A stretch of DNA of 31,093 nt from Flavobacteriaceae bacterium (GTDB lineage Bacteria; Bacteroidota; Bacteroidia; Flavobacteriales; Flavobacteriaceae). Location of the stretch: NCBI GenBank assembly GCA_013214425.1, contig JABSPN010000002.1, positions 1 to 31,093 on the forward strand. Direction: 5' to 3'. Positions 1 through 31,093 of this stretch are shown here, one piece after another (within the stretch, counting starts at the first letter, position 1; every line of letters starts with the position of its first letter). The notes under the pieces were generated by a model. That model saw nothing but the letters and a program-made list of their open reading frames with translations, was not told where the DNA came from and did no database searches. The position numbers and the translations under genes were made by a program.

Positions 1-40
1 TTGCTAATGATAATTGTTTAATCTGTTTCATCGTTTTCAT
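1..40 (-). CDS. 5' end of probable second OmpH/Skp-family protein (runs off the window)
   Basis: Reverse strand from ATG at 40 reads MKTMKQIKQLSLA, a signal-peptide-like start 27 nt after the first skp stop. Bacteroidota typically carry two tandem ompH genes after bamA. Only 13 codons are visible. Confidence 0.55.
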   Translation of the reverse strand, partial: MKTMKQIKQLSLA

Positions 41-67
41 GTTTAATTTAAAAGTTCAATTTTATAT

Positions 68-937
68 TTATTTGTCATCGTCGTTTCCATCGTCTGTTTC
101 ACCATCTTCATTATTTTGCTCTCCTTCAGTTGCTCCATCTGCTGGTGGTTTCGGAGACCCGGAATTATTCCTAGCATTTCTCTTAGCTTCACGCTCTTCT
201 AATAATTTCTTTCTTCTCTCTTCAAATTCTTTTTTCTTTTGCGCTCTAATCTCCTCTTGTTGCTTTCTTCTTTCCTCAATTGCTTTTTGACGAGCTGCTT
301 TTTTCTCATCTAAAATTCGCTGTCTTTCAAGCTTGTCTTCATCGACTTCCTTTGGTACAACTTCTTCTTCAGAAGCCTCTTTTGCCTCTTTTCTATTTTT
401 AGCCTGATTACGTTTTGCAGTTCTGTTAATACTCTTTAATACTAAATCACTTATATCGTGTTTTTTATTTGAGTACAACATCGTAATGTCTGCAGCCTTA
501 TCAAAAACAAAATCATATTTTCTCGCTTTAGCTATTTCTCTTACCGCAGTAAAAACCTGATCTTGGATTGGCTGAATCAATTTTTGTTTTTGAATCATTA
601 GATCTCCATTATGACCAAATCTTTTCTGTTGATAGTCTAATATTTCGGCCTCAAGAGCTTTAATATCTTCTTCTCTTTCTTCTATAAGCTCTTTTGTTAG
701 TAAAACTCTTTCATTGTTTAAAGTCTCTTTCATCAAATCGACGTCTTTTAATCGTAATTCGATTTCTCCCTTCCATTGTTTTACCTTTTCATCTAACTGA
801 GTAGAGGTTTCTTTATACTCTTCTACATTTTCTAAGATATATTCAGTATCTATATAAGCTACTCGAATACCTCTTTGGGCAGTGACAAATTGCGAAGCAA
901 TTGTCATGATAATTAATAAAAGAACTTTAGTTTTCAT
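68..937 (-). CDS. skp: OmpH/Skp-family periplasmic chaperone with long charged C-terminal extension
   Basis: Signal peptide; RVAYIDTEYILENV and KYDFVFDK...MLYSNKKHDISDLVL motifs of OmpH; directly downstream of bamA. Confidence 0.9.
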   Translation of the reverse strand: MKTKVLLLIIMTIASQFVTAQRGIRVAYIDTEYILENVEEYKETSTQLDEKVKQWKGEIELRLKDVDLMKETLNNERVLLTKELIEEREEDIKALEAEILDYQQKRFGHNGDLMIQKQKLIQPIQDQVFTAVREIAKARKYDFVFDKAADITMLYSNKKHDISDLVLKSINRTAKRNQAKNRKEAKEASEEEVVPKEVDEDKLERQRILDEKKAARQKAIEERRKQQEEIRAQKKKEFEERRKKLLEEREAKRNARNNSGSPKPPADGATEGEQNNEDGETDDGNDDDK

Positions 938-953
938 AATTTATATTGTTAAT

Positions 954-971
954 AGAAAATATCGTGCCAAA
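954..971 (-). promoter_or_regulatory. sigma-54-like -24/-12 element upstream of skp
   Basis: Minus strand TTTGGCACGATATTTTCT versus consensus TGGCACG-N4-TTGC(A/T): perfect -24 box, GG-N10 spacing kept, -12 reads TC instead of GC. Confidence 0.45.
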
Positions 972-3506
972 TTAAAGTTGTCTACCAATAATGAAGTGAG
1001 TTTCCCATCCATTCTTTGTAGTTAATCCTGGTAAAGGATCAAATCCATGACCAAAATCTATCCCCAATAATCCGAACGCAGGCATAAATATACGAATTCC
1101 TAGCCCAGCTGAACGATTTAATTGGAATGGATTATAATCTCTAAATCCATCATAGGAAGCTCCTCCCTCAATAAATGTTAATCCATAAATCGAAGCTTGA
1201 GACTTCAATGTTATTGGATAACGTAATTCTAACGAAAATTTATTGTAAATAGTACCTCCATCTTGTGCAGATAATGCCTGGTTAGGATATCCTCTTAAAG
1301 CAATAGCTTCTCTACCATCTAAACTAAAGGCTCCTAATCCGTCTCCTCCAAGGAAAAATCTTTCAAATGGAATAACACCCCTATCATTGTTATAAGCTCC
1401 TAAGTAACCTAACTCTACATTAGAACGCAATACTAATTGATCTATAATACGATTAAACCATTCGGCTTTGAACTTAACTTTATAGAATTCTAACCATTTA
1501 AATCTCTCCTGATCTATTTTAGACACATCTGGATCTCCATTTTCATCCTGGAACTCTGGTTCATTTCCTAGATTACCATAATCAATCCCGTTTAATAAAG
1601 AATAAGGAGGAGTTAGTTTTACTGAGAGATTGAAATTCGATCCTCCTAATGGATATATTGGATTGGTATACGTGTTATTTCTACTAATACCAACAGTATA
1701 AGCAAAGTTATTTGAGAATCCATTTCCGAAGGTAAACAAACCGGTATTATAGTTCTTTAAGTTATAATGCTGGAATGTTAATGCATGTGATAATACAAAG
1801 TAATCATCTGGAACTTTTAAGTTCTTAGCCAATCCAATTGTAATTCCTGAAATTAAAAATCTTCTATCTCTATCAACATCATTGGCTCTGGCATTAAACA
1901 AATACTGAACTGTATGTGATAATGAAGTAGAGAACTGAACTGGTTTTTTCCCTCCTAACCAAGGTTCTGAAAATGAGAAACTATAGGTTTGGAAAAATCT
2001 ACTCGCCTGAAGTCTTAATGATAATCGCTGACCGTCTCCCATTGGAAGCGGCTTGTATTCTTCCTTCTTAAAAATATTTCTAATCGAGAAGTTGTTGAAT
2101 GACAACCCTAAGGTTCCAACAAAACCTCCTCCACCAAAACCTCCTTGAAGTTCAATCTGGCTAGATCCTTTTTCTACTACAGAGTATTCGATATCTAAAG
2201 TTCCCTCATTAGGGTTAACATTTTTGAAGTTTGGACTGATTTGTTCTGGGTCGAAGAATCCTAACTGACCTAATTCCCTGATACTTCTTACAACAGCTTG
2301 TTTGCTGTATAGCATACCAGGTCTTGTTCTCAACATTCTGTAGATAACCCTGTCATTGGTCTTATCATTCCCTACAATACTTACCTTGTTAAAGTAAGCT
2401 GGTTTTCCTTCGGTAATTCTTATTTCAAAATCAATGGTGTCATTTTGCACATTTACCTCAACAGTATTGATACTTGAGAATAAATATCCATTGTTTTGAT
2501 ACAGGTTAATTAAATCGTCTGCATCTGGCTTTGAATCATCCTGAATTCTTTTTTCTAAAAGAACTCCATTATACACATCCCCTTTTACGATTCCTAATTT
2601 AGCTCTCAGAACTGCATCAGAATAGACAGTATTTCCTAAAAAATCAATATCTCCAATATAATATCTATTCCCTTCTTCTACATCGATATCTAAAGTAATA
2701 TTGTTATCAGAGTTTTTACGCAGTGTATCTTTTACTATTCTAGCATCTCTATATCCGTTTTCTTTGTATTTATCTTCAACAGATTTTAAATCTTCTTCAA
2801 AATCTTCTTTGATGAATTTAGAACGCTTGTATACTCTAATAGGATTCTTCTTCTTAGTGTTCTTCATTGCCTTTCTGAGTTTATTATCAGAAAGCTTTTC
2901 ATTTCCATTAAAGTTAATCTCATCAACCTTAACTTTTTCTCCTTTATCGATGTCTACGATCATCTTAACCAAAGTTTTCCCTGTTGAGTCTTTCTTTGGT
3001 ATCGTACTAATCTTTATTTCAGAATTAAGATATCCTTCTTTTTGGTATTTCCCCTTAAGGTAGTTTTTGGTTGTTGTCACAAGGTTTTCTGTCACCTTTA
3101 CTCCTTTTTTGAGCTTACTCTCTTTAATGACTTCTTCTTTCTTTCCTTTCTTTTTAAGGCCCAATACCTGCACAACATCCAGTTCTGGAAGTTCTTGAAT
3201 TTCCAACTCAAGGAAAATCACATTTCCTTCTGTTCTGTCTATATAGACATTAACATCGCTAAATAAATTAGAATTCCATAGTTTTTTAATGGCATTACTA
3301 ATAGCCTCTCCTGGAATGGCGACTTCTTGTCCTTTTCTTAAACCTGAATACGTGATTACAGTTTGCTCATTAAAGCTAACATTCCCAGTTACCTTTATAC
3401 CACCTATTACGTAATCTCTTGCATTTTGAATTGATAAATCCTGTGATTGCGCATTTAAACATGAAAATATCGTTATTAGTACAACAATGGCTTTCTTAAA
3501 ATTCAT
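972..3506 (-). CDS. bamA: Outer membrane protein assembly factor BamA (Omp85)
   Basis: Multiple POTRA repeats, LRGYP motif, ELRYP...GLGIRIFMPAFGLLGIDFGHGFD barrel end. ATG at 3506 lies 4 nt after the uppS stop; the ORF-track start at 3542 is a TTG inside uppS. Confidence 0.97.
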   Translation of the reverse strand: MNFKKAIVVLITIFSCLNAQSQDLSIQNARDYVIGGIKVTGNVSFNEQTVITYSGLRKGQEVAIPGEAISNAIKKLWNSNLFSDVNVYIDRTEGNVIFLELEIQELPELDVVQVLGLKKKGKKEEVIKESKLKKGVKVTENLVTTTKNYLKGKYQKEGYLNSEIKISTIPKKDSTGKTLVKMIVDIDKGEKVKVDEINFNGNEKLSDNKLRKAMKNTKKKNPIRVYKRSKFIKEDFEEDLKSVEDKYKENGYRDARIVKDTLRKNSDNNITLDIDVEEGNRYYIGDIDFLGNTVYSDAVLRAKLGIVKGDVYNGVLLEKRIQDDSKPDADDLINLYQNNGYLFSSINTVEVNVQNDTIDFEIRITEGKPAYFNKVSIVGNDKTNDRVIYRMLRTRPGMLYSKQAVVRSIRELGQLGFFDPEQISPNFKNVNPNEGTLDIEYSVVEKGSSQIELQGGFGGGGFVGTLGLSFNNFSIRNIFKKEEYKPLPMGDGQRLSLRLQASRFFQTYSFSFSEPWLGGKKPVQFSTSLSHTVQYLFNARANDVDRDRRFLISGITIGLAKNLKVPDDYFVLSHALTFQHYNLKNYNTGLFTFGNGFSNNFAYTVGISRNNTYTNPIYPLGGSNFNLSVKLTPPYSLLNGIDYGNLGNEPEFQDENGDPDVSKIDQERFKWLEFYKVKFKAEWFNRIIDQLVLRSNVELGYLGAYNNDRGVIPFERFFLGGDGLGAFSLDGREAIALRGYPNQALSAQDGGTIYNKFSLELRYPITLKSQASIYGLTFIEGGASYDGFRDYNPFQLNRSAGLGIRIFMPAFGLLGIDFGHGFDPLPGLTTKNGWETHFIIGRQL

Positions 3507-3510
3507 CAAT

Positions 3511-4254
3511 TTATTTGTTAATTTGTTCACTTGTTTTCCCAAACCTTCTTTCTCTATTTTGAAAATTCATTACCGCCTCAAACATATGCTCTTTAGTAAA
3601 ATCTGGCCAAAGAACATTGGTGAAATACAATTCAGCATAAGCAATTTGCCAAAGCAAAAAATTACTAATCCTTTGTTCACCGCTAGTCCGTATTAATAAA
3701 TCTACATCTGGTAAATTTTGCGTGTAAAGATGGTTATTTATAACTGATTCGTCAATATTTTCAATAGAAATTATATTATTTTTAACTTTATCAGAAATTA
3801 GTTTTACGGTCTTAATCAACTCTTCTCTAGACCCATAACTCAAAGCTAATGTTACTGTAAGTTGACTATTATTCTTAGTCTCATCAATAACGTTTAACAA
3901 TTCCTTTCTGGCTTTTTTAGGTAATGCATCTATATTACCAATCGCATTAAGCTTAATATTATTCTCCTGAAGTTTTTTTAATTCTTTTTTAAGAGTACTA
4001 ACTAATAATTGCATTAGTTTGTCAACCTCTGACTTAGGCCTGTTCCAGTTTTCCGTAGAAAAAGCGTAAAGTGTGATAAACTTTACTCCGATTTCTGATC
4101 CTCCCTCGATGGCTTCTTTTACTGCTTTAGCACCATTTTCATGACCAAATACTCGCATCATTCCTTTTTTCTTAGCCCAACGACCATTACCATCCATTAT
4201 GACAGCCACATGTTGAGGAACTTTATCGACTTGTATTTGATCTTTTAAACTCAT
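3511..4254 (-). CDS. uppS: Undecaprenyl diphosphate synthase (cis-isoprenyl transferase)
   Basis: HVAVIMDGNGRWA, YAFSTENWNRP and DLLIRTSGEQRISNFLLWQIAYAELYF motifs. Confidence 0.98.
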   Translation of the reverse strand: MSLKDQIQVDKVPQHVAVIMDGNGRWAKKKGMMRVFGHENGAKAVKEAIEGGSEIGVKFITLYAFSTENWNRPKSEVDKLMQLLVSTLKKELKKLQENNIKLNAIGNIDALPKKARKELLNVIDETKNNSQLTVTLALSYGSREELIKTVKLISDKVKNNIISIENIDESVINNHLYTQNLPDVDLLIRTSGEQRISNFLLWQIAYAELYFTNVLWPDFTKEHMFEAVMNFQNRERRFGKTSEQINK

Positions 4255-4950
4255 TTAGAAAACACAGAAGCAAGGTTTATCTCCGAAGGTATAAGTAGCG
4301 GTAAACCCTGTAAAGAAGTACCAATCGTCACTATCGAGATTACCAAACTTTCTAGACAGATCGTCTTCCAATTCGCCAATTGGATTACTTCCGTCTAAGG
4401 CATCTGTTAATGAATATCGGGCTCCTATTTCGAAACCTATTGAAATTGTGCGTGATATATTTGTTTTAATTCCTACGACCATTGGAATAGCAAATTCCCA
4501 ATCTGAATCATACTTTTCAATATCATTATTAAAAGAATTTCTTGCTAATAGGTCATAATTAAAATAGTTAATCCCAGTAAATAGATAAGGTGTAGTTTTT
4601 CTTCTACCATCATAAACATCATAATCTAAGAAGGTAAACTCAATACCTAAAGAAAATTCTTTAATGGTATTATTAAAAGAATAATCTCTTTCAATTCGTC
4701 TAGGATCATCTGAAGCACTATCTTCCCCATTGATATTAGCATAAATAAAAGAAAATCTAAATGCGTGACGTTCACTTCTATTCCATTTAAATATTCCTCC
4801 GATAGCAAAATCATTAGGTGCTATGTAGCTAGTAGAACCAACATCTCCAACAAAATTGCTCCCGCCCCCAAAAAGCCCTACTTCAAAGGTCTGGGAAATA
4901 GCTATATGCGCTAAACATATAAACAGAAATGTTAATATCCTCTTTTTCAT
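4255..4950 (-). CDS. porG: T9SS-associated beta-barrel PorG (DUF6089 family)
   Basis: Signal peptide, EVGLFGGGSNFVGDVG start, EIGARYSLTDALDG and DDWYFFTGFTATYTFG barrel motifs; conserved position upstream of uppS-bamA-skp. Confidence 0.85.
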   Translation of the reverse strand: MKKRILTFLFICLAHIAISQTFEVGLFGGGSNFVGDVGSTSYIAPNDFAIGGIFKWNRSERHAFRFSFIYANINGEDSASDDPRRIERDYSFNNTIKEFSLGIEFTFLDYDVYDGRRKTTPYLFTGINYFNYDLLARNSFNNDIEKYDSDWEFAIPMVVGIKTNISRTISIGFEIGARYSLTDALDGSNPIGELEDDLSRKFGNLDSDDWYFFTGFTATYTFGDKPCFCVF

Positions 4951-4967
4951 ACTACTTCAAAAGTTTG

Positions 4968-4996
4968 CAAATATAATAATTAAGATCGCTATACAA
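4968..4996 (-). promoter_or_regulatory. Bacteroidota housekeeping promoter for porG-uppS-bamA-skp
   Basis: Minus-strand TATATTTG(CA) at 4975-4968 matches the -7 consensus TAnnTTTG, with TTG about 18 bp upstream; 17 nt before the porG start. Confidence 0.7.
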
Positions 4997-5048
4997 TAAC
5001 ATTGTAGCTATTTGTGATGTTAAAACTATTTTTCGGAGGTTTTATTGC

Positions 5049-5927
5049 CTAATTTCTCTTATCTTCTCCCCAAAGAAGCTTGTTCCGAAGTGTTTTTAAA
5101 AAAGAACCTCCTTTAGGCTGTATCATTTTTATCTGATAAGGAGCTTTTTTAATGGTTATTTCAGTTTTGGATTCAACTGTTGCAATTCGTGAATCTAAAG
5201 AAGTAAGAAATCGTTCTTCTCTTGAGCTAATTTTTAATCTAATCTCGGTATCATCAGAAATAACAAGAGGTCTTGCGTTTAAGTTATGCGGTGCGATTGG
5301 CGTAATTACAAAATTTTGAGAACCAGGAACTATTACTGGTCCACCACAACTTAAGGAGTAACCTGTTGAACCAGTTGGAGTAGAAATGATTAGTCCATCT
5401 GCCCAATAAGAGGTTAAATATTCATCGTTTAAATACGTATCAACAGTAATCATCGAAGTTGTATTCCTTCTGCTTACTGTAACCTCATTCAAGGCCACAT
5501 CAAAATCATTAAGTTCATAAATTTGTCTTGAAGGGTGAATTTGTAATAATGTTCTTTCTGAAATAGTATATTCCTTATCTAGTATAGACTCTACTGCTTG
5601 TTTTATTTCGTCTTTCTTAATAGTTGCTAAAAAACCTAATCGTCCAGTATTAATACCCACTATCGGAATTCCTGAATCTTTAATAAAAGAAATTGCACTA
5701 AGAATCGTACCATCACCACCTATGCTAAAAAACAGGTCAGTATCGCTATCTAATTCAGAAAAAATCTTATGATTTGATTTATCAATAACATCATTGTCCA
5801 TCAAAATTTGAGCATATTCAGCTTCCATGCTTACATCAACCTTATGTAACATCAATACCTCAACCAGGATCTTAATAAAATCTCCAGAGTTTTCGTGATA
5901 ATACTGTCCGTAGATTGCTACTTTCAT
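5049..5927 (-). CDS. nadK: NAD kinase
   Basis: GGDGT motif, GINTGRLGFL, ALNE, ADGLIISTPTGSTGYSLSCGGP, PIAPHNL. Confidence 0.97.
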   Translation of the reverse strand: MKVAIYGQYYHENSGDFIKILVEVLMLHKVDVSMEAEYAQILMDNDVIDKSNHKIFSELDSDTDLFFSIGGDGTILSAISFIKDSGIPIVGINTGRLGFLATIKKDEIKQAVESILDKEYTISERTLLQIHPSRQIYELNDFDVALNEVTVSRRNTTSMITVDTYLNDEYLTSYWADGLIISTPTGSTGYSLSCGGPVIVPGSQNFVITPIAPHNLNARPLVISDDTEIRLKISSREERFLTSLDSRIATVESKTEITIKKAPYQIKMIQPKGGSFLKTLRNKLLWGEDKRN

Positions 5928-5928
5928 C

Positions 5929-6585
5929 TTAAATATTTAGATAACGTTTCAAATAAGCTGATCGCTCTTGCAGGTTTTCTATATAGGCATCTCCTTCATG
6001 ACTGGAAATAATATTATAACCATAGCGTCTGAAAGTCTGCATAATTTCTGTCATTCCCTTATGACTTATCTTCAGTGTAATTTGAGCCAAGTCATTAGAA
6101 ACATTACTCAAAAAAGCTCCAAACACTCTCGCATTATTAGATTCGACTATTTGAGTAATTTCAGAAAATGAATAATCTCGTATACCTTTTTCCACTACGA
6201 GTACTGCTCCAGCTTCCAAAAAGAATGGCATTTCACTAAATAACGAAATCACGTCATTCAATTCGTAATACCCTATATACTGATTATTTTGATCTACCAC
6301 AGGCATTATGTTTGTAGAGTTTTTAGCAAAAGCTTCCAATACATCCAGCCAATTTGTTTTTGTATTAACAACAAATAGTTCAACAGCATATTGATAAGCC
6401 TCTATTTTCTTATCAGAATCAAAACAATACACGTCATTTTCAGAAATAACCCCAATAAACCCATCGTCATTAGCAATAGGAATATGTGAATAGGTAAGAT
6501 GATTTAGCATGAGTTGCAATTCTTCGATCTTACTTGTCAAATACTGGGGTTTGACATCATTAATAATATATTCAGTTAAATCCAT
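5929..6585 (-). CDS. CBS-domain protein with C-terminal ACT-like domain (AcuB-like architecture)
   Basis: Tandem CBS-like segments (SHIPIANDDGFIGVISEND, NIMPVVDQNNQYIGYYELND) and a C-terminal SEITQIVESNNARVFGAF...FRRYGYNII segment; stop 1 nt before the nadK start. Confidence 0.8.
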   Translation of the reverse strand: MDLTEYIINDVKPQYLTSKIEELQLMLNHLTYSHIPIANDDGFIGVISENDVYCFDSDKKIEAYQYAVELFVVNTKTNWLDVLEAFAKNSTNIMPVVDQNNQYIGYYELNDVISLFSEMPFFLEAGAVLVVEKGIRDYSFSEITQIVESNNARVFGAFLSNVSNDLAQITLKISHKGMTEIMQTFRRYGYNIISSHEGDAYIENLQERSAYLKRYLNI

Positions 6586-6631
6586 TGGTATAAATCTGTA
6601 TGCAAATTAATAAATAATACTTATTATACTT

Positions 6632-6639
6632 TACTTTTG
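6632..6639 (+). promoter_or_regulatory. -7 promoter element for pdxJ operon
   Basis: TACTTTTG matches TAnnTTTG, 20 nt upstream of the pdxJ ATG in the divergent CBS/pdxJ gap. Confidence 0.55.
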
Positions 6640-6659
6640 TAATTCAATTTTTATACCAA

Positions 6660-7373
6660 ATGACAAAACTAAGTGTTAATATTAACAAAATAGCTACGCT
6701 AAGAAATTCAAGAGGCGGAAACGTTCCAAACCTACTTAAAGTAGCTGAAGATGTTCAACGATTTGGTGCTCAAGGAATAACTATCCATCCCAGACCAGAC
6801 GAAAGACATATTAGATATCAAGATGCCCGAGATTTAAAACCTTTCGTTACCACTGAATACAATATTGAAGGAAATCCTATCAAAAAATTTATGGACTTGG
6901 TCTTAGCGGTAAAACCTACTCAAGTTACTCTGGTACCCGATAGTGTTGATGCGATTACTTCTAATGCAGGATGGGATACGATCCAAAACAAAGCATTACT
7001 TAAAGAGGTCATTGCTGAATTTAAATCGAATGGAATTCGTACATCCATTTTTGTAGACCCAGTTTTATCAATGATAGAAGGCGCAAAAGAAACGGGTACT
7101 GATAGAATTGAATTATATACCGAAGAATTTGCAAAACAATACGAGCAAGGAAATTCTCAAAGTATCCAACCGTATACTGATTGTGCTGTTCTAGCCAATC
7201 AACTAGGATTAGGAATTAATGCCGGACATGATTTAAACCTTGAGAATATTGAGTTTTTTAAAAACAATATTCCCGAACTTTTAGAAGTATCTATTGGTCA
7301 TGCGCTAATTTCCGAATCTATATACTTAGGAATTGAGAATGTTGTCAATATGTATCTTAACAAACTAAAATAA
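6660..7373 (+). CDS. pdxJ: Pyridoxine 5'-phosphate synthase
   Basis: LSVNINKIATLRNSR, GITIHPRPDERHIR, NIEGNP, QVTLVPD, IELYT, NAGHDLN, EVSIGHALI. Confidence 0.97.
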   Translation: MTKLSVNINKIATLRNSRGGNVPNLLKVAEDVQRFGAQGITIHPRPDERHIRYQDARDLKPFVTTEYNIEGNPIKKFMDLVLAVKPTQVTLVPDSVDAITSNAGWDTIQNKALLKEVIAEFKSNGIRTSIFVDPVLSMIEGAKETGTDRIELYTEEFAKQYEQGNSQSIQPYTDCAVLANQLGLGINAGHDLNLENIEFFKNNIPELLEVSIGHALISESIYLGIENVVNMYLNKLK

Positions 7374-8140
7374 TGCCGTTACTTCATTCTAAAATATTAG
7401 GCCAGGGACAACCTTTATTAATACTTCACGGTTTTTTAGGCATGGGAGATAACTGGAAAACATTAGCAAACCAGTTTTCTGAACATTTTGAAGTACATCT
7501 TATTGATCAAAGAAATCATGGTCGAAGTTTTCATTCAGATGAGTTTTCATATGAGCTAATGTCTTCAGATTTATCCGAATATATTACTCATTATAATCTT
7601 AAAAACTGTAACATCATAGGTCATTCCATGGGTGGCAAAACAGCGATGCAATTCAGCCTCAATTATCCCGATTTAATCGACAAACTTATTGTTGCTGATA
7701 TAGCTCCAAAAGTATATCCAGCCCATCATCAATACATCTTGAAAGCCCTTCAGGAAGTAAACTTCAAAGAACAAAAATCCAGAAAAGAGATTGAGGAGGT
7801 TTTAAAACTATATATAGATGAGTTTGGTGTTATTCAGTTTCTAATGAAAAATGTGTATCGCGAAACTAAAACAGATTTAGCATATCGATTCAATTTAGAA
7901 GTATTATCTGATCGATATGAAGAAGTTGTTAAAAGCGGACTTCCTGATAGCATTTTTGAAAAACCAACACTTTTCTTAAAAGGGTCTAAATCTAGTTACA
8001 TAACAAAAGCTGATGAAGTATTAATCAAAAAGACCTTCAACAATTCAAAAATCCTTGAAATTTCAAACAGTGGTCATTGGCTACATGCCGAAAATCCTAG
8101 TGAATTTTACACCGTTGTTATGATTTTTTTAATAAATTAG
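7373..8140 (+). CDS. Alpha/beta-fold hydrolase (YbfF-like esterase)
   Basis: LHGFLG oxyanion motif, IDQRNHG, GHSMGG nucleophile elbow, GHWLHAE catalytic His; TAATG overlap with the pdxJ stop. Confidence 0.9.
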   Translation: MPLLHSKILGQGQPLLILHGFLGMGDNWKTLANQFSEHFEVHLIDQRNHGRSFHSDEFSYELMSSDLSEYITHYNLKNCNIIGHSMGGKTAMQFSLNYPDLIDKLIVADIAPKVYPAHHQYILKALQEVNFKEQKSRKEIEEVLKLYIDEFGVIQFLMKNVYRETKTDLAYRFNLEVLSDRYEEVVKSGLPDSIFEKPTLFLKGSKSSYITKADEVLIKKTFNNSKILEISNSGHWLHAENPSEFYTVVMIFLIN

Positions 8141-8147
8141 CCAAAAA

Positions 8148-8167
8148 TTACTATGTGCGCATAGTAA
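8148..8167. promoter_or_regulatory. Palindromic candidate operator upstream of the FadL-like gene
   Basis: TTACTATG-TGCG-CATAGTAA: perfect 8-bp arms with a 4-bp spacer and no U-tract, 37 nt before the ATG. Confidence 0.6.
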
Positions 8168-8204
8168 ATTTAATAATCAAAACAATAAAAATTATTCAAT
8201 CATT

Positions 8205-9452
8205 ATGAAAAAACTCTTTTCATTTTTGATCTTGGTATTAGCAACCTCTTCAGTGTTCGCTGGAGGATATAGAGTTTCTATACAGGGTCAAAAACAATTG
8301 GCGATGGGGCATACAGGTGTAGCAGTTATTAGCAGTGCCGAAACAGTGTTTTTTAATCCTGCTAGTATGGCTTTTTTAGAAGATAAATTTAATTTATCTG
8401 TAGGTGCCAGTGGAATCTTCTCACAGGTGAAGTTCCAAAACACAGAATTTGGATGGACAAGTGAAACAGATAATCCTTTAGGGACTCCACTTAATCTATA
8501 TGCGACGTATAAGGCAAATGATTGGTTAACATTTGGTCTTGGTGTATACACTCCATACGGAAGTAGAGTAGAATGGGAAGAAGATTGGGCTGGATCACAT
8601 TTAGTAAATGATATTGATTTATCAGCAATTTTTATCCAACCTTCTGTATCGATCAAATTAGCAGATTTCTTTAGTATTGGTGGTGGACCGATTTATGTTA
8701 CTGGAGGTGTAAACTTCAACAGAAACTTATCGAGAAGCTTAACTGATGATACTGGAGAGAACAGAGCTAACGTTACAATAGATGCTTCAGGAATTAATGC
8801 CTGGGGTTATAATGTAGGATGGACATTAAAGCCAACAGACAAATTAACGATTGGTTTTAACTACAGATCTGAAATCACTATGAAAGCTGAAGATGGCGAT
8901 GCTGATTTTGAAAATATTCCTCCATCTTTAGGTTTTGACGACACAACTTTCGATTCAGAAATCCCATTACCTTCAGAAGTAACAGTAGGACTTTCCTACC
9001 AGATTACTGACAAGTGGTTAGCCGCTTTTGACTATAACAGAACGCAATGGAGTGCATACGAATCATTGAATGTAACATTCAACAACGCAGCCGGAACTTC
9101 AGTCAACTTAAGAAACTACTCTGATGCAAGTACTTACAGATTCGGACTTCAATATGCTCATAATTCTAAATTCACTTTTAGAGGAGGAATTTATTTTGAT
9201 GAATCTCCTATAGAAGATGGGTATTTTGCTCCTGAAACACCAAGAGGTGATTCTGTAGGGTACACTGGAGGTTTAACCTATAATGTAACCGACAAATTAG
9301 GGATCGATCTTTCATTCTTATATCTTTCATTCAAAGAAGAAACAAACTCTTACGATTACTTCGTAGAAAGCAACGGAGAGAATTCATCATTTGGAGGAAC
9401 ATATTCGAATTCAACATTTGCCCCTGGTATAGGTGTATCTTATAAATTTTAA
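8205..9452 (+). CDS. fadL: OmpP1/FadL-family outer-membrane transporter of hydrophobic compounds
   Basis: Signal peptide ending VFA|GG, LAMGHTGVA...VFFNPASM hatch motif, GLGVYTPYG, C-terminal GVSYKF. Confidence 0.88.
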   Translation: MKKLFSFLILVLATSSVFAGGYRVSIQGQKQLAMGHTGVAVISSAETVFFNPASMAFLEDKFNLSVGASGIFSQVKFQNTEFGWTSETDNPLGTPLNLYATYKANDWLTFGLGVYTPYGSRVEWEEDWAGSHLVNDIDLSAIFIQPSVSIKLADFFSIGGGPIYVTGGVNFNRNLSRSLTDDTGENRANVTIDASGINAWGYNVGWTLKPTDKLTIGFNYRSEITMKAEDGDADFENIPPSLGFDDTTFDSEIPLPSEVTVGLSYQITDKWLAAFDYNRTQWSAYESLNVTFNNAAGTSVNLRNYSDASTYRFGLQYAHNSKFTFRGGIYFDESPIEDGYFAPETPRGDSVGYTGGLTYNVTDKLGIDLSFLYLSFKEETNSYDYFVESNGENSSFGGTYSNSTFAPGIGVSYKF

Positions 9453-9467
9453 TACGGAATTAAGAAC

Positions 9468-10952
9468 ATGAAAAAAATTAAATATATCGCAATTGCAGCT
9501 CTAGGTTTAGTTGCTTGTGAACCAGAATTTGACAATGATATAACCGACTCAGGGTTTTACTCGACAGGTACCGCAAACTTAGATAATTTTGTTGCTATCG
9601 GTAACTCATTAACTGCAGGTTTTGCAGATGGAGCTTTATATGTTCAGGGACAAGAGAATTCTTTCCCAAATATCATGGCTTCTAAATTTGCACAAGCTGG
9701 AAGCACTCAAGAATTTTCACAACCTTTAACTAGCGATAATCTTGGAGGATTATTATTAGGTGGTGTTCAAATATCTCCAAACAGATTAGTATTATCGGCT
9801 AGTGCTCCAGGAGCTGGAGATCTTGCACCAGTAATATTAGATGGTACACCTACAACAGAAGTTAGTATTCCATTAACAGGAACGTTCCACAACATGGGAG
9901 TCCCAGGAGCTAAGTCATTTCACTTACTATCTCCAGGTTATGGTGATGTAGGAGGAGTTCCATTAGGATTAGCAAATCCATACTATGCAAGATTTGCCAG
10001 TTCTTCTACAGCTACTGTTATGGGAGATGCTTTAGCACAAAACCCATCTTTCTTTAGTTTATGGATTGGAAACAACGATGTACTTTCTTTCGCTACTTCA
10101 GGTGGTGTTGGAGAAGATCAAACAGGAAACTTGGACCCGGCTACTTACGGACCAAATGATATTACAGATCCAACTGTATTTGCTGGAACATTAGATGCTA
10201 TTATGTCTTCTTTAAACGGAGCAGGAGCTCAAGGAATCGTTTGTAACTTACCAGATGTAACATCTATCCCATATTTTACAACCATTCCATTTAATTCTAT
10301 TCCTATGGATGCAACTACTGCTGCTGGTACGAATGCTGCTTACGCTGCATACAACGGTGGTTTATTAGCTGCTCAAGGTGGTGGTTTTATCACTGCCGAC
10401 GAGGTAGCAGCTAGAACAATTAACTTTGTTGAAGGAAACAATGCTGTTGTAATTGAAGATGAATCATTAACTAATTTAGCTGGACTGGGTTTACCAAATA
10501 TCAGACAAGCAACTGCTGATGATTTTATTGTATTACCAACCCTATCTATATTAGGAACTCTAGCAGATCCAGCTGACCCAACATCGGTTATCGGTGTAGG
10601 AGTAGCTTTAAATGACGGACAGGTATTAACCGCTAATGAAGCGTCTATGGTTTTTGCTGCTCAAGCTCAGTACAACGCTACCTTAGCAGCTTTAGCTAGT
10701 GCTTATGGATTCGATTTAATCGACATGAGAGCTTTATTAGAAGACTTAAATGTAAACGGTGTAGCATATAACGGAGGAACAATGACTAGTGCATTTGCTA
10801 CTGGTAACGGATTCTCTTTAGATGGTGTTCACCCAACAGCAAGAGGATATGCTTATATAGCTGATCAAATGATTGAAATGATCAATAATAATTATGGCGC
10901 TAATATCCCAAGAATTGATATTGGTGAATATCCGGGAACTATGATAAACTAA
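9468..10952 (+). CDS. SGNH/GDSL-family lipolytic lipoprotein
   Basis: Lipobox LVAC; block I GNSLTAG, block II NMGVPG, block III WIGNND, block V DGVHP. Confidence 0.88.
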   Translation: MKKIKYIAIAALGLVACEPEFDNDITDSGFYSTGTANLDNFVAIGNSLTAGFADGALYVQGQENSFPNIMASKFAQAGSTQEFSQPLTSDNLGGLLLGGVQISPNRLVLSASAPGAGDLAPVILDGTPTTEVSIPLTGTFHNMGVPGAKSFHLLSPGYGDVGGVPLGLANPYYARFASSSTATVMGDALAQNPSFFSLWIGNNDVLSFATSGGVGEDQTGNLDPATYGPNDITDPTVFAGTLDAIMSSLNGAGAQGIVCNLPDVTSIPYFTTIPFNSIPMDATTAAGTNAAYAAYNGGLLAAQGGGFITADEVAARTINFVEGNNAVVIEDESLTNLAGLGLPNIRQATADDFIVLPTLSILGTLADPADPTSVIGVGVALNDGQVLTANEASMVFAAQAQYNATLAALASAYGFDLIDMRALLEDLNVNGVAYNGGTMTSAFATGNGFSLDGVHPTARGYAYIADQMIEMINNNYGANIPRIDIGEYPGTMIN

Positions 10953-10974
10953 ACGTTGAGTTTATAATATCTTG

Positions 10975-11005
10975 AAAAGCGCTGATTTAAATCAGCGCTT
11001 TTTTT
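10975..11005 (+). terminator. Intrinsic terminator after the fadL-SGNH operon
   Basis: Perfect palindrome AAAAGCGCTGATTT/AAATCAGCGCTTTT continuing into a T7 tract. Confidence 0.85.
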
Positions 11006-11039
11006 ATATCTTTAAATAATCATAACCATCAAAATATTT

Positions 11040-11393
11040 ATGAATACCTTATTAAAAGTTCTTTTAAATGCTATTGCAGTTTTTGTTTTAGCACATGTTC
11101 TTCCCTCGGTTCATGTTGATTCCTACATCACAGCTATTATAGTCGCCGTAGTATTAAGTCTATTAAATCTTATTGTAAGACCCATTCTAGTTATACTTAC
11201 TATTCCTGCCACCATTTTATCATTAGGGCTCTTCCTTTTGGTCATTAATGCTGCTATAATTTTATTAGCAGATTGGCTCATCAGCGGGTTCGTTGTAGAT
11301 GGCTTTTTATGGGCATTAATTTTTAGTTTATTGTTATCATTTTTTCAATCTATACTTAACAAACTGTTAAAGAACAATAAGAAGAAAAAATAA
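11040..11393 (+). CDS. 4-TM membrane protein, YvlD/phage-holin superfamily IV-like
   Basis: Four hydrophobic helices with LNLIVRPILVILTIPATILSLGLFLLVINA and GFLWALIFSLLLS motifs; basic C-terminal tail. Confidence 0.85.
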   Translation: MNTLLKVLLNAIAVFVLAHVLPSVHVDSYITAIIVAVVLSLLNLIVRPILVILTIPATILSLGLFLLVINAAIILLADWLISGFVVDGFLWALIFSLLLSFFQSILNKLLKNNKKKK

Positions 11394-11416
11394 GCTGTAA
11401 ATCAAATATTTAAAAA

Positions 11417-11447
11417 TTTGTAGGGTTGTGGAAATAATGTATTTTTG
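11417..11447 (+). promoter_or_regulatory. Bacteroidota housekeeping promoter for tig
   Basis: TTTG (11417-20), 19-bp spacer, TATTTTTG (11440-47) followed by CA: full -33/-7 consensus. Confidence 0.8.
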
Positions 11448-11480
11448 CAACCCTAATTTTATGTAGAAAACGAATTCATA

Positions 11481-12803
11481 ATGAATATCACAAGAGAAAA
11501 TATTGATGCTTTAAATGCAATTGTAACTGTTGCTATTAAAAAGAATGACTATAGCGAAAAAGTTCAAAAGATTCTAGATGATTACAGAAAACAAGCCAAC
11601 ATTCCAGGATTCAGAAAAGGTCATGTCCCAATGGGATTAGTGAAGAAGCAATACGGAAAAGCTGTATTGGTTGATGAAGTGAACAAATTAATCCAGGACG
11701 GTTTAAATAAATATCTTGTTGAAGAGAAATTAGATGTTTTAGGAAATCCACTTCCGAAGGCTCAAGAAGATTTAGATTGGGATGCTGAGGACTTTTCATT
11801 TGAATTCGAATTAGGCTTAGCTCCTGAATTTTCTGTTGACCTTAAAAACAAAAAAGCAATCACACAGTACAACATTGTTATGGATGAAAAAACTGTGAAT
11901 GATCAAATCGAAAACATCAGAAAATCTTATGGAAAGTTAATTGCTCAAGAAGAAATTACTGTTGATTCTGAAATCACAGGAGTTTTTGCAAACGATGAAA
12001 ATGGTATTGACAACAATACTACTTTTGGTTTAGATAAAATCAAAGGAAAAACCAACGAGAAGAAATTCTTAGGAAAGAAAGCTGGAGATACGATCAAATT
12101 AAAAACTAAAAATCTGGTTAATAACGAGAATGATTTAGTGAATTTATTAGGTCTTACTCCTGAAGATGCTAACGGTTTAGAAATTGAATTAACGTTTACT
12201 ATTAATGAGATCAATCACAGAGAGCTTGCCGATATGGATCAGGAGTTCTTTGATAAATTATTCGGACCTGGAGTGATTACTACTGAAAAAGAATTACAAG
12301 ATCGTTTAAAAGAGGACGGACAAAAACAATTCAGTCAACAAGCAGATCAGAAGCTATTAAACGATGTCACTGATTATTTAATCGAAAACACAAAATTCGA
12401 TCTTCCAAAGACATTTTTAGAAAAATGGTTACAAGTTTCAGGAGAAAATCCATTAACTGAGGATGAGGCTAAAGCTGAATTCGAGAAATCTGAAAAAGGG
12501 TTACGATACCAACTAATCGAAAGCAAATTAATGTCTGAAAACGAGCTTAAAGTTGAATTCGAAAACGTAAAAGAGCACGCTAAACAAATGGTTAAAGCGC
12601 AAATGGCTCAATTTGGTCAATTAAATCCTTCAGAGGAAGAATTAGAAAATATTGCTGTACGAGTATTGAGTAATGAAGAAGAAGTAAGAAGAATTACTAG
12701 TCAGTTAGTTAGCGAACAGCTGTTAAATCTTTACAAAGACAAATTGAATCTTAAGACAAAAGAGGTAACTTATGATGATTTTGTTAAAGAAGTTTACGGT
12801 TAA
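11481..12803 (+). CDS. tig: Trigger factor
   Basis: IPGFRKGHVP ribosome-binding motif, 440 aa, upstream of clpP-clpX. Confidence 0.96.
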   Translation: MNITRENIDALNAIVTVAIKKNDYSEKVQKILDDYRKQANIPGFRKGHVPMGLVKKQYGKAVLVDEVNKLIQDGLNKYLVEEKLDVLGNPLPKAQEDLDWDAEDFSFEFELGLAPEFSVDLKNKKAITQYNIVMDEKTVNDQIENIRKSYGKLIAQEEITVDSEITGVFANDENGIDNNTTFGLDKIKGKTNEKKFLGKKAGDTIKLKTKNLVNNENDLVNLLGLTPEDANGLEIELTFTINEINHRELADMDQEFFDKLFGPGVITTEKELQDRLKEDGQKQFSQQADQKLLNDVTDYLIENTKFDLPKTFLEKWLQVSGENPLTEDEAKAEFEKSEKGLRYQLIESKLMSENELKVEFENVKEHAKQMVKAQMAQFGQLNPSEEELENIAVRVLSNEEEVRRITSQLVSEQLLNLYKDKLNLKTKEVTYDDFVKEVYG

Positions 12804-12829
12804 AAATCAAAAATAAATTGATTATATTT

Positions 12830-12860
12830 AAGGCGTTAAACTAGAGTTTAACGCCTTTTT
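12830..12860 (+). terminator. Hairpin plus T-tract between tig and clpP
   Basis: AAGGCGTTAAACT-AG-AGTTTAACGCCTT followed by TTT. Confidence 0.7.
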
Positions 12861-12881
12861 AATGAACTTAAAGATAAATAA

Positions 12882-13568
12882 ATGGATTACGGAAAAGAAT
12901 TTGAAAAATTCGCCACCAAACACTACGGCATAAATAGTATGTACTACGACAAAATTATGAGTAGTATGTACACTCACCCTCAAGGGTTAACACCAAACAT
13001 CGTTGAGGAAAGACAATTAAACGTAGCCATCTTTGATGTATTCTCTAGATTAATGATGGATAGAATCATTTTCTTAGGAACTGGTATTAACGATCAAGTA
13101 GCCAATATTATTCAGGCGCAATTACTATTCTTAGAAAGTATTGACGCATCAAAAGATATCCAAATCTATATCAACTCACCTGGAGGAAGTGTTTACGCCG
13201 GATTAGGTATTTACGACACCATGCAATTTATCAAACCAGACGTTGCTACAATATGTACAGGTATGGCAGCCTCTATGGGAGCCGTATTATTATGTGCTGG
13301 TGAAAATGGAAAAAGATCTGGATTAGAGCACTCAAGAGTGATGATTCACCAACCTTTAGGAGGGGCTCAAGGACAAGCAAGTGATATTGAAATCACTGCA
13401 AGAGAAATCTTGATCTTAAAAGAAGAATTGTATAATATTATTTCTAAACATTCTGGACAGACTTACGATAAAGTATATGCTGACTCTGACAGAGATTATT
13501 GGATGAAAGCCGATAAAGCTAAGGAGTACGGAATGATTGATGAGATATTAAGCAGAGATACCAAATAA
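12882..13568 (+). CDS. clpP: ATP-dependent Clp protease proteolytic subunit
   Basis: [22 protein letters not shown], catalytic ASMGA / MIHQP / DRDYW. Confidence 0.98.
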
Positions 13569-13595
13569 GTCTTTGTTAAACTAAATTAAAAGGTT

Positions 13596-14828
13596 ATGGC
13601 TAAGGAAGAATTAGAATGTTCGTTTTGCGGTAGAAAAAAATCTGAAACCAATTTATTAATTGCAGGATTAGACGCGCATATTTGCGATCGTTGTATCGTG
13701 CAGGCCAACGGCATTGTTTTAGAAGAATCAAAACAGATTAATAACACAGAACTTTCTGCTGAACTAATCTTAAGAAAGCCCAAACAAATCAAAACATTCT
13801 TAGACGAATATATTATTGGTCAGGAGCATACAAAGAAAGTGATGTCTGTTGCTGTTTACAACCATTACAAAAGGTTATTACAACCGCCAAGTAATGACGA
13901 TATCGAGATTCAGAAAAGTAATATCATCATGGCTGGGCAAACTGGAACTGGTAAAACCTTAATAGCAAAAACCATTGCTAGAATGTTAAATGTTCCTTTA
14001 GCAATTGTTGATGCTACTGTTCTTACTGAAGCTGGTTATGTAGGGGAAGATGTTGAAAGTATTTTGACCCGATTGCTTCAAGCTGCCGATTACAACCTTG
14101 AAAAAGCTGAAAAAGGAATCGTTTTTATAGATGAAATCGATAAGATTGCTCGTAAAAGCGATAACCCTTCTATTACCAGAGATGTGTCTGGAGAAGGTGT
14201 ACAACAAGCTTTATTAAAACTATTAGAAGGTACTATTGTGAATGTTCCACCTAAAGGAGGAAGAAAGCACCCTGATCAAAAGTTTATCGAGGTCAATACA
14301 GAACATATTCTTTTTATCGCTGGAGGAGCTTTTGACGGCATTGAGCGTGTAATCACCAAACGTTTAAACATGCAGGCTGTTGGATACAGTGCTTCTAAGA
14401 GTGAAGACAGTATTGACGAAGACAATATCTTACAATACATTATTCCGAAGGACTTAAAAGACTTTGGTTTAATTCCTGAAATTATAGGTCGACTTCCCGT
14501 GTTAACACACATGAATCCTTTAGATGAAGGCACTTTAAGAGCAATTCTTACTGAACCTAAAAATGCCATCATCAAACAGTATAAAAAACTGTTTGCCATG
14601 GATGAAATCGAGTTCGAAATCACTGATGACGCCTTAGATTACATCGTCAAAAAAGCTATTGAATACAAACTTGGAGCCAGAGGATTACGCTCCCTTTGTG
14701 AAGCTATTTTAACTGATGCTATGTTTGAATTACCTGGCGAAGAGGAAAAAGAGCTGAAAGTAAATAAAGAATATGCTGAACAAAAGTTGACGAAAGCTGC
14801 TATTAATAAACTTAAAGCAGTATCATAA
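13596..14828 (+). CDS. clpX: ATP-dependent Clp protease ATP-binding subunit
   Basis: C4 zinc finger (CSFC...CDRC), Walker A GQTGTGKT, Walker [35 protein letters not shown]. Confidence 0.98.
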
Positions 14829-14853
14829 TTAGCATAACGTAATAAATATAATT

Positions 14854-14889
14854 TACGTCAGTTTTACTTTAAGACTGACGTATTTTTTT
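14854..14889 (+). terminator. Intrinsic terminator after clpX
   Basis: TACGTCAGT...ACTGACGTA 9-bp stem followed by a T tract. Confidence 0.75.
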
Positions 14890-14896
14890 ATTTTTG
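14889..14896 (+). promoter_or_regulatory. -7 element for murI embedded in the terminator T-tract
   Basis: TATTTTTG matches TAnnTTTG, 5 nt before the murI ATG; no clean TTTG -33 element. Confidence 0.45.
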
Positions 14897-14901
14897 AATG
14901 T

Positions 14902-15702
14902 ATGAGCACACAAGCCATTGGCATATTTGACTCGGGTGTTGGAGGCACTTCAATTTGGAAAGAAATTCACGAATTACTTCCCAACGAATCGACTATTTAT
15001 CTCGCCGATAGTTTACATGCACCTTATGGACAAAAAAAAAAAGAACGTATTCTAGAGCTCAGTATTAAAAACACCGAGTTACTCATCAAGAAAGACTGCA
15101 AGCTCATTGTAGTGGCTTGTAATACAGCTACAACAAATGCTATTTCGTATCTAAGACATAACTATAACGTTCCTTTTATCGGAATTGAACCTGCCATTAA
15201 GCCTGCTGCATTAAAAACCAAAACAAAGGCCATTGGAATTCTTGCAACTAAAGGCACATTAAGCAGTGAATTATTTCATAATACTTCGGAACTATTTGCT
15301 GAAAATATCGAAATTCACGAGCAAGTAGGCAAAGGTTTGGTAGAATTGATCGAATCTGGCAAAAAGGACAGCTCTGAAATGACGGATTTATTGAAAACGT
15401 ACTGTTTACCCATACTAGAAAAGAACATCGATTATTTGGTATTGGGCTGTACGCATTATCCGTATTTGATTCCACAGTTAAAAAAGATCTTACCCAAAAC
15501 GGTTACCATCATCGACTCGGGAGAAGCGGTTGCCAGACAAACAAAAGCGGTTTTAGAACGACATGATTTATTGAATTTATTAGCAAGAAGCAAGAAAAAA
15601 GAAGTAAGAAACATTTCTCATCTTTTTTATAGTAATAAGGAAGTAAATATCCTACAGGACATAATCGGGAAGCAATTTAAGGCTGAGTTTTTGAAGTTTT
15701 AA
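14902..15702 (+). CDS. murI: Glutamate racemase
   Basis: IGIFDSGVGG, catalytic VVACNTAT and LVLGCTHYP. Confidence 0.97.
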   Translation: MSTQAIGIFDSGVGGTSIWKEIHELLPNESTIYLADSLHAPYGQKKKERILELSIKNTELLIKKDCKLIVVACNTATTNAISYLRHNYNVPFIGIEPAIKPAALKTKTKAIGILATKGTLSSELFHNTSELFAENIEIHEQVGKGLVELIESGKKDSSEMTDLLKTYCLPILEKNIDYLVLGCTHYPYLIPQLKKILPKTVTIIDSGEAVARQTKAVLERHDLLNLLARSKKKEVRNISHLFYSNKEVNILQDIIGKQFKAEFLKF

Positions 15703-15860
15703 TTTGTATTGTTTCTCATGAAGCTTATTACTAATGTTACCAAAAGTATTATTAATAAAACTAACTTGTAATACTTTTGCTTTATTGTGTAAGCATAACC
15801 GAACACTATAAAACCAACTAAAATTAATATTCTAATCGCTAATAAAGTAGAACAAAGCAC
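15699..15860 (-). CDS. Putative 53-aa two-helix membrane protein, or 3' remnant of a decayed gene (not in ORF track)
   Basis: GTG at 15860 gives MLCSTLLAIRILILVGFIVFGYAYTIKQKYYKLVLLIILLVTLVISFMRNNTN; its TAA overlaps the murI TAA in a shared TTAA. Confidence 0.35.
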   Translation of the reverse strand: MLCSTLLAIRILILVGFIVFGYAYTIKQKYYKLVLLIILLVTLVISFMRNNTN

Positions 15861-16033
15861 TCTTTAAGCCAACTTGATCTGAATGATAGGGATAATCCAT
15901 ATCAACAATAAAACTATAATATCACGCAACCATTAACAATAGTATTGTATAAACATGAGCTAAAACGATTACTATTTTCCTTAGAACTCTCAATACTTCT
16001 GTTCACTCTCGATTAATTACTAAAGACCAGTGA

Positions 16034-16546
16034 CTATCTCTTAAACCAACTCGAATATTCAATATAATTATTGGCAATGCGATTAATTTCTCCTGAAATC
16101 AATTCCGGAGACACATCTTTTACTTTTTTAGCGGGAATACCAGCGTAAATACTACCAGCCTCTACTCTAGTATTTTTTGTTACTACAGCTCCAGCTGCGA
16201 TTATAGAATTGCTTTCTATCACACAATCGTCCATCACTATACTTCCCATTCCAATGAGTACATTATCGTGAATGGTGCATCCGTGGACAATAGCATTATG
16301 ACCAATAGATACATTGTTCCCTATGGTTGTCGGACTTTTCTCAAAAGTAGCGTGAATTACGGCTCCATCCTGTATGTTGACCTTATCTCCTATTCTAATA
16401 AAATGGACATCACCGCGTATTACAGCATTAAACCATACACTACATTGATTTCCAATCGTTACTTCTCCAACTATAGTTGCATTTTCAGCAATAAAACAAT
16501 CGTCTCCAATTTCAGGATATTTATCACGTACAGGTTGTATAATCAT
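16034..16546 (-). CDS. Gamma carbonic anhydrase-family protein (YrdA/CaiE-like)
   Basis: Hexapeptide beta-helix repeats, VWFNAVIRGD, three metal-ligand His (VIHA, IGHNAIVHGC); start overlaps the LytTR gene stop. Confidence 0.93.
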   Translation of the reverse strand: MIIQPVRDKYPEIGDDCFIAENATIVGEVTIGNQCSVWFNAVIRGDVHFIRIGDKVNIQDGAVIHATFEKSPTTIGNNVSIGHNAIVHGCTIHDNVLIGMGSIVMDDCVIESNSIIAAGAVVTKNTRVEAGSIYAGIPAKKVKDVSPELISGEINRIANNYIEYSSWFKR

Positions 16547-17277
16547 TATTTAAAATAGCTTAATAATTCGGCCTTCTTACTTGGTGCTACTTGAATTTCT
16601 TTGTTAGTTTGCAGTACCACACTTCCTCCTTTTCCTTTTCGGTATTTGACAACCGCATTGACATTCACCAGGAAAGATTTGTGTACACGCACAAAATTAG
16701 ACGCCTTGAGCGCTTCTTCAAAATACTTTAATGTTTTGCTCACTAATATTTTTCTGTTCTCCAGATAGATCTCTGTATAATTATCGTCAGCCTTACAATA
16801 CACAATATCCTGAATGTTCAGTACTTCAAATCCATCTTGTTGCGGAATGGTAATCTTACCTTCAACGATTTTACTAGATGGCTGTATCACATTATTCTCT
16901 AAGGCATTTTCTTTTTGCTTAATGACAAAAACATAATCAACTGCCTTAATCAATTCATCAATAGAAATAGGTTTCAGAAGATAATAAGACGCATGATTGT
17001 TTAGGGCATCTAAAGCGTAGTGATCGTAGGCGGTAACAAATACGGTTTCAAAGGTTCTGTCTCCTACTCGCTCCAGTAAATCGAAAGCATTTCCGAAGGG
17101 CATTTCCACATCAAGAAAAACCAGGTCTAACTCATTATTCCTAATCAGGATCAGAGCATCTTCAATATTAGAAGCCTCTCCCAGTAGATTTACTTTAGGG
17201 CAATACTTGGTAATATAATTGGTCAATATTTCACGGCTTTTGGCCTCATCTTCTACAATTATCGCTTTTAGTTCCAT
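16546..17277 (-). CDS. LytTR-family response regulator
   Basis: Receiver IVEDE / LVFLDVEMP / FVTAYD / YLLKP; LytTR domain KADDNYT, FVRVHKSFLVN. Confidence 0.96.
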   Translation of the reverse strand: MELKAIIVEDEAKSREILTNYITKYCPKVNLLGEASNIEDALILIRNNELDLVFLDVEMPFGNAFDLLERVGDRTFETVFVTAYDHYALDALNNHASYYLLKPISIDELIKAVDYVFVIKQKENALENNVIQPSSKIVEGKITIPQQDGFEVLNIQDIVYCKADDNYTEIYLENRKILVSKTLKYFEEALKASNFVRVHKSFLVNVNAVVKYRKGKGGSVVLQTNKEIQVAPSKKAELLSYFK

Positions 17278-17282
17278 TCTAG

Positions 17283-19571
17283 TTAGTCTTTTTTCAGTGT
17301 TAGTATTACTTTAGTTCCGGTGTGGTTGGGTTTATCTACGATCGCTACATCCACCTTGTCGTCATACATTTCATTCAAAATAGCGACTCTCTTTTTGATA
17401 TTTCCCATTCCTTTTGATTGTTGTTTCTTCTGATGCTGTGTTTTTAACTCTTTAGATTTCTCTCTTCCTATTCCGTTATCTTCAATACTGATTTGTATTA
17501 CTGAAGAAGTGACTTGTTTTACATGAATCATAAGAGATCCTTTTTCTTCTTTATAACGCAATCCGTGCCACACGGCATTTTCCACATAGGGCTGAAGCAA
17601 CATGGGTGGGATTTGAAAATCTGCTACCTCTATATCTTCATCAACATGTATTTCATAATCAAACTTATCCTGAAACCTGAAATGTTCCAGTTTGGTATAA
17701 ATCTCCAATAATTCAATCTCTTTTGATAACGGGATAAAATCCTGTTCAGAGTTCTCTAAAACACTTCGCATCAATTGAGAGAATTCACTTAAATAACGAT
17801 TTGCTGTACGCTCATCATTGGTAGCGATAAAACTATTCACCGAGTTTAACGCATTAAAAATAAAATGCGGATTCATCTGACTTCTCAACTGTTTTAAAGC
17901 CAATAAATTATTATTCAGCTTTTGTTGCTTCACGTTCCTGTACATATAGTAAGCCAACAGCGAGATTAAGAACAATCCGAACAATAATGAATAAATGATT
18001 GTCTTTTGGGTTTTATTGCTTTCTAAAGCCAGCTGAGAATCTTTCATCGCCAGGTTCAGTTTTCCTTCAGACAGCTCTCTATCTTTTTCTAAGCTTGTAA
18101 TCCTATTCTGACTCTTGGTTATTCTCTGATTAAATCTTGAGGCCTGAACAATCTCTTGCTCTTTCTTGATATATAGTTTCTCAACCAATGCAACATAATT
18201 CTTATAGATTTCATAAGCTGTTACAAAATCTAATTGCTCATCGTAGGCTTTGGAAAGTTTTTTAGTGGCATCTTTTTCAACTATCAAGTCCTCCCGTTTA
18301 TTCGCTTCTTTAATACTCTTTTCTAGATACGGAATCGCTTCTTTAAACTTCGATTGCTTGAAATAAGCATCACCAATTTTATAGTTTAACTTTTGAGGTG
18401 AAATTGTATTGCTTACACTGTTATCATTTATAAGAAAACCGCTATTCCCAAGGCCTGATATAGTGAAAACAGAATCAGGTTTCGGTAATTCTTTTACTTG
18501 CTCTAGATTTCTTTTCCTCAATTCTATCTCTTCATCAAAACGATTGTTTTGGCTTAAGAAGTCGGCTACTTTATCACTTTCCTGAATAGATCGTTGTATA
18601 TTTTCACTTTCAGCGAGCTGAAGTGAATTATTATAATAATCATCAGCTTCTGCATATTTTCCTTCCTGAGCAAAAACATCACCTATTTTAGAGTTTAAGT
18701 CGGTAATCTTAGGTGTAATCAAATGTTTTTCAGCAATAGTCAATCCTTTTCTATAATTATTTTCTGCTGAAGGCTCTTGTTTCAAGGCTATATAAGCATC
18801 TCCTAAAGCTTCATAATACTGAACCTTTTGGTAATTAGACAATTTACTTTTCTTGATATTTTTTAAGGTTTGAATGCTTAAATTATACTCTCCATTTAAG
18901 TAATACGCTTTCGCTAACTGTAACTGATTAGTAGGAGTTGAAAATAAGTTTTTACTCAGCCTAAAATTACTAATCGCCAAGTCATACTGGTTCCAATACA
19001 AATAAATCTCACCTAATTTCTCATAAGCTCTGGACACATTAGATTTACTTAACTCATTCTCCAGAGAAATCTCCAAGGCTTTTGATACATAATCAATACT
19101 AGTTGCAGCGTCTTTTTTAAGTGAAGAATTAGCTTTATAGAGATTACTATTAAACTCATCCATAACCTCGCCCGTGACAGCTTGCTTATACTTTTTATCT
19201 TCTTTGACTACTGCAACGCCTTTCTCTATATATATCGTAAGTTTTTCTTCAGACGTGACTTTATATACCACCTTTTCAAAACTTGGATGTGTGATTTCTA
19301 CTTCATCACCCAAAGCTGCTTGAATTTTAAACTCCCCTAATGAATTGGTTTTGGTAAACTCTGTATTAGCTATAGAAAGATCGGCGTCTTTAACACCTTC
19401 CCAGGAGTCTTTCATCTTAACCACTCCTCTTAGTGTAAACATGTTTTCTCTTTCGAATGGCTTGTTCTTCTTATTAGTATTACCGGCATCATTAAACTGA
19501 CCATAGGCTAGTCCGAAAAGCATCAGAAAGACAACTGTTATCTTATATGTAAAAGTGGTATTCTTATTCAT
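17283..19571 (-). CDS. LytS-type sensor histidine kinase with periplasmic carboxypeptidase-regulatory-like and TPR domains
   Basis: Signal peptide from ATG 19571 (ORF-track start 19622 is probably too long), TPR-like helices, TM segment TIIYSLLFGLFLISLLAYYMY, LRSQMNPHFIFNALN H-box, ENAVWHG and IEDNGIG boxes. Confidence 0.93.
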   Translation of the reverse strand: MNKNTTFTYKITVVFLMLFGLAYGQFNDAGNTNKKNKPFERENMFTLRGVVKMKDSWEGVKDADLSIANTEFTKTNSLGEFKIQAALGDEVEITHPSFEKVVYKVTSEEKLTIYIEKGVAVVKEDKKYKQAVTGEVMDEFNSNLYKANSSLKKDAATSIDYVSKALEISLENELSKSNVSRAYEKLGEIYLYWNQYDLAISNFRLSKNLFSTPTNQLQLAKAYYLNGEYNLSIQTLKNIKKSKLSNYQKVQYYEALGDAYIALKQEPSAENNYRKGLTIAEKHLITPKITDLNSKIGDVFAQEGKYAEADDYYNNSLQLAESENIQRSIQESDKVADFLSQNNRFDEEIELRKRNLEQVKELPKPDSVFTISGLGNSGFLINDNSVSNTISPQKLNYKIGDAYFKQSKFKEAIPYLEKSIKEANKREDLIVEKDATKKLSKAYDEQLDFVTAYEIYKNYVALVEKLYIKKEQEIVQASRFNQRITKSQNRITSLEKDRELSEGKLNLAMKDSQLALESNKTQKTIIYSLLFGLFLISLLAYYMYRNVKQQKLNNNLLALKQLRSQMNPHFIFNALNSVNSFIATNDERTANRYLSEFSQLMRSVLENSEQDFIPLSKEIELLEIYTKLEHFRFQDKFDYEIHVDEDIEVADFQIPPMLLQPYVENAVWHGLRYKEEKGSLMIHVKQVTSSVIQISIEDNGIGREKSKELKTQHQKKQQSKGMGNIKKRVAILNEMYDDKVDVAIVDKPNHTGTKVILTLKKD

Positions 19572-19667
19572 ATCATCGATTGTAAACTTACACACTTTAT
19601 ACCAAAGAATAAAATAGCCCACTCGTAAAAAAGCCTTAAATCGACTAATTTTCCATTCAAAATAACC

Positions 19668-19721
19668 TGTTCACTCATTAAAATGGATTGTTTACTCATT
19701 CAGAGTCCCTACAACCTCATT
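19668..19721 (+). promoter_or_regulatory. Three direct repeats at 21-bp period, probable LytTR binding site
   Basis: CTCATT at 19674, 19695 and 19716; the first two extend to TGTT(C/T)ACTCATT. Confidence 0.75.
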
Positions 19722-19771
19722 TTTGGTTTTTCTTAGCATAACCTGACGCTACATTTACAAAAAAAACAATT

Positions 19772-20941
19772 ATGAAGAAATTAAATAGAATTCTCGCATT
19801 AATCCTTATAATTAGCTTCTTTTCTTGCCAGGCAACTACAAAAGAAGAAAAAGCAATCGCAAAAAATACAACATATTCAGCTATTGAAGTGATTGAAGAC
19901 AATACAATTCAAGTTGCCCTATTATTGGACACAAGTAATAGTATGGATGGCTTAATCGATCAAGCCAAAGCGCAACTATGGCAAATTGTTAACGAACTTT
20001 CTTATGCAAAATGTGAAGGAGAAAGACCTAACTTAGAAATTGCTCTATACGAATACGGTAACGACAACTTATTAAAAAAAGATGGGTACATAAGACAAGT
20101 ATTAGCTTTTACAAAAGATTTAGATGATATCTCTGAGAGACTTTTCTCACTAACTACTAATGGAGGAAGTGAGTATTGCGGCCAAGTAATACAAACTTCT
20201 TTAGATAAGTTGCCATGGAGAAAAGGTAAGAACGATCTAAAATTAATTTTTATTGCCGGTAATGAGCCTTTTACTCAGGGACCAGTGAACTATAAAGACG
20301 CTTCTTTAAATGCTAAAGAAAAAGATGTGACGATTAATACGATTTTTTGCGGTGAATACAACCATGGGATTTCTGGAATGTGGCAAGATGGAGCTTTACA
20401 AACTAGTGGAGATTATATGTCGATAGACCATAATGTAAAAACTGTTCATATTCCGTCTCCTTATGATGATCAAATATTACAGTTAAATATTCAATTAAAT
20501 GGAACGTATATTTACTACGGAAGACATGGGAAGAAAAAAGCAACGGCTCAGGCGGTTCAAGATTCTAATGCGCAAGGATATAGTGAAGCCAACGCGGTAA
20601 GCAGAACAGTAACAAAGAGTTCTGGGTTTTACCAAAACTCATCTTGGGATTTAGTTGATGCAGAAGAAGAGGAAGATTTCGATTTAAAAGATGTTGACAA
20701 GAAATCATTACCTGAAGATTTACAAGGTAAAAGCTTAAAAGAAATAGAAAAAATCATCGAAGAAAAAAGGGCTGAAAGAAAGAACATTCAAAATCAAATT
20801 CAGGAGTTAAACCAAAAAAGATTGGAGTTTATTGCAGAAAAAAAGAAAGACAATGCTTCTGATCAAAACCTGGAGAATGCATTAATCAATACGATTAAAA
20901 AACAGGCCTCTCGTAAAAACTATACTTGGAAAAAGAACTAA
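19772..20941 (+). CDS. von Willebrand factor A-domain lipoprotein with C-terminal coiled coil
   Basis: Lipobox FFSC; MIDAS DTSNS in VALLLDTSNSMDGLI; IALYEYGN, TNGGSEYCG, IFIAGNE; charged helical C-terminus. Confidence 0.88.
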   Translation: MKKLNRILALILIISFFSCQATTKEEKAIAKNTTYSAIEVIEDNTIQVALLLDTSNSMDGLIDQAKAQLWQIVNELSYAKCEGERPNLEIALYEYGNDNLLKKDGYIRQVLAFTKDLDDISERLFSLTTNGGSEYCGQVIQTSLDKLPWRKGKNDLKLIFIAGNEPFTQGPVNYKDASLNAKEKDVTINTIFCGEYNHGISGMWQDGALQTSGDYMSIDHNVKTVHIPSPYDDQILQLNIQLNGTYIYYGRHGKKKATAQAVQDSNAQGYSEANAVSRTVTKSSGFYQNSSWDLVDAEEEEDFDLKDVDKKSLPEDLQGKSLKEIEKIIEEKRAERKNIQNQIQELNQKRLEFIAEKKKDNASDQNLENALINTIKKQASRKNYTWKKN

Positions 20942-20959
20942 GCCTCACTATATCTCAAT

Positions 20960-20991
20960 AAAAAAGGGTGTCTGAATAGACACCCTTTTTT
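20960..20991. terminator. Bidirectional intrinsic terminator between the vWA and porP/sprF-like genes
   Basis: A6-GGGTGTCT-GAAT-AGACACCC-T6 between convergent genes. Confidence 0.9.
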
Positions 20992-21008
20992 ATATATAGC
21001 ATTTCTTC

Positions 21009-22010
21009 TTAATTTACATAAGGACACTTACAATCATAAGCTTCGTCTCTACAGAATAGGTTCAATCCAAGAGTTAACTGGTGAAAGCCTCCATTCTCAA
21101 AAACAATGGCTCCAGATTGTTTCGTATATTGATAAGCAAACATGAAGTTATTATAGTTAATTCCGATAAAAGGACTAATATATGTTAGCTTTTGATTATC
21201 TACAGAAGTACCATCTAAAAACTCAGCTCCATCTAAACTTCTTCTGTATGATAAACCTCCCCATACTTTACCCCAATCAGTTTCTTTATATACTTTAGCA
21301 TTAAAATCAAAAGAAGCCTCTTCTGTTTGCTCTACTAACTGGAACATTACAGAAGGCTCGATAGTCCACTCACTATATCCAGGATTAAAAGTATATCCTC
21401 CAGTAAATAAATACCTTCTCAAGTTTGTACTTTCAACAGCTGTATAGATGTCTCTACCACTTCCTAATAAGTTTTTAATTGTAAAGTGGGCGAATAATTC
21501 ATCTAACTGATAAGACATCCCAAAATCAACGTTAAAATATGTTGCACTTTGCTCAACTCCTGAAATAATTGGATCAAAATCTGTTAATGAAAATTCTGAT
21601 TCGTCTAATCTACTTTGAACAACACCCACACTTAATCCAAATGACACCATACTTAAGTCAATCGTGTTTCTAGATAAAAGTAAGTGATGCGCATACGTTA
21701 CATATCCACCAGTTTGTGAGTGGTAACCATTTTGATCATTAAAAAATATGGCTCCGAACCCTGAAGGCCCATCATCTGAAACCTTTGAGTTATAAGATAA
21801 CGTCTGTAAATTTGGAGCTTCATCCTGGTCAAACCATTGTAAACGCGCTGTAGCTCTAAGCTTGGCACAATTTGATGCACCAGCCATAGATGGGTGAATC
21901 AAATAATAGTTGTCAGTTAGATAATCAGTATAAATAGGCAATCCCTCTTGTGCACTCATCATTCCGGTAATTATAAATACCAAAACAACCCAATATTTCT
22001 TAATGCTCAT
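21009..22010 (-). CDS. T9SS PorP/SprF-family outer-membrane beta-barrel
   Basis: Signal peptide; NYYLIHPSMAG, RLQWF...APNLQTLS, DQNGYHSQTGGYVTYAHHL, WGGLSYR, FAYQY, GFHQLTLG; begins 3 nt after a type-B substrate gene. Confidence 0.9.
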   Translation of the reverse strand: MSIKKYWVVLVFIITGMMSAQEGLPIYTDYLTDNYYLIHPSMAGASNCAKLRATARLQWFDQDEAPNLQTLSYNSKVSDDGPSGFGAIFFNDQNGYHSQTGGYVTYAHHLLLSRNTIDLSMVSFGLSVGVVQSRLDESEFSLTDFDPIISGVEQSATYFNVDFGMSYQLDELFAHFTIKNLLGSGRDIYTAVESTNLRRYLFTGGYTFNPGYSEWTIEPSVMFQLVEQTEEASFDFNAKVYKETDWGKVWGGLSYRRSLDGAEFLDGTSVDNQKLTYISPFIGINYNNFMFAYQYTKQSGAIVFENGGFHQLTLGLNLFCRDEAYDCKCPYVN

Positions 22011-22013
22011 TAT

Positions 22014-25000
22014 TTATCGTTTAAGTGTAAAATGCTTATTAAATTCTTTCTCTATGTTATCTTCTATGTAAACCACTCTAAACCAGTAATCTGAAGCAGG
22101 TAACAAACTCCCGTTGTACGTTCCATCCCATCCTGCTCCATTAGGGTCTAATTGTTTTAACAATTTCCCATAACGGTCAAATATAAAAATTTTTGCGATA
22201 CTTCCGCAATGTCCGCCTATGATATTCCATGTATCGTGGTAATTATCTGCATTTGGAGTGAAATATTTAGGATAATCGATCACACAAACCTCTAATACAA
22301 TATCATCACACCCATTTACATCTCGTATCGTAACATAATGTAATCCCGGTTCTACATCTGTGAATATTCCACTATCCTGAAAAGGACCGCCATCCAAACT
22401 AAATTGATACACTCCTAAACCACTTGCCGTTGCCTCTATCGTATGATTATCCGAAAATGCTAAACTCGTAACATCTGCACTATATGTAAGCGCTGGGGAA
22501 GACGAATCTATTGTGATACTCGCCTCATTAAAACAACCATCTCCATTGGCATTCGATACGATAACTGTATACACTCCCGGTGCATTAGCAAAAATTCCTG
22601 ATGTGGTATCTGGTAATAAATCTGCTCCTAAATACCATTCAAAATTATATAGCGCCGCATCCAATCCTGTGTCTATAAATGGAACATCTGGTATCGGATT
22701 ACCAGCCTCATCTAAACAAACTACTGTCTTATCGGCTGTAAGAGTTACCTGTGGTATTGGGTTATAGATATCAAAACTCACCAGCTCAAAACACATCGTG
22801 TTTGGATTCTCTATCCTCACCCAAATTGTCTGTGGATTCGTCGTATTTGCAAACATCGTTGGATCTCCTGTATCATTAATATCATTTTGGTCATTTACTG
22901 CATCATCATAACTAGTAAAATAACCTGTTATAGCCGATAAATTATCTGTAGATAAAATCAGCGTATCATAAGTCTGTAAATTAAATACTGCTGAACCATC
23001 TGAATCCGTATCACACGCTGTTAATGGATCCAATCCAAATGAATAGGGTGTCGGGTTAGGTTTTACCTCTAAAGTCAATATCGTGAATGATTGACAGCCG
23101 GTATCATTATCAGTAACCACTACTCCTAAAGTCTGTGGATTTGTAATATTGGTATAATTTGTAGGGTCTGTAATCACATTGATATCTGCCGCTGCATCTG
23201 CTGGGCTTGGGTAATACGTAATCGTTACATTAGTGTTCCCTTGTGCAATCTCATCATTCTTTAACGTTAGATCAAATACCGTAAAGCCATCATTATTCTG
23301 TCCTAAATCATCACAAACACTAAATGGGTCTGGCGGTGTTCCGATATCGATTGGCGCATTGTTCACCACTAAGTTGAACATACGAATTGCCGGACAACCT
23401 GTATTCACACTCTCTACTCTTAACCAGATAGGTTCTGGATTGGTAGTATTAGGATATAAAGCCGGTAATGGGTTCACATCATTGATCGCATCTGCTTCAC
23501 TAATGTGGAACGTTAAAATATAATCTGATGGCAATCCAACTAAAGCTGGATCGCTATAAATCTCTGCTAAACGATCGGCTCTGTATAAGTCAAAGGTCAC
23601 TGTAGCATCTTGATCTACATCACATACTACATAATCACTAATCTCCTCTGGAAGCTCTGGACCATCTATAACATTCAAACATAACTGCAAAGACGTATTA
23701 GCACAAGTCGTTACTGTATCATAAACTCTAATAAATACACATTGTGGGTTCTGATCACTTGAATTGTTAAATGGACTTACTATTGGGTTACTACCTAAAT
23801 CGGCCTCATCTTGAGTTAAGTGGAAGGTCACTAAAGCGTTTGGATCGGTAGTAATCTGTGGAATCACTGAATCTAAATCAAATGATCCTACATTATCATT
23901 ATCATCATCACAAAAATCTAAAGCCAATGGCTGATTCGCTGCCGGCAATGGCGTTACAATTAAATTCATCTCACCGATAGTGAAACATCCAGTAGTTAAG
24001 TTATCAACTCTTGGGTAGACCACCTGTAAATTAGGTACTATATTCGTATATAAATCTGGTAATGGGTTTACCGCTGCAGTAGCGTCAGCTAAACTGAAAT
24101 AATACATCACCTGTAAAGTCGTATCACCAATCGTTACCGTATTATTCATACTCACTAAATCAAATTCCTCAAACCCATCACCAGCATTATTTACATCACA
24201 TAACGTGAAATCAACAGGCGTCGCAATTGTAGGGTTTCCATGTATAATAACTTCAAAACTAGATTCATCAAAACACAGCCCTAATGGATCTCCAGCGTAG
24301 ATAAAAATCGTTTGAGTAGTTGCAATAGCATCACCAGGATTTAACATCGTTCCTGTACCTCCAGGACCTGTATAATAATCACCAACTGTTAAAACAGGTA
24401 ATATATAGGCAGTATCACATAGTTCTACATCAGGTAAAACATCTACGGTAGGTGTAATGTGGATTGTAATAGTAAAACTGTGTTCACTAGTACAATTCGG
24501 AGTTGTAGCTGTTTCAGAATAAATAAATAATGTTGTAGTAATATTAATAACATCTCCTGGGTTTAACATCGTTCCAGTAGCACCAGTTCCAGTATAATAA
24601 ACTCCGTCAGTTAAATCAGGCAATGTATAAGTGTCACATGCCTCTACATCTGCTGGTGTATCAACTGCAGGAAAAGCAATTATAGTTAACACAACAGGTA
24701 TTCTATCACTTGCACATCCAGAAACAGCTTGTTCTGCCTCAGCAAAATACGTGTAAACTCCAGGCGTAGATGGTATAGCAGGTGTATAGGTTAAACTATT
24801 GGCTGCTAATAAAGTTCCACCAACAGCAGCATCATACCAATTTACTTCATCTCCCAAAGCTGGTGCGCCTGGAAGAGCTACTGATAAGATTGGAATAGCG
24901 CTTCCTTCACAAATACTTGGATCGTTAGGACTTATAGGCGTGTCAATAAATGGACATGGGCAAAGTGGCGAAGTAATATCCAAAGTTCCTAAACAAGCAG

Positions 25001-26714
25001 GATTTGTTGGATGAGTAGCAGTTATCGTAATATCAGTTCCAGTTGGAATATTAATCACTGTATTACCTACCACAGTTCCTGCTGTAGCAACAATTATTGC
25101 TCCAACCGGAGTTACTGTAAAGGTAACATCATAAGTAAGTAAACTTGCCGCACAAACATCAGATACAAATGTAATAATTGGTGTTTGATCTATATTTACA
25201 GTAGCAGTAGATGTATCATCCGCACAAGGAGGAATCCCAGTTACTGTATAATCAAATGTAGATGTCGTAGCACCAACTGCTGGAGTAAATGTTCCAGCTA
25301 CGGCATCAAATGTACCTCCTGTCCCTGAAGTTCTTACCCAAGTTCCTCCTGGATCTTCACCAGTTATTAACGCAAATAAATCAATTGTTGTGGCATCACC
25401 ATCACAAACAGTTGTATTTCCATCTGTACCGGCTGTAAGCGAATCGATTATTAAATCAAAGTTAACAACATCATAGCATCCAATATTTACAGGGTCTTCA
25501 ACTCTTACATAAACTGTAAATGGACTCATTGCATTTGTAATAACAAATGCATTAGCTGGTACTATTGGATTAATATCAGCATCGGCATCAGCCATTGAAG
25601 TGTGATAGGTTATAATACTTCCTGCTGGTTGAAGGGGATCATTTAAAGATAAATCGAATGATTCATCACCAGATAAATCAGCATCACAGCGAAGCATATC
25701 TGGTACAGGGTTAGCAGGTGTTCCTGCTTGTTGAAGCGTTACTGTTGTTTCATTTGTCTCAGTAATCACTGACCCATCACATAAGGTATAGGTTACTTCA
25801 GCAGTATAAGTCGTTGTCGCTACTGGACAAACATTAATAATATCTGTATTCCCCACTACAGGACCTCCAGTACCAGAACCTTCATACCAAGTAATCGAAG
25901 TAATTGCAGGCCCCCTAGGAGTAAATCTCCAAGCTTCGTTAGTAACAGTCCAATCAGGATCTAAACTATTTCTCCCTGGCGGCACATGAGCTATAGTAGC
26001 TGTATCATTTTGAATTCCTACAACTGCATTTCCTCCATTCCAAGTTCCGTCTACATTTTTCTCTTCTATATATACGTCTATTACATTGGTATCTTCATAT
26101 AATACCATCATACCTGTGTAAAGAATCGAATTATTTTGAAACATTGGCACATCATGATATCCAACTATCAAGGCTCTACAACCAGTACTTAAGGTAACCA
26201 ATTCCCATCCTATTTCACCACCTTGAGCTGGGTCAATATCATGATAAACTCCATAAATTGAATTCGGAAATAATGCTCCTAATGTACTCGGTAAGTTATT
26301 CGAAAAAGCATATCCTGAAGGTCCACCAGCATCAGCGGTATTAAAATTAATAACACCATTCGATCCCGCTATACACTGAGTAAATGAATTACCATAAAAA
26401 CAAAACTCAAAAGGTAAATTAATAATTGGAGACCAAACATCATCCTGTCCAACACTAATTGGGTTTGCTAGTCCAGTAAATGCACTAGGTGGTGCATAAG
26501 CTATACTAGAAACCGTATAATCTGTCGTATCTCCTAAGCTTAAATATGTTGCTTCCAAGTCAACACAATTTGTTCCCGAAGTACAATCAATTGGTGGTGG
26601 GTCGACATCTCCTAAACCTATCCCCCCAGCAATTACGTCAGGACATCCAGCTGTTTGAGCCAAACTTATTGACACAAACATGAATGTTATGTAAAAAAAT
26701 ATTTTTCTCTTCAT
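22014..26714 (-). CDS. Large T9SS type-B-sorted surface protein (putative adhesin, 1566 aa)
   Basis: Signal peptide; NIDO-like N-domain; Cys-bracketed repeat modules; C-terminal PKYFTPNAD..HDTW...IFDRYGK...WDG.YNG..LP..DYW..HFTLKR gliding-motility/type-B CTD. Confidence 0.93.
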   Translation of the reverse strand: MKRKIFFYITFMFVSISLAQTAGCPDVIAGGIGLGDVDPPPIDCTSGTNCVDLEATYLSLGDTTDYTVSSIAYAPPSAFTGLANPISVGQDDVWSPIINLPFEFCFYGNSFTQCIAGSNGVINFNTADAGGPSGYAFSNNLPSTLGALFPNSIYGVYHDIDPAQGGEIGWELVTLSTGCRALIVGYHDVPMFQNNSILYTGMMVLYEDTNVIDVYIEEKNVDGTWNGGNAVVGIQNDTATIAHVPPGRNSLDPDWTVTNEAWRFTPRGPAITSITWYEGSGTGGPVVGNTDIINVCPVATTTYTAEVTYTLCDGSVITETNETTVTLQQAGTPANPVPDMLRCDADLSGDESFDLSLNDPLQPAGSIITYHTSMADADADINPIVPANAFVITNAMSPFTVYVRVEDPVNIGCYDVVNFDLIIDSLTAGTDGNTTVCDGDATTIDLFALITGEDPGGTWVRTSGTGGTFDAVAGTFTPAVGATTSTFDYTVTGIPPCADDTSTATVNIDQTPIITFVSDVCAASLLTYDVTFTVTPVGAIIVATAGTVVGNTVINIPTGTDITITATHPTNPACLGTLDITSPLCPCPFIDTPISPNDPSICEGSAIPILSVALPGAPALGDEVNWYDAAVGGTLLAANSLTYTPAIPSTPGVYTYFAEAEQAVSGCASDRIPVVLTIIAFPAVDTPADVEACDTYTLPDLTDGVYYTGTGATGTMLNPGDVINITTTLFIYSETATTPNCTSEHSFTITIHITPTVDVLPDVELCDTAYILPVLTVGDYYTGPGGTGTMLNPGDAIATTQTIFIYAGDPLGLCFDESSFEVIIHGNPTIATPVDFTLCDVNNAGDGFEEFDLVSMNNTVTIGDTTLQVMYYFSLADATAAVNPLPDLYTNIVPNLQVVYPRVDNLTTGCFTIGEMNLIVTPLPAANQPLALDFCDDDNDNVGSFDLDSVIPQITTDPNALVTFHLTQDEADLGSNPIVSPFNNSSDQNPQCVFIRVYDTVTTCANTSLQLCLNVIDGPELPEEISDYVVCDVDQDATVTFDLYRADRLAEIYSDPALVGLPSDYILTFHISEADAINDVNPLPALYPNTTNPEPIWLRVESVNTGCPAIRMFNLVVNNAPIDIGTPPDPFSVCDDLGQNNDGFTVFDLTLKNDEIAQGNTNVTITYYPSPADAAADINVITDPTNYTNITNPQTLGVVVTDNDTGCQSFTILTLEVKPNPTPYSFGLDPLTACDTDSDGSAVFNLQTYDTLILSTDNLSAITGYFTSYDDAVNDQNDINDTGDPTMFANTTNPQTIWVRIENPNTMCFELVSFDIYNPIPQVTLTADKTVVCLDEAGNPIPDVPFIDTGLDAALYNFEWYLGADLLPDTTSGIFANAPGVYTVIVSNANGDGCFNEASITIDSSSPALTYSADVTSLAFSDNHTIEATASGLGVYQFSLDGGPFQDSGIFTDVEPGLHYVTIRDVNGCDDIVLEVCVIDYPKYFTPNADNYHDTWNIIGGHCGSIAKIFIFDRYGKLLKQLDPNGAGWDGTYNGSLLPASDYWFRVVYIEDNIEKEFNKHFTLKR

Positions 26715-26916
26715 ATAAGAATATTTAAATGTAAAGTGTGTATTATTTTATAAAATGAATATTAAAACATTAATTCGTTCAATCATTTTCAAGTCCATCC
26801 CATTAAAACAAGGTTTTAGAATAAGTATTAAACTTCTAAAAATGAAGCTTAAATAATGAGTAATTCATTTAATAATTTGTTAATTCTATTTTACCAAGTA
26901 ATATTTTAACATCCTA

Positions 26917-26924
26917 CAAAGTTA
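26917..26924 (-). promoter_or_regulatory. -7 promoter element for the 1566-aa adhesin-porP transcript
   Basis: Minus-strand TAACTTTG, just downstream of the upstream paralog's terminator and about 200 nt from the ATG. Confidence 0.5.
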
Positions 26925-26960
26925 AACAAATAATAACATACTAAATCTATAGGCTACTTC

Positions 26961-26993
26961 AAAAAAAAACCACAAAATCATATGATCTTGTGG
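26961..26993 (-). terminator. Intrinsic terminator after the upstream T9SS paralog
   Basis: Minus strand CCACAAGATCA-TA-TGATTTTGTGG (one G-U pair) followed by T9. Confidence 0.8.
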
Positions 26994-27020
26994 CTCCCTT
27001 ATTAATTTGAGTTATTGTTT

Positions 27021-30000
27021 TTATCGTTTCATGGCAAAATGCCCACTAAATTCCTTTTCCACTTCATCTTCGATATAGGTCAACTTAAACCAGTAATCTG
27101 TTGCCGGCATTGCATTCCCATTATAGATACCATCCCAACCAATTCCATTTGGATCTACTTGTTTTAATAGTTTACCATATCTGTCAAAGATGTATAGTTT
27201 GGTAATGTTTCCACAATGTCCACCAATGATGTTCCAGGTATCATGATACCCATCAGCATTTGGAGTGAAGTACTTTGGATAATCTATCACACATACCTCA
27301 ATGATCACCTCGTCACACCATCCATCAATATCTCTAATGGTTACATAGTGTACTCCAGGTTCCACACCTGTAAAGATACCACTATCCTGAAATGGTCCTC
27401 CATCTAAACTAAATACATACGTACCCAGTCCAGTAGCATAGGCCTCAATAGTATGGTTTTCTGCAAACGCTACTGTTGTCACATCCGCACCAAAGGTAAG
27501 CGGTGGTGAAGAAGATCCAATAGTAATGGTAGCGGTGTTGAAACATCCATCTCCATTAGCATTGTATACGTTGACCGTATAATCTCCAGGTAGTTCAGCA
27601 AAGATACCCGGTGTAGTATCTGGTAATAAGTCAGTACCTAATAACCACTCAAAGGTATATAAAGTAGGATCTAATCCTGTGTCTAAGAATGGGAAGTCTG
27701 GTATTCCAACTCCATTAACATCTAAACACACCACAGGTCTGTCTGCCGTTAGCTCAAAGTTTGGTATTGGATTGTAGAGATCAAAACTTACCAGTTCAAA
27801 ACATCCTGTACCTGGACTCTCTACTCTTACCCAAATAGTTTGTGGGTTAGAAGTATTGGCATAGTTCATTGGATCTCCTGTATCGTTAATATCATTTTGA
27901 TCATTCACTGCATCATCATAAGAAGTAAAGTATCCTGTGATTACTGATAAGGCATCAGTAGATAAAATTAGACTATCATAAGTGGTTAAATTAAAGACAG
28001 CCGAACCATCTGCATCTGCATCACACTCCGTTAGCGGATCAATACCATATGGATATGGTGTTGGGTTTGGTTTTACCTCAATAGTGAGTATAGTAATTGT
28101 AGCACATCCTGTTGTATTATCAGTTACCACTACTCCAAGAGTTTGTGGGTTTAAGATATTCTGATATGCTGTAGGATCAGCAATAGCACCAACACCTGCT
28201 TGTGCATCTGCAAGAGACGGATAGTAAGTAATGGTCACATTGGTATTTCCTTGAGCAATCTCACCGTTTTTCACCGTTAGATCAAATATCGAGAACCCGT
28301 CATTGTTTTGTCCCAGATCATCACAGATAATCAGTGGAGTGGCTACCTGCGTAGGATCAATCGGTGCATCCTGTACCACTAGATTTAGTGGACGAATGGC
28401 AGGACATCCAGAAGTTTGAGTATCACTCCATACTCGTACCCATACTGTTTGATTGTATGCAATGATATTGGTATAAGCAGTAGGCGTAGCAATGATTGGT
28501 GTTCCTGCAATAGCATCGGCTTCTGATTCGTGATAAGTCACTGAATAATCAGCTGGTACACCGACAAGATCAGGATCAGAGAAGATGTTCGCCTCAGAAG
28601 AGGTTAAATCAAAAATGGCAAATCCATCTTGATCATCATCACAGATCACCAGATCATCTAACTCTTCAGGAATAGCAGGTCCATCGATTACATGTAAAGT
28701 AATAGTTAATTGTGTATTGATACATCCCGTTAAGTTATCTAATAAACGAATATAGATTGTCTGTGGATTAGTCTGACTCGAGTTGTTAAACGGACTGACA
28801 ATTGGAGAACCACCAGCATTGGCTTCATCTTGTGTTAAGTGGAAGGTTACCGTTACATTCGGATCAGTTGTAATGTTCGGGATTTGAGCATCCAGATCAA
28901 ATTCTCCTACATCATCATTGTCATCATCACAAAAGAATAAATCAGGAGGTGTAGTTCCTAGTACTGTATTGACAATTAAATCAAAACTATTGATGTCGAA
29001 ACATCCCGAAGTTGTATTTTCAATTCTCACCCAGATTGTTTCAGGCGATGGAGGCGTGTTAGCATAAGTTGTAGGATTGGAAATAGCAGCCGTTCCTGCA
29101 GTCGCATCCGCTATCGAGTTATGATAAGTTACCACAACTCCTGCTTGTCCACCTATGATAGTATTCTCATGAGTAGTCAGATCGAAGATCATGATATTAT
29201 CCATATCATCATCACAAACTTCTAAATCAGGAGAAGCATTGGCAACAGGTGATATATTAACTGTAATAACAAAAGTATTTTCCGCCCAACAGTTGTTCGG
29301 AGTCGTTCCCGTATCGGCATAGACATACATTGTGGTAGTAGAGGTAATGACATCACCAGCAAAATATGCTGTTCCGCTTCCGTTAGGTCCGTCAAAATAA
29401 TTACCTACAGCCAGAGCTGGTAAGGTATAACTATCACAAACAGTCACATCATTAGGTGCATCAGGAACAGGTGTATTATCTATAGTAATAATAAAAGTGT
29501 TTTCTGCCCAACAGTTGTTCGGAGTCGTTCCCGTTTCTGCATAGACATACATAGTTGTAGTTGCTGTGATGTTATCTCCAGGGTTAAAAGCCGTTCCACT
29601 TCCGTTAGGTCCATCAAAATAGTTACCTACTGCTAGAGCTGGTAAAGTATAACTATCACAGGCTTGCACATCTACAGGCGCATCAGGAGTAGGAGTGATG
29701 TCAATGGTCACAGTAAAGCTTGATTGATCACTACACATATCTCCAGTACCGGTAGCCGCATAAATATAAATAGTTTGAGTAGTGGTGATGACATCTCCGG
29801 CATTCATAATGGTTCCAGTACCTCCAACTCCAGAGTAGTAGTTCCCTGAAACAAGAGCTGGTAAGACATAACTATCACAAGCTTGTACATCAGTGAGTAC
29901 ATCCACCGTTGGGGTGAAATTCATAGTAATATCAAAACTAGATTCATCCCAACATATATTTCCTGGTCCATTAGCCGCGTAGATATAGACAGTCATGGTT

Positions 30001-31093
30001 GTGACTATAGTATCCCCGGCATTCATCATAGTTCCCGTAGCATTCGGTCCAGTCCAGTAATTATTTCCAGCCGAAATAGCTGGTAATACATAAGAATCAC
30101 AAACCTCTAGATCTGGTAAAGTGTCAGCAGTAGGCATTCCTACAATAGTTAAGTTTACGGGGATTCTAGTACTGACACATCCAGAGACATTTTGCTCAGC
30201 TTCCGCATAATAAGTATACGTACCAGGAGTTAATGGTCCAGGAGGTGTATAGGTCCAGCTATTGGCTAATAATAAGGTGCCTCCAACAGGAGCATCATAC
30301 CAGTTTACCTGATCTCCTAAAGCAGGTGCACCTGGTAAGGTAACACTTAGAGCTGGTATAGGGGTTCCATCATCACATATGGTTTGATCGATAGGGTTGA
30401 TAGGTGGATCAATAAATGGACAGGCACAATTAGGTGCTGTTACATCTAAAGTATCCACACAAGTAGCATTGACAGCACTAGTTGCTGTAATGGTTATATT
30501 AGTTCCCGCTGGTACACCAATAATAGTGTTTCCTACTACAGTACCTGCAGTCGACGTTACAATTGCCCCAGCTGGTGTTACGGTAAAGGTTACATCATAA
30601 GTTAGTAAATCGGCAGCACAAGTAGAAGAAACAAACGTTAAGACTGGTGTTTCATCAATGTTTACTGTAGCTCTTGATGTATCATCAGGACATGGTGCAA
30701 TACCTGTCACAGTATAATCAAAAGTAGAAGTTGTGGCTCCAACAGCGGGTAAGAAAGTACCTGCAGCAGCATTAAATGTACCGCCAGTACCTGAAGTTCT
30801 AGTCCAAATACCTCCTGCATCTTCTCCAGTAATTAAGGCAAATAAATCTATAAGAGCTGTACTATCATCACAAATGGTTGTTGCTCCATCTGTACCTGCT
30901 GTTACTGCAGGGTTAATAGTTACAGTTGCAGTAGAGGTATCATCAGCACAAGGTGCTACACCAGTTAAGGTATAATCAAAAGTAGAAGTTGTAGCTCCTG
31001 CAGCTGGTAAGAAGGTTCCAGCCGCCGCATTGAATGTACCACCAGTGCCCGAGGTTCTTACCCAAGTTCCACCAACATCTTCCCCAGTGATTA
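27021..31093 (-). CDS. Second large T9SS type-B-sorted surface protein, 5' part outside the window
   Basis: Frame is open from 31091 (ITGEDVGGTWVRTSG...) to the stop at 27021; the ORF-track start at 30710 is an internal GTG. Same module order and type-B CTD as the downstream paralog. Confidence 0.93.
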   Translation of the reverse strand, partial: ITGEDVGGTWVRTSGTGGTFNAAAGTFLPAAGATTSTFDYTLTGVAPCADDTSTATVTINPAVTAGTDGATTICDDSTALIDLFALITGEDAGGIWTRTSGTGGTFNAAAGTFLPAVGATTSTFDYTVTGIAPCPDDTSRATVNIDETPVLTFVSSTCAADLLTYDVTFTVTPAGAIVTSTAGTVVGNTIIGVPAGTNITITATSAVNATCVDTLDVTAPNCACPFIDPPINPIDQTICDDGTPIPALSVTLPGAPALGDQVNWYDAPVGGTLLLANSWTYTPPGPLTPGTYTYYAEAEQNVSGCVSTRIPVNLTIVGMPTADTLPDLEVCDSYVLPAISAGNNYWTGPNATGTMMNAGDTIVTTMTVYIYAANGPGNICWDESSFDITMNFTPTVDVLTDVQACDSYVLPALVSGNYYSGVGGTGTIMNAGDVITTTQTIYIYAATGTGDMCSDQSSFTVTIDITPTPDAPVDVQACDSYTLPALAVGNYFDGPNGSGTAFNPGDNITATTTMYVYAETGTTPNNCWAENTFIITIDNTPVPDAPNDVTVCDSYTLPALAVGNYFDGPNGSGTAYFAGDVITSTTTMYVYADTGTTPNNCWAENTFVITVNISPVANASPDLEVCDDDMDNIMIFDLTTHENTIIGGQAGVVVTYHNSIADATAGTAAISNPTTYANTPPSPETIWVRIENTTSGCFDINSFDLIVNTVLGTTPPDLFFCDDDNDDVGEFDLDAQIPNITTDPNVTVTFHLTQDEANAGGSPIVSPFNNSSQTNPQTIYIRLLDNLTGCINTQLTITLHVIDGPAIPEELDDLVICDDDQDGFAIFDLTSSEANIFSDPDLVGVPADYSVTYHESEADAIAGTPIIATPTAYTNIIAYNQTVWVRVWSDTQTSGCPAIRPLNLVVQDAPIDPTQVATPLIICDDLGQNNDGFSIFDLTVKNGEIAQGNTNVTITYYPSLADAQAGVGAIADPTAYQNILNPQTLGVVVTDNTTGCATITILTIEVKPNPTPYPYGIDPLTECDADADGSAVFNLTTYDSLILSTDALSVITGYFTSYDDAVNDQNDINDTGDPMNYANTSNPQTIWVRVESPGTGCFELVSFDLYNPIPNFELTADRPVVCLDVNGVGIPDFPFLDTGLDPTLYTFEWLLGTDLLPDTTPGIFAELPGDYTVNVYNANGDGCFNTATITIGSSSPPLTFGADVTTVAFAENHTIEAYATGLGTYVFSLDGGPFQDSGIFTGVEPGVHYVTIRDIDGWCDEVIIEVCVIDYPKYFTPNADGYHDTWNIIGGHCGNITKLYIFDRYGKLLKQVDPNGIGWDGIYNGNAMPATDYWFKLTYIEDEVEKEFSGHFAMKR
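29247..30130 (-). repeat. Four tandem coding repeats of about 73-74 aa (CDSYxLPAL...C...F.IT)
   Basis: Units 3 and 4 are offset by exactly 222 bp and share an identical 29-bp stretch GCCCAACAGTTGTTCGGAGTCGTTCCCGT (29284 and 29506). Confidence 0.9.
30650..31093 (-). repeat. Tandem 258-bp (86-aa) Thr/Gly-rich coding repeats
   Basis: ITGED.GG.W.RTSGTGGTF.A.AGTF.PA.GATTSTFDYT recurs at 31091 and 30833; a single copy sits in the downstream paralog at about 25179-25436. Confidence 0.88.

Follow-up and report, generated by a model that had tools for sequence, protein, structure and literature searches.

We consider it likely that this Flavobacteriaceae window, a stretch of 31,093 nucleotides, carries a conserved Bacteroidia signaling module in which a sensor kinase acts through a LytTR regulator and a set of 21-bp repeats to activate a divergent operon of envelope proteins. 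As proposed, the kinase, which joins a periplasmic TPR domain to a LytS-type core, would sense a periplasmic protein or peptide cue through its TPR domain and phosphorylate the LytTR response regulator. The regulator would bind two or three 10-bp direct repeats, exactly 21 bp apart, that lie right against the weak -33 region on the divergent side, and once bound would activate, rather than repress, an operon for envelope proteins that are exported. The divergent operon of this genome consists of a vWA lipoprotein gene alone. That the lipoprotein would be the output of the system, an idea raised in an earlier sequence-only reading of this DNA, is well supported by linkage, by joint gain and loss, and by a conserved LytTR-type putative operator at the vWA-side promoter.

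Gene organization of the window

Features are listed in Table 1. The earlier description of a vWA gene divergent from a tightly coupled kinase-regulator-gamma-CA operon is reproduced by the ORF coordinates, with 5 nt between the kinase stop and the regulator start and a 1-nt overlap (TAATG) between the regulator stop and the start of the gamma-CA-like gene. Because of this overlap, the gamma-CA-like gene is probably cotranscribed with the kinase-regulator pair in this window. The two T9SS adhesins reported near the vWA gene were also found as described; both carry type-B C-terminal sorting domains (CTDs), and a PorP/SprF gene lies between them and the vWA gene. A GTG kinase start at 19622 was dropped in favor of the ATG at 19571, given homologue starts with a signal peptide and a -7-like box within the extension. 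The spacer shared by the divergent genes measures 200 bp because the ATG, and not the GTG, is most likely the kinase start. A 53-aa ORF at 15699-15860, at the start of the range originally marked, is conserved in no related locus and is probably not a gene.

Table 1. Features of the window, with coordinates, strand, and the analyses on which each assignment is based
Feature	Coordinates	Strand	Basis
gamma-CA-like hexapeptide protein	16034-16546	-	ORF coordinates, Pfam/NCBIfam scans
REC+LytTR response regulator	16546-17277	-	ORF coordinates, Pfam PF00072 and PF04397
TPR + His_kinase (PF06580) + HATPase_c kinase, 762 aa	17283-19571	-	Pfam, orthologue alignment, AF2
Conserved 16-mer with kinase-side -7-like box (putative promoter)	19583-19598	-	k-mer count
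Three direct repeats of 21-bp period, putative LytTR operator	19670-19721	+	Sequence comparison
vWA-side -7 box	19750-19758	+	Anchored comparison of 35 loci
VWA (PF00092) lipoprotein, 389 aa	19772-20941	+	Pfam, alignment, AF2, Foldseek
PorP/SprF gene	21009-22010	-	Pfam/NCBIfam
First T9SS type-B CTD adhesin	22014-26714	-	Pfam/NCBIfam
Second T9SS type-B CTD adhesin	27021-30710+	-	Pfam/NCBIfam

The sensor kinase and its regulator

The kinase begins with a signal peptide/TM1 and continues through a beta-sandwich (residues ~45-115), a periplasmic TPR array (~134-445), a stalk helix, a TM segment, PF06580, and HATPase_c. In its AF2 model (pLDDT 80), the long stalk helix runs through the TM segment at residues ~523-546, and the array, predicted by Pfam and AF2 to be periplasmic, comprises about eight or nine TPR pairs. 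The PF06580 match is strong (E = 3e-23), HATPase_c scores 22.6 bits, slightly short of its 26.4 cut-off, and H569 of the H-box NPHF is invariant in 31 aligned orthologues, as are the N and G box residues. The regulator matches PF00072 (E = 2e-16) and PF04397 (E = 1e-21), and its orthologues share 70-75% identity with it in close loci and 41-51% in other families and orders. With the H-box His, the N and G boxes, and REC and LytTR domains all present, the two proteins appear to retain signaling-competent parts.

A PF06580 histidine kinase, a REC-LytTR regulator, and ~21-bp repeats at the promoter place the pair among LytTR-type two-component systems. Assignment as a LytS/BtsS orthologue is not supported: a Pfam scan of the kinase found no PF07694 (5TM-LytS) domain, the TPR array being there instead, and the best NCBIfam matches of the regulator, BtsR (111 bits versus a cut-off of 246) and LytR (82 versus 375), fall under their cut-offs. 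This assembly contains at least 11 kinase cores of the TPR-sensor/LytS-type kind and 13 further LytTR regulators.

The vWA lipoprotein

The vWA gene, found in one copy in a search of its own genome, encodes a lipobox (ending in FFSC), a disordered linker to residue ~41, a vWA fold (~45-220), and a conserved helical tail (~230-389). It matches PF00092 at 27.8 bits (cut-off, 23.8), and its AF2 model (pLDDT 83, pTM 0.80) resembles Rpn10, integrin beta-I, and BatB (Foldseek E ~1e-8). Solved structures searched with a profile of the vWA family gave no match, and Foldseek matched nothing to the helical tail and only generic vWA folds to the rest of the protein. According to an atlas search, the tail travels together with vWA domains in several phyla, always unannotated. 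The MIDAS claimed for this protein held up in part: D53-x-S55-x-S57 and T129 are invariant across 42 homologues, but where a fifth Asp would be expected the protein has G163-N164-E165, which is likewise invariant, and the aligned motif appears largely intact. Surface lipoproteins carry an acidic export signal after the lipobox Cys, and the residues at this position in the vWA protein show no clear match to it.

Repeats and promoters in the shared spacer

Direct repeats with the consensus TTYACTCATT occupy the ~200-bp kinase/vWA spacer. The three copies in this window, R1 (TTCACTCATT, 19670-19679), R2 (TTTACTCATT, 19691-19700), and R3 (CAACCTCATT, 19712-19721), follow an exact 21-bp period, with the proximal copy, R3, degenerate. 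Among 92 kinase-to-divergent-gene spacers, an exact 21-bp direct repeat (≥9/11) was present in 63, compared with 1-10 loci for other spacings and an average of 4.5 for shuffles. A third upstream copy, unselected in the search, yields the same consensus, and a variant, TTCACYAAGT, recurs with the same period in other families and orders. No other dimer in the 3.4-Mb assembly scores as high as the repeat site in the window (33.7 bits).

On the vWA side, a -7 box (TACATTTAC; family consensus, TAGnTTTAC) is separated from the proximal repeat core by exactly 28 nt and from the ATG by 13 nt. In an anchored comparison of 35 loci, the 28-nt distance is constant whether the first divergent gene encodes a vWA, SIMPL, or rhodanese-like protein. 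To judge by sequence, this spacing matches the layout classically seen at LytTR activator sites. Since the -33 region is a weak-looking T-run, the vWA-side promoter is probably activator dependent. On the kinase side, the conserved 16-mer reads TAAACTTACRCACTTT on the plus strand, and on its minus strand TAAGTTTA forms a -7-like box of the Bacteroidota TAnnTTTG type, ~10 nt ahead of the kinase start codon. A k-mer from this region recurs in 39-60 of the 92 spacers, whereas shuffles reach 6-15 at most, and the box is a putative promoter of the kinase operon. The repeats also lie ~80-140 nt upstream of the kinase-side box, and the regulator therefore may autoregulate the kinase operon or may repress rather than activate.

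Linkage of kinase, regulator, and vWA gene

A gene-neighborhood survey, set beforehand as a test of the circuit, found the vWA gene and the TPR-kinase/LytTR pair linked across Bacteroidia and gained or lost together. The arrangement is kept in all 78 close Flavobacteriaceae loci with enough flank, although related genomes are non-independent samples, and this count and those that follow overstate statistical weight. Kinase and regulator are divergent from the vWA gene in 76 of 80 close loci; contig ends truncate the remaining ones, of which two still include the kinase and two lack any upstream flank. Outside the close loci, a kinase-regulator pair lies near 30 of 31 orthologous vWA loci in the order sample and accompanies 18 of 23 in other Bacteroidia orders. 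A sample of 301 genomes had a regulator orthologue (E ≤ 1e-57) in 37 of the 37 genomes with a vWA orthologue and no vWA gene in genomes without that regulator, and within one genus both genes occur in the identical 8 of 24 genomes.

Five orthologous vWA loci of other orders are without a two-component pair. Three of these pairless loci were examined, and in two the vWA gene pairs with a gene for a protein of ~735-745 aa, confirmed as VIT-vWA in one. In one Flavobacteriales genome, the vWA gene and the pair are unlinked, and transposase-like ORFs adjoin the kinase. As gene order, the kinase-regulator/vWA arrangement is far beyond chance, and by the same comparison the kinase, the regulator, and the vWA gene are the core of the module.

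Alternative explanations

The lipoprotein could be more than an output. In the loop suggested by the sequence-only reading, it would double as a ligand or co-sensor for the TPR domain in the periplasm, and kinase activity would respond to the amount or occupancy of the lipoprotein, making an envelope or contact sensor that monitors itself. We regard this reading as unlikely. Consistent with it are the very tight linkage and class-wide co-occurrence of the vWA gene and the pair, the predicted extracytoplasmic location of both the lipoprotein and the sensor part of the kinase (from signal peptides and model topology), and the established role of vWA and TPR folds as protein-binding modules. There is also a precedent in Porphyromonas gingivalis, where the sensor PorY is bound and activated in the periplasm by PorA, an exported protein (PMC12152298). 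However, four sampled genomes have an orthologous kinase-regulator pair and no vWA gene that we could find. Three of these loci keep a matching kinase (L116 and L117 over nearly its entire length), the same three have SIMPL-like genes on the divergent side (L119 adds a DUF4139-like gene), and the 21-bp repeats recur at L117 and L119. Genes for SIMPL/DUF541, rhodanese-like, and DUF4139/DUF4140 proteins join the vWA gene in relatives and occasionally take its place. Because pairs persist without vWA and the content of the divergent operon varies, the vWA protein cannot be the sole or obligate input. Since a search of this 81%-complete assembly turned up neither SIMPL nor DUF4139 families, no wider SIMPL/DUF4139 regulon is demonstrable in this genome. 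To judge by the residues behind the lipobox, the lipoprotein may face either the periplasm or the surface. A complex prediction with kinase residues 26-520 and vWA residues 42-389, each with its own alignment, scored 0.00, which argues neither for nor against binding. It is doubtful that the MIDAS face or helical tail docks on the TPR array such that the system would measure its own output.

Considerably less probable is the idea that the module belongs to a surface-sensing or adhesion circuit together with the adjoining PorP/SprF and type-B adhesin genes. Nothing in the analysis points directly to surface or contact sensing. Adhesins often contain vWA domains, PorP synteny extends to 73 of 80 close loci (<400 bp from the vWA stop in 69 of 80) and to four Flavobacteriaceae loci of the order sample (L082, L084-L086), and adhesin-like genes follow it in several close loci. 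This synteny is limited to marine Flavobacteriaceae: no PorP or adhesin gene was found at Flavobacterium-like, other-family, or other-order vWA loci, which keep the kinase-regulator link. PorP and the vWA gene point toward each other and are therefore not cotranscribed, and this contig has no operator-like site elsewhere, including before PorP or the adhesins. Both adhesins match TIGR04131/PF13585, unlike the vWA protein, which matched no T9SS CTD family in Pfam or NCBIfam.

The gamma-CA gene had been counted as part of the circuit as well, and its distribution speaks against this. Of 76 close loci, 65 have it beside the regulator, whereas it is missing there from all 30 linked Flavobacterium-like or other-family loci and all 18 other-order loci, the pattern of a lineage-restricted passenger on the kinase operon and not of a core gene. 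Its product, which matches Pfam Hexapep, misses the cut-off of the curated gamma-class carbonic anhydrase family NF050158 (165 bits versus 250) and those of PaaY and CaiE; a His...HxxxxH pattern is readable, enzyme activity is putative at most, and we class it as a gamma-CA-like hexapeptide-repeat protein. In the order sample, murI, the gamma-CA-like gene, and PorP are all lost around the vWA gene outside Flavobacteriaceae loci, and on this evidence the gamma-CA-like, murI, and PorP/adhesin neighbors represent synteny confined to this lineage by shared ancestry.

We give very little credence to the adjacency being inherited gene order without a functional link and the repeats being chance or another factor's, for although every locus belongs to a single class and long murI-to-PorP syntenic blocks are common to close relatives, the kinase-regulator/vWA link holds across orders while all other neighbors turn over, its patchy presence is perfectly matched within a genus, and the 21-bp enrichment and fixed -7 box distance beat other spacings and shuffles.

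Comparison with known systems

The proposed activation of a divergent operon by a LytTR regulator has parallels in AgrC/AgrA of Staphylococcus aureus and ComD/ComE of Streptococcus pneumoniae, which also have a REC+LytTR regulator and two or more imperfect direct repeats of 21-bp period directly upstream of an activated promoter. ComE sites combine a 9-bp repeat and a 12-bp linker into this period (PMC4005675), and AgrA binds direct repeats just upstream of its promoters (PMC4227749), inside a spacer between divergent promoters as here. In contrast, AgrC and ComD are polytopic peptide receptors, whereas this kinase couples a PF06580 core to a large TPR sensor in the periplasm; an autoinducer-peptide gene is absent here, the repeat sequence differs (TTYACTCATT), and the promoter follows the Bacteroidota pattern (-7 TAnnTTTG-like). 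LytS/LytR, BtsS/BtsR (YehU/YehT), and YpdA/YpdB share the kinase catalytic family and the regulator architecture. Those kinases sense through a 5TM-LytS membrane domain, and the outputs of the three systems are transporters or holin-like genes, while the present kinase is predicted to have a signal peptide, a beta-sandwich, and TPR pairs facing the periplasm.

The closest functional analogue of the feedback idea is FimS-AlgR/PilY1. To our knowledge, Pseudomonas aeruginosa FimS has no TPR periplasmic domain. AlgR is a LytTR regulator driving an operon with a vWA-containing envelope protein, PilY1, as proposed here, but the context is type IV pili, absent here, and PilY1 is a large pilus-tip protein rather than a 389-aa lipoprotein. 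FimS(AlgZ)-AlgR positively controls fimU-pilVWXY1Y2E, whose products feed back on the kinase (PMC5979040). FimS of P. gingivalis has a periplasmic domain with ~eight TPR motifs and a signal that is not known (PMC11053733). Both FimS-FimR and PorA-PorY involve Bacteroidota sensor kinases, as here, but their outputs are fimbriae or T9SS components, with no known vWA partner. We know of no LytTR-type partner regulator for P. gingivalis FimS or PorY. The BatB vWA structure 3ibs is among the best structural matches to the lipoprotein and has the highest identity of the top ones, at 17-18%. Bat (Bacteroides aerotolerance) operons combine vWA and TPR envelope proteins, but no MoxR ATPase or DUF58 gene is present here, and proteins of this vWA family bear a lipoprotein signal and a distinctive C-terminal tail of helices.

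Implications

Literature searches on LytTR/vWA in Flavobacteriaceae and on DUF4139 returned only genome-comparison papers and none on this module, and we found no described output for any Bacteroidota kinase with a TPR sensor and LytS core. Signal transduction in Bacteroidota is poorly charted, and kinases joining a periplasmic TPR sensor to a LytS-type core are numerous there. The kinase-regulator-vWA group offers a conserved target operon, a defined putative operator, and a predictable promoter, and with these three defined parts it should therefore be among the easiest Bacteroidota TPR-LytS systems to open experimentally.

All of the output proteins, whether vWA with the helical tail, SIMPL/DUF541, DUF4139/4140, or rhodanese-like, are widespread domains without known function, and because they have a regulator in common, the arrangement suggests that they act in one envelope process. 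If the vWA protein does dock on the TPR array, the module would act across Bacteroidia as an envelope sensor that monitors its own output, comparable with PilY1/FimS-AlgR or PorA/PorY though assembled from unrelated components.

Gene layout of the window

Open reading frame (ORF) listing together with Pfam and NCBIfam scans bore out the gene anatomy of the sequence-only reading, with two corrections, one to the kinase start and one to a 53-aa ORF. The kinase, regulator, and gamma-CA-like genes form a tandem run on the minus strand, and the vWA gene lies on the opposite strand, 200 bp from the kinase start. A PorP/SprF gene is convergent with the vWA gene, and beyond it come two large proteins, each carrying a T9SS type-B C-terminal domain. 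A GTG kinase start at 19622 was rejected in favor of ATG 19571 because orthologues begin there with a signal peptide and because a conserved promoter-like box falls within the GTG extension. More than 100 related loci showed no conserved equivalent of the hydrophobic 53-aa ORF between murI and the gamma-CA-like gene (15699-15860, minus strand), and this ORF is probably not a gene.

Features of the kinase-regulator-vWA locus in the window, and two vWA loci from one family of another order
Feature	Location	Strand	Remarks
Gamma-CA-like hexapeptide-repeat gene	16034-16546	-	ORF listing, Pfam/NCBIfam; ATG overlaps regulator TAA
REC+LytTR regulator	16546-17277	-	ORF listing, Pfam/NCBIfam; start 5 nt past kinase stop
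Kinase	17283-19571	-	ORF listing, Pfam/NCBIfam scans; TPR families, His_kinase PF06580 (E = 3e-23), HATPase_c
R1	19670-19679		Spacer repeat
R2	19691-19700		Spacer repeat
R3	19712-19721		Spacer repeat, degenerate
vWA-side -7 box	19750-19758
VWA (PF00092) protein	19772-20941	+	ORF listing, Pfam/NCBIfam; 389 aa, lipoprotein signal
vWA orthologue with ~735-745-aa gene directly after	L127:8993-12349		No two-component pair nearby
vWA orthologue with ~735-745-aa gene directly after	L129:8987-12381		No two-component pair nearby

Conservation of the gene neighborhood

A gene-neighborhood survey had been proposed in the sequence-only reading. When window proteins were mapped onto 80 genome loci encoding close vWA relatives (Algibacter, Winogradskyella, Tenacibaculum, Maribacter, Dokdonia, Leptobacterium, and others), kinase and regulator were divergent from vWA in 76; the other four loci end at contig edges, with the kinase still visible in two and the upstream flank absent in two. 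PorP lies downstream of vWA in 73 of these 80 loci, and the gamma-CA gene downstream of the regulator in 65. Genera with members that have the module include Flavobacterium, Tenacibaculum, Algibacter, and Maribacter.

Across Flavobacteriales, vWA matches were patchy (41 of 301 genomes, 37 at orthologue level). The 34 loci fetched comprise 31 orthologous loci and three paralogues of 24 to 26% identity. A PF06580 kinase and a LytTR regulator stand close by on the opposite strand in 30 of the 31, a link that holds even at 41 to 50% vWA identity, and the three paralogue loci have no such pair nearby. The gamma-CA gene, murI, and PorP are confined to the few Flavobacteriaceae loci of this sample and are absent from its Flavobacterium-like and other-family loci. 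In a sample of 401 Bacteroidia genomes, the divergent pair is kept in 18 of 23 orthologous loci of other orders, and relatives with less than 40% identity have no such pair linked to them. One genome of this sample, the unpublished G475, contributed just a paralogue of 27% identity, which no conclusion here relies on. Among the five exceptions, two loci of the same family that were examined at the ORF level, L127 and L129, have a further gene of about 735-745 aa after vWA; in L127, the only one of the two in which it was confirmed by Pfam, this gene encodes a VIT-vWA protein.

A search for the regulator in the 301 Flavobacteriales genomes, compared with the vWA search of the same genomes, found a regulator orthologue (E <= 1e-57) in all 37 genomes with a vWA orthologue and vWA in none of the genomes lacking that regulator. 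Among 24 genomes of one genus, vWA is present in 8, and these same 8 have the regulator.

The divergent operon itself varies. In about 22 of about 72 close loci, vWA is preceded by one or two further genes of the same orientation. Their products are SIMPL/DUF541 proteins, which Pfam confirmed in a distant locus and, with a weak match, in one close locus; rhodanese-like proteins, identified by their similarity to homologues that Pfam confirmed; and a small membrane protein. Flavobacterium-like, other-family, and other-order loci extend this set with DUF4139/DUF4140 proteins, a second vWA protein, and others. In the genome studied here, vWA is alone in its divergent operon, and SIMPL and DUF4139 were not found in the 81%-complete assembly. 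One locus of another order, L121, carries directly downstream of its vWA/SIMPL operon a cluster (L121:3956-7879) that, read from N-terminal sequences only, resembles MoxR ATPase, DUF58, and BatA.

The vWA lipoprotein and the kinase

The vWA gene is single-copy in its own assembly, and it belongs to a very large family: a homologue search returned more than 8000 matches, the best 120 of them 60 to 73% identical and from several Flavobacteriaceae genera. In an alignment of 42 members, the MIDAS residues D53-x-S55-x-S57 and T129 are invariant, and the fifth MIDAS Asp is replaced by an equally invariant G-N-E. The AlphaFold model (pLDDT 83, pTM 0.80) has a disordered linker past the lipobox Cys, a vWA fold at residues ~45-220, and a helical tail at ~230-389. 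Foldseek returned generic vWA domains only (Rpn10, integrin beta-I, and Bacteroides BatB), and a profile search of PDB sequences with the vWA alignment gave no match. In an Atlas structure search, the tail (taken as residues 215-389, window 20414-20938) was found together with vWA domains in Bacteroidota, Planctomycetota, and Verrucomicrobiota, and it is without annotation; in Elusimicrobiota, it occurs on proteins also bearing CsgG/FlgO domains.

The kinase model (pLDDT 80) runs from an N-terminal signal or transmembrane helix through a beta-sandwich (45-115) and about 8 to 9 TPR helix pairs (134-445) to one long helix, which spans the membrane segment and continues as far as the His_kinase domain. 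This order predicts that the TPR array faces the periplasm. The family is strongly expanded in this organism, with at least 13 further LytTR regulators and at least 11 further PF06580 kinase cores in the 3.4-Mb, 81%-complete assembly.

Putative operator and promoter elements in the divergent spacer

From the kinase start to the first gene on the divergent side, the spacer measures ~130-290 bp, whichever gene comes first. K-mer counting over 92 spacers yielded two conserved elements. One, TAAACTTACGCACTTT, adjoins the kinase start and contains on the kinase strand TAAGTTTA, which resembles the -7 box of the Bacteroidota promoter consensus. The ACTCA core of the other, TTTACTCATT, repeats with an exact 21-bp spacing in 34 loci; four more have it at 42 bp. 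Anchored alignments place three copies in most loci, and the distal copy, which was unused in selection, gives the same consensus. A motif-free test of the 92 spacers, counting direct repeats of at least 9/11 at spacings of 12 to 35 bp, found them at exactly 21 bp in 63, compared with 1 to 10 spacers at each other spacing and a mean of 4.5 in shuffled controls.

In other families and orders, the repeat reads TTCACYAAGT or a close variant of it, with the same 21-bp period. The conserved -7 box TAGnTTTAC starts exactly 28 nt past the end of the proximal repeat core, and comparison of loci showed only a T-run in the -33 region. The 21-bp period matches that of ComE promoters, in which two 9-bp repeats are joined by a 12-bp linker (PMC4005675), and AgrA, too, binds direct repeats that sit in a divergent spacer, immediately upstream of its promoters (PMC4227749).

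Candidate targets elsewhere in the genome

When the source assembly was scanned with a weight matrix of two units 21 bp apart, the window site ranked first (33.7 bits). The next-best matches to the TTYACTCATT dimer (26.8 and 25.5 bits; C441:631-684 and C257:643-696, both minus strand; loci L157 and L158) each precede a gene that is cut off by the contig end and encodes a CarboxypepD_reg-like domain. One of the two products has a Cys-rich N-terminus, the other resembles a TonB-dependent receptor, and both genes may be extra regulon members. The scan found no further operator-like site on the window's contig, and PorP and the adhesins are therefore not preceded by one.

Two sites in the same assembly, C76:1570-1602 (L155) and C361:1724-1756 (L156), hold a repeat of a second type, with two copies of TTCCCTCA at a 21-bp period. 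They precede, by ~65-200 bp, the genes of two large secreted proteins that are paralogues of each other. The one on C361 has a VIT domain; the C76 protein has a similar start, a weak vWA match, and CarboxypepD_reg, Plug, and TPR domains. A LytTR regulator paralogous to the one in the window may act on these genes, a hint that control of vWA-type envelope proteins by LytTR systems could be more general.

A model for control of the vWA operon

We consider it probable that the module works as a single activation pathway. A periplasmic cue would be sensed via the kinase TPR array, and the kinase would phosphorylate the LytTR regulator, which would bind the phased repeats and activate the weak divergent promoter. 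The outcome would be more vWA lipoprotein and, in relatives, also more of its companion envelope proteins. The comparisons show the linkage, the co-occurrence, and the conserved geometry of the repeats, and from these we infer that the regulator binds the repeats, whether it activates or represses, and what kind of cue is sensed.

The sequence-only reading went further, suggesting that the vWA lipoprotein may be a feedback partner or ligand of the kinase as well as its output. Good precedents exist: PilY1 and minor pilins act on FimS-AlgR (PMC5979040), PorA binds PorY (PMC12152298), and Porphyromonas gingivalis FimS has a TPR sensor in the periplasm, for which no signal has yet been identified (PMC11053733). 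In the module described here, however, the kinase and regulator are retained in some genomes that have no vWA, and we regard a ligand role as unlikely. Four genomes of the 301 have the regulator orthologue and no vWA. In three of their loci, a SIMPL-like gene is divergent from the kinase, with a DUF4139-like gene next in L119 (both called by likeness to Pfam-confirmed homologues); neither kind of gene was identified in the fourth, L118. The scan for repeats covered L117 and L119, and both have the same 21-bp repeats; the spacer of L116 is 603 bp long. In another genome of the order, G261, the kinase-regulator pair (L120, contig C19) is on a different contig from an operon of a SIMPL fragment plus vWA (L094, contig C10). 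Transposase-like ORFs are found upstream of the kinase there, and the module looks to have been split by an insertion element.

The proposed activation pathway is built from parts of known kinds, namely a two-component system of the LytTR type and a vWA protein. We did not find their combination described, in which a LytS-type core bears a TPR sensor in the periplasm, the link to an operon for a vWA-plus-tail lipoprotein is conserved across the class, and the operator has this sequence. The main value of the module is as a well-defined entry into an uncharacterized envelope pathway of the Bacteroidota.

Follow-up and report, generated by a model that had tools for sequence, protein, structure and literature searches.

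The window, by which we mean the whole 31,093-nt stretch of DNA analysed here, contains two divergent transcription units of a Flavobacteriaceae bacterium, one leading with a sensor kinase gene and the other with a gene for a vWA lipoprotein. The genes concerned are the following:

16034-16546, minus strand: hexapeptide-repeat (gamma-carbonic-anhydrase-like) protein, the third gene of the kinase operon, with a match to Pfam Hexapep
16546-17277, minus strand: response regulator of 243 aa, with matches to Pfam LytTR (1.2e-21) and Response_reg (2.1e-16), and the acceptor Asp in the context LDV
17283-19571, minus strand: sensor kinase of 762 aa, with matches to Pfam His_kinase (PF06580) and HATPase, and by hydropathy a signal anchor and a transmembrane segment at 522-540
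19772-20941, plus strand: vWA lipoprotein of 389 aa, with a match to Pfam VWA, the lipobox FFSC and the MIDAS motif DTSNS

The kinase has a periplasmic TPR region of roughly 500 aa. We place the kinase start at the ATG at 19571, because the open reading frame beginning with the GTG at 19622, which would add 17 codons, crosses a promoter block that is conserved in the relatives. Orthologues of the kinase separate cleanly from its paralogues (E < 1e-136 versus > 1e-70). Of the 150 other genera of the family, 82 have a kinase orthologue and 73 a vWA orthologue. The response regulator (67-75% identity) is encoded directly 3' of the kinase in 28 of 29 loci, and the hexapeptide gene (71-85% identity) follows the regulator in at least 21 of the 29 relatives' loci. 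In most loci the kinase and the vWA gene are divergent neighbours. In the window, convergent PorP/SprF and large adhesin genes are located 3' of the vWA gene. The genome as a whole encodes 18 LytTR proteins. One marine-sediment run contains the stretch and is probably its source, and small shares of the stretch also occur in marine metagenomes and in three metatranscriptomes, as seen at the contig level.

The region between the kinase and the vWA gene holds a repeat array and two promoter regions, composed of the following features:

19582-19600, minus strand: conserved 19-mer at the kinase promoter, which reads as a -7 box, TAAGTTTAC, 10 nt before the kinase ATG
19659-19679, plus strand: R1, the distal repeat unit, with the core TTCACTCATT at 19670-19679, scoring 20.0 bits with a relatives-only matrix and in register with R1 of all relatives
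19680-19700, plus strand: R2, repeat unit with the core TTTACTCATT at 19691-19700, scoring 19.0 bits
19701-19721, plus strand: R3, the promoter-proximal repeat unit, with the degenerate core CAACCTCATT at 19712-19721
19727-19731, plus strand: -33-like T-run lacking the consensus G, conserved in 52 genera at offsets +5 to +9 after R3 and placed 18 nt upstream of the -7 box
19750-19758, plus strand: -7 box of the vWA promoter, TACATTTAC, starting exactly 28 nt after R3

The hexamer CTCATT starts at positions 19674, 19695 and 19716 of the plus strand, which gives the exact 21-nt period that an earlier, sequence-only reading of this DNA had described. That reading had also extended the first two copies to TGTT(C/T)ACTCATT, and these are indeed present as TGTTCACTCATT at 19668-19679 and TGTTTACTCATT at 19689-19700. 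A repeat search of the window aligned the 21-nt units 19659-19679 and 19680-19700 with 76% identity. The full repeat unit is 21 nt long with the consensus nAAA-N7-TTyACTCAtT and is present three times in the array, where a 10-nt core and an 11-nt spacer add up to the exact 21-nt period in the window and in 118 arrays of the family. R3 is weak in this genome and provides about 4 of the 43.4 bits scored by the triple.

Within the 31-kb window, CTCATT is the sole 6-mer that has three occurrences at an equal period (periods 12 to 30), where first-order Markov simulations give a chance expectation of 0.087 such triples per window and of 0.01 at period 21. The triple 6-mer alone is thus suggestive against chance, and the comparative data on the array we consider decisive. 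The region 19300-20000 has no Rfam match on either strand at E values up to 1. A second short repeat, ATAACCTG, is found twice, at 19662-19669 in the spacer of R1 and at 19738-19745 just 5' of the -7 box; as a pair it is without conservation in the relatives and is probably due to chance.

Conservation of the repeats in syntenic relatives had been put forward as a check on the proposed operator, and the array passed it decisively, the 21-nt phase and the 28-nt offset to the -7 box being kept without gaps in dozens of genera. We built the unit matrix from 66 units of other genera, leaving out the site under study and its genome. The information of the matrix lies mainly in the core TTyACTCA, with 2.3 bits at an invariant C and a strong signal at CA, and less of it lies in the A-tract. 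With this relatives-only matrix, the array ranks first in the 3.4-Mb genome at 43.4 bits, followed by independent sites of 27.1 and 23.8 bits, where the reversed matrix reaches a maximum of 16.8 bits and random positions have a mean of -54.9 +/- 13.2 bits.

With the -7-like box as the anchor of the upstream regions, the three units can be aligned gaplessly in 22 other genera, and a kinase-anchored search raises this to 52 genera. In all, we collected 118 distinct Flavobacteriaceae arrays, each of them with exactly three in-phase units. The mean unit scores over the 52 genera are 9.7 bits for R1, 13.0 for R2 and 13.4 for R3, making the promoter-proximal unit the best conserved one among the relatives. 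The in-phase positions adjoining the array score -13.5 and -17.5 bits compared with a background of -17.6, and the array therefore consists of exactly three sites. A fourth in-phase unit and inverted copies nearer the kinase promoter were sought, and none were found.

A search of named genomes returned at least 595 matching stretches and assigned the system to the Flavobacteriaceae, and the matches listed provide 79 usable loci. A triple of at least 20 bits is located upstream of the vWA gene in 71 of these 79 loci from the matches listed, and in 0 of 79 with the reversed matrix; in most of the eight failing loci the array is at or past the edge of the 1.2-kb flank. The nearest genera among the matches listed are Aureitalea, Halomarinibacterium and Altibacter, and the matches listed also include Aquimarina, Winogradskyella, Lacinutrix, Psychroserpens, Tenacibaculum, Polaribacter, Maribacter, Kordia and Dokdonia. 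The intergenic module as a whole, about 170 bp in length, aligns gaplessly even between genera with only 50-65% identity in their proteins.

The cores of the three units also appear to vary together. The core agreement among the three units of one genome exceeds that of permuted sets (z 3.8, 0 of 2000 permutations, a significance inflated by the non-independence of the relatives) and is clearest at the A/C position preceding the invariant C, with no such within-genome agreement at the spacer positions (z 0.6). Because the relatives are not independent, we take this concerted core variation as supportive. Other families of the Bacteroidia carry vWA orthologues with 44-57% identity, and three 21-nt-phased repeats are present upstream of the vWA gene in about ten of 23 loci from these families, in a class-level tally that includes one unpublished genome, on which none of our conclusions depends. 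Their cores have drifted to TTCACyAAGT or TTCCCTAAGT, and a -7 box often follows about 28 nt further on. These drifted triple repeats outside the Flavobacteriaceae suggest that the module is older than the family.

The housekeeping-type promoter of Bacteroidota is composed of a -33 element TTTG and a -7 element TAnnTTTG, about 19 nt apart. A scan for sigma-70-type promoters gave matches at chance level, and that consensus is not applicable to Bacteroidota. The proximal unit of the array ends 28 nt 5' of a TAnnTTT(A/G) -7 box, and TAnnTTT is found at this exact offset from R3 in 65 of the 71 named loci from the matches listed, and in 40 of 42 other-genus loci carrying the vWA gene. Between the end of the proximal core and the T-run there are 4 nt, and the core overlaps neither the -33 nor the -7 element.

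The sequence-only reading had regarded TACATTTA at 19750-19757 as a non-consensus box of a weak promoter. Its position and its sub-consensus character stand, but the box is no oddity, TAnnTTTA being common in this genome. Both TAnnTTTG and TAnnTTTA peak 20-40 nt upstream of long ORFs here and TACATTTA is placed 22 nt before the vWA ATG at 19772, which makes it a credible -7 box belonging to the weaker variant. The TTTG that was said to abut the third repeat copy is present at 19722-19725, 24 nt from the -7 box; it is not conserved, and the -33-like element kept in the relatives is instead the T-run at 19727-19731.

Putting these observations together, we propose with a probability of about 0.8 that the array is the operator of the neighbouring LytTR regulator and that it activates the promoter of the vWA operon. 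The geometry that the sequence-only reading had called LytTR-like, a 10-nt core with an 11-nt spacer directly upstream of a sub-consensus promoter, corresponds to what has been described for such operators (PMC4847170, PMC4227749, PMC11347149). In its sequence-level features the array agrees throughout with LytTR operators, and we therefore assign it to this known class as a candidate site. Because the genome encodes 18 LytTR proteins, the assignment to the neighbouring regulator is one by synteny. We infer the identity of the binding protein, the sign of regulation and the transcript starts.

In the proposed mechanism, the TPR kinase would phosphorylate the LytTR regulator, which would then occupy three head-to-tail sites centred near -47, -68 and -89 of the vWA promoter, positions obtained by setting the final base of the -7 box to -7. 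The bound regulator would recruit or stabilise RNA polymerase at a promoter with a T-run lacking the G as its -33 element and an A-variant as its -7 box. The output would be the switching on of the vWA lipoprotein gene or, in many relatives, of a gene for a small secreted protein together with vWA. The array would probably also feed back on the divergent kinase/regulator/hexapeptide operon, whose promoter box is found at a helically phased distance.

The position of the array relative to the first gene of the rightward operon is informative. In 12 loci another first gene is inserted between the kinase and the vWA gene, encoding a SIMPL/DUF541, DUF4349, rhodanese or ARPP-1 protein, the last of these being the first gene in one of the loci. 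The inserted first genes all encode signal peptides, and the vWA gene is always located 3' of them. The array and the -7 box stay adjacent to the kinase in these loci, upstream of the new first gene, and the element therefore belongs to the divergent promoter and not to the vWA coding sequence.

The loss of the vWA gene points in a further direction. Taking the lack of a match at E 1e-20 as absence of vWA, we found 12 genera that have a kinase orthologue and no vWA, ten of which were examined. Both vWA and the -7 box are gone in six of the ten, where the terminator of the PorP/SprF gene abuts the T-run, and the three units persist at 127/128 nt from the kinase box. The similar deletion junctions in the six genera make a single ancestral deletion likely. 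The core information of the vWA-less arrays is 8.9 bits, compared with 9.5 +/- 0.7 bits in equal-sized subsamples of vWA-bearing arrays and 1.1 +/- 0.3 bits in random 21-mers; the spacer positions are saturated in this comparison. The array is thus undecayed in the vWA-less genera and is therefore selected independently of vWA.

On the other side of the array, the kinase-side block (17-19 nt, TAAACwTACGCACTTTA) exceeds the rest of the intergenic region in conservation. The TAAGTTTAC box within it is only 10 nt 5' of the kinase ATG, and the leader would therefore be very short (about 5 nt). The block forms a quasi-palindrome, GTAAA-N9-TTTAC, whose arms correspond to the first half of the repeat core (TTTAC). 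Its conservation goes far beyond the needs of a -7 box, and with up to 2 mismatches allowed the genome has no other copy. The block may represent a second binding site of a different kind. We also considered the 17/19-mer as a general promoter or regulon motif and rejected it, its 3-mismatch matches being below the reversed control.

Counted from the kinase-side block, the end of R3 is always 127/128 or 137/138 nt away, and here it is 138 nt away (19584-19721). The 127/128-nt class is the majority, the 137/138-nt class comprises this window and about 11 named loci among the matches listed, and the two spacing classes are one helical turn apart. As the array is kept where vWA is missing and is phase-locked to the kinase promoter, it is probably not solely a vWA switch, and we consider that it probably autoregulates the kinase operon. 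The suggestion of a LytTR operator driving the vWA gene, made from the sequence alone, thus appears supported by conservation and synteny as far as the operator is concerned, but the array probably does not act on vWA alone, and elsewhere it precedes another gene followed by vWA.

We tentatively consider, at somewhat under even odds, that the array is a phase-locked bidirectional LytTR enhancer, which would serve both the vWA promoter and, from about -90 to -140 and in the opposite orientation, the kinase operon. Such an enhancer would explain the undecayed array in genera without vWA, the quantised distance to the kinase box and the gapless module of about 170 bp. Action on the kinase promoter from about -90 to -140 in reverse orientation would be unusual for LytTR activators.

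The same two observations, the undecayed array in the six genera lacking vWA with its -7 box and the kinase-box distance quantised at 127/128 or 137/138 nt, could also be read to mean that the array solely autoregulates the kinase/regulator/hexapeptide operon, with the vWA promoter merely adjoining and uncontrolled. This we regard as unlikely in view of the rightward promoter. The exact 28-nt offset between R3 and the rightward box in 65 of 71 loci from the matches listed is kept whichever gene is first, the weak -33 element of this promoter is what would be expected of activator dependence, and the sites are only 4 nt from the rightward -33 element, compared with about 45 nt from the -33 region of the kinase promoter.

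Activation of the vWA promoter by the neighbouring regulator remains our preferred reading, and the sign of this regulation has to be weighed as well. Binding of the regulator to the array with a repressing or anti-activating effect on the vWA promoter would have a precedent in CoxC, a LytTR protein which represses from three direct repeats (PMC11347149). The operator of CoxC, however, overlaps the -35 box, whereas here 4 nt separate the proximal repeat core from the -33-like T-run downstream of it, and the core promoter, like those activated by AgrA (PMC4227749), falls short of the consensus, so that repression seems to us rather improbable.

The regulon search suggested by the sequence-only reading was carried out over the whole genome; this array came out on top, and a few weaker sites sharing its promoter offset ranked below it. 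Unit pairs number 17 at a spacing of 21 nt, compared with 1-8 at the spacings from 15 to 29. Among the 11 best pairs, a -7 box follows exactly 28 nt downstream in four, 49 nt (28 + 21) downstream in two and 59 nt downstream in one, and none of the control pairs has a -7 box at 28 or 49 nt. When single-unit matches were plotted against their distance to TAnnTTTG, they did not rise above the reversed control, the spikes at 28 and 49 nt being seen only with 21-nt pairs or triples. Seven contigs carry weaker sites of two or three units that have this core and the 28-nt offset; those on three contigs precede genes for secreted CarboxypepD_reg-like proteins, those on two further contigs precede VIT/vWA protein genes, and those on the last two have no clear target gene. 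None of the 18 LytTR genes of the genome is located on these seven contigs, and a comparable site was found at none of the paralogous LytTR loci of this genome. The weaker sites are candidate members of the regulon or candidate targets of paralogous LytTR regulators.

These results bear on whether the repeats might be bound by a different reader, such as one of the other LytTR proteins among the 18 or a protein unrelated to them. The number of LytTR proteins in the genome and the weaker same-core sites on the seven contigs without a LytTR gene would fit such a reader. Against it, the array accompanies the orthologous kinase/LytTR-regulator pair in every locus examined, including the vWA-less ones, the core drifts along with the system across the families of Bacteroidia, and the paralogous LytTR loci of the genome are without a comparable site, which together make another reader very improbable. 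The last alternative, that the repeats are a chance similarity or a phased A-tract curvature without a sequence-specific reader, could point to the helix-phased A-tract opening each unit and to the expectation of about 0.09 triple 6-mers within the window alone, but we consider it effectively refuted by conservation already, the information being mainly in the core TTyACTCA and not in the A-tract, and 118 array versions being conserved with concerted variation of their cores.

The operator assigned here to the neighbouring LytTR regulator can be compared with the characterized ones. According to the published rule, a LytTR binding site consists of two repeats, direct or inverted, of 9-11 nt with 11-13 nt between them, which gives a period near 21 nt, and no consensus is common to such sites (PMC4847170). 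In Staphylococcus aureus, AgrA binds repeats upstream of the divergent and suboptimal promoters P2 and P3 (PMC4227749), which resemble the present locus in their direct repeats, their location in a divergent intergenic region and their suboptimal promoters. AgrA controls its own operon and the divergent transcript (PMC4227749), and we propose that the array described here may act alike. Unlike the agr region, where each promoter has a separate pair of repeats, the present region has a single three-site array, its core is unrelated and its promoter is of the Bacteroidota -33/-7 type. Furthermore, AgrC senses a peptide, whereas sensing falls here to a LytS-type kinase (PF06580) with a periplasmic TPR region.

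Three direct repeats are known from RcoM1 of Paraburkholderia xenovorans and CoxC of Afipia carboxidovorans, which bind triple repeats of about 8 nt with spacers of 12-13 nt, all three being needed for efficient binding (PMC11347149). RcoM1 and CoxC are one-component gas sensors with haem-PAS or MHYT domains, in contrast to the two-component regulator at this locus, and they have TTCNNGCA or TTNNNGCN as their core. In CoxC, a further difference is that the operator overlaps the -35 box and represses. The YpdA/YpdB and BtsS/BtsR systems of Escherichia coli share the combination of a LytS-type kinase (PF06580) with a LytTR regulator, and YpdB binds a direct repeat of a 10-nt motif (PMC4847170). 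These systems have two sites and not three, their sensors are membrane embedded without a periplasmic TPR domain, their targets are transporter genes, and their control region is not a conserved divergent one. The mechanism proposed here is thus not new in kind, and the candidate operator joins the types known from AgrA, YpdB, RcoM1 and CoxC. What seems less usual is that one three-site array would be shared by two divergent promoters and that its spacing to the promoter of the regulator itself is quantised.

In the literature searched, we found no description of a binding site for any LytTR regulator of the Flavobacteriaceae, even though LytTR regulators are numerous in such genomes, with 18 in this one. 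Activator-dependent promoters are poorly defined in Bacteroidota. The locus is a well-constrained model for a LytTR regulator working with the -33/-7 polymerase, offering a consensus, an exact offset and natural variants with an inserted gene, a lost gene or a 10-bp shift in spacing. In Flavobacterium johnsoniae, a pair of adjacent genes for a LytTR regulator and a histidine kinase (FJOH_RS09515 and FJOH_RS09520) became mutated in every one of five lines that had coevolved with Burkholderia thailandensis, but not in any line kept in monoculture (PMC10197871). The array described here would link a widespread periplasmic TPR sensor kinase to an output, the MIDAS-bearing vWA lipoprotein, in hundreds of marine species.
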